From NCBI GenBank assembly GCA_963783305.1, contig CAWAMW010000017.1, positions 320,001 through 384,000 on the forward strand: DNA of 64,000 nucleotides. The letters are read 5' to 3'. This DNA comes from an uncultured Gemmatimonadales bacterium. Lineage in GTDB: Bacteria > Gemmatimonadota > Gemmatimonadetes > Longimicrobiales > RSA9. Of this stretch, positions 1 through 64,000 are shown piece after piece. Positions within the stretch are counted from its first letter, which is position 1. Each line of letters begins with the position of its first letter. Below the pieces are notes generated by a model that had not been told where the DNA came from, did not search any database, and worked only from the letters and a program-made list of their open reading frames with translations. A program made the translations under genes and the position numbers.

Positions 1-564
1 CGCGATGTGCAGGAACAGGTTGAGGAAGAAGAACGCCGCCGGCACCGGCCGGTCCCCCACGAATGTCCGACCGATCGGTTCGCTGAAGATCGGCAGCGCA
101 TCCATCAGTCGCGCTCCCTCCACCGCCAGTAGCTGCGCCTGCGTGTCCCATACCATCACGTAGCCCGTCCACCCAGACACCAGCACCACCAACAGCAGCA
201 CCAGGCCACTCACCCACGCCAGCGCTCGCGGACCCCAACTGCGACCCTGCGCGAACATCCGGAATGCATGCACCACGATCGCTATCACCGCCACGTCCGA
301 CCCGTAGCGGTGGAGCGTTCGGATCCACCGCCCCAGCCACGCCTGCTCCGTGATCCTCGCCACCGACTCGTATGGCGCCCCGATCCGGTAAAACAACAGC
401 AGGTATGCGCCCGTCAGAAGCAGCACCACCAACAGACCCGCCACGATGGCCCCGCTCGCGTACAGTGGGTTCCACCGAGACCCGTACACACGGTCCATCC
501 ACCGGTCCACCCACCGGAGCGCCCGTAGCGCCGTCCGCTGGAGCGCCGCCGCGATGCCGCTCAT
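1..564 (-). CDS. Cytochrome b N-terminal (b/b6) domain membrane protein, runs off the left edge
   Basis: Manual translation (not in ORF track): MSGIAAALQRTAL...NPLYASGAI...TGAYLLLFY...GRWIRTLHRYGSD...VVHAFRMF...GWTGYVMVWD...FLHIA; heme-ligand His spacing typical of cytochrome b. Confidence 0.85.
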   Translation of the reverse strand, partial: MSGIAAALQRTALRALRWVDRWMDRVYGSRWNPLYASGAIVAGLLVVLLLTGAYLLLFYRIGAPYESVARITEQAWLGRWIRTLHRYGSDVAVIAIVVHAFRMFAQGRSWGPRALAWVSGLVLLLVVLVSGWTGYVMVWDTQAQLLAVEGARLMDALPIFSEPIGRTFVGDRPVPAAFFFLNLFLHIA

Positions 565-656
565 GCCGCCCCTGGCCTGGTTTCCATTTCTGCCATCGTC
601 TCCATGGCTTCTGCCTGCGAGGAGCCCGCTGCCCCCTACCTTCTTGCTTTTCGCAG

Positions 657-678
657 TTTATCATAGCAATATGACAAA
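657..678. promoter_or_regulatory. Imperfect inverted repeat TTTATCATA-gcaa-TATGACAAA, putative Rrf2 operator
   Basis: 9-4-9 palindrome with one mismatch in the AT-rich gap between the divergent cytochrome b and Rrf2 genes. Confidence 0.55.
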
Positions 679-706
679 TGCAACGTCACCCTGCCCCCCG
701 ACACCC

Positions 707-1132
707 ATGCTCTCCGCCACCGCCGCCTACGCGCTCCGGGCCATGATCCACCTCGCCGCCCGCGAGGGAGAGGGTCCCGTGCGGGTGGACGATGTGGCCG
801 AGGCGCTGGGCGTGCCCAGGAACTACCTGTCGAAGGTGCTGCACGCCCTGGTGAAGGACGGGACGCTGCGATCGCTCCGGGGGCCGAATGGGGGGTTCGA
901 GCTGGCGGTCCCGTCGTCGTCGCTGACGCTGTTCGACGTGGTGCGTCCGTTCGAGGAGATGGAGTCACGGCGAATGTGCCTGCTGGGAGGCGCGTGCGAC
1001 GAGCGGAACCCGTGCGCTGTGCACGGTCGGTGGAGCGGAGTGGCGGCGGACGTCGCTTCGTTCTTCCGGGAGACGGGGCTGGACGACGTGGTGCGGGACA
1101 CGAGGCGAGTGGAGACGGTGCTGCGCGGGTGA
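707..1132 (+). CDS. Rrf2 family transcriptional regulator with Fe-S-type Cys motif
   Basis: YALRAM...YLSKVL...SLRGPNGGF...LTLFDVV; C-terminal CLLGGACDERNPCAVH (3 Cys plus His); start chosen within ORF 446..1132. Confidence 0.9.
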   Translation: MLSATAAYALRAMIHLAAREGEGPVRVDDVAEALGVPRNYLSKVLHALVKDGTLRSLRGPNGGFELAVPSSSLTLFDVVRPFEEMESRRMCLLGGACDERNPCAVHGRWSGVAADVASFFRETGLDDVVRDTRRVETVLRG

Positions 1133-1146
1133 ACACAGGAGGAGAA

Positions 1147-1308
1147 ATGGACGGAGATAGTAGGGTGCAGGAGGAAGTGCCGCTGGGCCAGCGGCTATAC
1201 GACAACTGGGTCCTGCTGTTGATCGCGGGGGTCCTGGTGGTGTCGATCACGTACGTGGGCTGGGGCATGTACGAGATTCTGACGCTGCCTCAGGCGACGC
1301 TGCCGTAA
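1147..1308 (+). CDS. Small single-TM protein, probable accessory subunit of the heme-copper oxidase
   Basis: AGGAGGAG RBS, then MDGDSRVQEEVPLGQRLYDNWVLLLIAGVLVVSITYVGWGMYEILTLPQATLP, directly before subunit II. Confidence 0.75.
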   Translation: MDGDSRVQEEVPLGQRLYDNWVLLLIAGVLVVSITYVGWGMYEILTLPQATLP

Positions 1309-1319
1309 GGAGGCGCGAA

Positions 1320-1919
1320 ATGAGATGGAGAACGGGGCTGGAGTCCCCGACGGGGGTCTGGTGGATACCGGCCCATGGCGCGGAGAAGGTCTGGTTCGGA
1401 GTGGCGTTCGCGTGGTGCATGGTGCTGTTCGCGATGATGCCGCTCTGGCACTGGAAGGGAGGCCAGAACCCGGCGGGAATCCGGGCGAAGGTGGAGCCGG
1501 CCGCGTATGCCGAGCGCGTGGAGGAATTCATCTCGGAGTACCAGGTGGGGGAAGAGAACGGGTATCCCATCGTGGAGCCGCCGGTGGGCAGCGATGTGTA
1601 CCTGCAGGCGCGGATGTGGAGCTGGACACCGATCCTGAAGCTGCGGAAGGGAGCCGACTACGTGCTGCACCTGTCGAGTCTCGACGTGAACCACGGGTTC
1701 GCGCTGTACCCGATCAACGTGAACTTCCAGGTGGTCCCGGGCTACGACTACGGCCTCGAGGTCACGCCGTCGACGGCCGGAGAGTTCGAGATCATGTGCA
1801 ACGAGTTCTGCGGCATCAACCACCACAACATGGTGGGGAAGATCATCGTGGTGGACCCGGAAGCCGAAGCGTCGGCTGTGGTCGCGGCGGGCACGGGTGG
1901 GGAGGCCAGCCATGACTAG
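1320..1919 (+). CDS. Heme-copper oxidase subunit II (CuA, single TM)
   Basis: DVNHGF...CNEFCGINHHNM CuA ligand motif; AAGGAGG RBS. Confidence 0.93.
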   Translation: MRWRTGLESPTGVWWIPAHGAEKVWFGVAFAWCMVLFAMMPLWHWKGGQNPAGIRAKVEPAAYAERVEEFISEYQVGEENGYPIVEPPVGSDVYLQARMWSWTPILKLRKGADYVLHLSSLDVNHGFALYPINVNFQVVPGYDYGLEVTPSTAGEFEIMCNEFCGINHHNMVGKIIVVDPEAEASAVVAAGTGGEASHD

Positions 1920-3489
1920 CTTCATCCATCGGGTCTGTCCCACCACCGGCCTCAAGGTGGACCGGCAGGCGAACAACCTGATCAAGGCGAACGCGGTGGC
2001 CGCCACGGTGGCGCTGCTGGTGGGTGGAGTGGCGGCGATCCTGGTGCTGCTCACGCGCTGGCAGGCGGTGCACCTGCTGGGCGCGGCGATGTTCTACCGG
2101 GTCCTGACGATCCACGGGATGAACATGCTCATCTTCTTCATCCTGTTCTTCGAGATGGCGATCCTGTACTTCGCCGGGCCGGTGCTGCTGAACAGTCGGC
2201 TCCCGGCCCCGAAGGTGGGGTGGTCGGCGTTCGCGCTCATGGTGGTGGGCGCGCTGCTGGTGGAGTGGACGATGTTCACCGGTCGCGCGGACGTGCTGTT
2301 CACGTCATACGTGCCACTCCGCGCGCACCCGGCCTTCTATGGTGGCATCATCCTCTTCGCAGTGGGCGCTCTGATCGTGGTGGGGCACTTCTTCGCGTCG
2401 CTGGTGGTGGCGAAGCGGGAGAAGTCGTACGAGGGGTCGGTCCCGCTGGTCACGTTCGGCGGGATTACGGCGGCGATCATCGCCGTGATCACGCTGGCGC
2501 AGGGCGCGGCCATCTACATCCCGACGTTCTTCTGGTCGTTGGGGATCGGGGAGGTGGACCCGCAGGTATACCGGATGGTGTGGTGGGGGCTGGGGCACAG
2601 TTCGCAGCAGATCAATGTGGCCGCCATGGTCTCGGTGTGGTACCTGCTGGGCGGGCTCACGGTCGGGGCCGTGGTGCTGAACGAGAAGATCAGCCGCACC
2701 GCCTTCGTCCTGTACGTCCTGTTCATTTCCATGGCCGCCGCGCACCACCTGCTGGTGGACCCGGGGCTCGGGCCGGCATGGAAGATCGTCAACACCAGCT
2801 ACTTCATGTACATGGCGGTGCTGGCCAGCATGCTCCACGGCTTCACGGTACCGGCGGGAATCGAAGTGGGCCAGCGCCTGCGGGGGTACACGAAGGGCAC
2901 ATTCGAATGGCTGCGGCGCGCCCCGTGGAGCGACCCGGGGTTCAGCTCACTGGCGTTCTCCGTGGTGGTGTTCGGCTTCGTGGGCGGGATCACCGGCGTC
3001 ACGTTCGGGACCGAGCAGATCAACATCATCGCGCACAACACGCTCCGCATACCCGGCCACTTCCACGCCACCGTTGTGAGCGGGACGGCCATGGCGTTCA
3101 TGGGGCTCACCTACTACGTCATCCCGCTGATCTTCAGGAAGAAGGTGGCGTTCTGGCCGCTGGCGAAGATCCAGCCCTACCTGTTCGCCGGCGGGATGCT
3201 CGTGTTCAGCATGGCCATGACCTTCGCCGGCACGTTCGCGGTCCCGCGGAGGCACTGGGACATCACGTTCCAGAACGCGCCGTTCGACCTCCAGTTCAGC
3301 CCGACCGTGGACCTGCTGCTCGGCATCATGGCCATCGGCGGCCTGGTGGCAGCGGTGGGCGGAGGCATCTACATCCTGGTCACAGTCTGGTCGGTATTTT
3401 TCGGAGAACCCATTGAAGAAGGAGATGACGTCTATGTCGATGCACGGACTCCCACAGGGGATAGTGAACCCGCCCCGGCCGTTCACTGA
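1912..3489 (+). CDS. Heme-copper oxidase superfamily subunit I, eNOR-like nitric oxide reductase
   Basis: Six His ligands (TIHG, GHSSQQ, AHHLL, GHFHA); helix VI reads H-S-S-Q-Q with Gln at the Tyr cross-link position. Confidence 0.85.
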   Translation: MTSFIHRVCPTTGLKVDRQANNLIKANAVAATVALLVGGVAAILVLLTRWQAVHLLGAAMFYRVLTIHGMNMLIFFILFFEMAILYFAGPVLLNSRLPAPKVGWSAFALMVVGALLVEWTMFTGRADVLFTSYVPLRAHPAFYGGIILFAVGALIVVGHFFASLVVAKREKSYEGSVPLVTFGGITAAIIAVITLAQGAAIYIPTFFWSLGIGEVDPQVYRMVWWGLGHSSQQINVAAMVSVWYLLGGLTVGAVVLNEKISRTAFVLYVLFISMAAAHHLLVDPGLGPAWKIVNTSYFMYMAVLASMLHGFTVPAGIEVGQRLRGYTKGTFEWLRRAPWSDPGFSSLAFSVVVFGFVGGITGVTFGTEQINIIAHNTLRIPGHFHATVVSGTAMAFMGLTYYVIPLIFRKKVAFWPLAKIQPYLFAGGMLVFSMAMTFAGTFAVPRRHWDITFQNAPFDLQFSPTVDLLLGIMAIGGLVAAVGGGIYILVTVWSVFFGEPIEEGDDVYVDARTPTGDSEPAPAVH

Positions 3490-3637
3490 GGCCGACGAGG
3501 CGGCGGTGCTCGAGCGGCACGGGAAAATGGGGCCTACACCCGGGACGGTGATCCTGGTGGCCATCTTCCTCGTTGCCTTCGCAACCTACTACTTCACGAA
3601 CTGGAAGCTGCTGTCGTTCCTGTGGCAGATCGGCTGA
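3434..3637 (+). CDS. Small single-TM protein overlapping the subunit I end (separate subunit or frameshifted C-terminus)
   Basis: ORF 3413..3637 with TM PGTVILVAIFLVAFATYYFTNW; AAGGAG lies 9 nt before ATG 3434. Confidence 0.6.
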   Translation: MSMHGLPQGIVNPPRPFTEADEAAVLERHGKMGPTPGTVILVAIFLVAFATYYFTNWKLLSFLWQIG

Positions 3638-4539
3638 TCCGGACCCGGCTGACCCGCAGGCACGGCCTCCTGATCTCGGCACTGGCCGCCATTGCGGGCA
3701 TAACTGCGGGGTGGTGGGCGCTGGCACTCTGGCCGGCGCCCGCCGACGCCCCCGCCTGGCTGGGTCGAACCCGCGCCGTCTGCTTCGGAGTGGGCGACTC
3801 CGGGCTTCCGGACGCCGCCGGCTGGGCCGTCCTGATCGGGCAGCCCGCCAGCATGCTGGCGGTGCTCCTCTTCGGCTGGTGGCGAACCACGACCGAAGCG
3901 CTGCGCATCGTCGGCCGATCCCGGGCCGGCCGTGCCGCCCTCGCCAGCGCCACTCTGCTCCTGGCCACGGGGGCCACGGCCGCATCCGTGCGCGTGGCCG
4001 GGGCGGCGGGAGGGGGGCGCTCCACGCTCGATGCGCCGACGCGCTCCGCGGCCGAGCTGCCACGCCTCCACCTGGCTGCGCCGGCGCTCGACCTCGTGGA
4101 CCAGCACGGTGAGCCGTTCACCCTCGAACGGCTCCGGGGGGAGCCCGCCCTCGTTACATTCGCCTTCGCTCACTGTGAGACGGTTTGCCCCGTGCTGGTT
4201 CGGGAGGTGCGGCGTGCGCGGCAACTCGCCCTGGATCGCGGCCTCGCGCCACCCGCCGTCGTGGTGGTCACGGTCGACCCGTGGCGCGACACGCCGCCGC
4301 GGCTTCCACACATCGCCAAGGGTTGGGAGCTGGCGGAAGACGAGTGGGTGCTCAGCGCCCAGCCGGACGCAGTACGGGCGACCCTCGAACGGTGGAATGT
4401 TCCCACCACGAGGGACGCCCGTACCGGAGAAATCACGCATCCGGCCATCGTCTATGTTCTGGACCGGGAAGGGCGGGTCGCGTTCGCCACCACCGGGGGC
4501 GGCGAGCACGCCCTCGCCCTCCTCGCGCGGATCAACTAG
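3622..4539 (+). CDS. SCO1/SenC copper chaperone with N-terminal membrane region
   Basis: FAHCETVCP (CxxxC) plus ITHPAIVYVLD His; follows the CuA operon. Confidence 0.88.
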   Translation: MADRLIRTRLTRRHGLLISALAAIAGITAGWWALALWPAPADAPAWLGRTRAVCFGVGDSGLPDAAGWAVLIGQPASMLAVLLFGWWRTTTEALRIVGRSRAGRAALASATLLLATGATAASVRVAGAAGGGRSTLDAPTRSAAELPRLHLAAPALDLVDQHGEPFTLERLRGEPALVTFAFAHCETVCPVLVREVRRARQLALDRGLAPPAVVVVTVDPWRDTPPRLPHIAKGWELAEDEWVLSAQPDAVRATLERWNVPTTRDARTGEITHPAIVYVLDREGRVAFATTGGGEHALALLARIN

Positions 4540-5012
4540 CGCATCGGGTTCGCATCCCGAGAGGTCCGCTCGTACCCCTCACGGACGTGCGGGCGCATGG
4601 TGTCGTAGTCGTTTTCGTGGTCGGTGTCTTTCCAACCCGCACGAAGCTCCGGCTCCACCTCATCGAAGGAGCGGCCGCGATAGTCGGGGTTCCGACCCGC
4701 CGCGTGGCCCACGCCGTAGCCGACCCGCGCCTGGTCGTAGTCCAGGTCCGAGCCGACCTCGCGGTGATGGGCACGATAATGCTCTTCGTGGTCACCCATG
4801 TCCTCCAGCGCGCGACCCGCCTTCTCACCGGCCCACCAGCCACCGGCCGCACCGGCGATCCCGCCAATGATCGTGCCGATGGGACCCGCGGCCGAACCGA
4901 TCCCCGCGCCCGCCAGCACGCCGCCGATGCCACCAGCGGCCTCGCCTGCCTGTTCGCCCGCGCCCGGGTTCTCGTCGCGTACGTCGTCCGAAAGATGTTC
5001 TCGGTCCGTCAT
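4536..5012 (-). CDS. Hypothetical protein with glycine-zipper N-terminus
   Basis: GGIGGVLAGAGIGSAAGPIGTIIGGIAGAAGG; host-like codon usage. Confidence 0.7.
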   Translation of the reverse strand: MTDREHLSDDVRDENPGAGEQAGEAAGGIGGVLAGAGIGSAAGPIGTIIGGIAGAAGGWWAGEKAGRALEDMGDHEEHYRAHHREVGSDLDYDQARVGYGVGHAAGRNPDYRGRSFDEVEPELRAGWKDTDHENDYDTMRPHVREGYERTSRDANPMR

Positions 5013-5177
5013 GGTTCACCTCTGTCTCAGGAGAAGAAAACTGCCTTCCGTGAACGGATGTTTGTGCAGGATGCACGCCACGAATCGCGCGCCGCGTTTC
5101 AAGGTTTTCCCCACAGACGACCCGCTCCCCCGACCGTATCGTGGTTCCAATCACCACGGTCACGAAGGAGACAGCCC

Positions 5178-5618
5178 ATGGACGAGAAGGAGTTCGACCT
5201 GACCCTGACGCTCGGGGAGGGGATGCAGTTCGACGCTGCGTTCGATGGCGAGAAGATGGCGAACCTGCTCTTCGACGAGCCGGAGCCGGTGGGAGAGGAT
5301 GAGGGCCCCAACGCCGCGCGCGTCCTGGGGGCCGCCATCGGCAACTGTCTGAGCGCCAGCCTGCTTTTCTGCCTCCGGAAGGCCCGCGTGGACGTGGTGG
5401 GAATGCGCACGGAGGTGAAGGGCACGATCACGCGGAACGAGAGTGGCCGGTTCCGGATCGGCAGGATTGCCGTGAAGGTGCTGACGGAGATCCCACCGGA
5501 AGATCAGAGCCGGGTGGACCGGTGTCTGAAGGTGTTCGAAGACTTCTGCATCGTGAGCGCGAGTGTGCGGCAGGGGATCGAGATCGACGTCGAGGTGGAT
5601 GTCCTGAACCCCGGCTGA
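5178..5618 (+). CDS. OsmC family protein
   Basis: DEPEPVGEDEGPN..LGAAIGNC...FEDFCIVSASV; AAGGAG RBS. Confidence 0.85.
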   Translation: MDEKEFDLTLTLGEGMQFDAAFDGEKMANLLFDEPEPVGEDEGPNAARVLGAAIGNCLSASLLFCLRKARVDVVGMRTEVKGTITRNESGRFRIGRIAVKVLTEIPPEDQSRVDRCLKVFEDFCIVSASVRQGIEIDVEVDVLNPG

Positions 5619-5623
5619 CGGCC

Positions 5624-6160
5624 TCAGACCGCCTGACCGTTCTCCTCATCATAGCGGCGGATCGCGTCCTCGATGGCTTCGATGGCGCGGCCGCGGCCCG
5701 CCCAGCCGCCGGTGACGGTCTCCTTGCCCTCCAGCTCCTTGTACACGGCGAAGAAGTGGTCGATCTCGCGGAGCGTGTGAGGCGGAACGTCCTCCAGCTG
5801 GTGGTACTCGTCCATGTAGGGATCGGAGGTGGGCACAGCCAGGATCTTGTGGTCGATGCCCTTCTCGTCCCGCATCTGGAACATCCCCACCGGGCGGACC
5901 TCGATGAGACAGCCCGGCACCGTCGGCACCGTAATCAGGATGAGCACGTCGAGCGCGTCGCCGTCCTCCGCCAGCGTCCGGGGTACGAAGCCGTAGTCGC
6001 CGGGGTAGTGGACGGCGCTGTAGAGCAGCCGATCGAACTTCAGGACGCCGGAGTCCTTGTCCACCTCGTACTTGTTCCGACTCCCGCCCGGGATTTCGAC
6101 ATAGGCGTTGAGGAGGTCGGGCGGCGCGGGTCCAGCCTTGAGGTCGTGGAGCGGATGCAT
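5624..6160 (-). CDS. ppa: Inorganic pyrophosphatase (family I)
   Basis: RNKYEVDK, YPGDYGF, DGDALDV, DEKGIDHK motifs. Confidence 0.95.
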   Translation of the reverse strand: MHPLHDLKAGPAPPDLLNAYVEIPGGSRNKYEVDKDSGVLKFDRLLYSAVHYPGDYGFVPRTLAEDGDALDVLILITVPTVPGCLIEVRPVGMFQMRDEKGIDHKILAVPTSDPYMDEYHQLEDVPPHTLREIDHFFAVYKELEGKETVTGGWAGRGRAIEAIEDAIRRYDEENGQAV

Positions 6161-6167
6161 CAGCGGC

Positions 6168-6728
6168 TCACATCACCCGGCGGAGCGCCTGCGTGGCGGT
6201 GGCCGTCGCCGCGCCGAACGCGAGGTGGGCCCCCAGCGCCTTGGCGTGGTCGGGGATCGAATGGGCCGTGGGCCCTGCGGACAGGCCCAGCAGCGGCACC
6301 ATGATCTCGTCGCCGAGCACCCATAGCGCGGTGCCATAGCCCAGCCCGGCCACCAGGTCGGGCACATCCGCGGCGGGGCGGAGCGCGCCGTAGAGGCCAC
6401 CGACGAGGACTCCGTAGCCCCAGTGGACCGCCTGGCCCAACTTCTCCTTCGCTTTCTCGTCCGGCTCGTCCCCCGTGGCCGTGTGGTACGCGATTCGGCC
6501 GAGCGCGGCCGTCGCCGCCTCGTCCTCACGGGCCTGACGACCGGAGACCGCGATGTCGTCGAGGGCGTCCTGCCGCTCCACGATGTCCTCCTCGTCGGAA
6601 CCCTGTCCCTCTCCGTTGGAGAGCGCCTGCGACGCGCGGAAGAAAAGTCCCATGACTGCGAGCCCCGCCAGGCTGCCCAGCGCTCCGCGGAGCATTCCGT
6701 TCATGTGGTCACTGTCGATGCGGGCCAT
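6168..6728 (-). CDS. DUF1440-like membrane protein
   Basis: VHWGYG...GLGYGTALWVLGDEIMVPLLGLS...H..ALGAHLAFG pattern. Confidence 0.65.
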   Translation of the reverse strand: MARIDSDHMNGMLRGALGSLAGLAVMGLFFRASQALSNGEGQGSDEEDIVERQDALDDIAVSGRQAREDEAATAALGRIAYHTATGDEPDEKAKEKLGQAVHWGYGVLVGGLYGALRPAADVPDLVAGLGYGTALWVLGDEIMVPLLGLSAGPTAHSIPDHAKALGAHLAFGAATATATQALRRVM

Positions 6729-6871
6729 GGGGCGAGTCCTCCTGCGCGGGACGTGACGAAGCGAGCACTCCCTGCACTGAAGGAACCATGCCAGCATCGA
6801 ACATCGCCCATCGGCTTCTGCACCGAGCCTCAGGGGATCGAAGATCCAGAGTCGCTAGGCGCTGATCGATC

Positions 6872-9109
6872 TCAGGCCACGAGCCTCCACACCTGCGCGA
6901 CCATGAAGGTGACGACGATCCCCATGACCAGCGGCATGAGCGCCGCGACGGTCGTCCATTTCACGCTCCCCGTCTCCTTGTAGATCGTGTAGATCGTGGT
7001 GGAGCAGGGGTTGTGGAGCAGGCTGAAGAGCATCAGCGACACGCCGGTCAGCAGCGTCCAGCCGCCCGCCTGAAGGACCTGCGCCATGGCCATGGTGCTG
7101 TCCAGCTCGAACAGGACTCCGGCGCCCTCCCCCAGGGCCAACCCGGCGCTGAGGACGGTGAGCATGAGGATCGTGGGGATGACGATCTCGTTGGCGGGGA
7201 TCGCCACCACGTAGGCCAGGAGGATCACGCCGTTCATGCCCAGGAGCACGCCCATCGGGTTCAGCCAGTCGATGAGGTATTCGGCGACGCTCGCATCGCC
7301 GATAACGACGTTGGCCGACAGCCAGATCACCCCCCCGGCCGGCACCGCGAACATGACGGCCCTCCAGAGCACGATGAGGGTGCGGTCGACCACGGACGTG
7401 TAGAGGGTCTGGAGCACGCGCGGCGGGCGGTACGGCGGTAGCTCCAGACTGAAGGTGGTCGCTTCACCGCGCAGGACCGTACTCGACAGCATCCAGGATG
7501 CGAGAAACATGAAGAGGATGCCGAGCACCGCGATCCCCACGACGGCCGAGGCGGCCACCAGACCGGCGAGGTGCGGCGGCGCGAGCGCTCCGATGAAAAT
7601 AGTGGCGATGAGGATCTGCGTCGGCCACCGCCCGTTGCAGAGTGAGAAATTGTTCGTGATGATGGCGATCAACCGCTCCCGCGGGCTGTCGATGATGCGC
7701 GTCGCCACCACGCCGGCCGCGTTGCAACCGAACCCCATGGCCATGGTCAGCGCCTGTTTCCCGTGGGCTCCGACCCGCTGGAACATGGAATCCATGTTGA
7801 ACGCGACACGGGGCAGGTACCCGAAGTCCTCCAGCAGTGTGAACAGCGGGAAGAAGATGGCCATGGGGGGCAGCATGACGGCCACGACCCACGCCGTCGC
7901 CAGGTAGACCCCGTCGAAGAGGAACCCGCTCAGCCACCAGGGCATGCCGATGGCATTCCCCGCCGCGGTGAGCAGGCTGTGGCCATGGTCGACGAGCAGC
8001 GTCCCCAGCATCTGCGACGGCACGTTCGCGCCCGCGATGGTGATCCAGAAGACCGCGGCGAGGACCCCGAGCATGATGGGGAGGCCGAGCCAGCGGCTGG
8101 TGAGGAGCTGGTCGAGCTTGCGGTCGAAGCGCTGACCGATCGCCCGGAGCCCCCGCTCCTGCGATTCGTCCGCGATCCGCTGCGCGGCGCCGTACAGCCG
8201 CTCCATGAGTGCGTCGTGGAAGTCCGGCCGGAGGTTCCAGCGCAGCCGGGACGCGGTCTCCAGGACCTCGTTGATAGCCTCCGGCTCCGGCTCGGGCGGA
8301 TCCCCGGTGAGCTGGGCGACGCCCGTGGCGACGACCCCTTCCTCCAGAAACCCGAGCTCGCCTTCCCGCACCGCTTCCTCCACGGCGCCATCGCCATTCA
8401 ACAGACGGAGCGCGACCCAGCGCGGGTTCGCGACCCCCGGGTACGCGCGCTCGATGGCCGGCATGAGCTCACCTACCGCCCCCTCCACCTCCGGCGCGTG
8501 GGCCTCGAGACGGTACGGCGTCGTGGGCCGCTCGCCCATGGCCACCGCCTGCACCGTGTCGAGCAGCAGGTTCACCCCTTCCCCGCTCCGGGCCACCGTG
8601 GCGACGACGGGTACTCCGAGCGTCCGTTCCAGCCGCTCCACATCGATAGAAACGCCATGACGACGCGCCTCGTCCACCAGGTTCAGGCAGACCACCACCC
8701 GATCCGTGATCTCCAGCACCTGCAGGACCAGGTTCAGGTTCCGCTCCAGCCGGCTCGCGTCCACCACTACCACCGTGACGTCGGGGCGCCCGAAGACCAG
8801 GAAGTCCCGGGCGACCTCCTCGTCGGTGCTGCCCGCCTGCAGCGAGTACGTCCCCGGCAGGTCCACCACCTTCACCCGCTGCCCCCGGTGCGCGAACGCG
8901 CCCTCGGCGCGGACTACGGTCTTGCCCGGCCAGTTCCCCGTGTGCTGCCGCAGCCCCGTCAGCGCGTTGAAAACCGTGCTCTTCCCCACGTTCGGGTTGC
9001 CGGCCAGCGCCACCAGGTAGTCCCACCGGTCCGGGCTCAGACCCAGCCGCACCAGGTTCTGCTGCCGGTGCTCGCTCGACGACCGCCGCTCCCTCGTGCG
9101 CGTCGCCAT
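6872..9109 (-). CDS. feoB: Ferrous iron transporter B
   Basis: [37 protein letters not shown] overlap with the upstream gene. Confidence 0.95.
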
Positions 9110-10170
9110 CAGCCCGCCCTCTCCGACGGCTGCTCCTCGACTTCGATCCACGACGCCTGCTCACGACGCAGCGCGATCAGCGCGCCCCGGATCCGGTACG
9201 CCACCGGGTCGCCCGCCGCGCTCACCAGCTCCGCCACCACCGTCGTGCCGGGCACCACGCCCAGGTCCAGCAGACGACGGCGCTGCGGACCCTGGCACGC
9301 CGGCGCGATCCCCACCACCCGCACCGGCTCGCCCCGCGCGGCGTCGGCCAGCGTGCGCACCCTGCCCATCGCCGCCTCACCCTCCGGCAGCCGCTCCACG
9401 GTGACATTGGCCGCGTCCACGGGCCTGAGCACGTGCTCCGCGCCCCGCACCTGGATCCGCACCCGGCCCGCGTCGCCCGCGCCCCGCTCCCGGCGCTCCA
9501 CGACCTCGAGCGTCTGACCCGGCGCCAGCCCCATCTCCAGCAGACGATCGAACACCTCGCGCGGCTCGTCCTCCAGGTGCCGCACCACCGCGCTCTCCCC
9601 CGCCCCCAGCGCGCCCAACGTGGTCCCCACACGGTCGGGGATCTCGCCGCCCGCCGTGGGGATCGGGTCGCCGTGCGGGTCGTAGCGGGGATCACCGAGC
9701 CGCGACGCCAGCGCCTCCGCCTCCGCCGCGCTCAACTGGTGCTCCACCCGCTCCGCCTTCGTATGCCACTCCGCCGCCGGCACCCCCGTGCGGTCCGCCA
9801 GGTACCGCTCCCACAGACGATGCGTGCGCAGGATCCGCAGCGCGTACTCACGACCCGCCTCCGTCAGCCCGTAGCCGTCTCCGTTCGCCTCCGCCAGCCC
9901 CTGGTCCGTCAGCCGCGTCAGGACGTCCGATGCCGCGCCGCGCGACGTCTCCAGCCGCCCCGCCAGCCGCTCCAGCGAGCACAGCCGGCCGGACCGCTCG
10001 CTGTCCAGCAGGTGCTTCAGCGCGTCCTCCAGACGCACCCGCTCGGCCTCCTTGCGGAGGCGATCCATGCGCGCGAGCAGACCGGCCCGCGGCCAGAACG
10101 CGGCGGCCGCGGCGAGGGCGATTGCGACGGCGAGCAGCGCCATCGGGCTGAAGAGGGACTCGGGTATCAT
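9109..10170 (-). CDS. DtxR/MntR family metal-dependent regulator with N-terminal TM segment and two FeoA domains
   Basis: [22 protein letters not shown]; two FeoA-like repeats ([20 protein letters not shown]...[10 protein letters not shown]). Confidence 0.9.
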
Positions 10171-10180
10171 CCTGATCCTA

Positions 10181-10204
10181 ATGTTTTAGTGTGGCCTAAA
10201 ACAT
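10181..10204. promoter_or_regulatory. DtxR/MntR-type operator ATGTTTTAG-tgtggc-CTAAAACAT
   Basis: Perfect 9-bp inverted repeat just upstream of the regulator start; TTAG...CCTAA core resembles DtxR-family boxes. Confidence 0.8.
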
Positions 10205-10409
10205 GATTTAGGACGGGGGAGGTGTCAAGGCGGTGTCGTGCGGAAATGCGCCAGACGCCTCAGCTACTGAGGAGGACTACGGCGGCTGAAGCTCCTGCTG
10301 ACACCAACGCGGTCCCGGACCTGGTCCTGGCGCGGGAGCCAGGCCCGCCGATTCAGCCTGCCGGCGGCGGTCGAGCGCGGGCAGCGCCACGACGCCGCGG
10401 CGCGAGCGT

Positions 10410-11333
10410 TCATGTGGCCCTGGGCGGGGCGTCCGTGCCGGGTCTGGCCTGCCCGTGAAGCGCCTCTACGAAAGCAACCACCGTCCGGTCTGCCCCATCC
10501 CTGCGCAGGACATGGAACTCCAGAACCGCCTCCAGTCCCCGGACTCTGCGGACAGCGGTGCCGGCGGGGGGCGAGGCGCTGACCATGTCCAGAACCGCCG
10601 CCCACCCCGCGCCGCTCGCCACGAGCTGGGCCAGGCCGGCGAACGCACCCGGGGAGCGGACCACCTCGGGGGCCACGTCCTGGCGCCGGAGCGCCTCGAG
10701 GATCGTGTCGTGGAGGGAGGGTATGGTCTCACGGTCCGAGAGCAACATGGGCAGATCCGCCAGGTCGTCCAGGGAAAGTGACCGGCGGCGGGCGAGGGGA
10801 TGCTTCGCAGGGAGCAGGGCGGAGCGGAGGGGCTCGGCGGCAAGGGCGTCGGCGACGAGCCCGGGAGGGTAATCCTGGGGGTTCGCGGCCAGTCCGAACC
10901 CTACATCGACGATGTCATCGAGGAGTGCGCCCGGGTGCTCCACCCAGGGGATGGCCACCCGCTCCACCACCACGCCGGGGTGGCCCTCCCGAAATCGTCC
11001 CAGAGCCCCGGCCACCCGCTCAGTCCAGGGACCCACGTCTGGCGGAGCGACGCGCAGGCGGCCCTCGTCGGTCCGGGCGGCGGCCCGGGCGGCGACCAGG
11101 GCCTCGGCCGCCTCGGCGAGGGTGCGCCGGGCCCGGGGCAGGAAGGCTTCTCCCACCGCGGTCAGAGTCACACCCCGGGCCGTACGGATGAAGAGGTCCC
11201 CACCGATCTCCCGCTCCAGCTTCCGGACCTGACGGGAGAGGGCGGACTGGACCACGAAGAGGCGTCTGGCCGCCCGGCCCATGTTCCCCTCCTCGGCGGA
11301 GGCAATGAAGTAGCGGAGCTGCCGCAGGTCCAT
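10410..11333 (-). CDS. LysR family transcriptional regulator
   Basis: MDLRQLRYF...AARRLFVVQSALSRQVRKLEREIG..LF.RT. Confidence 0.92.
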   Translation of the reverse strand: MDLRQLRYFIASAEEGNMGRAARRLFVVQSALSRQVRKLEREIGGDLFIRTARGVTLTAVGEAFLPRARRTLAEAAEALVAARAAARTDEGRLRVAPPDVGPWTERVAGALGRFREGHPGVVVERVAIPWVEHPGALLDDIVDVGFGLAANPQDYPPGLVADALAAEPLRSALLPAKHPLARRRSLSLDDLADLPMLLSDRETIPSLHDTILEALRRQDVAPEVVRSPGAFAGLAQLVASGAGWAAVLDMVSASPPAGTAVRRVRGLEAVLEFHVLRRDGADRTVVAFVEALHGQARPGTDAPPRAT

Positions 11334-11485
11334 GGCGCGGGAAACTAGCGGGCCTTCTCGATGCGGCAAGGGAGGCTGCGGAAAAGAGCGTTGGACGCTC
11401 CCGTGGCGGCGCCGGTAGCTTACGGTCGTAGCCGCTCCGGTCCGGGAGCGGCGCCTGCTTCCACCCATCGCCCGAGGTTACGCCC

Positions 11486-11995
11486 ATGCCCATGCCCACG
11501 CCCGAATCTGCCGTTGTTCCGACCGGCGTAGCCCCCCGTCCCCTCGCCCCTTTCGTCCGGGGTCCCGGCACCCCCGGGCACCTCGGTCCCCTGGACGTGA
11601 CGATCCACGTGCTGGTGCGGGGTGCGGACACCGGGGGCGGATGGGCTCTGGTGGATTACACCATGCCCCCGGGTTTCGCCGGGCCTCCAACCCACGCCCA
11701 CGACCTGGCCACCGAGGCCTTCTACGGCATCGAGGGAGAGACGCGGCTGGAGGTGAACGGTCGCGAGGTCGCGCTCCTGCCGGGGGCGGTTGCCGTGGTC
11801 CCCCCGGGTGTAATGCACCGCTTCCGCAACGCCACCGATCGGCCGGCACGCCACCTGGTCGTCCTCACGCCCGCGGGGTTCGAAGGGTACTTCGACGACC
11901 TCGCGGCGCTGGCGGCAGAGCACGGCGCCTGGCCCCCGGCGGAGCCCGCTGCCCTCACCGCACTCATGACGCGTCACGACCTGCGGCTGCGGTGA
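11486..11995 (+). CDS. Cupin domain protein
   Basis: GPPTHAH..TEAFYGIEG...VPPGVMHRFRN; divergent from LysR. Confidence 0.85.
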   Translation: MPMPTPESAVVPTGVAPRPLAPFVRGPGTPGHLGPLDVTIHVLVRGADTGGGWALVDYTMPPGFAGPPTHAHDLATEAFYGIEGETRLEVNGREVALLPGAVAVVPPGVMHRFRNATDRPARHLVVLTPAGFEGYFDDLAALAAEHGAWPPAEPAALTALMTRHDLRLR

Positions 11996-12009
11996 CGCCT
12001 GGCCAGGCG

Positions 12010-13137
12010 TCACCGCAACGGAGGCTGGTCCGCCCTGGCGACCCAGGCTGCGAGGAAAGGATCAGAGATGCGGACGGGCCTGCCGGGGGCGAGAATCCCG
12101 TCGGAGCGTAGCTCGGTGGTGGCCCAGGAGGCGGCAGCCGAGCTGCCGATGCCGTAGCGGTCGAGCACGGCGCGCGACGTCAGCTGCTCCTCACCGGCGG
12201 CGATGGCGCGCATGATCCGGCGCTTGTCGGGCGAAAGCTTCTCCCAGATCAGCTCGTAGGCGCTCGCCTGGTCGGCGACGATGTCGGCGAACGCCGCGTC
12301 CACCGTTTCCAGGCTCGCCTCCGCCGCTTCCAGCCCGAGCCGGTGCACGACCTTGGCGAGGCGGAGGATGGGCTCGGTCACGGGGCCGGCGCGGTCGTGG
12401 ATCGCCTCGACCACGTCCCGGCCGCAGCGGACGCCGTGCGGCTCCAGCCGGTGGTGCAGCCACGGCACCAGGTGGTCCCGGCCGATCCCGCCGATCTCCA
12501 TGCGGTCGATCCCGGCCAGCGGCCCCTTCGGCCCGATCAGCGACTGCACGACGCCCTCGATGGACCCGGAAAGGACATAGCCGATGCCCGGCGTGTCCTG
12601 CATCACCCCCCGGAGCAGCGCGCCGCCGGACCCGTGCAGCGTCTCCAGCTTCTGGAACTCGTCGATCACCACCACGATCGGCGACTCCGTCCCCTCCGCG
12701 GCCCCGTCAAGAGCCCGGAGGATTCGCTCCAAGGTCTCTTCCGGCCGGTCGTCCAGCCGCGCCGACCCGCCCAGGCCGAGCCGCGGGCGGCCCGATTCGT
12801 CCACGGACAGCGAGACCAGCCCGGACAGCGAGCGCAGCAGCGCCTGGGCGCGCTCCCCCACCAGCCACCACCCCGGCACCGCGCCCAGGAGCGAGCGGTT
12901 GAGCGCGGTCAGGCTCTCCGCCAGCCACGCGTCCACCGTCACCGCAACGCCGCCCTCCGCCCGCAGCCGCTCCGCCGCCCGCCGGATCACCGACGTCTTC
13001 CCCTGTCGGCGCTCGCCGTACAGCACCAGGCGGTCGCGCGCACGCATGGCCGCCAGCACCCGCGCCACCTCCGTCTCCCGGTCGGTGAAGTAGGCGCCCT
13101 CGGCGATCTGATGCGTCCGAAAAGGTGGCTCCGTCAT
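12010..13137 (-). CDS. AAA/archaeal-type ATPase with C-terminal winged-helix-like region
   Basis: FTDRETE, Walker A GERRQGKT, Walker B VVVIDEFQ, terminal DPFLAAWV. Confidence 0.8.
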   Translation of the reverse strand: MTEPPFRTHQIAEGAYFTDRETEVARVLAAMRARDRLVLYGERRQGKTSVIRRAAERLRAEGGVAVTVDAWLAESLTALNRSLLGAVPGWWLVGERAQALLRSLSGLVSLSVDESGRPRLGLGGSARLDDRPEETLERILRALDGAAEGTESPIVVVIDEFQKLETLHGSGGALLRGVMQDTPGIGYVLSGSIEGVVQSLIGPKGPLAGIDRMEIGGIGRDHLVPWLHHRLEPHGVRCGRDVVEAIHDRAGPVTEPILRLAKVVHRLGLEAAEASLETVDAAFADIVADQASAYELIWEKLSPDKRRIMRAIAAGEEQLTSRAVLDRYGIGSSAAASWATTELRSDGILAPGRPVRISDPFLAAWVARADQPPLR

Positions 13138-13174
13138 GGATACGCCCCTGCTACAAAGAAACGCCTTACCCGAT

Positions 13175-13196
13175 TTACTAAGGCATCGCTTAGTAA
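13175..13196. promoter_or_regulatory. Perfect inverted repeat TTACTAAG-gcatcg-CTTAGTAA upstream of the ATPase
   Basis: 8-6-8 palindrome about 40 bp before the ATPase start. Confidence 0.6.
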
Positions 13197-13786
13197 GTAT
13201 TTACTTTGTCGGGCTGCGTGTCAAGCAGGCCGGGCCGTTCGCGCTCACTCACATCCCGCGCGCTCGCGTTCGCTACATGGGTTTCAGGTTCTGGTTGAGC
13301 CTTCCTCTTTGCATAGGTGCGGCGAACGGACGGGGACATGTTGTTGTAGTTCTCGCGGGCCGGTGATATCCCGGTCAGCTTTGCCGCGAACCGCTGGATT
13401 TCTTCGTCGGCAATGGGGCCACTTTCCGGGGCGTCCCACATGCCGTTTCGTTTTGCGGCCTCCACCGCTCTCTCGCCCGGATCGGTCATCAACCCTCTCT
13501 GCCGCAGCGATTCCACCTTTCCCTTGTTTCTTTCAGACCAGGGACTCCTGGGGCGTCGACGGGTGAAGTATTTCGCATAGAGTGTCTCATCGATGCTCCG
13601 TACCTTCCCATCGATCCAGCCAGAGCAAAGGGCTTCTTCCAGTGCGTCATCCGCTGACAACGTGACGACCGCGGGTGTCTTGCCGATCAGAAGCCACACT
13701 CCGTCGCTCGTCTCCGCGTTCTCACGCAGCCACGTACGGAAGTCGTCTCGCGAAGCAAACAACAGCTCACGCACATCAGCATTCAT
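13190..13786 (-). CDS. YdeI/OmpD-associated family protein, C-terminus apparently truncated
   Basis: FRTWLRENAETSDGVWL...ALEEALCSGWIDG...FTRRRPRSPWSERNK...GLMT; 3' part of ORF 13190..15007. Confidence 0.75.
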   Translation of the reverse strand: MNADVRELLFASRDDFRTWLRENAETSDGVWLLIGKTPAVVTLSADDALEEALCSGWIDGKVRSIDETLYAKYFTRRRPRSPWSERNKGKVESLRQRGLMTDPGERAVEAAKRNGMWDAPESGPIADEEIQRFAAKLTGISPARENYNNMSPSVRRTYAKRKAQPEPETHVANASARDVSERERPGLLDTQPDKVNTY

Positions 13787-13980
13787 TGCGAACCCCCCGG
13801 GGCCGGCGCTGGTTGGGCGGGCGCGGTGCGACGCCGGCGATCCATAGTGCGGTGCCGGCCCGGCGCTGTCAGTACGGAAAAACCCTGAACCTCGTCCTGT
13901 GGGGCGATCGCTTACAGCCAGGGATGACCGCGGGATCCGTCGACCTCGACGCCGCGACGCGGCCGCCCTCGCCGTGGTCG

Positions 13981-16400
13981 TCAGCCCTCCGCCTTCAGCG
14001 CGTCCGCCGGCTCCACCGCGAGCGCACGGCGGGTGGGCGGGATGCACGCCAGCATGCAGCTGGCCCCGATGAGCAGGACGTAGCCGAGGATCATGAGGAC
14101 GTCCTGGAGGTCGTGCGCCTTCTCCCCGAGGGCGAGGGGGAGGAGGAGCAGCAGGGCGGCGCCGGTGGTGAGGCCGAGCCCGACCTGGATGAGCGGCTTG
14201 CGGAAGACGGCGGCGACCACACGGGTGGAGCTGGCGCCGAGCGCGACGCGGATGCCGATCTCGCGGGTGCGTCGGGCCATGGTGAAGGACATGACCGCGA
14301 AGATCCCGCCCATGGAGAGGAGGATGGCGAGACCGCTCACGGCGCCGAGCACGGTGGACCAGAAGGCGTAGAACTCCCGCTGGGCGCGGGTCAGCTCGGC
14401 GAGGTCCTGGATGTCCTCGACGATGAGGGTGGGCTCGACCTCCATGGCGATGCCGCGGAGTGTGGGTCCGAAGGCGCGTGCGTCGCCGGCCATGTGGATC
14501 ACGGCACGCGCCGGATGGATGTCGCCGGGCTCGGCGGGGTGGTACATGCCCTGGTGGCCGTAGCCGGAGACGGTGCCCAGGTCCTCCACCACGCCCACGA
14601 TCTCGTGCCACGGCCCGGGCTCCTGCGTCGGGTCCCGGTACTCCTCGCTGGCCAGGTACCGGACGCGCAGCCCGACGGGGTTGCGGCCGCCCATGACGCG
14701 CTCGACGAACGACTCGTTCACGACCACCGCCCGGTGCCCCTCCTCCAGGTCGGCGAGGCGGAACCCGCGCCCGGCGGTGACCGTGGCGCCCATGACGTCG
14801 AAGTAGTCGATGGCCACGCGGGCGGAGCCGAGACGGTGGCCGCGCTCGTCCGGCGGCTCCGCCGTGGGCCCGTCGACCTCCACCTGGCGCCAGGGGTGGT
14901 ACTCCCGGGGCAGCCGCTCGGTGAAGGCCACCCCGCGGACACCGGGCTCGGAGCGGATCCGCTGCGCGAGCCGATCGAGCGTCGGGCCCATGCGACGACG
15001 CGTCCACGCCGCGGCGGAGTCCGCGGGAACCTCGAGCGGCGCCGGCCGCTGCATCTCGAGGCGGGCCGAAAGGTACTCGCGGACGGGGAGATCGAGGTCC
15101 TCGTTGACCTCACGGTTCCCCTCTGCCCGGACCGCCAGCGTGACCAGCGGGAAGATCATCGTCACGGCGATCTGGAGGACGATCACCCCCGTCCACACGC
15201 CGCCGAACTGGAAGCCGCCCCCGCCGGCCGACGCCTGCTGGAGCCCGGGCCGCAGGTCGCGCGTGACCTTGAGCCCCGGGAGCACTCCGGCCACGGCGGC
15301 CGCAAGCACGGTGAGGAGCACGGTGTAGAGCAGCGTCGTCGGGGACAGGCTGGCGTCGAACCAGAACGGGAGGCTCTCGTCGAAGAGGGATAGCTCGGTG
15401 ATCCGGAAGAGCCAGGCAATGGCGTAGCGCGCGGCCACCAGCCCGATCACGGCCGCGAGCGCGGCGAGGACCAGCGCCTCCACGAAGAGCTGGAGGATGA
15501 TCCGGCGACGGCTCGCGCCCAGCGCGCTCCGGACCACGAGCTCGCCCTCCCGGGACGTCGCGCGGGCGAAGAGCAGCAGCGCGACGTTGCCGCAGACGAG
15601 CATCAGGAAGAGCGCCAGCGGCAGGTTGGTGGCCGCGCCGATGGCCATGAGCGCGAGGGTGGACAGCGCCGTCGGGTCGGCCCCGCCGATGTTCGCCCCG
15701 AGCCAGCTCGTGGCCCACCGCGAGACCTGCGGCCGGAGGTGCTCGTGGGTCCCGGGGAAGTCGGCCGCCACGCGGCCGCCGAGGACGCTCAGCTCCGCCC
15801 GGGCGTCCTCCAGCGACGCGCCGGGGGCCAGTCGCCCGAACACCACCACGCGGGGCCCCGCCAGCGGAGCGAACGCCTCCCCGGGGTCACCGAACGGGAC
15901 CCAGAATGTCGTGCGCCAGCGGGAAGGCGAACCCCTCCGGCATGACGCCCACCACCGTGGTCGTCCCGGCCGCGTCCCAGAGCTCGATGGCCACCACCCG
16001 GTCCCCGGCGGGGAGCGGGAGGTCCGGGCTCACCACCTGCGAGATGACCTCGAACGCCGTCGCCCCCGCGAAGATGGCGAATGCCATTGAGAGGCTGCCC
16101 AGGACGGTGAGCGCCGGGTACTTCACCAGCATCCGCAGCCCCAGCTTCACGTCCAGCCACCAGCCCGTGAGCCAGCCCAGACCCCTGGCCTCCCGGACCT
16201 CCTCCTTCGTCCGCTCCAATCCGCCGAACGACACCGCCGCACGACGCGCCGCCTCGCCCGGCTCCAGCCCCTTCTCCCGGATCAGACGCTGCGTCTCCAT
16301 CTCCAGGTGGAACCGCAGCTCCTCGTCGAGATCCGCCGCCTCGCGGTTCTGGAAGAGGAGGCCGGTGATCCGCTCCCGCAGCGCGGCGAGGGGCGCCGCA
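13981..16400 (-). pseudogene. ADOP/MacB-FtsX ABC permease, disrupted
   Basis: DEELRFHLEME..SFGG N-terminus, CGNVALLLFARA, RTREIGIRVALGA; frameshifts near 16355 and 15900 and an apparent internal deletion near 15965. Confidence 0.8.
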
Positions 16401-16509
16401 TCCGGGCCGCGAGCCGCGTCACGACACCGGCGCGCGGATCTTCACCGGGGCCGGCTCCAGACCACCTCACGAGAACGCCCCGCTCGAATTCGAGGACCCA
16501 GTTCACCGC

Positions 16510-16812
16510 CTACGACGACCGCTTCCACTGCTCGCGCTCCCGCGCCAGCTCCGCCTCCCCCGCCGCCGTCAGCATGTAGTACTTCGCCCGGCGGTTGTTC
16601 TCGCTCCTGCGCCACTCCGACTTCAGCCACCCCTTCGACTTCAGCCGCTGGAGCGCCGGGTAGAGCGACCCCTGGTTCACCTGGAAGACATCGCGCGACA
16701 TCTGCTGGATCCGCTGGCTGATCCCCCAGCCGTGCATCGGCTCGAAGGAGAGCGTCTTGAGGACCAGGAGCTCGAGGGTCCCCTGGAGCAGATCGGACTG
16801 GTCGTGTGCCAT
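16510..16812 (-). CDS. PadR family regulator (ADOP-associated) with probable premature TAG
   Basis: LLQGTLELLVLK..MHGWGI..GSLYPAL..SENNRRAKYY; the frame continues past TAG as AVNWVL. Confidence 0.85.
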   Translation of the reverse strand: MAHDQSDLLQGTLELLVLKTLSFEPMHGWGISQRIQQMSRDVFQVNQGSLYPALQRLKSKGWLKSEWRRSENNRRAKYYMLTAAGEAELAREREQWKRSS

Positions 16813-16823
16813 GGGGGCGCGCT

Positions 16824-16880
16824 TCCTGTAGAAGGTCTAAAGATCAAAGTAGCGCGGACTCCTGTAGGCGGTCAATAGGA
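16824..16880. promoter_or_regulatory. Two related quasi-palindromic sites (TCCTGTAG...) upstream of PadR
   Basis: TCCTGTAGAAGGTCTAAAGA at 16824-16843 and TCCTGTAGGCGGTCAATAGGA at 16860-16880. Confidence 0.5.
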
Positions 16881-16941
16881 ACGACGGAGCGGCTGCGTGG
16901 AGGACCCGACCAGTAGGTGCGGCCGACGGGAACAGCTTAAC

Positions 16942-16973
16942 TTCTTGACACGAAGGGCTCGAAGGGACGAAGG
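16942..16973 (+). repeat. 32-bp dispersed repeat identical to 40891-40922
   Basis: TTCTTGACACGAAGGGCTCGAAGGGACGAAGG occurs at both positions. Confidence 0.9.
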
Positions 16974-17000
16974 ATACGAAAACCGCGCATCGGGCTTGTC

Positions 17001-17798
17001 ATGTCAGACCGCACCGACTTCACCAACACCTACGCCGACCCGGAGCGGGCCGCTTCGTACGCCGGCGTCGACTTCACCGGCACCTACCACCTCGCCGTGC
17101 GCGACCTGCCGGACCTGATCGAGCGGCACGTGGGCGGGCGGGCGGCGCTGGACTTCGGGTGCGGGGCGGGTCGCTCGACGCGGCTGCTGAAGGCGCTCAG
17201 GTTCGAGGCGGTGGGGGTGGACGTGTCGCGGAGCATGCTGGAGCGGGCGCGGGCGCGGGATCCGGAGGGGCGCTACGTCCTCATCGCCGAGGAGGATCCC
17301 GACTCACTGGCGGGCGTGGTCCCGGCGGGCTCGCGGGACCTTGTCTTCTGCGCGTACCCGTTCGACAACATCCCGGGTCGGGCGAACCGGGCGCGGATCC
17401 TGGGGGCGCTGGGTCGTACGCTGAAGGAGGACGGCCGGGTGATCATCGTGGCGTCGTCCCCCGAGCTGTACCAGCACGAGTGGCTGTCGTTCACGACCGC
17501 GGCGTTCGAGGAGAACCGGCGGGCCGCGAGTGGCGACCCGGTGCGGATCGTCATGAAGGACGTCCCCGACGCGCGGCCCGTGCCCGACTTCCTCTGGACC
17601 GACGACGACTACCGGGTCATGGCCGAGGCCGCGGGGCTGCGGGTGCTGGAGACCGCGCGGCCGCTGGGTCGGCCGGACGACGGGTACGCGTGGGTCAGCG
17701 AGACGGCGGTGGCGCCGTGGGCGATCCACGTGCTGGGACGGCCTCACACCGCCGGTGTCGGCAGCCGACCGTCCACCAGGAAGTCCTCCCTCGGGTAG
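17001..17798 (+). CDS. Class I SAM-dependent methyltransferase
   Basis: ALDFGCGAGR, GVDVSRSML. Confidence 0.88.
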   Translation: MSDRTDFTNTYADPERAASYAGVDFTGTYHLAVRDLPDLIERHVGGRAALDFGCGAGRSTRLLKALRFEAVGVDVSRSMLERARARDPEGRYVLIAEEDPDSLAGVVPAGSRDLVFCAYPFDNIPGRANRARILGALGRTLKEDGRVIIVASSPELYQHEWLSFTTAAFEENRRAASGDPVRIVMKDVPDARPVPDFLWTDDDYRVMAEAAGLRVLETARPLGRPDDGYAWVSETAVAPWAIHVLGRPHTAGVGSRPSTRKSSLG

Positions 17799-18523
17799 GC
17801 GTACGTCTCCCGCCGTCCATAGCCCCTGGAGGAGACCTCGACCCGCTCCCTCGTCGCGGCGCAGTGCCAGGTCTCGAACGACCGCGGGGCACGCCGCCCG
17901 AACGACGCCGGGTCCAGCACCGCGACGTTGACCCCGCCCTCCACGTCGCGGGCCGACCGGTAGCGGAACGCCTGCACCGCAGCGTCCCGCATGGCACCGC
18001 CCAGCGCCTGCGTGGCCGAGTAGCTCACGGGCGAGGCCAGCTCGCTGTCGTGCGCCGCGAACGGAGGCGCCGTGAGGTCGATCCCGCGCTCCGTGCGCAC
18101 GCGTGCGCGGAACGCCGTCAGGTCGACTTCCAGAACACCCAGCTCCGCCGCCGTGCCCTCCAGGAATACCAGCCGGTAGTACGCCACCTCGGCGAACACC
18201 GTCCGCAGCGCCTCGCCGCCGTACCAGATGCCGCGCTCCGTACGCGGTCCGAACCGGGAGCCGTGGCGGAGCGGCGGGTACCGGAAGGGGGTGAACAGCA
18301 GGTAGTGCATCCCGGGCGCGGCGCCCGGTCGATGGGCCGGAGCGGCCGGCGCGGGCGGCTTCGCGTCGTCGATCAGCCGCTCCAGCACCTCGTGCTCCGC
18401 GGCCGTGTCCACCAGCCGACGCGTCGCGACCTGGTGCTGGCTCTCCACCGCGCGCCACGGCTCCAGCCGCAGCGGCCGGAGCTCAGAGTCGCCCGCGCAG
18501 CGCGTCCAGATATCCGACGACAT
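17744..18523 (-). CDS. RES domain toxin (NAD+ phosphorylase family)
   Basis: WRAVE, TPFRYPP..GSRF, AEVAYY, YRSAR motifs. Confidence 0.88.
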   Translation of the reverse strand: MSSDIWTRCAGDSELRPLRLEPWRAVESQHQVATRRLVDTAAEHEVLERLIDDAKPPAPAAPAHRPGAAPGMHYLLFTPFRYPPLRHGSRFGPRTERGIWYGGEALRTVFAEVAYYRLVFLEGTAAELGVLEVDLTAFRARVRTERGIDLTAPPFAAHDSELASPVSYSATQALGGAMRDAAVQAFRYRSARDVEGGVNVAVLDPASFGRRAPRSFETWHCAATRERVEVSSRGYGRRETYAYPREDFLVDGRLPTPAV

Positions 18524-18857
18524 CCACCAGCCCCTCCACACGACGGATCCGCTCCCGCGGCACGCCCGCCACGTGCGCGTTCTCCGCGTTCAGCCACGCC
18601 CGCGCCTTCGACTCCTCTCCCCCAACCATGGCGTCCAGGCTCCGGAACAGCCGCAGGAAGAGCAGCGCCAGCTCGCCCTCCTTGCTCCCCGGGTCGATGG
18701 TCCGGGCCCCGCTCAGCCGCGAGATCGACGCCTCGCTCGTCCCCAGCACCGCCGACAGCTCGCGGTTGCGCATACCCAGCCGCCCGGCCGCCGAGAGGAC
18801 GGCCTTCGTCAGGACCTGGCCGGGCGCGGGCTGGGCCGCGTGAAGGGAGCGGTGCAT
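18483..18857 (-). CDS. Xre/MbcA/ParS antitoxin
   Basis: LSAVLGTSEASISRL...LFRSLDA...ARAWLNAEN...GLVDVVGYLD; upstream of and overlapping RES. Confidence 0.88.
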   Translation of the reverse strand: MHRSLHAAQPAPGQVLTKAVLSAAGRLGMRNRELSAVLGTSEASISRLSGARTIDPGSKEGELALLFLRLFRSLDAMVGGEESKARAWLNAENAHVAGVPRERIRRVEGLVDVVGYLDALRGRL

Positions 18858-18922
18858 TGTACCTGAAAGATACCGACGGAATATTTCATGTGCAAGCCAA
18901 GGTCACCCGTATGGCTTCCCGT

Positions 18923-19162
18923 ATGGCCAAGATGATCCAGGTTCGGAACGTCCCTGACCCGCTCCACCGGCAGCTGGTGCGGCGAGCGAGGGCGCGAGGG
19001 CAGACGCTCACCGACTACGTGCAGGGGATCCTCGAGCGGGAGGTCGCCCGTCCGCTGGCGGAGGAGGTGTTCGAGCGGGTGGCTTCGCGCAGCTCCGTGC
19101 GCCTGGACCGGCCGGCGGCGGAGCTGCTGGCGGAGGAGCGCGGCTCGCGCCAGGCGTCGTGA
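18923..19162 (+). CDS. FitA-like ribbon-helix-helix antitoxin
   Basis: MIQVRNVPDPLHRQLVRRARARGQTLTDY; GTGA overlap with the PIN gene. Confidence 0.85.
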   Translation: MAKMIQVRNVPDPLHRQLVRRARARGQTLTDYVQGILEREVARPLAEEVFERVASRSSVRLDRPAAELLAEERGSRQAS

Positions 19163-19563
19163 AGCCGGTGGTGGTGGACGCGTCCGCCGTCGCCGAGTAC
19201 CTGCTGCGGACGGAGCGGGCCGGACCGATCGAAGCAGTCCTCCGCGACCCGGCGCACGACCTCTCCGTGCCCGCCCTGTGCGACGTGGAGGTCGCGTCCG
19301 TGCTCCGGCGCGCGATTCTCAGCGGGGCGATGGGACCCGAACGGGCGGGCCAGGCGACGGAGGACTACCGCGACCTCCCCCTGACCCGCCACGGCCACCT
19401 CGCCCTCATGGAGCGGATCCTGGAGCTCCGCGACGACTTCTCACCCTACGACGCCGCCTACGTCGCCCTCGCCGAGCGGCTGGGCGCGACGCTGCTGACC
19501 GGGGACCGGGCGCTCGGACGGGCGGTGGACCGGCACCTGGCACTGGAAGTCATGACGGCGTAG
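19159..19563 (+). CDS. vapC: VapC-type PIN domain toxin
   Basis: VVVDASA...E..SVLRR...YDAAYVALAE...LLTGDRAL. Confidence 0.9.
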   Translation: MKPVVVDASAVAEYLLRTERAGPIEAVLRDPAHDLSVPALCDVEVASVLRRAILSGAMGPERAGQATEDYRDLPLTRHGHLALMERILELRDDFSPYDAAYVALAERLGATLLTGDRALGRAVDRHLALEVMTA

Positions 19564-20773
19564 CGACGACGACCTCGTCGCCGGGGCGCTCGCCGGCCTC
19601 CAGACCCTCCAGAAGCGACAGCAGTCCGGCGGCTTCCCAGGCCTGATTCCGGCGTTTTCGGGTGACCGGCAGAAGAACTCCGGCCTGCTGGAGGCTCTCC
19701 AGTCCCTGGTAAACCCGCGGCTTGGCTCGACCCGTTGCGGCCGCCGCCACCGGAGCCGTGATGATCGGGTGCGCGGGAAGGACGTCGATGATCGCCCAGG
19801 CGGCCGCATCGGACCGGGGCGCGCTCGGCAGCTTCCCCAGCGCCGACTTCCACTGGCTTGTGAGGTCAGCCACGGCCCGCAGGTATTGAGAGGCGAGGTT
19901 CGCGCTCGTGGCCGTCGCGGCGGCGAAATGATCGATCCAGCGGGCGACGTCATCCTCACGGTACGCCGTCAGGCCGGCGATGTAGCGATCCCTGTTGTTG
20001 GCCAGCACGACGCTGATCGGTGGCACGTACTCGGGTGCAATGCCGCGCCGGTTCAGCACGACGTGGATCAGCGCGCGGCCGGTTCGGCCGTTTCCGTCGT
20101 GAAAGGGGTGGATGGTCTCGAACTGCGCGTGGACAAGCGCCGCCTGTACCAGCGGTGGCAGGCGGTCGTCCTGCATGGCGCCGAAGAGGTCGTCCAGCAG
20201 ATCGGGCACGTGCTCCGGAGGCGGGGGCACGAAGTCGGCCCCGCACGGGGTGTAGTCGTTCCCGCCGATCCAGTTCTGCTCCTCCCTGATCCTGCCCGCG
20301 AGCCGCGGGTTGGTGCTGCCCTCCATCACACGACAATGAATCGCCTCGAGCTCCGTACGGCCGAACCGCGCCGCACCGGCCGCTTCGTCGATCGCCAGCC
20401 GCATCGCGTCGATGTTGGCGAGGATCTCTTCCGCCGTGGCGCCCGCCTTGCCACCGGTTTCCAGCTTCGCCTCCGCGCGCGCGAGCTTCCGCACGCCCAT
20501 CTGCATGCCCTCCACCTTCGAAGAGGCAATGGACTCGGTACGCAGAAGCAGCCGCGCGAGCGGTGCCAGCGCCGGGCGAGCACTCGCGTTGAGATCCCGC
20601 ACCGCCGCCTCGGCCTCCGATACCACTCCCGCCAGCTCGCCACCGAGCGTGAGATCCACCGCTGACAAGGGATCGGGGATGTACGCCTGGTATCGGCACG
20701 CACGCCGATACTTCCGCGGGGCCGGACTCCGCGGATCGTGCTCCCACGTCATTTCTACCCAGCGCCCGCCCAT
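19550..20773 (-). CDS. Fic family protein with C-terminal HTH-like region
   Basis: HPFHDGNGRTGR Fic motif; ESIASSKVEG. Confidence 0.92.
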   Translation of the reverse strand: MGGRWVEMTWEHDPRSPAPRKYRRACRYQAYIPDPLSAVDLTLGGELAGVVSEAEAAVRDLNASARPALAPLARLLLRTESIASSKVEGMQMGVRKLARAEAKLETGGKAGATAEEILANIDAMRLAIDEAAGAARFGRTELEAIHCRVMEGSTNPRLAGRIREEQNWIGGNDYTPCGADFVPPPPEHVPDLLDDLFGAMQDDRLPPLVQAALVHAQFETIHPFHDGNGRTGRALIHVVLNRRGIAPEYVPPISVVLANNRDRYIAGLTAYREDDVARWIDHFAAATATSANLASQYLRAVADLTSQWKSALGKLPSAPRSDAAAWAIIDVLPAHPIITAPVAAAATGRAKPRVYQGLESLQQAGVLLPVTRKRRNQAWEAAGLLSLLEGLEAGERPGDEVVVATPS

Positions 20774-20810
20774 GTCTCGGCCCTTCTAAACGAAACTGCC
20801 CGGATCGCGC

Positions 20811-20861
20811 TAGTTACACTTGTGATATATGTGTAACTAACCACGATCCAAAGTTACACTT
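20811..20861. promoter_or_regulatory. Palindrome TAGTTACAC-N11-GTGTAACTA plus extra half-site, upstream of Fic
   Basis: Perfect 9-bp arms at 20811-20819 and 20831-20839; AGTTACACTT repeated at 20852. Confidence 0.65.
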
Positions 20862-20912
20862 CCATGGGGCAGAAGAACAGAACGGCGGAATCGAGGGTCC
20901 GAGCCGGCGCGC

Positions 20913-21963
20913 TTACCTGCCGTCCGACGGCGCCACCACCGCCTCGCAGTGCGCCGGCATCTCCAGCCGCAGCCACGCGCGCACGCGTCCGCCGCACAGG
21001 TATGGCCGGATCGTGATGGGCTCGGCGGACGTGGTGTCCAGGACGACGTGGACCCAGCCGACGTCCGGCTCGCCGAACGTCTGGAGCCGCCGCACGTTCT
21101 CGAGCGTCCGCCCCGTGGCCGGGTCCCGTAGCGGCCGGTCCCAGGTCAGCTCGTGCCAGTCGCCGTGGACGAGGAGCACGCGGCCGCCCCAGCCGGCGGC
21201 GGACGCGGCCCCGCGGGCGAGGGCGGCGATGAAGGGGGCGAACGGGTCGTCGTCGAAGGGCGCGCCGTGGAACGCGATCACCACCACCGGCGACGCCAGC
21301 TCCCGCGCCCGCTCGAACGCCGACCCGACCCACGCCACCGCCGCCGCCGTCCGCGCCTCCACCGCGCTGTCGTGCCCCGCCGTCCGGCCCCGGAACCGGT
21401 CCATGCCGTTGCCCGACCCGACGATGTGCGCCGTCGCGACCACCACCGACCCCAGCTCGAAGCGCGCGTGCTCCGGGTACGGCAGCCCGGCGGCCGAGTC
21501 CTGCGTCACGAACCCCGGCAGGCGACGGTTCCCGGCCGCCCACTCCCCGGCGTAGAACACCCGCCGCAGCGACGCCAGCCGCTCCAGCGGGTCCACGCCC
21601 CGGCGGTGGCAGTCCGTCCACTCGTTGTCGCCCGGCGTGTAGACGACCGGCACCGACGCCGGCAGCCGCTCCAGCTGGCGACGCCGCTCCTCGTAGCTCC
21701 CGTCCGTGCAGCTGTCCGTGTCGATGTCGCCCACGTGCAGCAGGAAGTCCGGCGCCACCCGGGCGATGTCGTCCAGGAGCACGTCGACCTGCCGCTCGGC
21801 GGGGGCGGTGTAGGGGCCGTCGCCGAAGACGGCAAAGGAGATGGCGTTGGGCGGCGATGGATCGGGCGAGAACCTCGCCGGTGTCGGCGCACGCCGAGAG
21901 GGGCAGGAGAAGTGCGCCCACGGCCAGGAAGCCGTGAGGGGGGTGTGCAATACGTGATGCCAT
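20913..21963 (-). CDS. Metallophosphoesterase lipoprotein, one frameshift near 21870
   Basis: FAVFGDGPY, HVGDI, YTPGDNEW, LVHGDWH; the lipobox LSAC signal peptide is in the neighbouring frame starting at 21963. Confidence 0.75.
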
Positions 21964-21970
21964 GATTGCA

Positions 21971-22981
21971 CTACTCCGGTTTCTTCTTCCGCTCGTGCGC
22001 CTCATGAACTCGTCCCGCGAAGTATGCGAGCGCCATCTGGATGACTTCTTTCGTCCTGGGAGTTTCCTTGTAGCGGTTTCGCTCGAACACCACGTTGGCG
22101 ATGTCTTCGCCTTCCACGACCAGGAGCCGCGAGTCATCGTTTGCATCGCGATTCCCGGAGACGGTTGTCATGCCTATCGGTCGTTCGTCGATGGAGACGG
22201 CGGATTTCTGCTCCAGGAGTCGCAGATACCCGCGCTGCGGGCCGGTCAGCACCACGTACGAGAACCGGCCGTCCCGCGCCAACGCAAAGTCCCGTAGGAC
22301 GCCACGGTACAGGAGAACCCGATCCTCGGCGCGAACATGCGTAAGCAGGTACGCGAACGTGAAGGCGTCTCCGGACTGCTCTGGTTTGATGGCGAGTCGG
22401 TACACCCAGGGATGCTGCGCGAGGAAGCGAAGTCGGCCGTGTAAGACCTGCGTCCCAGCGAACCATCCCACCAGGAGCCCGGCCGCGCTGGACACGCCGA
22501 GATACAGGAGGATGCGGGAAGAGTTGACCGTGAGGTTCTGGGCGAGCGCGTGCAGGGAAACGTGGTCCTCTGCACCCTGGAGCTGGAACGCGGCCAGCAA
22601 AATCAGGGTGTCGACGCAAAACGCCGACCCGCCGGCGACCCAGAGATACAGGGCCACGCCGCCACCGAGGGCGGCAGCTATCGTCAGCCACCAGCGCGCC
22701 GTTCCCGCCTGACGGAAGAGCCAGGCGCCCCCGGCCAGGGATATCGCGGCAAACGCCAGCAGCGCGACCAAAGTCCCATCGGCCAGGCACAAGTTCCTGA
22801 GCGCGACGAAGAGAGCTCCGTGGATGGCGACGGAGATCAGGATGGTCCCCGCCAGCTGTCCGAGTACCGAACGCGGGGCCGCATCCCGCGTGAACTTCTC
22901 GGGCATGTAGATGCCCACGAAGAACAGGAAGCCCGGGAGGAGGAAGGCGAGCAGGGCAACAGTGCCCCAGGCTAAGGACAT
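21971..22981 (-). CDS. Multi-TM hypothetical protein
   Basis: LAFLLPGFLF N-terminus, several TM segments and a soluble C-terminal domain (LYRGVLRDF). Confidence 0.65.
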   Translation of the reverse strand: MSLAWGTVALLAFLLPGFLFFVGIYMPEKFTRDAAPRSVLGQLAGTILISVAIHGALFVALRNLCLADGTLVALLAFAAISLAGGAWLFRQAGTARWWLTIAAALGGGVALYLWVAGGSAFCVDTLILLAAFQLQGAEDHVSLHALAQNLTVNSSRILLYLGVSSAAGLLVGWFAGTQVLHGRLRFLAQHPWVYRLAIKPEQSGDAFTFAYLLTHVRAEDRVLLYRGVLRDFALARDGRFSYVVLTGPQRGYLRLLEQKSAVSIDERPIGMTTVSGNRDANDDSRLLVVEGEDIANVVFERNRYKETPRTKEVIQMALAYFAGRVHEAHERKKKPE

Positions 22982-23040
22982 GGCCGGCGATCAGTTGGGG
23001 GGGGGGCGGTCCGCAAACCGCAGAAGAACGGAGGGTCCAG

Positions 23041-23268
23041 CTAAACGGCTGCGGCCTCGCCAGAACCAACTTCCTGACGGACCCGGGCCGCCACAGCGCC
23101 CAGACCGCGGCTCTCGAGGATCTCGTAAATGACATCCTCGATGGCCGGCGGCTCACCCGCCTCGCGAGGGGCGTTCTTGAAGGCCTCTTCGACCAGACCG
23201 ACGTCCCCGCCCGCGATCTTGAGCAACTGGTCCATCAGCCGCTCCTGCTGGCCACTCATGACTGTCAT
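23041..23268 (-). CDS. Small hypothetical protein
   Basis: GAGGAGG RBS before ATG; protein-like composition. Confidence 0.55.
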   Translation of the reverse strand: MTVMSGQQERLMDQLLKIAGGDVGLVEEAFKNAPREAGEPPAIEDVIYEILESRGLGAVAARVRQEVGSGEAAAV

Positions 23269-23516
23269 GCCGGCCTCCTCTTCGTTCGTGGTTCCGGGTG
23301 ATATTCTACCCGACCAGACACAACGTGTTGCAACTCTCTGGCCGCAGTGGCACCGACCCGATCACCGCCGCTTTCGAGTATGGTCCGGGGCACCGCGGAA
23401 GGCAATGGTACGATGAGCCATTGCCGCCGCTGACTTCTGGACCGTCACCACCCGCGCGGTCTTGCGGATCGCCTCCTGACCCTTGGCGCTCCGGAAGATG
23501 TCGGCCGGGGACACGC

Positions 23517-23762
23517 TCACGCCGGAGCGCCGCGCAGCAGGCCCTCCGTGCTCAGATCCTCGTCCAGGTCCGGCCAGTGGATTCCGAAGCCGGCACCCGC
23601 GATCCGCCAGTTTGCGCGCGCGGCCGGCGGGGCGTGCAGCAGGCGGGGATACCAGGAGAGCGGGACGGTAATGGTGCGGCCGTCGGCGAGGTCGACGCTC
23701 ATGGTGTCGTCGTCGAACCGCACGTCCTTGACCCGTGCGCCCTCAGATCCCGAAGTAGTCAT
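23517..23762 (-). CDS. DUF2442 domain protein (antitoxin-like); partner not evident
   Basis: VDLADGRTITVPLSWYPRL...GIHWPDLDEDLSTEGLL. Confidence 0.85.
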   Translation of the reverse strand: MTTSGSEGARVKDVRFDDDTMSVDLADGRTITVPLSWYPRLLHAPPAARANWRIAGAGFGIHWPDLDEDLSTEGLLRGAPA

Positions 23763-23873
23763 GCCACCAAAACTTGGCCAAGCACGCGTCACGGTCAATG
23801 TGCACGTGTGGCGTACGTCCGGATCGACGTGTTCCCATTGCTTTTCACTCACCGCGACCCGATTCATCCCCTC

Positions 23874-26222
23874 ATGACACGACTCCCCCCTGGTCCGGCC
23901 CGCGCCACAGTTGTCTCCCTCGTGCTGGCGACCGCCCTCGCCCTGTCCGCATGCACTCCCGCCGCTCCCGCAGCGACGGCGGCCGCCGCCAGCCCTACGA
24001 CCCCCGAACACGGCCTCGCACGCCCCGAACCCCGAGCCGTCATCCACCGCGACGCCTGGGGTGTCCCGCACGTGCTGGCGGACACCGACGAGGGCGCGGT
24101 CTTCGGGATGGCGTGGGCGCTGGCGGAGGACGACTGGCGGCTGATCGAGGAGAACTACCTGCACGCGCTGGGTCGCTCAGCGGAGCTGGCGGGGGACGAC
24201 GGGGTGCGGGACGACTGGATGGCGCGCACGCTGGAGATCGTGCCGCTGTCGGTGGCGGAATACGACGCCGCGTCGCCCCGGCTCCGCGGGCTCCTGGACG
24301 CCTTCGCCGACGGGCTGAACTCGTGGCTCGAATCGCGTCCGCGGGAGGAGCTGCGCATCCTCACCCGGGTGGAGCCGTGGTACCCGCTCGCGCTGATCCG
24401 CTACAAGTACTACCAGAACGAGTTCCTGGGCTACGCGGGCCTCCGCGGCGCGTGGGCCGAGCGGCTGTTCGACCGGGGGCTGGGCGACACGCCGTCGAAG
24501 GTGGCGTCGTCGAGCGGGTGGTCGGACGGCGGGCCACCGTCGAAGGCGTATTACGAGGCGCAGTTCGACGAGCTCGGGTTCCGCCCCCGGGGGTCGAACC
24601 AGTGGGCGCTGGCGCCGTCGCGTACGGCGAGCGGCCACGCCATGCTGCTGATCAACCCGCACCAGTCGTTCGTGGGCGTGCAGCGGTACGCCGAGATCCA
24701 CCTGGACAGCCGGGAGGGGCTGCGCTTCTCGGGGCTCACCGTGTTCGGGTTCCTGCTCCCGTACATGGGCCACAATCCAGCGCTGGGCTGGGCCTACACC
24801 GACAACTACGCCGACCACAGCGACCTCTGGGCCACCGCCTTCGACGACCCGGGCGACGCGCTCCGCTACCGGTACGACGACGGCTGGCGCACCGCCAGCA
24901 CCTGGATCGATACCCTCCGCGTCCGCACCGGCTCGGGGATGGAGACCCGCGTGTTCCGGCACTGGAAGACGCACCACGGCTCCATCGTCGGGATCGACGA
25001 CGACGGGCGGCCGCTGGCGGTGCGGATGGCCCGGTACGAGGAGGGCGGCTGGTACGACCAGTGGGACGCCATGATCCGGGCCGGGTCGCTGGACGAATGG
25101 CGCGCGGCCGTCGCCATGCTCCGGGTCGCCTACATGAACACCATGTACGCCGACCGCGAGGGCAACATCGGCTACATCTACAACTCCGCCGTGCCGCGCC
25201 GCGCCCCGGGCGTGGACCCGGGCGAGGTCCTGGACGGCAGCGACCCGGCGACCGAGTGGCGGGGCTTCCACGACCTGGACGAGCTGCCCCAGGTCTGGAA
25301 CCCCGACACCGGCTGGCTCCTCAACACCAACTCCACCCCCTACACCGTCACCACCGGCCTCGCCATGGGGCGGGGCGACTTCCCCCACTACATGGTCGGA
25401 TTCGAGCACGACAACGTCCGGGCCGTCAGCTCCCGGCGCGTCCTCCGCGACCTCGAGGGGGTGACGCTCGACGACTTCGCCTCGCGCGTCTGGGACAGCT
25501 GGCTGAGCGTGGCCGACGAGGACATCATCCCCGCGCTGATGGAGGAGTGGGCCGCCACCTCGTTCCCGGCCGACGACCCCGCCGGCGCCGAGCTCGCCCG
25601 CGCCATCGACCGGCTGGCCCGCTGGGACCGCGTCGCCGACACCGCGTCGGTGGAGACCACCTGGCTCACGCTCACGATGGAGCGATGGGGGGCGCTCGGG
25701 GTCGATCCACCCCTGACGGTGGCCATGCTGGCCGACGTGCTGAGCTCATTGCGCGAGGAGTGGGGCACCACCGAAGTCGCCTGGGGCCGGATCAACCGAC
25801 ACCAGCGCCCGCTACCCGGCGAGCCCGCCCGCGCCCTCGACCCCGACCGGCCGAGCCTCCCGGTGGGCGGCGCCAGCGGCGGGTTCGGCTCGGTGTTCAG
25901 CTACTGGAGCGTCCCCGTCGACGGCCCCGCCGGCCTGCGGATCGGCGTGGGCGGCAACTCGTTCGTCAAGGTCATCGAGTTCGGCCCGACGCCCACCGCC
26001 CGGTCCGTGCTGAACTACGGCCAGAGCGGGGACCCCGGCTCGAGACACTTCTTCGACCAGGCGGAGCTGTACGTCCGGCGGGCGTTCAAGCCGGCGTGGT
26101 TCACGCGGGCGGAGGTGGAAGGGAATGCGGTGCGGTCGTACGGGGTGGGAGGGGCGAAGCGGCGTCGACGAGACGGGCGCGGCACATCCGCTCGACGAAA
26201 GCCGGCCGCCGAGTCTGCGTAG
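23874..26222 (+). CDS. Penicillin acylase family (Ntn hydrolase) lipoprotein
   Basis: RDAWGVPHV, GSNQWAL nucleophile Ser, NPH, NTMYADREGNI, GQSGDPGSRHFFDQ; lipobox LSAC. Confidence 0.92.
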   Translation: MTRLPPGPARATVVSLVLATALALSACTPAAPAATAAAASPTTPEHGLARPEPRAVIHRDAWGVPHVLADTDEGAVFGMAWALAEDDWRLIEENYLHALGRSAELAGDDGVRDDWMARTLEIVPLSVAEYDAASPRLRGLLDAFADGLNSWLESRPREELRILTRVEPWYPLALIRYKYYQNEFLGYAGLRGAWAERLFDRGLGDTPSKVASSSGWSDGGPPSKAYYEAQFDELGFRPRGSNQWALAPSRTASGHAMLLINPHQSFVGVQRYAEIHLDSREGLRFSGLTVFGFLLPYMGHNPALGWAYTDNYADHSDLWATAFDDPGDALRYRYDDGWRTASTWIDTLRVRTGSGMETRVFRHWKTHHGSIVGIDDDGRPLAVRMARYEEGGWYDQWDAMIRAGSLDEWRAAVAMLRVAYMNTMYADREGNIGYIYNSAVPRRAPGVDPGEVLDGSDPATEWRGFHDLDELPQVWNPDTGWLLNTNSTPYTVTTGLAMGRGDFPHYMVGFEHDNVRAVSSRRVLRDLEGVTLDDFASRVWDSWLSVADEDIIPALMEEWAATSFPADDPAGAELARAIDRLARWDRVADTASVETTWLTLTMERWGALGVDPPLTVAMLADVLSSLREEWGTTEVAWGRINRHQRPLPGEPARALDPDRPSLPVGGASGGFGSVFSYWSVPVDGPAGLRIGVGGNSFVKVIEFGPTPTARSVLNYGQSGDPGSRHFFDQAELYVRRAFKPAWFTRAEVEGNAVRSYGVGGAKRRRRDGRGTSARRKPAAESA

Positions 26223-26379
26223 GAGCCGGCAACGACGGTTGCCGCTCCCACCCCGGTGAAGAACACGCGCAGCGACGGCAGCCGAGCTGGCGACAACGCT
26301 CCGCGTTGCTCCGTCGTGCAGCGGCTCGGTGTAATGTCGCGCGCGTGAGAGAGGGATTCCGGTCTTCGACTTGTGTAGG

Positions 26380-26537
26380 GGTAAGTCGCCTGCCGCTCGG
26401 ACGTTGGGTGGTTGTAGGGGCCGACGCAAAGACGGCGAGGATATGGCGTTGGTGGGGAGCGGGGCGTGGCCGGCATCGGCGCACGCGGCGAAGACAATGA
26501 GGATTGGCCAGGCGCCGGGCTTCAGCATTCTGCTCAT
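26380..26537 (-). pseudogene. Degenerate 5' fragment of a second metallophosphoesterase lipoprotein
   Basis: FAACAD...NAIS and CCAACGCCATATCCTCGCCGTCTTTGCGTCGGCCCCTAC resemble the start of the 21963 gene. Confidence 0.5.
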
Positions 26538-26569
26538 TCGGCTCCTGACGATACGTGGGACGGGACGCT

Positions 26570-26596
26570 AGTTACATATATGATGCGTCCGTAACT
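26570..26596. promoter_or_regulatory. Second AGTTAC-N15-GTAACT site
   Basis: Same arms, spacing and preceding CGCT as the 20812 site; lies at the edge of the AT-richer block. Confidence 0.6.
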
Positions 26597-26599
26597 TTC

Positions 26600-27865
26600 C
26601 CCAAAGAAGACCTGCCTGTGAAAACGCACATCCGGAGGCAGTAAGCGTAGGCTCAAGGTCGATAAGAAAAAGATGAACGGACTACTGTCAATCATCGTGC
26701 TTATTAAAGGGCGGAGGTCCAGGCCGAAGTCTACCAGCCAATGGAAAGAGAACGCCGACGCTCCTGTATCACTTAGATATACAAGGTCGAGTAGATCCAA
26801 CATGAACTCGACTGTCTCCCGGCTCAGTTGTCATGCACGACAGGACTTAGTGCTTGCAATCCACTACAACATCACGCTCTTCCCGCAGCGTGTAGAGACC
26901 GACCGCCTGAACTCGACGCAATTGACCTACCCACAGCGACCTGAACTGAAGAAGATTGGCACTATACCAGAAGTAGAAGTATAGAACTACAGCTAGCTCA
27001 GAACGACAATACAGTGTAACAGATCGATCCGTACAAAGACCAACGAATTGTATTTTAGCAAGGATCAGCGGCGAAATCGACTGGTGTTAGGAACACCTCA
27101 CAGGTGATACTCAGACTCTTCACTCTAACATCAATCGGCTGAGAATTGAATTTTCGCGGAGCCGCAAACCTCCGGTACTGGTGCTTCACAACAGGGAAAG
27201 CAGCAAGAAAAAAGAAAGAAAAAGAAGAAAAAGGAAGCAAAGAAAGAAAGACGAAGAACAGCACGGAAGTGGAAAAGGGCAGCGAGGACTCAAGGTCGAT
27301 AGCTGCAAAAGGAGCTCAGTTCTGAATTGCCGCTTGTTAAGATCATGGCTTGCTTGTAGTTCTGATGTGAGCGGTTAAAAAGCTGCTGAATAGACCGGTA
27401 TAGATTCTTGTAAGGATTACCATTGGGTCCACGGTTATAGCATTCTCGAACCTTCGACATTCCCGGTCCGTCTTTGCTAAGATCCTCCTTAACTGTCTAA
27501 CAACTCTTTCTTCTCGACTTCACTGAAAGACGCCGAGCTGACGAGCAAGATCTCAGTTCTGAAATTCAAACCTGATGTCGACGAAGACTTTGGGTGTCCG
27601 AAGAGTCCACTCCCAGTGGATCAGGTTGTCCGAGTCGTCACTGCGAAGAAAGTTCTGTATTACGTTGGGTGGGCTGAACCGAGCGAGATAGCAATAAGGT
27701 CTGCTGGCCTGATTTCATTCTCTATTATCCAGCGGTACTGTACTTTGACTGCGGGTTAGCGGTAAACAGCTCTGCGATCTCCTTCTGACTAATGTTTCCC
27801 AACTAGAGAGGTATTCTGAGTCCACCATACCGTTGAAACCAGTGAGTGGGAATTTCTGATTCCAT
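26600..27865 (-). pseudogene. Heavily frameshifted AT-rich hypothetical CDS, possible HEPN-like Rx4H motif
   Basis: Protein-like pieces WIIENEIRPADL, IQNFLRSDDSDNLIHWEWTLRTPK, NPYKNLYRSIQQL, SQPIDVRVKSLSITC, RIDLLH; ATG 27865 lies just after the attC-like site; 3' end approximate. Confidence 0.5.
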
Positions 27866-27869
27866 GGCC

Positions 27870-27982
27870 CGCTAACGCCACTTCGGAGGCTGCAGGCCAA
27901 CCAGCGCCGAACAGCTCGCTCGACTACTAATCAAACAGCGGCTTCGCGCCCGCTCGTTCTGCCTGGATTCCGTCCGTTATGC
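27870..27982 (-). other. attC-like integron cassette recombination site
   Basis: Minus strand GCATAAC...GTTAGCG, about 113 bp, between a stop codon (27999) and the next ATG (27865); internal symmetry is imperfect. Confidence 0.5.
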
Positions 27983-27998
27983 CAGAGCATGACAGCTC

Positions 27999-29234
27999 TC
28001 AGTACCCCTGCGCCGCAAGCATCGAGCTACGAGTCCCGCAACTCGTCCCCGAAGGTAATGCGCCTGTTCCTTCGTTGCATTGCCATCTAGACGGTGCGTC
28101 TCACTGTTGAGCAAATCGAACAACTCAATGGCTGCCTCAGGTCGGCTTCAAAGAACTTTGCGATTTCGGGTCCCGCTTGGTCCGAAAGATGAAGCGAAGG
28201 CGCGCGCGGCGCGTGGGTTTCCGTTGTGCATGTCGTCAGGCGTTACAACGGGGAGGAGTTCCCTGTCCGGAGAGAGTTGGTGCATCAGGTGCGTGACGAG
28301 CTCACGAAACGATACCAGCGCGTGCTTTTGCCAATCCGTGCCGCCACGCGCGATTGCCTCCGACCCTCCTCGGTACATCACAGCAAGTTCGTTCGACAAA
28401 CCGCAAGGCGAGCCTCGAAGGAGTCGACGACAGCGGTAAGCTGCTCTTCCACCTCCTCGTCGGCATCGACGACTGACATATCGGCGAGCGACACGGACGC
28501 GCTGAGTCTCGTGGCAGCGTAAAGCTCGAGTCCGGGCGCACGGATTAGATCAATCGCCGTGTTTGCTACGAGGGAGTCACTCGCGCGGAACGATTCCATG
28601 ATACTTGTCGACGCCGATGATAGCCGTACCACGCCGCTGTGCAGTTCCGTTAGATACGACGCTGAAACGTTCGGGAGAAATGCCGCCGTATTCACTGACA
28701 GCGCCTGCGCAGTGGCCCCCAGCTGATATCGTGACTCGAGCCAGATAAGCGCGTTTGCAGACGCGAAATATGGCTCCGTGGCGAAGCTGATGCGCGAGAG
28801 CGAGTCAGACATACCCACTCGAAACGACGCATTGGCCAAAAAGGAGGCAATTGGCGGAGCCTCAAAGTCTCGAAGTGCGTTCACGGAGACACTGCCGAGG
28901 CGTTCGGCTAAGCCCGTCCCGGAGACCAAGGCGCTAACGGCTCCCGAGTACGGGGCAAGTGTCGCAAGAGCCGAAATAGACGACACATCCGTATGTAGGG
29001 CTGTAAGCGAACTGATTGCGGTGTTCGCATACTGCACTGACAGGGGTGTATGGGAGCCCAACACCGTGCCTGGCGTGAGCATCGTGTGCGCGAGGCTACC
29101 GGCGGAGATACGCGAGTTCGCGCCAGCATCGGATTAGTATGTGCGAGCGCTGCGGCAGGCGAGCTAAGTGCACCAAACAGTCCGGTGTCGACGAGCAAAG
29201 GGTTGCGAAGGATGTAGTCCCGAGGATCAGTCAT
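27999..29234 (-). pseudogene. Frameshifted CDS with C-terminal pPIWI-associating nuclease-like (HEPN-related) domain
   Basis: Ser/Ala-rich N-terminus, then MYRGG..DWQKHALVSFRELVTHLMHQLSPD...PTRRARLRFI...FDLLNSETH across frames. Confidence 0.55.
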
Positions 29235-29292
29235 TTGTCAGATCGGTAAGAGGGGATATATGGCCGCCGTTATCCAGCATCACCACCTTGTA

Positions 29293-29349
29293 CCGCGCTT
29301 ACCACTTCCCCCTATCGACCAGCGCCACGACCCCCGGCACCTCAAGCGC
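29293..29349. repeat. 57-bp diverged direct repeat of the R-M gene 3' end (33534-33590)
   Basis: Manual gap-free alignment: 46 of 57 positions identical. Confidence 0.8.
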
Positions 29350-29391
29350 GGTCCAGCTCGTTGTGGACTTTCCTCCACCCGACGGTCTCCA

Positions 29392-30087
29392 CTAAACAAA
29401 TCCCCGATCACCTGTCCAGTCGGTCGACGGAATGCCGTCTGCAACGCCACGAGCCTCTAGGAGATAATGCGGAGACAGCACCGCGTACCGCCAAAAGACA
29501 AGATCCACGACCCGCACTAGATCTCCCGACGTTGCCGCAACATCGCCGCAGAGTTCCTGCACCCCTACACCGAACGCTTCGGCTAGTCGAGCCACGTGTC
29601 GGTCCGGCTTGGCCACATCAAGGCTCAAGTTCTTTGCGAAGTGGAAGGAGGTCGCTCGCCCCAAATAGGGAAAGGTCAATAGGAATTCGGGTCCCTCTGC
29701 ACCTAAACGACATTTGAATGCTGCGGCCCCCATTTCAGCGAGACGACTGGCAAAGACGGCGATGGCGTCAATTTTCCCAGCGTGGCCGAAATGATCGAGC
29801 GCCTGCCGTTTACACTCTTTGGACGACTGGGCAATACACTTAGCCGATCTCCAGTCACAAAACGCCCTGCTGATTTCCGGAAAAATTGAAGCAACGACCA
29901 CCTCCTTCATACCAGACCCCAGCACGACCCAAGCGTGCTCACGTAGGAGATCCGACTCAGTACAGTCCGATAGGTCCACGGTCCGAATCCATTCCATCTC
30001 GTCGCCGTATCCAGAAGCGACCACGACCCGCTTCGAACGGGTATATAGTTCTGTCACTGCCTCCAACATGAACGGATAGAGAGCCAT
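29392..30087 (-). CDS. OGG-like HhH DNA glycosylase family protein (type IV CBASS Cap11-like)
   Basis: FGHAGKIDAI, FPYLGRATSFHFAKNLSLDVAKPDRH, VDLVFW; last gene of the operon. Confidence 0.75.
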   Translation of the reverse strand: MALYPFMLEAVTELYTRSKRVVVASGYGDEMEWIRTVDLSDCTESDLLREHAWVVLGSGMKEVVVASIFPEISRAFCDWRSAKCIAQSSKECKRQALDHFGHAGKIDAIAVFASRLAEMGAAAFKCRLGAEGPEFLLTFPYLGRATSFHFAKNLSLDVAKPDRHVARLAEAFGVGVQELCGDVAATSGDLVRVVDLVFWRYAVLSPHYLLEARGVADGIPSTDWTGDRGFV

Positions 30088-30095
30088 GGATCGCG

Positions 30096-30683
30096 TCAAG
30101 TCGACCTTTTCTGTGCGCCGGTGTTCAATTCCTGTCGAATGAAGCGGAGCCGTAAGATCCATTCGGGTGTCCACAAATACTCCTCGCGGATGCGGCTAAG
30201 AGCGACCTTACGGAGATGCCTCGCCTTCAATCTAGCAAAGAGATCCTCCGGTATGGCGGGCGTGCTACTTCCTACTTCACGATAAAGTGCCGCCAACTGA
30301 TTCCTCGATACAGCATCCCAACCCTTTTCCTGGTCACGGCGGGTCCGGTACTCGCTTGCCAACCCCGCCCAGCGGCGGCACGCCTCGCCATGACGCGCCT
30401 TTTTCCCAGGCCAATCGAACAGCAGAACTATGAGCGAGAAGGTGAAAGCGACCACTGACCCACCCGCCAGCACCGATCTTCCTTGCTGCACAGAAAGATC
30501 AAAGAGGCTGAATAGCTCGCCTCCACTGAAAGCCGTAACCGTGAAGAGAACGGAGACAACAATCAACGCACTCCCAGAGAGAACTTCAAGCCTTCGATAG
30601 CGATCTCGCAGAGCAGCGTGCATCGAAGCCATTTGCTTCGTAAGCCGGTATTGGCGCGCAGTTTCACCCTCGGGGACAGTCAT
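30096..30683 (-). CDS. Two-TM SLATT-like CBASS membrane effector
   Basis: MHAALRDRYRR then two TM helices, DW..KKARH, IPEDLFARLKARHLRKVALS; ATGA-coupled to the CD-NTase. Confidence 0.78.
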   Translation of the reverse strand: MTVPEGETARQYRLTKQMASMHAALRDRYRRLEVLSGSALIVVSVLFTVTAFSGGELFSLFDLSVQQGRSVLAGGSVVAFTFSLIVLLFDWPGKKARHGEACRRWAGLASEYRTRRDQEKGWDAVSRNQLAALYREVGSSTPAIPEDLFARLKARHLRKVALSRIREEYLWTPEWILRLRFIRQELNTGAQKRST

Positions 30684-31604
30684 GAGCGCTCCAATGAAAT
30701 CTTTGCCCTCCATTGGGCAATAGTTGCGGCTGTTGAAAGTTGAGTGTGGATAGATCGGAGCAGCGCGGCCACGCGCCTTCGTTCGTCGCTCCCAGGCCCT
30801 CTGAGCTCTGCGTCGACGACGGCCTACTGTCCGATAACGTCAGTGATTGGTCGGAGGACCCGCTCGCTGGAATGCTGAAGCACATGAAGGACTACGTCCC
30901 GCACGCTGCGATCACCCTTATAGCCCGCGGCCGAATCGACCGCTAGCGCCTCTATGTGATATCCCGACAGCCGCCTCTGCTTCGGGAGACCTTCATTTAT
31001 GGCCTTGATCACTTTCACGGCTGGCACGAGAACCCCGCCGGTCTGATTGTTGGCTGCAGTCAAGCGCTCGCGAAAGAGCCGAGGCTTCGATACACGCCAG
31101 CCCCCACTTTCTGCATCAGGAACAGCTACCGTGTCCCCCTGCCGTAATGCCGGCAGCAACTGCACTTCCGTGCCGTCCCGGTAGGTGACCGTAACTGCCA
31201 TATTTCCGCGCGAGATGGTGTCGACGTCTCCGAGGTTAAGATTGACGCGGACCTGCCGTTCCAAAGATTCCAGCATTCTCTTTCCCAGTGGCGGCACCGA
31301 CAGCCGAAGCATCGAGCACAACGAGTGCATTGATGTCGCTAATCCCGTCGACGGCTGTGTGCTTCGCCACCGACCCTCCGAGCAGTAGCGAATCGATCTC
31401 GAGGTCCCCTAGTGACTGCTTGATTTCCTCGAGCCGTTTCCTAACCCTGTCATGATCACGATCGTTGAACTTCGCTAATTCTTCTCCCAGGTATTGGTTC
31501 GTTTCCGCTTGGAGGCGACGCTGCTCGGCCTGCCGGGCCCGCTCCACCTTCAATCGGGTGCTTTCACTAGGTGTGCCACTGAACCTGCTGCCGCCGCCCC
31601 CCAT
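30680..31604 (-). CDS. CD-NTase/SMODS cyclic oligonucleotide synthase, interrupted by one frameshift (about 31290) and an in-frame TAG (30824)
   Basis: MGGGGS N-terminus, LGGSVAKHTAVDGISDIN, EVQLLPA, PAVKVIK, LSGYHIE; read-through of TAG ends at TGA 30680, overlapping the effector ATG. Confidence 0.82.
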
Positions 31605-31605
31605 A

Positions 31606-32681
31606 TCATCCTCCTTCCTGCAGTTCAGGTATTTTTGTGGTCATATGCCTGTACGCAGCGGCCAAACGCTCCTTCACAAATGGCTGGAACATGTCGAACT
31701 GTTCGCCATCAGTGTCGACCCACTGTTCCAGTGAGGCGGCCAGATTCAGTAACGCCTGTACATTGTGTAAGTTGGCCAACATCTCGTTGACGGTCTTGCC
31801 CACAAGCCCGAACTCTTCCCGGAGAATCCCATGACATTCTCTGCTCACGGCCACCCCTTTGTGATACGAGTAGCGGAGCCAAGACACGCCATCAAAGATT
31901 TCGGCACCAGCGAAGAAATACAGTGGGGTCAATAGGGGGTCTAATCCTCCCCATATATGAATCGGAGAATCTATTCCCGCGTCGTCCAAACCCCTTCGGA
32001 GAGTTGCCACGCTCTTTAGGCGCTTCACCATGTCCCTACCCAACTCTTTTTCGGTGACGCCTATTACGTCGAAATTGCGAAGCTTCGCGAAATCTGACCT
32101 TGTGAGGTCGCTCGGGTCCACAACGCCCCCCGACTTGGTCCAAGGCTTGATAATGAAATCAGTTAGTACCTCTCCGCGCCAGGGAAGAAACAAGACGCGG
32201 GCTTTCTTGATCTGTTCGTGAAGTGGAATGTTGATGCTCTCGTGATCGTAGTTCGCTACGACTAACGGCAGGTCAGAATCAGCTAGAACTTGATCAACTA
32301 CTGTTTGATATTCTTTGTTGCCGAATCCCGGCTTCGGCACGTATACGAACGACTTGGGCTCAGTTGAGTCAAAGCCTCCGGCCAACTCATAACCGCCGCT
32401 ATCCATGAAAACGAGGCTTGCGGACAGCAGCCAATCGGCCGGGCTGCCTCCTTCCGCGTTAGGTCCTCCGAAATGATCAAAATGCAGGTCGTAGGCGCTA
32501 ATGAGGGTTGACTGGCCGCCCAGTTTCGGCCACTCAGCAGATGAACAACTACATCGCTGTACTCCCTGCCATCCTTATCGCGATGGAATTGGAAGCCCTT
32601 GCTGGTAAACGCTGGCACTAGGAGGGGCAGTTCGATCCGCCCCGACCATGGATGATGCAGCGTGCCGCGACGAGCTAGCAT
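31606..32681 (-). CDS. TGT (queuine tRNA-ribosyltransferase)-like protein, type IV CBASS Cap10-like; frameshift at about 32540
   Basis: PLLVPAFTSKG, LISAYDLH, FMDSGGYE, IHIWGGLDP, GAEIFDGVSW. Confidence 0.78.
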
Positions 32682-33270
32682 AGTCCGATTCCGTTTCTGT
32701 CGATGCACGAGATGCATTCACCACAAGGCTCCGATCCTCGCTCACAACCGTATGTCATTTCAATGGGAACCGAATGTGAGGTACAGAACTCTGCAATTTC
32801 AGCCTTACTGAGTTCAATGAGCGGTGCGATGATTCTCACTGGCCTGCCCACCGCGTGCACTAGGAGCTGTTCAAGGACTCTGATGAATACAGGCTGACAA
32901 TCGGAATACGGGCTATCGCTACGGATTCCAAGTGCCACCGCGTTGATGTGCGGCCCGCTTTCAAGCAAACCCAGAGAACAGAGCATGAGGTTTCTCGCAG
33001 TGATGAAGCCTTCCGTCTTTTGTTCAGCACCCACAATTTTCAGTGTTTTAAGTGGGACCTGATAGTGTTTGGCCAGGGAGATGGCAGCGGCTCGTTCGGC
33101 CGTCGCGGCGGGGTGCCCGTAGTCGACGAAGAGAGTTGTCACCGGCCTTGCAAGCTCTGAGAAGAACGCAAGGCAGGCCGCTGAATCGACCCTCCGCTTA
33201 GGAGCAGGACGATTTCCGCGGCTTCTGGCGCGGGTGTGCCGGGCGCTCCGACAGCCGAATCTCTATTCAT
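32675..33270 (-). CDS. QueC-like ATP pyrophosphatase (type IV CBASS Cap9-like); 1-nt frameshift at about 33191
   Basis: LLLSGG/VDSAAC restored by one extra G; DYGH..E, ARN, YSDC, SKAEI, CERGSEPCGECISC Zn motif. Confidence 0.85.
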
Positions 33271-33497
33271 CGAACGGCGCCGCCTCCGCCCCCGCGTTCC
33301 GTGAGGACCCCACAAGCTCGCGTGCTCGGCAGCTGCCGGTCCACCCTCCGGAGAGCGGTGATGGAACAGATCCGGTCGTAGACGTCATGGGTATCAAAGC
33401 CCCCTCGCGTTCCTCTGCCAAGATCTGCAGCATGACGTCGTCAACATTCGCCGGTTGCCAATTTTGACATCGGACAACTCGCCCAGCTTCGGTAGGT

Positions 33498-36400
33498 TCA
33501 ATTTCCCGGCGCTGTTATGACCCCGACCCCACCCCGCGCCTGCCACTTCCCCTCCTCCACCCTCGCCACCACCCCCAGCACCTCCAGCGCCTCGAAGTGC
33601 TTCTCCACCTCCGCCCGCACCGCGCCCTTGAACCGCCGGGCCGCCTGCTCGACGGTCCGGGGCTTGTCGGCGACAGCGGTGCGGAGGGCCGTGAGCTGCT
33701 CGATGGGGTCGTCGGGCCAGTCGGGGAGGTCGGTGGGGGTGTCGTCGTCGGGCTCGGCGGGGGCGTCGTCGAGGGCGAGGTCGCCTTCGACCTTGTCGCC
33801 GAAGCGGGGGATCTGGTAGTCGGGGCGGAGCCAGCGGACGAGGCCGCGTCGCTCCTCCTCGACCCGCTCGTCGTGGAGGGCGACCAGGCGGGCGAGGATC
33901 TCGTCGGTCTCCATGGGCCACGGCCAGCCGTAGGCGTCGGCGACGAGGCGGTCCAGCTCGTCGTGGAGGTCCCGGAGCACGCCGCACGCGGCGATCTCGT
34001 GGACCTTCCGCTCCTTCTCCGTCAGCGGCTCCCCGCTCCGCAGCTTCTCGACGACGTTGTACATGCCGGTCATGGTGACGGAGTCTGTCGCGGTCGAGGG
34101 CGGCGTTGCGGTGGGATTCGAGCTGCTCGGCGACTGCTCGGCAATTACGTCCGCTTGCTGCTTCCGGTACGGTCAGGGAACGGGAACGGGTCGAAGCAAC
34201 TGGTCTTGTTGTAGACAGGATCGTTCCCCACACCTAGCCGCCCGCCGGCCGCCAATGCCCACTCGACGTGAATGCGTGAAGACAAGAACGCCAAGCGCAA
34301 AAGCGTCGTCCGACGCCACACAAACGAGCCTGTCTCATCCGGAACGATATCAGTCGACAGGAACGTGAAAAATCGGTGCTTTGCTGTGTCATGTAGTCCC
34401 GATATACTGCTCAAGTCCTCGCAGTGCCTCTCTGAGCTCGGGGCGCTGGCTCGCCAAAGCGCCACCAGTTACCTTCGTCGGCGTTCCATCCTGTTCGTGT
34501 CTCGCTGCGGCTTAACGCGCGTCCGCACGATGATCGTACAGAACAGGGATATTCTCGCGCTTCGTCCTCTTCCCGGAGGCCAAAATCGATCACCCAAACG
34601 CTGCGCGGCCGCGTGCGGTCAGATCCTTCCCATTGCGATACTGGCCGCACCACATCTGCGATGCTCGGAGTCCTGTCCGAGTAGTTCGCTCGGCTTCTTC
34701 ACGCTTCCAGGATGAAACCCGGAGCCGCACAGCGTGAAGCCCTGCTGAAGACAATCCATTGTTCGCCAAGAAGTGCTCCCGAACTGCCGCCGGCGATATC
34801 GGCGTTCATCGTAAGGTCCGCGTTCAGTCTGTCGAGACAGTTCGTTCGCGCGATCTCCTGCCGTCCTCTTCGATCGACAGTGACCAGCGGGCACTCAGCG
34901 TCGTTGCTGCCGAGATCACCGTCATGGCCACTCGGACATCAGCTCCGTCCGATCTCATCCACCCACGGGTGATCCGCACGGCCCAGATGACCTCGCACCT
35001 CGTTCAGCATGGCGTCCTCGACAACTGTTCGATTCTGAGCCTGGGTGATTGAGTTCGTCGTGATGAGTCCCGCCGTCTCGGTTGCTCCTGTGGCCACCGC
35101 TTCCGCAGCCCGGTACCACCAGTACATGACATAGTCCGCGCTGTTCGAGGCACATCCGGATATGCCTTCCGCAAGGCGTCGACATAGCCATCGCCAAACG
35201 CTTCTCGTCTGCATCCTGCCCCATATACGGCGGGTTCCCCACAATGAAATCCGCCTCCGGCCATTCCGCCTGCCTCGCCCCCACGTACTCGTAGTACGGC
35301 AGCCTCGCCTCGGGGTCGGGGACGAGGTCGCCGGTGACGGGGTGCGGGATGCGGGGCGTGGGGTCGGGGCGCGACTTCTCGGGGACCTCGCGGATGTCGT
35401 CCCAGGCGAGGACGGCGTCGCGGTGCTCGAGGGTGCCGGTGTCCTGGAGGACGGGCTCGGGGGGCTGGGTGTGCTGGTGGGTCTTCTTCCACCACTGGTG
35501 GTAGCCGACCCAGAGGCAGAGCTCGGCGACCTCGCGGGCCCAGAGCTTGACCTCGATGCCGTGGAACTGGTGGGGGCCGACGGGGTCGACGTCGTGCTCC
35601 TTCTGGCCGGTGATCTCCTCGATCTCCCGTGTGACCTCGAGCTCGATCTCCTTGAGGAGGTTGAGGGAGACGTAGAGGAAGTTGCCGGACCCGCAGGCGG
35701 GGTCGAGGACGCGGATGGAGCGGAGGTAGTCGTGGAACGAGCGGAGTCGCTCGACGGCCTTCTTCCGGGCGGGCGCGGTGCCGTGCTCCCGGAGCTGGAG
35801 GACCTCGGCCTGGACGAGGGTCCAGCGCTCGCGGACGGGCTCCTCGATGGTGGGGCGGACGAGTCGCTCGACGTAGGCGCGGGGCGTGAACTCGGCGCCC
35901 AGGCGGTGGCGCTCCTCGCGGTCGAGGGCGCGGGTGAGGAGGGTGCCGAAGATGGAGGGCTCGACGTGGGCCCAGTCGGCGCGGGCGGCCTCGAGGAGGA
36001 CGGCGAGGGCGTCGCGGTCGAGGGGGATGACGTCGCGGTCGTGGAAGAAGTGGCCGTTGAAGCGGAGGACGTGGTTGTGGCCGAAGTCGCCGCCGGCGTC
36101 CATGGTCGCCCAGAGCCGGTCGACGGCGCCCTCGAAGGCGATGGGCTCCTCGCTCAGCCCCTTCTCCACGGCGATGGTGAACGGGTCATCCTTGAGCAGC
36201 CCCACGTCCTCGGCGAACATGGTGAAGACGCAGCGGATGAGGAACCGCGCGACGCGCTCCTGGTCCTCGCCCGTGGCCTCGAGGCGGGCGGCGAGCTTCG
36301 CCAGCTTCGTGGCGATCTCGCGGGTCACCTCCGCCGACTTCACGTTGGGGTCGAGGCGCTTCGGGTCCTCCCAGACCAGGCGGAGGAACTCGACATCGTC

Positions 36401-36865
36401 GGGGTTCTGCGCCAGGCGGGTGAGGTCGATGGTGCGGACGGCGCCCTGGAACCCGCCGTAGGAGCCGGCCCAGCGGTCCCAGAGCCGGAGCGTGCGGCCC
36501 ACGTCCAGGACCATGAGGTAGGGCGGCGGCCCGCCGGGGACGAAGGCGGCGTAGGAGGAGGCCTGGCCGAAGGCGCGGCGGAGTCGGAGCTCGGCGCTCT
36601 CGTCGGTGCGCTCGGGCTCGTCCTTGGACTCCAGGAGGAAGTGGCCCTCCTTGAAGAGGTCGACGCGGTTGGCCGACTCGGACCCGTCCCGGTTCACGAT
36701 CCGGACGGCGAACTCGAACTCGTAGCCGGAGCCGGACGGGCGGGGTCGCTCGACGCCCAGGGCCTCGCAGAGCTCGATCACGTACGACTGCGCGTTGGCG
36801 AGCTCCTTCGCAGGAACGTCGCGCCAGCGGTCGGCGAGTGCGGAAAGGGCGTCTTCGCGGTTCAT
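33498..36865 (-). CDS. MmeI-like type IIL/IIG restriction-modification enzyme; several frameshifts at about 34070-35250
   Basis: ELANAQSYVIELC, VDLFKEGHFLLESK nuclease, IFGTLL, LDPACGSGNFL motif I, IVGNPPY motif IV, ADYVMYWW, LDRLVADAYGW C-terminus. Confidence 0.88.
33534..33590. repeat. Coding copy of the 57-bp direct repeat
   Basis: Encodes ALEVLGVVARVEEGKWQAR; matches 29293-29349. Confidence 0.8.
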
Positions 36866-37035
36866 TTTGTCAGGGTTCAGAAACGGCCGGATGCGTCACG
36901 CGCGGCCGGGCAGGCGCGACAGGGCAAGGGGGTAGGCTGCGTCCGTGTCGCGCCGGGGTCACCGGCCGGAGACAGAATGGGTCGCGGGAGGGTGGAATGG
37001 CAAGGGCGGGGTGGGGCAGCGTTCGGGGAGCAATG

Positions 37036-37083
37036 TCCGCCGAAGTCTTAAAATCACGCGCGATATATTTTAACGCACGCTCG
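37036..37083. repeat. Operator-like repeat GCCGAA..CTTAAAAT...TTTAACGCA, copy upstream of the R-M gene
   Basis: TTAAAA-N14-TTTTAA palindrome; aligns without gaps to 38091-38138. Confidence 0.65.
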
Positions 37084-37125
37084 TCTGGTTAAAGCGTCGG
37101 CCACTCTCTTTCTTGCACCCCGCCT

Positions 37126-38088
37126 TTACTCCGAATGGAAGTCGCGATTGAGCTCGATCAGTCTGTCGTAGCGTCGAGCCGAGTCGCGAGCCTGTTCGAC
37201 AACCCCTCTCAGGCAGAACGCTATCCAGGCCTCCCACTTGCCTTCCGAGCTGACCTGGAAGAGCCGGTCGATGTACTCATCCTTGTTGGCGTCGAAGTAA
37301 TCGCTCATGTAGAGCCACTGATTCGATAAACCGCACCAATCAGCGATCAGGATGGCCAGCAGCAACCGCCCAACGCGTCCGTTACCGTCCATGAACGGGT
37401 GTATGGCCTCGAACTGGTAATGCGCAAGAAATGTCTCCACGAGTGGATCGAATTGCTTTGGCGCGTGGAGATATTTCTCAAACTGGTCCAGGGCCTGCGG
37501 CAGCTGATTGGCCGGGGGCGGAACATATCGGGAAGGCCGACCAATCTGATTCTGGAGTTTACGGAATTCCCCCGGGTTCTTGTCGGCTCCCCGAACGCCG
37601 TTCATCAAGACGCCATGCAGATCCTTGATCAGGCGCAGCGAGATGGGGAGGTCCTCTGGATGATTGCGTCGAAGACTGAGGGCTCGAGTGTAGTTGAAGA
37701 CCTCTCTTTGTGCATTGGCAGGATCGTCCGTTGATGCGGGAAATTTCGGATCCAGCTCGAACAGAACCTGCTGTTGTGGATCCGTATACGTTCCCTCGAG
37801 ACTCGAGGACTTCTGCGCTTCGCGCTTCTGAAGAGGACGGAGGATCAACTCCGGATTGGGCAGGTGTTTGCCGGTTCCGTCCAGGCTCGCCAGTGCCTTG
37901 TGCGCTTCGAGCAAGACCGGCCACAATTCCTGGGGCCACTCCCAATCGGGCGGAAGTGGATCGGGAACAAACGCAACCCTCAGCTTCGCGCCCGAAACTG
38001 CCACCAGTTTGCCAGTCGAAGTTGGCCCGAAAGATTCTGGCTTCAACAGAAAGCTCGTTCTTAAAGCGGGGACTGTAGGGGACTTCAA
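37126..38088 (-). CDS. Fic family protein, C-terminal HTH apparently missing
   Basis: EAQKSSSLEG, HPFMDGNGRVGR; ends abruptly at RDFHSE; true start may be TTG 38046. Confidence 0.88.
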   Translation of the reverse strand: MKSPTVPALRTSFLLKPESFGPTSTGKLVAVSGAKLRVAFVPDPLPPDWEWPQELWPVLLEAHKALASLDGTGKHLPNPELILRPLQKREAQKSSSLEGTYTDPQQQVLFELDPKFPASTDDPANAQREVFNYTRALSLRRNHPEDLPISLRLIKDLHGVLMNGVRGADKNPGEFRKLQNQIGRPSRYVPPPANQLPQALDQFEKYLHAPKQFDPLVETFLAHYQFEAIHPFMDGNGRVGRLLLAILIADWCGLSNQWLYMSDYFDANKDEYIDRLFQVSSEGKWEAWIAFCLRGVVEQARDSARRYDRLIELNRDFHSE

Positions 38089-38090
38089 CG

Positions 38091-38138
38091 TCTGCCGAAT
38101 CCTTAAAATTCATCCCGACATTCTTTAACGCAAGCCCG
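38091..38138. repeat. Operator-like repeat, copy upstream of the second Fic gene
   Basis: TTAAAA-N14-CTTTAA with the same flanks as 37036-37083. Confidence 0.65.
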
Positions 38139-38141
38139 CCC

Positions 38142-38405
38142 GGTGGCGGCCTCGAGCCGGACGAGGCGCGGGGGATCCTGGGCACGCTGGGTCAGGCACC
38201 TTTCATCACCACCGCCGTAGAGCCGGTGGCAGGTCGAGCGCTGGAGATCGCCTGTGCAATCGGCGTGACGGTCTACGACGCGACGTACATCGCCGTGGCG
38301 GAGCTGCGCGGGGCACGGCTGTGGACGGCGGACGCCAGGCTGGTGCGGGCTGTGGCGGGGAGCGGGTGGGAAGAGCTGGTTGTACTGCTGGCACCGGGCG
38401 GGTGA
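38142..38405 (+). pseudogene. 3' half of a VapC/PIN toxin gene
   Basis: Manual translation ...RALEIACAIGVTVYDATYIAVAELRGARLWTADARLV...; no N-terminal VVDAS motif or start codon. Confidence 0.75.
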
Positions 38406-38523
38406 AGAGCGCGCTGCCCTTTCCGTCAGCCCTCCGGCGACAAACATTGACTACGCCGGAAACCCGGCCACCGCGCGGCGAACGCCGCCGCACCCGACGT
38501 CGCACGAAAGCGAACCGAGGACG

Positions 38524-40866
38524 ATGACGATGACGAAGCTGCCCATGACGTACGACCGCTCCCGCGCCGCGCTGCTCGCGCTGGCGACCCTGTTCGCCGC
38601 CGCCTGCGCCGCGGGCCCCGAGACCGTACCGGTCCAGCCGACGCCGGCCACCCAGCCCGCCCAGCCGCAACAGGCGCCAACGATCGGCTCCGTCCAGGAG
38701 GCGCTCCAGCTCTCCGGGCGGCTCGCCGGTGCGGGCGCGCCGCGGAGCCTGAACTGGATCGACCAGGGGGAGCGGTTCACGTACACGAGCACGAACCCGG
38801 AGACGCGGTCGCCGGAGATCCGGCGGTACGACCCGAAGAACCTGAGCGACGAGTTGCTGTTCGACCCGCGGGCGCTGACGCTGCCGGGTACGGCGGAGCC
38901 GCTGCGCTACCGGTCGTTCGAATGGGGTCGGACGTCGGAGCACCTGGTGTTCCAGACGGACTTCCGGCCGATCTACCGGAACTCGGGCGTGGCGGACTTC
39001 TACGTGTTCGGCGTGGCGGACGAGTCGCTGGTGCTGGCGGCGGATGACGCGCGGACGGCGGAGCTGTCGCCTGATGGCGGGCTGCTGGGGTACGAGCGGG
39101 AGGGCGACCTGTTCGTCTGGGACATGGCCGCGGGTGCGGAGCGTCGTCTGACGAACACGGGGAGCGAGAACGTCTGGAACGGCGTCTTCGACTGGGTCTA
39201 CGAGGAGGAGTTCGGTCAGGCGCAGGCGTGGAAGTGGAGCCCGGACGGCGAGCGGATCGCGTACTGGCAGACGCAGGTCGCGGATGTCCCGACGATCCAG
39301 ATCACGGACTGGGAGGGGCAGTACCCGGACTGGACGGTGATGCCGTACCCGAAGGTGGGGCAGCCCAATTCGGTGGTCCGGATCGGCGTGGTAGACGCGG
39401 CGTCGGCGGAGACGCGGTGGATGGAGATGAGCCAGGAAGAGGCGTACTACGTCCCGCGCATCTACTGGACGGCCGACCCCAACACGCTGGCCGTGGTCAC
39501 GCTGAACCGGCTCCAGAACCACCTCCGGCTCTTCTTCTTCGACGTGCGGAGCGGGGAGCGACGGCTGGTCATGGAGGAGACGACCGACACGTGGATCGAC
39601 GTGTACGACTTCTTCGCCGGCGTGGACGACTACTTCTACTTCCCCGAGGGCGTGCGCGAGTTCTTCTGGATCAGCGACCGCGACGGCTGGAACCACCTCT
39701 ACCGCTACAGCTACGACGGCGAGCTGCTGAACCAGGTGACGGAGGGCGACTGGGTGGTGACGCGCGTGGAGGGGATCGATGCCGACGGTCGTACGATCTA
39801 CTACGCGGGCACCGAGGAGAGCCCGCTCCAGCGGCACCTGTACGCCATCGGGTTCGACGGCTCCGGGAAGCGGCGGCTGACGCCGGAGGCGGGGACGCAT
39901 AACATCGCCATGTCGCCGAACGCCCGGTACTACGTGGACACGTGGTCGAGCACGACGTCGCCGCGGAAGGTGGAGCTGTGGTCCACGGGCGGCGGCAGCG
40001 GCGACGCGTCGCTGCTGGAGACCCTCGAGGGGAACGAGGAGGTGCTGCCGTTCGCCGAGTCCATCGACTACTCCCCCATGGAGCTGTTCGACTTCACCAC
40101 GAGCGACGGGCAGCGGCTGGACGGCTCCATGATCCGCCCGCCGGACTTCGACGCGAGCCGGCAGTACCCGGTCGTGCTCGCCATCTACGGCGGCCCCGGC
40201 TCGCAGCAGGTCTACGACGCGTGGAGCTCGAACGGGTGGCACCAGTACCTGGCGCAGCACGGCTACATCGTGGTGGGTCTGAACAACCGCGGGTCGGGCA
40301 ACTACGGCCGTGACTTCATGGAGGTCGTCTACGGCGAGATGGGGAAGTGGGAGGCGCTGGACTTCGCGGAGGTCGGGAAATGGCTCGCGAGCCAGCCGTG
40401 GGTGGATGGCGACCGGATGGCGATCCACGGCACGAGCTACGGCGGGTTCATGACCATCAGCACGCTGGTGCGGCACCCGGGCATCTACGCGCTCGGGATG
40501 GCGAACTCTCCGGTCACCGACTGGAAGCTCTACGACACGATCTACACCGAGCGCTACATGGGGCTGTTGCCGGACAACGCGGCCGGCTACGAGGCCACGT
40601 CCACGCTCCCGCGCGCGGGCAACCTCCAGGACTACCTGCTCCTGATCCACTCGGGGATGGACGAGAACGTGCACCCGCAGAACACCATGCAGCTGCTGAC
40701 GGCGCTGGCGAAGGCCGGCAAGGACGCGGAGCTCCGGTTCTACCCGCCGGGCGCCCATGGCGCGGCGTTCGACATGACGTCCTACGTGACCATGACGGAG
40801 GTGTACACGAACACGCTGTGCGAGCACATCGCGACGCAGTGCGTGCCGGAGAACCTCAACCAGTAG
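38524..40866 (+). CDS. S9B dipeptidyl-peptidase IV family lipoprotein
   Basis: DWVYEEEF, YPKVG, YGGPGSQ, GTSYGG, DENVH, HG catalytic residues. Confidence 0.95.
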   Translation: MTMTKLPMTYDRSRAALLALATLFAAACAAGPETVPVQPTPATQPAQPQQAPTIGSVQEALQLSGRLAGAGAPRSLNWIDQGERFTYTSTNPETRSPEIRRYDPKNLSDELLFDPRALTLPGTAEPLRYRSFEWGRTSEHLVFQTDFRPIYRNSGVADFYVFGVADESLVLAADDARTAELSPDGGLLGYEREGDLFVWDMAAGAERRLTNTGSENVWNGVFDWVYEEEFGQAQAWKWSPDGERIAYWQTQVADVPTIQITDWEGQYPDWTVMPYPKVGQPNSVVRIGVVDAASAETRWMEMSQEEAYYVPRIYWTADPNTLAVVTLNRLQNHLRLFFFDVRSGERRLVMEETTDTWIDVYDFFAGVDDYFYFPEGVREFFWISDRDGWNHLYRYSYDGELLNQVTEGDWVVTRVEGIDADGRTIYYAGTEESPLQRHLYAIGFDGSGKRRLTPEAGTHNIAMSPNARYYVDTWSSTTSPRKVELWSTGGGSGDASLLETLEGNEEVLPFAESIDYSPMELFDFTTSDGQRLDGSMIRPPDFDASRQYPVVLAIYGGPGSQQVYDAWSSNGWHQYLAQHGYIVVGLNNRGSGNYGRDFMEVVYGEMGKWEALDFAEVGKWLASQPWVDGDRMAIHGTSYGGFMTISTLVRHPGIYALGMANSPVTDWKLYDTIYTERYMGLLPDNAAGYEATSTLPRAGNLQDYLLLIHSGMDENVHPQNTMQLLTALAKAGKDAELRFYPPGAHGAAFDMTSYVTMTEVYTNTLCEHIATQCVPENLNQ

Positions 40867-40890
40867 TGTGGCCGAGGGGAACAGAAGAAA

Positions 40891-41058
40891 TTCTTGACAC
40901 GAAGGGCTCGAAGGGACGAAGGCCTCGAAGAACAGCGAAAAAAAATTAAAAGATTTTGATCCGGGGAGCTTCGGGATCCCGGCGCGCGGCCGGTGCCTCG
41001 TAGCCTGCTGGGGTCAGCAGTACTTCGAGACCTTCGAAACTTCGAGCCCTTCGTGTCA
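40891..41058. repeat. Intergenic palindromic (REP/MITE-like) element
   Basis: TGACACGAAGGGCTCGAAG (40895-40913) and its perfect reverse complement (41040-41058). Confidence 0.8.
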
Positions 41059-41080
41059 CGCTTTTGAAAAGAGGACCACG

Positions 41081-43156
41081 ATGACCCGCGACTTCGACAA
41101 CATCTACACCCACGGCTTCGTCCGCGCCGCGGTCTGCGTTCCGCACATCCGGATCGCGGACCCGGCGCACAACGTCGAGGCCACGCTGGCGATGGCGCGG
41201 AAGGCGGACGCGCGGCAGGCGGGGATCGCGCTCTTCCCGGAGCTGGGGATCACGGGGTACAGCAACGACGACCTTTTCCAGCAGGACGCGCTGCTGGACG
41301 CGGCGGTGGACGCCATCGGGACGCTGGTGGAGGCGAGCGCGGAGCTGTGCCCGCTGCTGCTGGTGGGCGCGCCGCTCCGGTTCGAGGGGAAGCTCTTCAA
41401 CTGCGCGCTGGTGATCCATCGGGGTGAGCTGCTGGGGATCGTGCCGAAGACGTACATCCCGAACTACCGTGAGTTCTACGAGAAGCGGCAGTTCACGTCG
41501 GGGCGGGACGCGGTGTCGCGGCACGTGTCGCTCCTGGGCCGGCGGGTGCCGTTCGGCCGGGACCTGATCTTCGACGCCAACGACCTCGCCGGTCTCTCGC
41601 TGCACGTGGAGATCTGCGAGGACCTGTGGGCGCCGGTCCCGCCGAGCACGTACGCGGCGCTGGCGGGCGCCACGGTGCTGGCGAACCTGTCGGCGAGCAA
41701 CATCATCATCGGGAAGGCGGAGTACCGGAAGGACCTGTGCGCGGCGCAGAGCGGGAAGTGCATCGCGGCCTACATGTACGCGGCCGCCGGCCCCGGGGAG
41801 TCCACGACGGACCTGGCGTGGGACGGTCACGCGCTCATCTACGAGAACAACGAGCTGCTGGCGGAGGGGGAGCGGTTCAGCGACGAGCCGCACGTCCTCA
41901 TCGCGGACCTGGACCTGGAGCGGCTGGCGCAGGACCGGATGCGGATGACCACGTTCAACGACGCCGTGGGCGACCACCTCCAGGGCGTGCGCGAGATGCG
42001 TCGGGTGCCATTCACCTTCGACCCTCCCGCCGGCACGATCCCGCTCGAGCGTCCCCTCGACCGGTTCCCCTACGTCCCGAGCGAGGCGCGGGAGCGGGAC
42101 GCCCGCTGTTACGAGGCCTACAACATCCAGGTCCAGGGACTGACCCAGCGGCTCCGGGCCACGAAGATCGACAAGCTGGTGATCGGCGTCTCCGGCGGGC
42201 TCGACTCCACGCAGGCGCTCATCGTGGCCGCGCGGGCCATGGACCGGCTGGGCCTCCCCCGCTCCAACATCCTCGCCTACACCATGCCCGGCTTCGCCAC
42301 GAGTGAGTCGACGAAGTCGAACGCGTGGAAGCTGATGGAGTCGCTGGGCGTGAGCGCGGAGGAGATCGACATCCGGCCGTCGGCGCGGCAGATGCTGGAA
42401 GACATTGGCCACCCGTTCGCGCGTGGCGAGGAGGTGTACGACGTGACGTTCGAGAACGTGCAGGCGGGCGAGCGGACGTCGCACCTGTTCCGACTGGCGA
42501 ACCACCACGGCGGGCTGGTGCTGGGCACCGGCGACCTGAGCGAGCTGGCGCTCGGCTGGACGACGTACGGGGTGGGCGACCAGATGTCGCACTACAACGT
42601 GAACACGTCGGTTCCGAAGACGCTGATCCAGTATTTGATCCGGTGGGTGGTGGGCGAGGGGCTGTTCGACGACGCGACGAACGAAGTGCTCACGGCCATC
42701 GTGAACACGGAGATCTCGCCCGAGCTGGTGCCCGGTGCCCTGGAGGAGGGGGCGGAGGGCGATCACGCGGACGACGGTCCGTCGCAACGGACGGAGGAGA
42801 AGGTGGGGCCGTACGAGCTCCAGGACTTCCACCTCTATTTCGTGAGCCGCTACGGCTTCCGGCCCAGCAAGGTGGCGTTCCTGGCGCGCGCGGCGTGGAG
42901 CGACCGCGGACGCGGCCACTGGCCCGACACGATCCCGGAGGAGGGCCGGAACGAGTACGACCTGGCCACGATCAAGAAGTGGCTGGAAGTCTTCCTGTTC
43001 CGCTTCTTCCAGATCAGCCAGTTCAAGCGGAGCGCCATGCCGAACGGCCCGAAAGTGGGGTCGGGCGGGTCGCTGAGCCCGCGTGGCGACTGGCGTGCAC
43101 CCAGCGATGCGAGCGCAACGCCGTGGCTGGAGGAGCTGCGGCGGAACGTGCCGTGA
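41081..43156 (+). CDS. nadE: Glutamine-dependent NAD+ synthetase
   Basis: Nitrilase domain ([19 protein letters not shown]) plus [17 protein letters not shown]. Confidence 0.96.
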
Positions 43157-43270
43157 GCAGGAGGCAGGAGTAGGAGGCTGGAGTAGGAGGCAGGAGTAGG
43201 AGGCAGGAGTAGGAGGCCGCCCGGAAGATCCTACTCCTACTCCTACTCCTACTCCTGCCTCCTGCCTCCT
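43157..43270. terminator. Hairpin made of short tandem repeats between convergent genes
   Basis: About four AGGAGGCAGGAGT units facing CCTACT x4 and CCTGCCT x2. Confidence 0.6.
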
Positions 43271-45515
43271 AGAGGAAGGACCAGAGCGACGGGTCCACGG
43301 AGAGGATGACCACGCCGTCCCAGCGGTCGGTGCGGAGCGCGTAATCGAGGCGGATGACGTCGTGGAGCAGCCCCAGCCCGACACCCACGGAGGCGCGGGG
43401 CGAGCCGGTGTGGCGCGGGATCCATGGCTCGAGCTCCCCGGTCGCGGGCGCCGGGCCGCCATCGCCGTCGAAGGAGGACGGAACGGGCACCGGGCCGCCG
43501 GCGGTCCAGCCGATGGCGCCGAGCCCCCTCACGCGCAGCGCGCCGGGGACGATCGTCCGCCAGAGCGTCACGTCGGCCCAGGCCGCCTGCGCGCCGACAT
43601 AGGCGTGGAAGGGATGACCCGGCAGGGTGTTCGGACCGCCGATGTACCAGAGCTGGTGCGGCGCCAGGGGCCCCGCGCTCACCGCGGCCGTGAGGCGGAG
43701 GTCGGCACCGGCGCTGCGCGCGCCGTCCGTCCAGCCCCATTCCGCGTCCAGCCGGCCCCGGAGGAACTCCCGCGGCTGATCGTCGGAGTCTCCGGAGAAC
43801 ACGCCCACCTGCAGGCTCGGGCGCAGCGACACCCTGGCCGGTCCCAGGGGGCGACCCCCTTCCCGGCTCCAGGCCGCGGCGATCTCGGTCCCGCTCTCCG
43901 CGGCCGGCACCGGGCGGAAGAGGCGTTCCTCGTCGCCGGGGGCGTGGGTGCGAGCCTGCTCGGCACGCTCCACGTACTCGACGCTGAGCTCCACGGCGGT
44001 CCGGCTCCGGCCCGCACCCCAGCGTCGGGCCATCGTGCCACCCGACGCCAGGACGAAGTCGCGGTAGTCACGGCCGAGCGCGGCCGCCGAAATGGAGGAC
44101 AGCACACCGGCTGTGGCGGGCCTCAAGCCCAGCGCGCGTGGCCGGTTCAGGTAGGCCTCGGCGAAGAGGCGTGGGCGCGTATCGGGTCCGGCGGGGCGCC
44201 AGCCGATGCGACCCAGGGGCTCTCCGCTTCCCCACGCCCAGCCGCCGTACACGTACGCCTGGGACCGGCCGACCCCGAACGTGAGGCCGGCGCCGGTGAC
44301 GAGCCCCTCGGCCCGGTCGAACCGCACTACGTCGGAGGCGGACGGCGCGAAGAAGCGCGTGCGCGGCACGCCGCGCAGGAAACGTTCTCGCAGGATGCGG
44401 CCGGTGATGGCATCCACGTCCACATCGTCCAGCGTGCCGGGCTCTGCTCCCTCGAGCCCCACGCTCGCGAACCCGTCATAGAGTCCCTCCTCGAACTCGT
44501 ACTCCGCGAGCCGCTCGGGGCCAGCGGCCACGGCCACGGCGGGGCCGCGAAAGAACGTGGGCGGCAGGTCGGGATTCAGATCATAGTTCTGCACGCGGAG
44601 CGCACCGCGGATGACGGTTCCCACGTCCAGGTCGATCTCGGGGATCTCGCGCCTCACCAGCAGGCGCTGCTCCCGCGGCAGCCAGTACTTCCCTTCCCAG
44701 AGGGCGTTCTCCAGCATCACCTCCACCCGCTCGTTGCGGGGGTCGCGGTAGGAGGCGGGGGTGAAGGTGAAGGCGAGGCGGACCAGGTCGCCGCGCGCAC
44801 GCTCGAGGTAGAGAGAGCCCACGAACCCGGGCAGCGAGAAGTCGCGGGGCCGCACCTGGATCTCGTACACGCGGATGGGGTCCGGCTGCCCCGGGAGCCG
44901 GATCGTGGTGGAGTCGCCGAGCCGGAAGTCGTAGAAGATGCGACCCTCGGCGGCAAGCGGGTGGATGACGTTCCGCACGTCCCGCCCCTCGCCCACCCGG
45001 ATCACGTCATCGAAGCCGTTCTGGATGACCGTGTAGCGATCGAGATAGTAGCGGAAATCCTTGATCGGGAACTCCTCCGCCGATCGCATTCCCCGGATCA
45101 CCTGCTTCACCCGGTCCGGTTCAGCCCAGTAGAGGTCGAGGGCCACCTGGTCGGCCCGGAGCAGCACGGGCTCCGGGTCGTCCTCCCGGTCAATGAAGAA
45201 GTAGATGTGGCCGGTGACATCGGCGCGGTAGCTCCGGAGCGAGGAGTCGGCCACCGGCTGCCGCCTGCGGGTGCGCGCGAGCGCCACGAGCTCCAGCGCA
45301 CGCGGTCCGTTCCAGCCACTCGGGCCCGCGGGGAGCGGCGCGATCCGGCTGGTGTCCTGGGCGGAGAGGGGCGTTGGAGCGGCGGCACCCGCCAGAGAGA
45401 TCACCAGCAACGCAGCGGACGCCAGGGTGGGGCGCAGGCGGTCACCGGGGCGGCGGAGGCGCTGCAGGAGAAGCTGCCGGAGAGGCTCGGGTGCGCGCGG
45501 CTGCGGTCGTCGCAT
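43269..45515 (-). CDS. Secreted/outer-membrane hypothetical protein with beta-barrel-like C-terminus
   Basis: Signal-like N-terminus; ends ASVGVGLGLLHDVIRLDYA...LWSFL. Confidence 0.7.
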   Translation of the reverse strand: MRRPQPRAPEPLRQLLLQRLRRPGDRLRPTLASAALLVISLAGAAAPTPLSAQDTSRIAPLPAGPSGWNGPRALELVALARTRRRQPVADSSLRSYRADVTGHIYFFIDREDDPEPVLLRADQVALDLYWAEPDRVKQVIRGMRSAEEFPIKDFRYYLDRYTVIQNGFDDVIRVGEGRDVRNVIHPLAAEGRIFYDFRLGDSTTIRLPGQPDPIRVYEIQVRPRDFSLPGFVGSLYLERARGDLVRLAFTFTPASYRDPRNERVEVMLENALWEGKYWLPREQRLLVRREIPEIDLDVGTVIRGALRVQNYDLNPDLPPTFFRGPAVAVAAGPERLAEYEFEEGLYDGFASVGLEGAEPGTLDDVDVDAITGRILRERFLRGVPRTRFFAPSASDVVRFDRAEGLVTGAGLTFGVGRSQAYVYGGWAWGSGEPLGRIGWRPAGPDTRPRLFAEAYLNRPRALGLRPATAGVLSSISAAALGRDYRDFVLASGGTMARRWGAGRSRTAVELSVEYVERAEQARTHAPGDEERLFRPVPAAESGTEIAAAWSREGGRPLGPARVSLRPSLQVGVFSGDSDDQPREFLRGRLDAEWGWTDGARSAGADLRLTAAVSAGPLAPHQLWYIGGPNTLPGHPFHAYVGAQAAWADVTLWRTIVPGALRVRGLGAIGWTAGGPVPVPSSFDGDGGPAPATGELEPWIPRHTGSPRASVGVGLGLLHDVIRLDYALRTDRWDGVVILSVDPSLWSFL

Positions 45516-45517
45516 GG

Positions 45518-46327
45518 TCAGCCTCGCTGGAAGATGCGGCTCCACACCCCGGCGGCGAAAAACAGGGCCGCGGCCAGGAGGACGATGGCGGCACCCGACG
45601 GCAGGTTGACGAGCCACGCGATCCAGAGGCCGCCCACCACGGAGATGAGGGCGAAGGCGATGGACAGGACGAGCATGCTACGGACGCCGGGCGCCAGCAG
45701 CTGAGCGGTGGCGGCCGGGATCACCAGAAAGGCGGAAACCAACACGATCCCCACCACCTTGATGGCGGAGACAATGGTGACCGCCAGGAGTGTGAGGAGC
45801 AGGTAGCGGAGACGAGCGGCGGGGAGCCCGGCCGCGCGAGCCGTCTCCTCGTCCACGCTGACGAAGAGGAGCTCCTTGAAGAAGAAGGTGGTGACCAGGA
45901 GTACGCCGCCCACGAGGATGCCGGCGAAGACCAGGTCCTGGTGCCCCACCAGGAGGATATTGCCGAAGAGGTACCCCAGGAGGTCCTGCCGATAGTCGGG
46001 GGTGCCGGCCATGAGCGCCACACCCAGCGCCATGGCGGTGGGAAAGAAGATGCCGATAGCGGTCTCCTCGGAGAGCTTGCCACGTCCGGTGGTGGCCCCG
46101 ATCAACCACGCCACGGCGACGGAGAACCCGAGCGCGGCGACGAGCGGGTTTATGCCCAGGAGGACTCCGAGGGCCACGCCGCCCAGGGCGGCGTGGGATA
46201 TCCCCACACCGACGAAGGCCATGCGTCGGAGCACGACGAAGAACGCGAGCACCGCGCAGCCCAGGCCGATGATGAGGCCGGCAAGGAGGGCGCGCTGCCC
46301 GAACTCGTAGGAGAGGAACTCGATCAC
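45518..46327 (-). CDS. Zn/Mn ABC transporter permease (ZnuB-like)
   Basis: VVLRRMAFVGVGISHAALGG, YLFGNIL, VVGIVLV. Confidence 0.92.
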   Translation of the reverse strand: MIEFLSYEFGQRALLAGLIIGLGCAVLAFFVVLRRMAFVGVGISHAALGGVALGVLLGINPLVAALGFSVAVAWLIGATTGRGKLSEETAIGIFFPTAMALGVALMAGTPDYRQDLLGYLFGNILLVGHQDLVFAGILVGGVLLVTTFFFKELLFVSVDEETARAAGLPAARLRYLLLTLLAVTIVSAIKVVGIVLVSAFLVIPAATAQLLAPGVRSMLVLSIAFALISVVGGLWIAWLVNLPSGAAIVLLAAALFFAAGVWSRIFQRG

Positions 46328-47103
46328 TGGGCGTGCCGATGGACGTGGCCGTGCGGGAAGTCGTACACCTGGTCCAGCGTCTCGGACTGGAGCACCTGGG
46401 CGGGGGTACCCATGGCGCGTACAGTCCGGTCCACGAGCAGCACGGTGTCGGCGTGGCGGGCCACGACCTCTACGTCATGGGAAGCGGCCATGAGGGTGAT
46501 CCCCTCCGTGCGCTGGAGGGTGCAGCAGGTGTCGTAGAAGCGGGCCTGGGCGGCGGGGTCCAGACCGGCGGTGGGCTCGTCGAGGAGCAGGAGCCGCGGC
46601 TCTGCCACCAGTGCCCGGGCGATGAGGGCGCGCCGCTGCTGGCCGCCCGAAAGCTCACCAAAGCGCCGATCGGCGGACGGCCCCAGGTCCACGCGCTCGA
46701 GGGCGCGGTGCGCCGCCGCCCGGTCCTTCGCCCCGGGACGCCGCCCCCAGCCGACATGCGGGTAGCGTCCCATGATCACCACGTCCTGGACCGAGAGCGG
46801 GAACTCCTGCGGGACGCCGGTGGTCTGCGGGACGTACCCGATCCTGTGTCCCCGCGAGCCCGGGCTCTGGCCCAGGACCCGGATCACGCCGGAGCGCGGC
46901 TTCCGCAGGCCCAGGAGCAGCCGGAGGATGGTGGTCTTGCCCGCACCGTTGGGGCCGATGAGGGCGGTGAAGGTCCCCTCCCTCACGTCGAAGCTCACGT
47001 CCTCCAGCACCTGACTGCGCCCGTAGCGAAATGACACCCCGTCGAAGACGATGGCCATGGCCCCGTCCGCGCGGCTCCCGCCGTCGTTCTCGGGCCGCGC
47101 CAT
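46324..47103 (-). CDS. Zn/Mn ABC transporter ATPase (ZnuC-like)
   Basis: GPNGAGKT, LSGGQ, LLLLDEP, His-rich tail. Confidence 0.92.
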   Translation of the reverse strand: MARPENDGGSRADGAMAIVFDGVSFRYGRSQVLEDVSFDVREGTFTALIGPNGAGKTTILRLLLGLRKPRSGVIRVLGQSPGSRGHRIGYVPQTTGVPQEFPLSVQDVVIMGRYPHVGWGRRPGAKDRAAAHRALERVDLGPSADRRFGELSGGQQRRALIARALVAEPRLLLLDEPTAGLDPAAQARFYDTCCTLQRTEGITLMAASHDVEVVARHADTVLLVDRTVRAMGTPAQVLQSETLDQVYDFPHGHVHRHAQ

Positions 47104-47959
47104 CACTTCGCCGCTCCGAGGGCGCGGGCGAAGGCACGAGCGTTGAAGCGCATGAGCGAGAGATAGTCTTCGCGGCCGGGCATCGACGCGCCGCCCACGG
47201 GATCGGCGACCTCGACGCGCGCGCGCAACTCGCTGGCCAGGGCGTCCACACCGCCGCGGCCCAGCTGCGGCTCGGCGATCACGGCGGACACCTGCCGGGC
47301 CCGCGCCTCGTCCACCAGCCGCGCCAGCGCCCGGGTGGCGATCTCGCGGCCGGGCGCAGCGTGCACCACCCCCGCGGGGATCAGGTCATAGCGCTCGGCG
47401 AAGTACACCCACGCCGGGTGTGCGGAGACGAAGCGGCGGGAGGGCGCGTGGGCGAGCATGGCGCGGATCTCCGCGTCCAGCGCGGTGAGGGAGTCGGCGT
47501 ACGCCGCAGCGCGGCCGCGGATCGCGGCGGCGGAATCGGGCTCGAGCTGCACGAGCGCCTCCGTCAGCGCGGGAGCAGGATGTCACGAACGCGGATCGGA
47601 TCGAGCCAGACGTGGGGGTTGTCGGCCACGAGCTCCATCCCCTCTGTGAACACTACCGTGGGGATCCCGGTGGGCGCGCCGACCCAGGCGTCGGCGGCGC
47701 CACCGGCACGCACCAGCAGGTCGGCGGCCGCGATCGCCTCGGCGTCGCGAGGAGTCGCTTCGTACGTGTCGGGATGCGCACCCGGCGGCAGCAGCGTGTG
47801 GACGCTGACGTGCGCCCCCGCGACTGCCTGGACCACGCTCGCCAGCGGGTGGAGCGTGGCCACGACGGCCGGACCGGTAGCGGTTTCGGCGGGAAGATCA
47901 TCCCTTCCACAGGCCGTCAGCAGGGCCGGAAGCAGAAGGATCAGCGCTAGAATTCGCAT
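47103..47959 (-). CDS. Zn/Mn ABC substrate-binding lipoprotein (ZnuA-like); 1-nt frameshift at about 47572
   Basis: LTAC lipobox, HPDTYE, NPHVWLDP, then in another frame ALTEALVQLEP...SAHPAWVYFAERY. Confidence 0.85.
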
Positions 47960-48189
47960 GCGTGGTGATGATAGACGTCGTGACACCCACGGGGAAGCCC
48001 TTGCCGGAACGCCTCCGAACCCGGACTTTTCAGGCGCATGTCAGATGTACCCCCCCAACACCGTCACAACCAGGAGGCAGTAATGGGTCGATTCCCACTG
48101 CGACCCCTCGCACTCGGGCTGATGATAGCCGGGAGCGCTTCTCCCGCGTTCGCCCAGGTTTCCAGCGTTTACAACCTGAAGGAGATGCC

Positions 48190-49584
48190 ATGAGACGACG
48201 TCTCGTCCTCGCGAGTGCCGCGCTCGTTGCGGCCACCCTCGCCTCCTCGCCCGCGTCCGGGCAGGGGTCGGCGGTCATGACCCACAGCTCGTGCGCGACG
48301 GCCCTGGGTGGCGCGGGGGTCGCGTCCCCGTGCGACGACGGGTCGGCAGTGCTGTTCAGTCCGGCGGCGATTGCGACCCAGCCGGGCGTGGTGGGCGCAG
48401 GGCTGACGGCCATCACGTCGGATGGCGCGTTCACGTACGACTACACGGGCGAGCGGATCGAGCGGGAGCAGGCCACCACGCCCGTGCCGTTCGGGTTCGC
48501 GACGTACCGCTTCGGCGAGCGGCTCGCGGCGGGGATCGGGGTCTTCGCGCCGTACGGGCTGGGGCTGGACTGGCCGGATACGTTCGAGGGCCGGTACAGC
48601 AGCTACGACACCGCGCTGCGGAACATCTACATCCAGCCCACGCTCGCCTACCGCGTCAGCGACATGTTGGCGGTGGGGGCCGGCGTGGACTACGTGCGGG
48701 CGTCCATCGACATCAACCAGCGGGCTGACCTGGCGACGACGGGGGTCCCCGGCGCTCCGGCCGGGATCACGTTCGGGAACCTGGGCGTCCCGCTCATGAC
48801 CGACTTCGCCGACATCGGCCTCTCGGGCGACGGGACCGGGTTCGGCTTCAACGCCGGCGCCGTCCTGGAGTTGTCGCGCTTCTCCCTCGGCGTGCGCTAC
48901 ATGAGCGAGGTCGAGATCGACTACTCGGGCACGGCCGAGTTCCGACAGATCCAGACGGGGCTCATCCTGCCAAACGGTGTGCCGGTGGATGCGGCTTTTC
49001 AGCCGCAGTTCCTCCCGGATTCGGCGCTGGCCACCCAGGGGATCGAGACGACGCTCACGCTCCCGGCCCAATTCGTCATCGGCGCGGCGGTGCGGCCGAT
49101 CGAGCGGTTGAAGCTCCAGGTCGACTACCAGTGGACCGAGTGGTCGGTGTTCGACGAGGCGGGGATCGATTTCGAGAACGCGACGGCCCAGGACCAGGTG
49201 CTGGTGCTGGACTACCAGAACGCCAGCACGTATCGCTACGGCGCCGAATTCGCCGCCACGGATGCGCTGGCGCTGCGCGCGGGGTTCATCTACAACACGG
49301 CGGCCGAGAAGGAGTTTTCCGTCACTCCGCTCCTCCCCGAGGCCGAGCGCAACTACTACTCGGTGGGGCTGGGCTACCGGTTCAACCGGGCGCTCGCGAT
49401 CGACGTGGGCTACCAGCTCGTCGACCAGTCTGACCGGCGCGGGCGCGTCCGTGGGCGGGCCCCCGGCCTGGACCCGTCGGACCCGGCCGACCTCGCCACC
49501 CTGCGCGCCCTGAACGTGGGAGTGTACGAGGCGGAGGCGAGCGTGCTGAATGCGACAGTGTCGTACCGCTTCGGCGTGCGCTGA
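48190..49584 (+). CDS. FadL/OmpP1 family outer-membrane transporter
   Basis: DGSAVLFSPA, APYGL, terminal VSYRF; AAGGAG RBS. Confidence 0.85.
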   Translation: MRRRLVLASAALVAATLASSPASGQGSAVMTHSSCATALGGAGVASPCDDGSAVLFSPAAIATQPGVVGAGLTAITSDGAFTYDYTGERIEREQATTPVPFGFATYRFGERLAAGIGVFAPYGLGLDWPDTFEGRYSSYDTALRNIYIQPTLAYRVSDMLAVGAGVDYVRASIDINQRADLATTGVPGAPAGITFGNLGVPLMTDFADIGLSGDGTGFGFNAGAVLELSRFSLGVRYMSEVEIDYSGTAEFRQIQTGLILPNGVPVDAAFQPQFLPDSALATQGIETTLTLPAQFVIGAAVRPIERLKLQVDYQWTEWSVFDEAGIDFENATAQDQVLVLDYQNASTYRYGAEFAATDALALRAGFIYNTAAEKEFSVTPLLPEAERNYYSVGLGYRFNRALAIDVGYQLVDQSDRRGRVRGRAPGLDPSDPADLATLRALNVGVYEAEASVLNATVSYRFGVR

Positions 49585-49630
49585 GCGCCGCCAAAGAGGT
49601 CCATCGATGATATCTACGGAGAGCCTTTCC

Positions 49631-50983
49631 ATGAGACGTATACGCTTTCGCCTCCTTCTCGCCCTGATCGTTCTGCCGCTGATGGCGGCCTGCGCCGACG
49701 AGGACCAGACGCCGCTCGGGCCCGTCACGCCGACGCTGCCGGAGCCGGGCGGCGCGCTGTTCGAGCGCTACGTGGCGCTCGGAAACTCCATCACGGCCGG
49801 CTACCAGGCGGGCGGCATCGTCGCCCCGCTCCAGGCGCAGTCGTACGCGGCGATCCTGGCGCAGAAGGCCGGGCTCGAGATCGGCACCGGCTTCTACCTC
49901 CCGCTGCTCGTCGGCCCCGGCTGTCCGCAGCCGTTCGTGGCGCCGCTCACGCCCGCCCCCGCCGCGCCAGCCGGATCGCCGTGCTTCCTCGTGAACCCGC
50001 TCCCCGAAGGTCCGGTCGGGCGGAATCTGGCCGTCCCGGGCGCGCTGATCGAGGACCTGTTCACGGTGCCGCAGAACTCCACGCTCCCGCTGTACCGGCT
50101 CATCACGAGGGGTGAGCCGCAGGTGCAGGTGATGGAGGACTCCGACCCCAGCTTCGTGTCGGTCTGGGTCGGGAACAACGACGCCCTCGCGGCCGCCGTG
50201 GGCGGCGTGCTCGGTCCGCAGAGCGCCGGCGGCGACTCGACCCTCACGCCGCTCTCCGACTTCCAGGCCCGCGTGGACGCCCTGGCGCAGGAGATCGACG
50301 CTGCGGGTGCGCAGGGCGCCGCGCTGATCGGCGTGGTGGACGCCGTCCTGGCCGCGCCGATCCTCCAGCCGGGCGCGTACTTCTTCCTCGCGCGCGACGC
50401 GACCGGGAACTTCAACGGGAAGCCGGTCAACAACAACTGCTCGCCCGTCACCGCGCTGGGCCAGCCGAACCCCCTCGCCGCGAACATGGTTTCGTTCCAG
50501 GTGGTGGGGGTCGCCAGCTTCCCGGAGATCAACTGCGACCCGAACGCCTACCCCGTCGGGGATCCGCGCCGGGGCGTCTACCTGCTCGATACCTCCGAGC
50601 AGGTGGTGGTCCGTACCCGCATCGCCGCCTACAACGCGGCCCTCGCGGCCGCCGCGGACGCCAACGGCTGGGTCTACGTAGATCCGAACGCGGTGGTGGC
50701 CCCCTACCTCCAGGCGCAGGACGCGCAGGGGCGCTTCCAGTTCATCCGCAAGTGCCAGCTCCTCGCCTCGGCCGCCACGCCGGCGGCGTTCCAGCAGGCC
50801 GTGGTCCTCTCCTGCCCGGTGCCGAACTCGGGCGCGACGGAGCCGTTCGCCGCGCCCGGCTTCTTCGGCTCGCTGATCTCGTTCGACGGCGTGCACCCGT
50901 CGGGCGCGACCCACGTGATCATGGCCAACGCCCTCGCCGCGGCCATCAACGCGGAGTACGGCACCGCGCTGCCGACGAACTGA
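49631..50983 (+). CDS. SGNH/GDSL hydrolase lipoprotein
   Basis: MAAC lipobox, VALGNSITAG, GNND, DGVHP. Confidence 0.85.
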   Translation: MRRIRFRLLLALIVLPLMAACADEDQTPLGPVTPTLPEPGGALFERYVALGNSITAGYQAGGIVAPLQAQSYAAILAQKAGLEIGTGFYLPLLVGPGCPQPFVAPLTPAPAAPAGSPCFLVNPLPEGPVGRNLAVPGALIEDLFTVPQNSTLPLYRLITRGEPQVQVMEDSDPSFVSVWVGNNDALAAAVGGVLGPQSAGGDSTLTPLSDFQARVDALAQEIDAAGAQGAALIGVVDAVLAAPILQPGAYFFLARDATGNFNGKPVNNNCSPVTALGQPNPLAANMVSFQVVGVASFPEINCDPNAYPVGDPRRGVYLLDTSEQVVVRTRIAAYNAALAAAADANGWVYVDPNAVVAPYLQAQDAQGRFQFIRKCQLLASAATPAAFQQAVVLSCPVPNSGATEPFAAPGFFGSLISFDGVHPSGATHVIMANALAAAINAEYGTALPTN

Positions 50984-51390
50984 CGCTCCGCGGCGGCGCC
51001 CGCTGTTCGCCTCCCCCGCCGCGCGCTCGCGCCGGCGGGAGAGGGCGGGCGGCGGCACCGTGTCGCCAGCGATTCCCTGATGGGGCCGGGGGTCGTCAGC
51101 GGAAGGAGACGGTGAAGCCGGTGCGGACGAGGACGTCATTGCGCTCCACGACGTCAGGGAGGCGGGTGTCGCCGCCGTGGACGTCCTGTTCCGACTGCAC
51201 GACGACGGCCGCCTCCCGCAGACCGCCAGTCGCTCCAGTGTCGGCGAATGGAAGGGGGATCCGCCAGTCCTGGCGGCCGTCCCATAGGGATTTGCCCGAC
51301 CCGGATCGCGACCATCTCCCTACTGACAGGCGGCGGCCCGACCGGCTACTTTGGCTCTCATGCGTCCCTCGAAAAGAACTGGGTGATCGC

Positions 51391-51894
51391 ATGCGCCTGA
51401 TTCACGTTGTGACCGCGTTCCTCGCCGGGATCCTCGTGGCCTGTAGCCACTCCCCCGGACCCGTCCCTCTCTCGGGCCCCCCCGCCGACGTTGCCGCTCT
51501 CGAGGGGCAGTGGGCCGGCCAGTACCATTCCTACGACAGCCCGAGCCGATCCGGCACCATCTACTTCCGCCTGGACGCCGGGCAGGACACCGCCCGCGGC
51601 GACGTGCTCATGAGGGTGGGCGGGCGCGAGACCGTGGACGCCATACCCCACCCCGACCCCTGGGCGACGGTGGCCCCGGATAAGATCCTCACCGTCACTT
51701 TCGTGCGGGCGGCGGGGACCACGGTTTTCGGCCGCATGGACCCGTACCCTGACCCCGTCTGCGGCTGCGAGCTCTCAACCGTGTTCACCGGTCGCATCAC
51801 CGAAGACCACATCGAGGGGACGTACACCTCCGAGCACGTCAACGGCGGAGACCGGAGCACCGGCCGGTGGCGCGTGATCCGGACCCGCCGATAG
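51391..51894 (+). CDS. Hypothetical lipoprotein
   Basis: LVAC lipobox; LEGQWAGQY beta-rich domain. Confidence 0.7.
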   Translation: MRLIHVVTAFLAGILVACSHSPGPVPLSGPPADVAALEGQWAGQYHSYDSPSRSGTIYFRLDAGQDTARGDVLMRVGGRETVDAIPHPDPWATVAPDKILTVTFVRAAGTTVFGRMDPYPDPVCGCELSTVFTGRITEDHIEGTYTSEHVNGGDRSTGRWRVIRTRR

Positions 51895-52028
51895 AGCGTT
51901 GTCTGAGAGGTGGGGCGTGGGGAAGTAGCTCGTCGAGCGCCGGCATGATTGACGCCCCCTCGGTTTACCGACCGCCCCGCCGGCCCCGAGGACCGGGCAA
52001 GAGCGCTATTCGACCCACGGCACCCGCT

Positions 52029-52454
52029 TCAGGCGCTGAGCCGCTCCGCGACCTCCGTCTGCTCGATCCGGACCGCCACCTCCGAGCCGTGCACCAGCGT
52101 GTTGTGCGCCGGGCAGCTCCGCGCCACGCGTTCCAGCATGGCCGCGTACTGCTCCGGGATCTCCTGCTCGAGCACCACCCGGACATCGAACCGACCGACA
52201 CGGCTCGGGTTCCTCGCACCCAGCTGCTCCACCTCCACCCGCATGCCCTCGTAGGGCAGTCCGCGGGAATGGCAGAACTGCTGCACGTACAGCGCAACGC
52301 AGGTTCCCACCGACGCACCCAGCAGCTCCAGCGGCATGGGCCCCTGGTCCTGACCGACGCCGGCCGGCTGATCCACGATGAGGGTGTGTCCACGGATCTG
52401 GGTGGCGAACTTCGTCCCCCCCTGGTGAGTAACGACCATCGGCTGGTGCGGCAT
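52029..52454 (-). CDS. OsmC family protein
   Basis: VDQP...GPMPLELLGASVGTC...SCPAHNTL. Confidence 0.9.
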   Translation of the reverse strand: MPHQPMVVTHQGGTKFATQIRGHTLIVDQPAGVGQDQGPMPLELLGASVGTCVALYVQQFCHSRGLPYEGMRVEVEQLGARNPSRVGRFDVRVVLEQEIPEQYAAMLERVARSCPAHNTLVHGSEVAVRIEQTEVAERLSA

Positions 52455-52529
52455 GACGGCTCTCCTCTTGGCGGTAATATAACTGTGTGACGATGCAGTA
52501 TAACACCGCGGCCCGCGCCAGGTTCCCCG

Positions 52530-53621
52530 CTACTGGTACTGGATGTAGACGGGCGCGGGATCCAGCTCCAGAATCTCCTCGGGGGTCATGAGTCGCGACC
52601 CCCCTTTCAGGTCGTTCTTGAAGAAGAGCTTGAAGCCGAGGAACTGGTCGGCTTCGGGGGCCACGATGTCCCTGTAGGCGTGGCGCTTCTGGGAGGGTGG
52701 ACCCCAGCCATCCATGTTGATGACGACCTGCACGCGTGGGTCCCGCCGGATCCTCTCTGCACCCAGGATCATGTTCTGTGTGAAGCGGTGCACGACGAGG
52801 ACCTTGGGAGGGAGGTTGTGCTCATCCACGATGTCGGCGAGGAAGTCGATGGCGAAATTGATGTCGTCGGCGGTCATGGAGCCGATCTGACGTCCGGGGC
52901 GAACGCCGGGAGGCATGTTCCACTCGGGGTCGAGGGCGAGATGGACGTCGGGGCGAGCGAGCCATTTCCGGAGCCGGGGCAGCTCGCGGCGGACGGAGCT
53001 CTGTGCCGGCTGGATATCGAGGAATACGAGGGCGTCCCGGCGGTCAGCCCATTCGAGGACGCTCTCGATGCGCCGGGAGGGCATCTGTATGCGGTAGAGG
53101 CTATCGGGGCCGGGGTCGCCGGCGGCCATGACGGCGATCATGTGGAGGGCTGGCCGCACGGGCCTGGAAGGGTCAGCTCGCCGCCAGGCGGCGACCTCGC
53201 GGTCGAGGCGGGCGAGCATCTGATCGGGCGGCAGCTCGCCCAGGATGCCCATGCGAGCGGATGCGGGGTTCCCGTAAAAGGCGACCACGCGCTGCCGGGG
53301 CAGCACGGCGCCGGGCAGGACGGGCACCGGCTGGCGCGACACGGCTGCGCGCGCCGCCGCCGCTTCGCGCCTCTTCCTCTCCCGCTCCCTCTCCCTCTCG
53401 CGCTCGCGCTCCCTCCGCCGTTCGGCCTCGGGATCGGGACGGGGCTCCGGCGCGGCCGTATCGGGCCGGACGGGCTCGATGGCGACCGGTGCTCCGACCG
53501 GCTCCCCCGTCCGACCGGCTGCGGCGGTATCCGCCGGTATCGGCGTCGGCGCCTCCACCGTCTCCCTGCCGCACGCCGACAGCGCGATCGCCGCCAGCAC
53601 GACTCCGCTCTTCATGTTCAT
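52530..53621 (-). CDS. Conserved hypothetical lipoprotein
   Basis: LSAC lipobox; VAFYG, FLDIQP, HLALDPEW, VVHRF, MDGWG, GFKLF. Confidence 0.75.
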   Translation of the reverse strand: MNMKSGVVLAAIALSACGRETVEAPTPIPADTAAAGRTGEPVGAPVAIEPVRPDTAAPEPRPDPEAERRRERERERERERERKRREAAAARAAVSRQPVPVLPGAVLPRQRVVAFYGNPASARMGILGELPPDQMLARLDREVAAWRRADPSRPVRPALHMIAVMAAGDPGPDSLYRIQMPSRRIESVLEWADRRDALVFLDIQPAQSSVRRELPRLRKWLARPDVHLALDPEWNMPPGVRPGRQIGSMTADDINFAIDFLADIVDEHNLPPKVLVVHRFTQNMILGAERIRRDPRVQVVINMDGWGPPSQKRHAYRDIVAPEADQFLGFKLFFKNDLKGGSRLMTPEEILELDPAPVYIQYQ

Positions 53622-53909
53622 CGACCGTCCCGCTCCACCAGAGTTTATCCAGGATCCCGTTGTACACCGCTGCGACGTAAGGGTAGCAACAATTGGGCGA
53701 ATGGGACCTGTACGGCCAGGATGATGATCGCGGTCTGGGGGGAGCGGCTGCTGGAGCGCTCCGGATGGATGGGGGCGTTAGGCGGGTCGCGCCGGGCTGT
53801 GAAGCTGGCGCGAAACCGGCTGTGTGATAACGTTACGGCGGTGTGGCCGGGGTCCGTGGCACCTCGGCCACAGGGCGAGTCCACTGATGCATGCGTGGCG
53901 GAGGAAGAG

Positions 53910-54251
53910 ATGGGAGACGGGACGGGAGCCCCCCTGACGTCGGAACTGATGGAGCTCGTGGCGGAGCGCTTCAAGGCTCTGGCCGAGCCGGCGCGGCTGC
54001 AGATCCTGCAGTCGCTGCGCAGCGGTGAGCGCACGGTTTCGGAGCTGGTGGAGAGCACGGAGTTGGGGCAGGCGAACGTCTCGAAGCACCTGCAGCTCCT
54101 GCACGCCCTCGGCTTCGTGGAGCGGCGTAAGGAGGGGCTGTACGTGCATTACCGCCTGGGCGGCGAGGACATCTTCCGGATGTGCGACCTCATGTGCGGC
54201 CGCATCGAGGAGGAGGCCGAGCGCCGGCGGAATATGCTCCGGGGGCGATAG
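53910..54251 (+). CDS. ArsR/SmtB family regulator
   Basis: FKALAEPARLQIL...VSEL...QANVSKHLQLL...RRKEGLYVHYRL. Confidence 0.9.
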   Translation: MGDGTGAPLTSELMELVAERFKALAEPARLQILQSLRSGERTVSELVESTELGQANVSKHLQLLHALGFVERRKEGLYVHYRLGGEDIFRMCDLMCGRIEEEAERRRNMLRGR

Positions 54252-54541
54252 CCGCCCCCCTCGACCCGCGAGCCCCCGGTCCCACAATCCCGCCATTCCG
54301 CGTCGATCCTGAGCGAAATCTGCGTAAGCCCTTCCACTGTACCCGCGGGGCGGCGGCTGTCGGGATTTTCCCGGCGCCTCTCGCGGGAGTGTCCCGACAG
54401 CGCGCTCCGTGTGCCCTCCTGATTATCCACGGCGTCGGCGGCCGGGGTGGAGTGAGGGCCACGCTGCCGATATGTTGTGCGACTGGGGGCGGGTGACCAC
54501 GAGGCATGCTGCGCGAATACACCGGATGGAGGAAGGCCTGT

Positions 54542-55753
54542 ATGGAGACGGAACGGTATCTGGAAGAGGCGGAGCGCTACAGCGCCCATAACTACCACCC
54601 GCTGCCGGTGGTGCTGACGCGAGGCGAGGGGATCTGGGTGTGGGACGTGGAGGGGAACCGGTACCTGGACATGCTGTCGGCCTACTCGGCGGTGAACCAG
54701 GGCCACGCGCATCCGAAGATCGTCCAGGCGCTCATCGACCAGGCCCGGCGGCTGCCGCTGACTTCCAGAGCGTTCCACAACGACCGCATGGGCCCTTTCC
54801 TGAAGCGGCTGTGCGAGGTGACCGGTTTCGAGCAGGCGCTCCCCATGAACACGGGGGCGGAGGCCGTGGAGACAGCGATCAAGGCGGTGCGGAAGTGGGG
54901 CTACGACGTGAAGGGGGTTCCCGCCGGTGAAGCCGAGATCATCGTGTTCAGCGGCAATTTCCATGGCCGCACGACGACCGTGATCAGCTTCTCGTCGGAG
55001 GAGCTGTACAAGGAGGGCTTCGGCCCGCTCACGCCGGGCTTCACGATCCTGCCGTACGGTGATATCGAGGCGGTGCGCGAGGCGATGAGCGACCGAACGG
55101 TGGGTATTCTCGTGGAGCCGATCCAGGGCGAGGCGGGCGTGGTCGTCCCGCCGGAAGGCTTCATGGAGGGGCTCCGGGAGCTGTGTGATGAGCACGGTGC
55201 AGCGCTGATTGCGGACGAGATCCAGACGGGCCTCGGCCGGACCGGCCGGATGTTCGCGGTGGAGTGGTCGGGTGTGCGGCCGGACGTGCTGATCGTGGGC
55301 AAGGCGCTGGGCGGCGGCGTGTACCCGGTCAGCGCGATCCTGGCGGACCGCGAGATCATGGAGGTCTTCACCCCCGGCACACACGGCTCCACCTTCGGCG
55401 GCAACCCCACGGGAGCGGCCGTGGGACTGGCGGCACTGGACGTGCTGGTGGAGGAGAAGCTCACGGAGCGGGCCGACGAGCTGGGCCGCTGGTTCATGGA
55501 CGAGCTGAGAAAGATCGACTCTCCCGTGATCAAGGAGGTTCGCGGACGGGGTCTTCTGATCGGCGTCGTGCTGAACGGGCCCGCACGGCCGTACTGCGAA
55601 GCGCTCCAGGAGCGCGGGATGCTGGCGAAGGAGACGCACGAAAACGTGGTACGTTTCGCACCGCCGCTGGTGATCAGTCGGGAGCAGCTGGAGGCGGTGC
55701 TGCCAGCGATCCGAGAGGTGCTGAGCCAGGAGTTGGCCGCCGCACCAGCCTGA
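54542..55753 (+). CDS. rocD: Ornithine aminotransferase
   Basis: AHNYHPLP, YSAVNQGH, LTSRAF, DEIQTGLGRTG, GKALGGG, HGSTFGGNP. Confidence 0.95.
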   Translation: METERYLEEAERYSAHNYHPLPVVLTRGEGIWVWDVEGNRYLDMLSAYSAVNQGHAHPKIVQALIDQARRLPLTSRAFHNDRMGPFLKRLCEVTGFEQALPMNTGAEAVETAIKAVRKWGYDVKGVPAGEAEIIVFSGNFHGRTTTVISFSSEELYKEGFGPLTPGFTILPYGDIEAVREAMSDRTVGILVEPIQGEAGVVVPPEGFMEGLRELCDEHGAALIADEIQTGLGRTGRMFAVEWSGVRPDVLIVGKALGGGVYPVSAILADREIMEVFTPGTHGSTFGGNPTGAAVGLAALDVLVEEKLTERADELGRWFMDELRKIDSPVIKEVRGRGLLIGVVLNGPARPYCEALQERGMLAKETHENVVRFAPPLVISREQLEAVLPAIREVLSQELAAAPA

Positions 55754-55848
55754 AGGTCCAGGGCCGCGGGGAGCGCTGCTCCCCGCGGCCTGTTCACGCA
55801 ACCCAACGAACGGTCACGAATGGGTACCAACCCGCACGCGGGCAGCCC

Positions 55849-57027
55849 GTGAAGCTGCCTGACCTGCCGTCCCGCCCCACGGCTCGGGTGCAGAGCTGGC
55901 TCGAGCACCCGGTCCTCCGGGTCCTCCTGGTCGTGGCGCTGCTGTACGCCTTCCTGGTGGGGGTGAACGGCCTCGGCAGCGGCTTCGAGCTCCTCAGTGG
56001 CGACGTCCTGGACACCTTTTTCGCGGCCACCGAGAACCCCTTCATCGGGCTGATGGTCGGGATCCTCGCCACCACGCTCATGCAGAGCTCGTCGGTGACC
56101 ACATCGCTGATCGTCGGGCTCGTGGCCGCGCCGGACAACCCGCTCCCGGTGGCCACCGCGATCCCCATGGTCATGGGTGCGAACATCGGGACCACCGTGA
56201 CCAACACCATCGCCTCTCTGGCCCACATGGGTTGGAAGGAAGAGTTCCGGCGAGCGTTCGCCGTGGCCACGGTGCATGACTTCTTCAACTACATCGCGGT
56301 TCTGCTGCTGCTCCCGCTGGAGCTGGCGACGGGCTTCCTGGAAAAGAGCGCCCACGCGCTGGCGGGCGCGCTGGGCGGGTTCGGCGGTGCGCAGTACGAG
56401 AGCCCGATCAAGGGTGCGATCAAGGCGGGCGGCGCGCCCCTGAAAGAGCTGGTGCACCTGGTTGCGCCCACCGATCACTGGGCGGCGCTGGGATACATCC
56501 TGTTGAGCGCGCTCATTATCTTCGTGAGTCTCATGGCGATCGTGTCGGTCATGCGATCAGCGATGAAGAGCCGGATGGAGCGCCTGGTGTCGAAGGCGTT
56601 CGAGAACAACGTGCTGATCGCCATGATCGTGGGGGTGGTGGCGACGGTCATGGTGCAATCGAGCTCCATCACCACGTCGCTTCTCGTGCCGCTCGCGGGA
56701 GCGGGCGTGCTCTCGCTCGCGCAGGCGTTCCCGATCACGCTGGGCGCGAACGTGGGAACCACGGTGACGGCGCTCCTGGCGGCGCTCGCGGCCACGGACG
56801 AGAACGCGGCCGCAGGTCTGACCATCGCCCTGGTCCACCTGCTCTTCAACGTGACGGGGATCCTGTTGATCTATCCGGTCCCCAGGATTCGGAGAATTCC
56901 CCTGGACGCGGCCCGGAAGCTGGCCGACGTGGCGGCCCGCTCCAAGATCCTCGCGATCCTCTATGTGGTCGTACTTTTCTATGGTGTCCCGGCGCTGTTC
57001 GCGATCCTGGGCCGAGCTTTCGGGTAG
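55849..57027 (+). CDS. Na+/phosphate symporter (NptA/SLC34 family)
   Basis: Two QSSS motifs; GANIGTT and GANVGTT. Confidence 0.9.
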   Translation: MKLPDLPSRPTARVQSWLEHPVLRVLLVVALLYAFLVGVNGLGSGFELLSGDVLDTFFAATENPFIGLMVGILATTLMQSSSVTTSLIVGLVAAPDNPLPVATAIPMVMGANIGTTVTNTIASLAHMGWKEEFRRAFAVATVHDFFNYIAVLLLLPLELATGFLEKSAHALAGALGGFGGAQYESPIKGAIKAGGAPLKELVHLVAPTDHWAALGYILLSALIIFVSLMAIVSVMRSAMKSRMERLVSKAFENNVLIAMIVGVVATVMVQSSSITTSLLVPLAGAGVLSLAQAFPITLGANVGTTVTALLAALAATDENAAAGLTIALVHLLFNVTGILLIYPVPRIRRIPLDAARKLADVAARSKILAILYVVVLFYGVPALFAILGRAFG

Positions 57028-57035
57028 GAGGTTAC

Positions 57036-57737
57036 ATGCTTCGTGAACTGCTTTCCCTGTTCCGGTCGAACGACCCCATCGCGGAGATGGGGACGAACTT
57101 CACCAGGATGCTCGAGCTGGCCACCGAGCTCACGCTCAATGCCGGCCGGTACTTCTTCGATGGCCCGCCCACACCGGACGAACGAACGTCGGTGTCCACG
57201 CGGGACGTGCAGCTGAACAAGATGGAGCGGCGCCTCCGCAAGCAGGTGATCACGCACCTGGCGCTGGGCGAAGGTCAGGCGGACGCCGCCTACGGTCTGC
57301 TCCTCATGAGCCTCGTGAAGGACGTGGAGCGGATCGGCGACTACTGCAAGAACCTGGCGGAGGTATACGACGACGGCGGCGGCCCCCTCCCCGACGACGA
57401 AAACGCCGCCGAGTTGAGCGAGATCCGCGCGGTGGTGGAGGAATCGCTGTCGCTCACCGGGCGGGTGTTCAGCACCTCGGACACCGAAACGGCACTGGAC
57501 CTGATCCGCCGGGGTCGGGAGGTGAACCGCCGCTGTGATGCGCTCGTCAAGCGGGTGGCCGGCAGCGAGTACGGGGCTGCGTCCACCACCACCCTGGTGC
57601 TCGGCGCGCGCTACTACAAGCGGGTGGAGTCACACCTCCTGAACGTGCTCTCGGGCGTGGTCATGCCGCTGCACAAGCTCGACTACTACGACGAGCGCGC
57701 CCTCCCGGGCGGCGGCGACGACGGCGAGGACGACTAG
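57036..57737 (+). CDS. PhoU domain protein
   Basis: D..LN..ER..R, KDVERIGDYCKN; follows the Na/Pi symporter. Confidence 0.82.
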   Translation: MLRELLSLFRSNDPIAEMGTNFTRMLELATELTLNAGRYFFDGPPTPDERTSVSTRDVQLNKMERRLRKQVITHLALGEGQADAAYGLLLMSLVKDVERIGDYCKNLAEVYDDGGGPLPDDENAAELSEIRAVVEESLSLTGRVFSTSDTETALDLIRRGREVNRRCDALVKRVAGSEYGAASTTTLVLGARYYKRVESHLLNVLSGVVMPLHKLDYYDERALPGGGDDGEDD

Positions 57738-57742
57738 CACGA

Positions 57743-57860
57743 ACGGTCGCTGCGCTCCCTGTCGTACGGTCGCTGCGCTCCCTGTCGTACGGTCGCTGCG
57801 CTCCCTATGGAACGCTTCGCTGCGCTCGCTATCGAACGCTTCGGCCTTCGGCCTGGCTAT
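57743..57860 (+). repeat. 23-bp tandem repeat, degenerating rightwards
   Basis: ACGGTCGCTGCGCTCCCTGTCGT units start at 57743, 57766 and 57789, with degenerate units at 57812 and 57836. Confidence 0.8.
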
Positions 57861-57897
57861 CGGGCTGGCTTCGCTCTCACCGGCCGGCACGACCGCC

Positions 57898-59319
57898 TCA
57901 GACGTCGAAGTACAGCCCCACCTCGTAGGGGTGCGGGCGCGCGCGCACGGCCATCACCTCCTTCTCCCGCTTGGTTCGGATCCAGCGCTCGATCAGCTCT
58001 TCGCTGAACACTCCGCCCTCCGTTAGGAAGGCGTGGTCGGCGGCGAGGGCATCGAGGGCGTCCTCCAGGGTGGTCGGGAGCTGGCCGATCTGCGCCACCT
58101 CCTGGGAGGAGAGCGAGAAGACGTCCGCGTCGATGGGTCCGAAGCCGTGCTCGGACGGGTCGATCTTCCGACGGATCCCATCCACGCCGGCCATGAGCTG
58201 GGCGGCCATGGAGAGGTAGATGTTGCCTGTGGCGTCCGGGGGTCGGAACTCCATCCGCACGGCGTCGGGGGCGGTGGCGTACTTGGGGATGCGAACGGCG
58301 GCGCTGCGGTTGGCGAGTGAGAAGAAGGTGCGAACGGGCGCCTCGAAGCCGGGGACGAGCCGTCGGTAGGAGTTGGTGCTGGGGTTGGTGATGCCCAGGA
58401 GCGCGGGCGCGTGGAGCAGGAGGCCCCCGATGTACCAGCGGGCGGTGTCGCTCAGCAGTCCGTAGCCGTCCGGGTCGTAGAAGAGGTTCCCGCCGGCGTG
58501 GGTGAGCTGCTGGTGGAAGTGCATCCCGCTCCCGGCCTCGCCGAAGAGCGGCTTGGGCATGAACGTGGTGGTCTGGCCGTGCTGGTGGGCGGTCATCTTG
58601 GCGACGTACTTCACCAGCATGCCCATGTCGCCGGCGTCGACGATCCCGGCGAGGGGGATCTCCAGCTCGACCTGTCCGGGTCCGCCCACCTCGTGGTGGT
58701 GGTACTTCACCGGGACCCGCATGGCCTCGAGGTGGATCGAGATCTCGGAGCGGAGGTTGAAGAGCCGGTCGCGGGGCGGTATGGCGTGGTACCCGCCGCC
58801 CACCGGTATGACGTGGCCCTGCCCGCCGTTCGCCAGCGACCATTCGGCCTCGGCGGAGTCCACGCGGTACGAGGCGCGGTTGGGGCCGTTGTCGATCCGG
58901 ACGTCGTCGAAGACGTAGAACTCGAACTCGGGGCCCCACAGGCTGGACGCGCCGTCCACCGTGCTGCGCAGGAACGACTCGGCGCGGGCCGCGGTGTTGC
59001 GCGGGTCGTGGGGGTAGGGCTCCTTGGTGTCCGGCTCCATGGCGTAGCAGATGAAGCTGAGGGTCGGCTCGTCCCAGAACGGATCCATGGCGCCGGTGGC
59101 CAGGTCGGGCACGAGGACCATGTCACCGGACGCGACGCTTCGGAACCCGACGCTCGAGCCGTCGAAGCCGACGCCCTCCTCCATCACCGTCTCGTCGAAC
59201 TGCGCGGCCGGCAGGGTCACGTGGTGCCAGCGGCCCCACAGGTCGACAAACTTGAGATCCACCATGCGCGAGCCGGAGTCTTCGATGTGCCGGCGAGCAT
59301 CAGCGAAATCGTTGAACAT
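57898..59319 (-). CDS. glnA: Type I glutamine synthetase
   Basis: FDGSS, GPEFEF, HHHEV, TFMPKP..GSGMH, NSYRRLVPGFEAP, NRSAAVRIP, EFRPPD. Confidence 0.96.
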   Translation of the reverse strand: MFNDFADARRHIEDSGSRMVDLKFVDLWGRWHHVTLPAAQFDETVMEEGVGFDGSSVGFRSVASGDMVLVPDLATGAMDPFWDEPTLSFICYAMEPDTKEPYPHDPRNTAARAESFLRSTVDGASSLWGPEFEFYVFDDVRIDNGPNRASYRVDSAEAEWSLANGGQGHVIPVGGGYHAIPPRDRLFNLRSEISIHLEAMRVPVKYHHHEVGGPGQVELEIPLAGIVDAGDMGMLVKYVAKMTAHQHGQTTTFMPKPLFGEAGSGMHFHQQLTHAGGNLFYDPDGYGLLSDTARWYIGGLLLHAPALLGITNPSTNSYRRLVPGFEAPVRTFFSLANRSAAVRIPKYATAPDAVRMEFRPPDATGNIYLSMAAQLMAGVDGIRRKIDPSEHGFGPIDADVFSLSSQEVAQIGQLPTTLEDALDALAADHAFLTEGGVFSEELIERWIRTKREKEVMAVRARPHPYEVGLYFDV

Positions 59320-59480
59320 GTGCTTCTATCCCTTCCGCGTTCGGCCATGACCGACGCGCCGTTTCCGTTGAGTGCCGGGGCGCCCGGACGGGGCGCGGAC
59401 CGGGAAGGGAAAGTACAGGTGGGGAATTGCGGGGGCCACATGGCTCCGGGAGCACCCGGGCATCGGCCCCGGCAGCGGCG

Positions 59481-60524
59481 TCAGCGCTCCTCGTCGGGAG
59501 TGGTATGGAGGGAGTCGGAGTCGGGGGGTCCGTTCTCCCGGATCAGCGTCTCCAGGAGGTCGCCGGTCCGCTCCAGCTCCTCCATCCGGAGTGTGTGCCG
59601 CTTGAGCTGGCGGTCGCCCAGGCCGCGCTCGCGGGCGCGCTCGACCAGGAGCCCGGTGAGCGCGGTCTCCTCACGCAGCGCCCGGAGCGCCGACTCCAGC
59701 AGGTCGTCGCGCCGGGTCGCCTGCTCGTCCATGAGCGTCTCGGGACCGAAGAGGTGCCCGATGCGGCAGACGAACTCGGTGAGCCCGTGCTCGTCGACCT
59801 CCCAGAGCGCGCCGTTGCACTCCGGGCAGGTGAAGCCGGAGGCGGCGTTGACGGGATGGGGGGTGTCCGGGTCACGAATGTTCATCGAGGACTCCTTTCC
59901 CTGGTCGGTCAGCTCATCGGGTGTGGGCGCCGCCACTCCCGCCGGGGGCCGCGTGATGCGGGTGAGGAGCGGGGGCAGCTCGGCGATGCCCACGGTATGG
60001 TCGGGGTCCAGGAACTCGAGGGCGGAGGCCGGCATGCCGGGGAACGCGGCGTCCTCGGGGTCCTGAACGATGGTGGTGCCCCCCGCCCGCTCCACCGCGA
60101 GGAGGCCGGCCGTCCCGTTGTCCAGCATGCCCGTCAGGACCACGCCCACCACGCGCGGGCCGCGGCACGCGGCGGCCGAGCGGAAGAGCGGGTTCACCGC
60201 GGGTCGGGTCCGGTTCTCCTTGGGCCCGCGGCTCAGGTGGACATGCCCCGGCCGTACGAGCAGGTGGCGATCGGGAGGCGCCACGTAGACGTGGCCGGGT
60301 CGGGTCGGCTCCCCGTCCTCCGCGAAGCTGGCGGTGAGGGGCCCCGCGCGATCCAGGATCTGCGCCAGGAAGGAGACGCCCTTCGGGGCGGTGTGAACCG
60401 CCACGAAGATGGAGGCGGGGAAATCGCCGGGGAGCGAAGACAGGAGTCTCCGCAGCGCCGCCACGCCCCCCGCGGAGGCGCCAATCACGACCGTGTCCCT
60501 GTGGACCTTGCTGCTGTGGATCAT
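59481..60524 (-). CDS. CheB-type methylesterase with C-terminal CxxC domain
   Basis: IGASAGG, H, GVVLTGMLDNG, FTCPECNG..C..GH. Confidence 0.88.
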   Translation of the reverse strand: MIHSSKVHRDTVVIGASAGGVAALRRLLSSLPGDFPASIFVAVHTAPKGVSFLAQILDRAGPLTASFAEDGEPTRPGHVYVAPPDRHLLVRPGHVHLSRGPKENRTRPAVNPLFRSAAACRGPRVVGVVLTGMLDNGTAGLLAVERAGGTTIVQDPEDAAFPGMPASALEFLDPDHTVGIAELPPLLTRITRPPAGVAAPTPDELTDQGKESSMNIRDPDTPHPVNAASGFTCPECNGALWEVDEHGLTEFVCRIGHLFGPETLMDEQATRRDDLLESALRALREETALTGLLVERARERGLGDRQLKRHTLRMEELERTGDLLETLIRENGPPDSDSLHTTPDEER

Positions 60525-60655
60525 CGTCCTCCGATCCTGTCATGGGTTTCCGGCCGTGTGCCGGACGCCTCAGACGTCAGCAATCTCCGCTCCACCCGCT
60601 CGGCTCGACCGGGTGGGAGCGCGCGGGCGCGGCCCGGGTTCAGCGGCGGAGAGAA

Positions 60656-61276
60656 TCAGCCAATCAGGGGGAGGGCGGCGCGGCCGGATTCCGCCAGTCG
60701 CAGGAGGAGGTCCGCGATCTCGCGGGGGGGCAGCACCGCGTCCGCGAGACCGGCCGCCACCACCGATGCGGGCATCCGCTGCGTCCCGGCCGTCACCGGG
60801 TCCTGGACGACCACGACGCCACCCGCCCGGCGGACGGCGCGCGCTCCCGGCGTGCCGTCATCCCCGCCGCCGCTCAGGATGACCGCCACCACGCGCTGGT
60901 CGTAGACCCTGGCCGCCGATTCCATGACCGGGTCGAGGGCGGAAGCGACGAAGTGGGGGCGGCCGCCGCGGAACGAGACGGCGCCGTCGGGCTCCAGCAC
61001 GAGGTTGCGATCGGGCGGTGCCACGAGCACGCGGCCGGGCCGCGCCTCGGAGCCGTCCGTGGCGTCGACCACGTCCAGCGCCGTGGACCTGCGGAGGATT
61101 CCGGAAAGGACGCTGGGCATGTCGGGCACCCGGTGCAGCACCACCGCGATCGCCGCCGGGAAGGAGGCGGGCAGACCCGCGAGGACAGTCCGCATGGGGC
61201 CCAGCGCTCCGGCCGACCCGCCGATCACCACCATCGCGAACGGTCGGGGAGGAGCGGCCTGACGAGTCTGGCTCAT
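60656..61276 (-). CDS. Stand-alone CheB-type methylesterase
   Basis: IGGSAGA, VLHR, ILSGGGDDG, VQDP..A...MP. Confidence 0.85.
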   Translation of the reverse strand: MSQTRQAAPPRPFAMVVIGGSAGALGPMRTVLAGLPASFPAAIAVVLHRVPDMPSVLSGILRRSTALDVVDATDGSEARPGRVLVAPPDRNLVLEPDGAVSFRGGRPHFVASALDPVMESAARVYDQRVVAVILSGGGDDGTPGARAVRRAGGVVVVQDPVTAGTQRMPASVVAAGLADAVLPPREIADLLLRLAESGRAALPLIG

Positions 61277-61406
61277 GGGGTCCCACGCGGGAGGGGGACG
61301 GGGGCGGCCGCCGGCACCCGACCGGCGATGCGGCACGTCTGCCTCGCCCCCGCTCAATGTGGCACCCTTCCGGCCGCGGCGCGAGCGGCACGAACTCCAG
61401 GATGAG

Positions 61407-61688
61407 TCAGCCGTCGCGGTCGCGCCGCAGAGCCCGCTCCTCCAGCTCACGCTGGTCCTCGTGCGTGCGGCGCGCCTTCTCGTCCAGCATGTGCGCCTGC
61501 TCCGCCAGATCCGTGGCGCGCGCGTGCAGGTGGTGCGCTCGCTCCTCCGCCCGCGCACCCTGCTCCCGGGCCGTCGACAGGATCCCGGCCGCCTCCGTCG
61601 AGCCCAGCCGAGCGGCGGCCCGCCGCTGGAGCTCCGCCACCGCTTCTTCCAGCGCGTCCAGACGCTCTTCCACCGATCGCTGCGACAT
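61407..61688 (-). CDS. Small coiled-coil hypothetical protein
   Basis: GGAGG RBS before MSQRSVEERLDALEEAV. Confidence 0.55.
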   Translation of the reverse strand: MSQRSVEERLDALEEAVAELQRRAAARLGSTEAAGILSTAREQGARAEERAHHLHARATDLAEQAHMLDEKARRTHEDQRELEERALRRDRDG

Positions 61689-61939
61689 CTCGCCTCCCCT
61701 GGTTCGCTCCCGTGCCCGCTGCCAGCATGCACAGCGCGCACCAAGCGGGCGCCGTGATGGCCGCGGAATGGCCGCGTCGAGGGGCGGGCGCGGGGGGAGG
61801 ATACAGATTGACACCCATGGTGCGGACGGACATGTTTCGACGTACGGGGCGCCGCTCTCGGGGCCCCGACCCGCTCTACCTGTGCGACGACAATGGCGCG
61901 CTCTTCCGGGGTCCCTTTTCCTGCACCCAAGCAGCACCC

Positions 61940-63802
61940 ATGAGCAGCAGCGAAGCGCAGTGGACGGCTCTCCTCGCGTACATCAACGAGCAGCGGGGGG
62001 TCGACCTCAGGGACTACAAGAGCACCACGCTCGGCCGGCGGTTCGAGAAGCGGCTGCAGGCGACCGGATGCGAGGACCACGGCCAGTACCTGGATCGGCT
62101 GCAGGCGTCGCCGGACGAGTTCGACGCGCTGCTCGATTCGCTCTTCATCAACGTGACCTCGTTCTTCCGCGATCCGGAAGCGTGGGAGGCGCTGCGCGCG
62201 AACCTGTCGGAGCTCCTGGACCCATCGTCGGATCGCCCGCTCCGTGTCTGGTGCGCGGGGATCGCCAGCGGCGAGGAGGCGTACACGGTGGCCATGGTGC
62301 TGGCGGACATGCTGGGGATGAAGGCGCTGCGGGAGCGGGTGAAGATCTACGCCACGGACGTGGATGAGGGCGCGCTGGTGCAGGCGCGGCAGGGGTCGTA
62401 CACCGCGGCGCAGGTGGAGGAGGTGCCGGAAGCGCTGCGGGAGCGCTACATGGAGCCCGACGGGGAGCGGTTCACGTTCGTGCCCGAGCTGCGCCGCACG
62501 GTGATCTTCGGCCGGCACGACCTGCTGAAGGACGCCCCCATCTCGAAGCTCGACCTGCTGGTGTGCCGGAACACGCTCATGTACTTCAACCGATCCGCGC
62601 AGGACCGGATCCTGGCGCGCTTCCACTTCGCGCTGGGGCCGGGCGCGCTGCTGCTGCTGGGCACGGCCGAGATGATGCTGAGCCGGCGGCACCTGTTCCA
62701 GCCGGTGGAGAACGGCGTGCGGCTGTTCCGGAAGACGGACGAGCTGTCGCTGCGCGACCGGCTCAGCCTCATGAAGGACGGGGACCCGGACGGGGTGCAG
62801 GAGGCGGACGTGGCGGAGCAGGTCGAGCTGCGGGACCTGGCGTATCAGGCGTCGCCGATCCCGCAGATCCTGGTGGACCGGGCGGGTACGCTCGCGCTCG
62901 CGAACGAGGCGGCGCGGGAGCAGCTGGGGATCTCGACCGCGGACATCGGCCGCCCGTTCCAGGACGTGGAGATCTCCTACCGTCCCGTGGAGCTCCGGTC
63001 GCACATCGAGCGGGTGTTCGGGGAGGGAGACGCGGTGCGGCTGGAGGGAGTGGCGAGGCTCTTCCCGGATGGCCGCTCATCGTTCCTGAACATCGAGGTG
63101 CAGCCGCTCCGGGACACGCAGGAGGGTAAGACGGCGATCGCCGCGAGCATCTGCTTCACCGACGTGACGCGGGTGCACGAGCTGAACGCGCAGCTGGAGC
63201 AGTCGCGCGACGAGCTGGAGACCGCGTACGAGGAGCTCCAGAGCACGAACGAGGAGCTGGAGACCACGAACGAGGAGCTGCAGAGCACGATCGAGGAGCT
63301 GGAGACGACGAACGAGGAGCTCCAGAGCACGAACGAGGAGCTGGAGACCATGAACGAGGAGCTCCAGTCCACGAACGAGGAGATGAGCGCGATCAACGAG
63401 GAGCTCCAGGAGCGGAACGAGGTCAACAACCGGCTGAACGCCTACATGCGGTCGGTGCTGAACAGCGTGGGCGCCGCCATCGTGGTCCTGGACGAGGCGT
63501 CGCGCGTCCAGATGTGGAACAGTCAGGCGGAGGAGCTCTGGGGTCTCCGGGTGGACGAGGTGCAGGACGCGCCGTTCCTGCGGCTGGACATCGGGCTCCC
63601 GGTTGAGCAGCTGGCGGAGCAGGTACGGGCGACGCTGCGTGGGACCGGCGACGGCCGCGAGCGCGTGCTGGACGCCCACGACCGCCGCGGCCGGAGCATC
63701 CGGTGCCGCGTCTCCACGTCGCCGCTGAGCGGGCCGGACGACTCCGTCAGCGGCACGATCCTGCTGATGGAGCCGCTCCTGTCCGACGGTGACGGGGCAT
63801 GA
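61940..63802 (+). CDS. CheR-type methyltransferase with PAS domains and coiled coil
   Basis: INVTSFFRD, WCAGIASGEEAY, CRNTLMYF, ELQSTNEELET repeats. Confidence 0.92.
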   Translation: MSSSEAQWTALLAYINEQRGVDLRDYKSTTLGRRFEKRLQATGCEDHGQYLDRLQASPDEFDALLDSLFINVTSFFRDPEAWEALRANLSELLDPSSDRPLRVWCAGIASGEEAYTVAMVLADMLGMKALRERVKIYATDVDEGALVQARQGSYTAAQVEEVPEALRERYMEPDGERFTFVPELRRTVIFGRHDLLKDAPISKLDLLVCRNTLMYFNRSAQDRILARFHFALGPGALLLLGTAEMMLSRRHLFQPVENGVRLFRKTDELSLRDRLSLMKDGDPDGVQEADVAEQVELRDLAYQASPIPQILVDRAGTLALANEAAREQLGISTADIGRPFQDVEISYRPVELRSHIERVFGEGDAVRLEGVARLFPDGRSSFLNIEVQPLRDTQEGKTAIAASICFTDVTRVHELNAQLEQSRDELETAYEELQSTNEELETTNEELQSTIEELETTNEELQSTNEELETMNEELQSTNEEMSAINEELQERNEVNNRLNAYMRSVLNSVGAAIVVLDEASRVQMWNSQAEELWGLRVDEVQDAPFLRLDIGLPVEQLAEQVRATLRGTGDGRERVLDAHDRRGRSIRCRVSTSPLSGPDDSVSGTILLMEPLLSDGDGA

Positions 63803-64000
63803 GCGGCAGCGGGCACCCAGGTCCTCGCGGCGGGGGCGCTGCCCACAACCGGTATGCCGAGGCGCTCCAGGAGTGGCTGGAGCGAGCCCGCAGGGAAAGC
63901 GGCGGGCCCGAGGACAGCGCGCTCGCGGAGGAGGTGGAGACGTACCTGGAGGCGCTCCAGGTGGCCGAGGAGGAGCTGCGGGTCCAGACGGACGAGCTCA
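63799..64000 (+). CDS. Probable PAS/sensor protein, 5' part only
   Basis: ATGA overlap with CheR; LQVAEEELRVQTDEL coiled coil of the kind that precedes PAS domains. Confidence 0.6.
   Translation, partial: MSGSGHPGPRGGGAAHNRYAEALQEWLERARRESGGPEDSALAEEVETYLEALQVAEEELRVQTDEL

Follow-up and report, generated by a model that had tools for sequence, protein, structure and literature searches.

The operon at positions 1147-4539 of the window (the whole stretch of 64,000 nucleotides that was analysed) encodes, at a probability we place at about 0.9, a ba3-derived heme-copper enzyme that has Gln at the site of the cross-link Tyr and a CuA subunit, and that likely converts 2 NO to N2O rather than reducing O2, with electron and proton routes, a NirK supply, a partner protein and Rrf2 control as proposed below. 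What the analysis shows directly is which residues stand at the key positions, how the protein folds in a model, where it falls in a tree, how the genes are ordered and what else the genome encodes. The region itself comprises four open reading frames (ORFs) and a small overlapping ORF, and together with its upstream neighbours it contains the following features.

1-564, minus strand: 5' part of a cytochrome b - 2x[4Fe-4S] - MvhD/FlpD fusion gene (537 aa as a whole), scoring above cut-off for the Pfam families Cytochrome_B, Fer4 and FlpD
658-677, no strand assigned: palindrome TTATCAT-N6-ATGAyAA in the divergent promoter region, candidate Rrf2 operator
707-1132, plus strand: Rrf2-family regulator with C91, C97, C103 and H106 (TIGR00738, 117.8 bits, cut-off 73.3)
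1147-1308, plus strand: probable small subunit of 53 aa that has a single hydrophobic stretch, in 76/80 loci
1320-1919, plus strand: subunit II with the CuA site and the channel-entry Glu22 (COX2 over cut-off)
1912-3489, plus strand: predicted eNOR subunit I of 525 aa with a fold like that of ba3, numbered from the ATG at 1912
3434-3637, plus strand: overlapping ORF of 67 aa with GGAG upstream of its ATG; in most relatives the hydrophobic segment that it encodes forms the C-terminal end of subunit I
3622-4539, plus strand: copper chaperone of the SCO1/SenC type, extended at its N-terminus by a hydrophobic segment, with an uncertain start codon, in 75/80 loci

Three of these features had been missed by the first-pass annotation of this DNA: the divergent cytochrome b/Fe-S pair, the gene for the Rrf2 regulator, and the C-terminal helix that is split off from subunit I. 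Pfam searches returned nothing over cut-off for the 53-aa protein and no match for the 67-aa ORF, which we take to resemble subunit IIa of ba3.

Helix VI of subunit I reads WWGLGHSSQQIN and is encoded at 2581-2616. A phmmer alignment with Thermus ba3 paired His229 (codon 2596-2598) with the His of helix VI and Gln233 (codon 2608-2610) with the cross-link Tyr, the latter numbered 237 in Dataset S1 of Murali et al. 2024 (PMC11214002). It is the second of the two Gln that replaces the Tyr, since the motif is HxxQY in four rows of the sister set, where a Gln already occupies +3 and the Tyr is retained at +4. All six His ligands of the active site and hemes are present, and H68, H229, H278, H279, H383 and H385, together with Q233, were invariant in 80/80 loci and 120/120 homologues, these being two overlapping sets of close kin that are 75-91% identical to the query subunit I. 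The observation of the first-pass annotation that Gln stands in for the Tyr of HPxxY while the His ligands are intact thus held throughout, and the invariance of the motif excludes a sequencing error. Ligation of the low-spin heme is His-His; the His-Lys variant (HFK) was seen instead in a Thermus plasmid row.

The structural model of subunit I (pLDDT 87.5) had its best fold matches in 7deg_A (TM 0.87) and Thermus thermophilus ba3 (TM 0.84). Both share with the query the fold, the CuA subunit and a K-like channel, predicted here to run along Y244, S306 and H309, but both retain the cross-link Tyr and are only about 25-27% identical in the fold alignment. Amongst the PDB matches obtained by sequence and by fold there was no eNOR structure. 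In subunit II, the CuA ligands H125, C160, C164, H168 and M171 were conserved in 82/82 sequences and E162 in 81/82, in keeping with the CuA site previously assigned to it. The SCO chaperone said to follow was likewise found, its SCO1-SenC domain scoring 77.7 bits (cut-off 22.8), with C185 and C189 in 73/74 sequences and H273 in 72/74.

The eNOR family is defined by Q245 together with the channel residues Y256, S318, H321 and E(II)21 (Dataset S1, PMC11214002), and PMC8756737 takes the same Gln as diagnostic. The offsets from the Gln, +11/+73/+76, are identical in the query (Q233/Y244/S306/H309 here, Q245/Y256/S318/H321 in Dataset S1), and Glu22 of subunit II, present in 81/82 sequences, corresponds to E(II)21. 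In a 52-row tree, a quick IQ-TREE search with SH-aLRT only and no bootstrap, the query subunit I fell into a 14-row clade (SH-aLRT 100) in which every row reads HxxQQ and which also holds the proteins of J028, Bin94, SZUA-318 and Thermomicrobium roseum, whose genomes are marked ENOR=1 in Dataset S8 (PMC11214002). The rows included 8/80 loci, 13/64 plasmid records and 26/150 representatives picked for length and spread; the tree contained neither the Rhodothermus marinus (R. marinus) sequence nor identified sNOR, bNOR, gNOR or nNOR rows. The source genome's own B-type gene was placed in a separate clade.

Other members of the superfamily were considered at the same site. A B-family O2 reductase does not fit at His+4, where Gln233 replaces the cross-link Tyr. 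The bNOR, sNOR, nNOR and gNOR groups are B-family-derived and have lost the Tyr, as has the query, but bNOR and sNOR have Asn there (N-245 and N-243 in Dataset S1, PMC11214002). Glu is the residue in nNOR (Dataset S1) and is also expected in cNOR and qNOR, and the genome's separate NorB indeed reads HLWVE. In gNOR one active-site His is replaced by Asp (PMC11214002) and CuA is lacking, whereas the query retains all His and CuA ligands. Leaving aside the clade-specific Tyr297 discussed below, every sequence test that was run supported the assignment to eNOR, as the first-pass annotation had proposed. Its remark that such genes are usually mislabelled was also borne out, the database names of close homologues of subunit I being cytochrome c oxidase or cbb3 subunit I.

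The source genome does carry genuine oxidase genes, namely three A-type genes with HPxxY, two of which look frameshifted, and one B-type gene with HAIVY, so that O2 reduction is already covered. The frameshifts could suggest that the operon, too, is a decayed oxidase, or that its motif and its split last helix are assembly errors. This reading is already refuted by conservation, as the motif did not vary in any of the 80 loci and a short subunit I was found in 79/120 homologues, including 4 of the 6 best. Since the short form is so common amongst the closest homologues, the split of the last helix is real; the 67-aa segment is fused to subunit I in 72/80 loci and 41/120 homologues, and a matching separate ORF for the last helix was recovered in 4/7 split loci examined.

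The ba3 fold, CuA and SCO would also suit a high-affinity O2 reductase whose Tyr, as in the C family, is supplied by a different helix; Tyr297 and Tyr268 are examples. Tyr297 in helix VIII is specific to the clade (14/14 clade rows, 0/38 others), which speaks for such an arrangement, but Tyr268 also occurs in 10/38 outside rows, most of which retain the helix VI Tyr. Additionally, the Tyr site of C-family enzymes, six residues ahead of the HH pair, is occupied by Ile272. According to Murali et al., no Tyr had migrated in the models that they built, and the R. marinus eNOR that they describe reduced NO and not O2 (PMC11214002). Altogether, we consider an O2-reducing enzyme of this kind very improbable.

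The NO-reducing function of the query is likely, resting on that one characterised eNOR, to which the query was matched through published residue positions. With the enzyme of R. marinus DSM 4252 (Murali et al. 2024, PMC11214002; preprint version 10.1101/2021.10.15.464467) the query shares Gln at the Tyr site, the three metal-site His, the spacing of the channel Tyr, Ser and His, the subunit II Glu and a CuA subunit. It differs in that ctaA and ctaB lie elsewhere in the genome and not in the operon, that the last helix has a gene of its own, which overlaps that of subunit I, that a divergent cytochrome b/Fe-S pair and Rrf2 are present, and that it co-exists with a cNOR. As for the mechanism, electrons would enter at CuA and pass through the low-spin heme to the heme/metal centre, where two NO would be converted to N2O and water with no Tyr radical involved. 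The K-like channel may bring protons in from the cytoplasm, via Glu22 of subunit II, His309, Ser306 and Tyr244, and energy would in that case be conserved. Copper would be inserted by SCO, and heme A would be made with the CtaB and CtaA encoded in the genome, a requirement that points to micro-oxic use. The NO would be provided by the genome's NirK and the N2O released, and the Rrf2 protein would control both divergent arms from the palindrome.

The gene for the Rrf2 protein heads the operon in 63/80 loci, and its C91, C97, C103 and H106 were invariant in 63/63 sequences; the protein scored under the IscR and NsrR cut-offs. A paralogue, 44% identical, precedes nirK in the source genome. The palindrome, allowing up to 3 mismatches, was present in 38/59 intergenic regions with Rrf2 in place and in 8/16 without it, against shuffled means of 0.08 and 0.02, the consensus having been derived from these same regions. 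Searching the source genome with the corresponding matrix gave nine matches, the fifth of which, a weaker copy, lies upstream of the Rrf2-nirK pair. The top match (C15:359298) has no recognisable N-oxide gene alongside, there was no site at norCB, and the three further flanks that were read, besides the eNOR, nirK and C6:120473 sites, contained no N-oxide gene. A promoter scan found 1 site against 0.6 expected, which was not significant. The palindrome is likely the Rrf2 operator. No paper was found by a literature search joining eNOR, Rrf2 and nitric oxide reductase.

The source genome (G000) is 96% complete, with close relatives in Longimicrobiales/Gemmatimonadota. The search for nir, nos and heme a synthase genes that the first-pass annotation had called for gave a mixed outcome. 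NirK was found (352 bits, cut-off 296), as were two CtaA matches and CtaB, all outside the operon, together with a NapA-like gene whose 712 bits fall short of the cut-off of 904, whereas NirS had no real match and NrfA at most a 25-bit fragment. No nosZ was found in this genome by a model that was positive in 9/41 genomes searched, and L-NosZ scored far below cut-off; PF18764 gave no matches anywhere, controls included, so the absence of nosZ rests on the other model search. N2O is therefore the likely end product, and the organism, with a NapA-like gene, NirK, both eNOR and cNOR, and no nosZ found, is likely an N2O producer as judged from its gene content. The cNOR is encoded by a complete norCB (motif HLWVEG) on the same contig at C17:405.7-407.9 kb, about 85 kb from the operon. 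The claim that the operon reveals an overlooked NO-reducing step is therefore not supported, as a complete norCB would be called anyway and would by itself have made the organism recognisable as an NO reducer.

Across 251 genomes of the phylum, of which one (G183) enters denominators only, eNOR was found in 59, the cNOR type of the source genome in 17 and both in 3 (3/59 eNOR genomes). Amongst the 59 eNOR genomes, NirK was over cut-off in 12 and NirS present in 4. The link of eNOR to denitrification is a loose one, because in 43/59 eNOR genomes NirS is missing and no NirK exceeds the cut-off.

These data bear on a second role for the same chemistry, in which the main job of the eNOR would be to scavenge NO that arrives from outside or arises under stress, with an Rrf2 protein as the sensor, and the NO produced by NirK would be left to the cNOR; this competes with the respiratory role and not with the eNOR assignment. 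It is favored by the 43 genomes just mentioned and by the Rrf2 gene at most loci. The cNOR in the same genome can also be cited for it; its presence makes the eNOR redundant for simple NO removal, which is a point against the main reading. Against it, nitrite reductases are commoner in eNOR genomes than in the rest (16/59 vs 15/192, where kin are not independent), the proton-channel residues are retained, and many genomes carry NirK-like matches that fall below cut-off. Scavenging as the main job is possible, but we regard it as the less probable of the two roles.

The divergent arm begins with the cytochrome b fusion gene (G000:C17:318951-320564), which extends 1,050 bases beyond the left edge of the window. 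Its H85, H99, H186 and H200 and the eight Fer4 Cys were invariant in 73/73 sequences. Next after it lies a conserved gene for a 183-aa protein with invariant C55, H69, M70 and C76. Both genes were present, in a fixed divergent layout, in 50/50 loci with full flanks, and over all 80 loci the cytochrome b gene was found in 76 and the 183-aa gene in 70. Within the phylum the cytochrome b gene was found in 58/59 eNOR genomes, the exceptions being G214, which has a divergent eNOR, and G153, with a C-terminal-only match. Because related genomes are not independent samples and neighbouring genes tend to be passed on together, this co-occurrence indicates linkage and not mechanism. The same cytochrome b gene was found in an eNOR operon of the alphaproteobacterium Defluviimonas; it was absent within 7 kb of the eNOR genes of T. 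roseum and of a Thermus plasmid.

Most likely, the cytochrome b/Fe-S protein delivers electrons to the eNOR or to its metal assembly. The 58/59 co-occurrence, the 50/50 divergent layout and the alphaproteobacterial operon suggested a bolder version, in which the fusion protein would take electrons from a low-potential cytoplasmic donor or quinol and pass them via the 183-aa Cys/His/Met protein to CuA, bypassing bc1 and cytochrome c. The result would be a self-contained loop that reduces NO, conserves energy and is controlled from an Rrf2 operator of its own, carried by about a quarter of Gemmatimonadota. We consider this version unlikely as a whole, and a maturation role for the partner is as plausible as self-contained electron delivery.

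Cytochrome b and Fe-S genes in an eNOR operon have already been described in a 2026 preprint on Ferrigenium straubiae (10.64898/2026.01.22.701106), where eNOR II, eNOR I, sco1 and a cytochrome b/Fe-S gene occur in one cluster. Compared by description, that cluster resembles the one analysed here but adds a heme o synthase gene and another gene for a cytochrome b, this one carrying FAD/NADH domains, and the passages describing it name no MvhD domain. A literature search combining eNOR, cytochrome b and MvhD gave nothing related by title and abstract.

The operon is an ordinary new member of a known and common family. Table 1 of PMC11214002 lists eNOR in 547 GTDB genomes, and Dataset S8 of that paper already catalogues it in Longimicrobiales. 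The family has also been used in surveys (PMC12569097 and PMC13592168), and enor was the most abundant nor type in the estuary data of the latter. Since the literature already covers the family, the Gln that marks it and the occurrence of eNOR in Longimicrobiales, the operon would be no surprise to a specialist. The analysis corrects an annotation, in that a gene usually called cytochrome c oxidase belongs with the NO reductases, and the near-fixed cytochrome b/Fe-S partner provides a lead on how eNOR may obtain its electrons or metals.

Besides the eNOR operon, the source genome (G000) carries a complete norCB (cNOR) operon, whose NorB type was found in 17 of the 251 genomes sampled from the phylum and occurred together with eNOR in three of them (3/251). 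This operon and further genes of the genome are listed here by contig (C) or DNA stretch (L).

C17:405682-407887 (L007:648-2853), complete norCB, NorC with two hemes
C2:771133-772792 (L119:7134-8793), Rrf2 paralogue and weak palindrome copy, then nirK, then FGE-sulfatase-domain gene
C6:120473 (L121:3474-5984), third-best match to the eNOR-operon palindrome, upstream of genes for a membrane protein and a DUF2249 protein
Within C17:490000-496800 (L117), NapA-like gene (score below cut-off), flanked on one side by genes for multiheme cytochromes and on the other by one for a DsrP/NrfD-type membrane protein
C7:18643-19978 and C17:536396-538306, genes for subunit I of A-type oxidases, both seemingly frameshifted
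L001:12462-13393 (left of the window), minus strand, genes for two small membrane proteins of 151 and 146 aa that match Pfam COX1 weakly
Window 6872-10170, minus strand, genes for proteins resembling FeoB and DtxR/FeoA (named by eye from translations), 2.3 kb downstream of the eNOR operon

The Rrf2 paralogue ahead of nirK is 44% identical to the Rrf2 of the eNOR operon. The C6 locus is a possible member of the palindrome regulon; a Pfam search with the membrane protein gave no match at the threshold applied. The apparent frameshifts in the A-type genes may reflect either assembly error or decay.

The 151- and 146-aa genes sit behind the cytochrome b pair in G000, and adjoin eNOR in only 3 of the 80 loci compared. 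One of them also lies close to the Thermus plasmid eNOR. The eNOR on a Thermus thermophilus plasmid (L103, NZ_AP024273.1 19327-21009) is annotated as an oxidase and adjoins genes for an Rrf2 protein and a multicopper protein; its low-spin heme His is replaced by Lys (HFK).

Near the eNOR clade, four proteins (P0126, P0129, P0132 and P0146) combine helix VI HxxQY with an eNOR-like SxxH in helix VIII. These relatives, which keep the Tyr, resemble a stage preceding the Tyr-to-Gln change.

Follow-up and report, generated by a model that had tools for sequence, protein, structure and literature searches.

The minus strand of the 64-kb stretch of DNA analysed here (the window) carries, between positions 33270 and 29392, five coupled genes that encode Cap9 (QueC-like), Cap10 (TGT-like), CdnD, a 2TM effector, and Cap11 (OGG-like). 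By its gene content this locus is almost certainly a type IV CBASS. We put at roughly 60% the probability that the operon, likely acquired horizontally by a Longimicrobiales bacterium, is a type IV CBASS and is intact in the living cell. Structural and genetic descriptions of type IV CBASS have already been published; the present locus probably adds a new host lineage and points to a way in which such an operon may have entered.

The five genes are tightly coupled, as a sequence-only reading of 29392..33270 had claimed, and are joined throughout by overlaps or gaps of 1–8 nt. The stop codon of cap9 (32675..33270; ~198 amino acids when read through), which encodes a QueC-like ligase, overlaps the start of cap10 (31606..32681; TGT-like protein of ~358 amino acids), and a gap of 1 nt separates the end of cap10 from cdnD (30680..31604; CD-NTase of ~308 amino acids). 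The cdnD stop codon overlaps the ATG of the gene for the 2TM (SLATT-like) effector (30096..30683; 195 amino acids), the stop codon of which lies 8 nt before the start of cap11 (29392..30087; OGG-like protein of 231 amino acids). A tRNA search of the window found none. Promoter-like sites were sought and not found, a single weak terminator-like site scored below chance, and no homologue of the ORF at 29082-28378 was found among proteins of near length.

PADLOC CBASS models match all five genes when ORF fragments are used without repair, at levels that far exceed chance expectation: QueC at 1e-41 for cap9, TGT at 5e-58 for cap10, PDLC00790 at 7e-22 and 5e-44 for two pieces of cdnD (which also matches NF041117), the 2TM effector model at 3e-26, and OGG at 9e-69 for cap11. 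The sequence-only reading had described the operon as type IV CBASS-like and hidden by frameshifts. Its type assignment is borne out by the PADLOC models, by matches to the structures 9NTN and 9NTO, and by the fold of CdnD. Three genes are indeed frameshifted, but "hidden" is an overstatement, since each component matches its PADLOC model unrepaired. According to the preprint on the described system (bioRxiv 10.1101/2025.04.06.647259), type IV CBASS consists of Cap9, Cap10, and a CD-NTase whose N-terminal tail reads M(G/S)G(G/S)GG; Cap11 is optional and occurs in about one-third of 49 operons. The CD-NTase, Cap9, Cap10, the N-terminal tail, an adjacent effector, and Cap11 are all present in the window.

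A search of the PDB with the QueC-like fragment gave Cap9 of 9NTN/9NTO as the best match (3e-25 for 9NTO Cap9); Pfam QueC matches at 2e-21. The Zn motif CERGSEPCGECISC lies at 32746 with its cysteines kept, whereas the pyrophosphate-binding motif SGGxDS, which had been listed as seen, is split by a frameshift (~33188) and readable only across it. Cap9 has been described as a minimal QueC of ~185 amino acids with an H(x)4YxDC motif (PMC13082051); in the window, Arg replaces the His of this motif, a residue that all 53 motif matches of related loci retain. The Cap9 fragment reaches 59 bits against the canonical QueC model TIGR00364, far under its cut-off of 150 bits, and the queD-like and queE genes of the host are not linked to the operon; a queuosine biosynthesis operon was therefore rejected. 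Cap10 carries the motifs DSGGYE at 32403 and IFDG at 31899, both of which had been noted before. Alignment to 9NTN Cap10 shows equivalents of all six residues named in the preprint (D73, S74, D122, K154, H226, and D248; bioRxiv 10.1101/2025.04.06.647259), and 51 of 52 invariant columns are kept. The sole PDB matches of the Cap10 fragment are Cap10 of 9NTN/9NTO (3e-33 for 9NTN with an alignment).

CdnD begins with MGGGGS at 31604, preceded by a GGAGG that resembles a Shine-Dalgarno sequence, and contains the previously noted LSGYHIE motif at 30970. Both nucleotidyltransferase fragments have CdnD of 9NTN/9NTO as their sole PDB matches (2e-9 and 6e-30 for 9NTN). The CD-NTase fold, the absence of which the sequence-only reading had named as refuting, along with a failure to match type IV CBASS profiles, was recovered in an AlphaFold model of a 150-residue central piece built from a 16-row alignment (pLDDT 85), which replaced a poor single-sequence model (pLDDT 60). 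Foldseek placed type IV CdnD chains (9NTN/9NTO) in the top three positions and ranked MiD51 and other CD-NTase structures below them. Neither of the two refuting outcomes was thus observed. The effector contains two hydrophobic stretches that start near residues 31–41 and 69–73, and it matches SLATT_4 at 5e-7, under the cut-off. Comparison of cap11 with an 84% identical contig from read run X6 revealed 51 differences, and 21 of the 29 listed fall at third codon positions.

Frameshift-aware alignment to profiles of 12–15 homologues per gene mapped five lesions in the stored sequence, all confined to Cap9, Cap10, and CdnD, whereas the frames of the 2TM gene and cap11 are unbroken. Three are one-base frameshifts at short runs, in cap9 (~33188), cap10 (~32536), and cdnD (~31283). 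The other two are substitutions in cdnD, each of which would disable the gene: an in-frame stop codon (TAG, 30826-30824) and an Asn codon (31331-31329; SDIN) in place of the second catalytic (metal-binding) Asp. Related loci have Ser at the TAG position in 60 of 71 cases and a stop codon in 0 of 71. Since 82 of 82 related motif matches read SDxD, the Asn is a lesion, and SDxN, which had been given as the nucleotidyltransferase motif, is not that of the family. In the described system, D94A/D96A abolished defence (bioRxiv 10.1101/2025.04.06.647259). On account of these five lesions, the stored sequence lacks open frames in cap9, cap10, and cdnD as well as one of the two metal-binding Asp residues of the CD-NTase, and the operon as stored cannot work. 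Repair of the indels, the step proposed by the sequence-only reading, is insufficient by itself because the stop codon and the Asn remain. That reading did not mention the TAG. A change of genetic code seems improbable, as adjacent genes use TAG as their stop codon and the one internal TAG stands opposite Ser. All lesions were read from the stored assembly; the best read run contains 7% of its words. The read runs give short pieces from relatives, one of which spans the Asn codon, and the Cap10 and CdnD indels and the stop codon lie outside their cover.

The adjacent type IIG (MmeI-like) restriction-modification gene, on the minus strand at 33498..36865 (PADLOC PDLC03627, 2e-199 and 7e-52), bears on the origin of these lesions. 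Frameshift-aware alignment to homologues from two genomes (G050 and G014) revealed 23 frameshifts within 1.13 kb (35211-34083), with homology alignable throughout, whereas 1.65 kb before and 0.55 kb after this segment are free of frameshifts. Uniform decay would yield such clustering with a probability of ~1e-11. The damaged segment is the lower-GC part of the gene, and in contigs from other samples 34080-35220 is either missing or exchanged for different sequence; it may be a variable region for target recognition that few reads cover. Core genes contain ~1 plausible frameshift in 113 genes (146 kb) compared with a genome of the same genus, a count that leaves out 17 stops and two of three frame changes, which closer inspection traced to the ends of genes or to ORFs called in the wrong frame. 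Because the type IIG frameshifts are clustered, their flanks clean, and the core genes nearly clean, we favour, with moderate confidence, the reading that the lesions are errors of a locally poor long-read consensus rather than real decay. A SusD-like gene in another low-GC accessory island of the assembly is likewise split across frames. Among the observations that count against error, some low-GC islands carry intact frames of 1100 amino acids, and two substitutions that would each disable CdnD are many for random error. The cap9 break is bridged, with one more base, in an ~89% identical X6 contig; this contig, of depth 2.2, belongs to a relative and therefore reflects the ancestral state rather than that of the present cell.

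It is possible, although we think it the less probable case, that a true type IV CBASS recently turned into a cluster of pseudogenes, with loss of Cap9 being toxic and selecting for inactivation of cdnD. Such a history would account for the three lesions in cdnD, including the stop codon and the Asn, and it accords with the increased toxicity reported upon deletion of Cap9 or Cap11 in the described system (bioRxiv 10.1101/2025.04.06.647259). The proportion of changed invariant columns (15 of 170) lies at the top of the homologue range of 0.6–8.9%, genes broken across frames likewise turn up in at least 3 of 97 related loci, and the nearly clean core genes indicate that the assembly is not noisy overall. 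Decay of the operon, however, leaves unexplained the 23 frameshifts packed into one part of the adjacent gene, and it sits poorly with the intact 2TM gene and cap11 and the near-complete conservation of Cap10. That the stored stretch is instead a mosaic consensus of several strains' cassettes, in an arrangement found in few or no cells, is very improbable: error density does shift abruptly at GC boundaries, and the skipping or replacement of 34080-35220 in other samples is what a variable region would give, but the five genes are translationally coupled in a conserved order and the flanking repeat links the cassette to the adjacent type IIG gene. We give least credence to a natural Asn that would define a CD-NTase variant with altered catalysis. 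SDIN stands directly in the sequence, but the uniform Asp of related loci, the loss of defence in the D94A/D96A mutant, and the two further breaks in the same gene all speak against it.

The host is a member of the Longimicrobiales (Gemmatimonadota), judging from RecA, whose named neighbours almost all belong to Longimicrobiales or Gemmatimonadota; this agrees with the Gemmatimonadota-like host proposed earlier. The operon has a GC content of 55.9% compared with 68.9% for the genome. A Cap10 model found no match in 40 relatives (0 of 37 when three unpublished genomes are left aside), and in 400 genomes of the phylum it found two weak matches, neither with a CdnD homologue in the 13 kb examined. 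Because of this low GC content and absence from relatives and phylum genomes, the operon was likely gained horizontally, as the sequence-only reading had held for what it called an AT-richer copy. The best Cap10 protein match is 57% identical, and the donor was not found. A literature search on type IV CBASS and Gemmatimonads found no such report; the main text of the preprint contains no Gemmatimonad. The locus would therefore extend the range of type IV CBASS to Gemmatimonadota, probably an unreported host group.

A search with a Cap10 alignment, the patterns of which were biased to the subclade of the window's Cap10, provided 97 related loci: 17 from named genomes and, out of 97 found in metagenomes, the best 80. 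The five genes occur in identical order in 55 of the 97, and in 45 of the 54 with room on both sides. Named hosts (n = 17) include Aminicenantes, Binatus, Planctomycetota, Verrucomicrobiota, Acidobacteriota, Armatimonadota, Deltaproteobacteria, Woeseiaceae, and one Bacillota; 16 of the 17 are not Bacillota and none is archaeal. Millman in 2020 is said to have found type IV CBASS mainly in archaea and Firmicutes. That view, which had made the present host seem surprising, does not fit the spread of hosts found here. The preprint likewise speaks of "diverse bacterial phyla and archaea" and tested three proteobacterial operons (bioRxiv 10.1101/2025.04.06.647259).

Shortly after cap11, the 3' end of the type IIG gene recurs as a degenerate copy with an internal deletion (29293..29367, minus strand; blastn E 3e-9 within the window, and 9e-10). 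The copy comprises 57 nt that are 81% identical to 33590-33534, the last codons of the gene, preceded by a 19/20 match to 33967-33948 in an earlier part of it. The CBASS cassette is thus bracketed by the type IIG 3' end and its copy, which suggests that it entered through recombination at that end. We compared 22 related type IIG loci, picked for downstream room out of 40 matching genomes (one unpublished). A same-strand remnant at E < 1e-8 is present in 2 of the 22, and a clear defence gene within 6 kb in one (HEC-05), as judged from 72 downstream ORFs with a crude filter; the type IIG 3' end is accordingly weak as a general defence hotspot. In a contig from run X2, the end of the type IIG gene is separated by 1.4 kb of different sequence from a second piece. 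It is tempting to speculate, although we consider it unlikely, that the conserved type IIG 3' end serves as a recombination landing pad that swaps defence cassettes and the target-recognition segment among strains and leaves a 3' remnant, here bringing a deazaguanylating system into a QueE-positive lineage that lacks QueC. If so, Cap9 would be the sole QueC-family user of its substrate in the host.

The host genome encodes FolE, QueD-like proteins, and QueE (6e-87), and it could therefore supply 7-carboxy-7-deazaguanine. A search of the genome for canonical QueC or QueF found neither. Other models had matched QueE weakly, but its presence rules out a host that lacks QueE and depends on phage-made substrate. 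The following steps are transferred by homology from the Rhizobiales system; the window and genome contribute the gene identities, motifs, gene order, and host substrate genes. Cap9 would use ATP to adenylate host-made 7-carboxy-7-deazaguanine and attach it to Gly2 in the MGGGG tail of CdnD; deazaguanylation of such a tail is reported for the described system (bioRxiv 10.1101/2025.04.06.647259). The TGT pocket of Cap10 may then bind the modified tail and keep CdnD inactive. Upon phage infection, CdnD would be activated to produce a cyclic oligonucleotide, which would switch on the 2TM effector, so that the membrane is disrupted and infection aborted. Membrane disruption by CBASS 2TM effectors is established, and a review states it for such effectors of type I CBASS (PMC10002423). 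Cap11 would dampen the system, in line with its reported role in limiting toxicity while being dispensable for defence (bioRxiv 10.1101/2025.04.06.647259).

The importance of this locus is modest. A second copy was not found in 400 sampled Gemmatimonadota genomes, and for the main questions, namely how CdnD is activated and what Cap10 transfers to, it is no better than intact homologues. Lesions piled into the accessory defence DNA of an otherwise clean assembly would skew tallies of how many defence systems are intact and how many have decayed.

The closest described relative is the Rhizobiales type IV CBASS (Wassarman et al., bioRxiv 10.1101/2025.04.06.647259; PDB 9NTN, 9NTO), which likewise comprises Cap9, Cap10, CdnD, and Cap11 and shares with the window the M(G/S)G(G/S)GG tail, the Cap10 residue equivalents, and the SxGxDS motif and Zn site of Cap9. 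CdnD is 41–46% identical to Rhizobiales type IV CdnD over the aligned piece. The window differs in its Longimicrobiales host, in which canonical QueC and QueF were not found, in the five stored lesions and the Arg in place of His in Cap9, and in the position of the cassette behind a type IIG gene and between repeats. Five-gene loci of Aminicenantes, Binatus, Bacillota, Planctomycetota, and other groups (among L002-L018) resemble it in order and spacing, with 28–57% protein identity; unlike the window, related five-gene loci are mostly unbroken, and ~11 related loci lack the 2TM gene between cdnD and cap11. QatABCD and canonical QueC have the QueC-family fold in common with Cap9, and QatC likewise deazaguanylates a partner protein (PMC13082051). 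QatABCD differs in its QatA ATPase and TatD-like gene, which are absent among the five genes of the window, and the canonical QueC and TGT enzymes of queuosine synthesis are also distinct from the operon, the housekeeping tgt and queA genes of the host being located elsewhere, on contig C16.

The host genome (G000) carries folE, queD-like, queE, tgt, and queA genes together with a QueG-like motif; searches of the same genome for QueC and QueF found neither. QueE, required for host supply of 7-carboxy-7-deazaguanine, has model matches in 31 of 40 relatives of G000 (28 of 37 when unpublished genomes are set aside). The canonical QueC model matched none of the 40. The occurrence of QueE without a canonical QueC match in Longimicrobiales may reflect an unknown replacement for QueC or a different use of the substrate.

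The type IIG restriction-modification gene upstream of the CBASS operon contains 23 frameshifts, all of which fall within its lower-GC central part (window 35211-34083), and its flanks contain none. Homologues of this gene at L064-L066 and L068-L070, loci from genomes G028, G032, G034, G038, and G058, break at contig ends. The breaks occur at similar positions in several genomes (residues ~234-246), all within one family, which suggests that a repeat or inserted element lies at these residues in that family. A low-GC Fic/SoFic-like gene (window 38088-37126, minus strand) is located upstream of the type IIG gene. It covers profile positions 7-280 of 361 and apparently lacks its C-terminal part.

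The minus-strand gene at window 29234-28000 is fragmented. Its C-terminal part matches the model of the predicted pPIWI-associating nuclease domain (PF18165, 1e-6); for its 234-amino acid N-terminal piece, no homologue was found among proteins of near length. The lowest GC content in the window (43-51%) occurs at 26500-27900, a segment that has no long frame and includes a T/C-rich low-complexity run at ~27200-27260. Two loci lie in other low-GC regions of the G000 assembly: L075 (contig C12, 2483-4839), an apparently fragmented ABC-three-component-like defence locus, and L078 (contig C17, locus positions 5585-7164), which contains a SusD-like gene split across frames. Among 113 genes compared, a single plausible core-gene frameshift was retained, at window ~47495-47570.

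Two Gemmatimonadota loci, L092/L145 (G133:C14) and L093/L144 (G211:C67), contain TGT-like, OGG-like, and QueC-like genes, and no CdnD homologue was found in the 13 kb of sequence covered at either. By eye, one of these loci has a putative TIR-like domain fused to TGT, and the other has a putative SLATT-like gene upstream. In a set of related type IV loci (L007, L008, L160, L168, L171, L172, L177, L184, L219, L220, and L226), cdnD is followed directly by cap11 with no intervening 2TM gene. No candidate effector is evident in some of these 2TM-less loci; the others have different candidate effectors positioned upstream or downstream.
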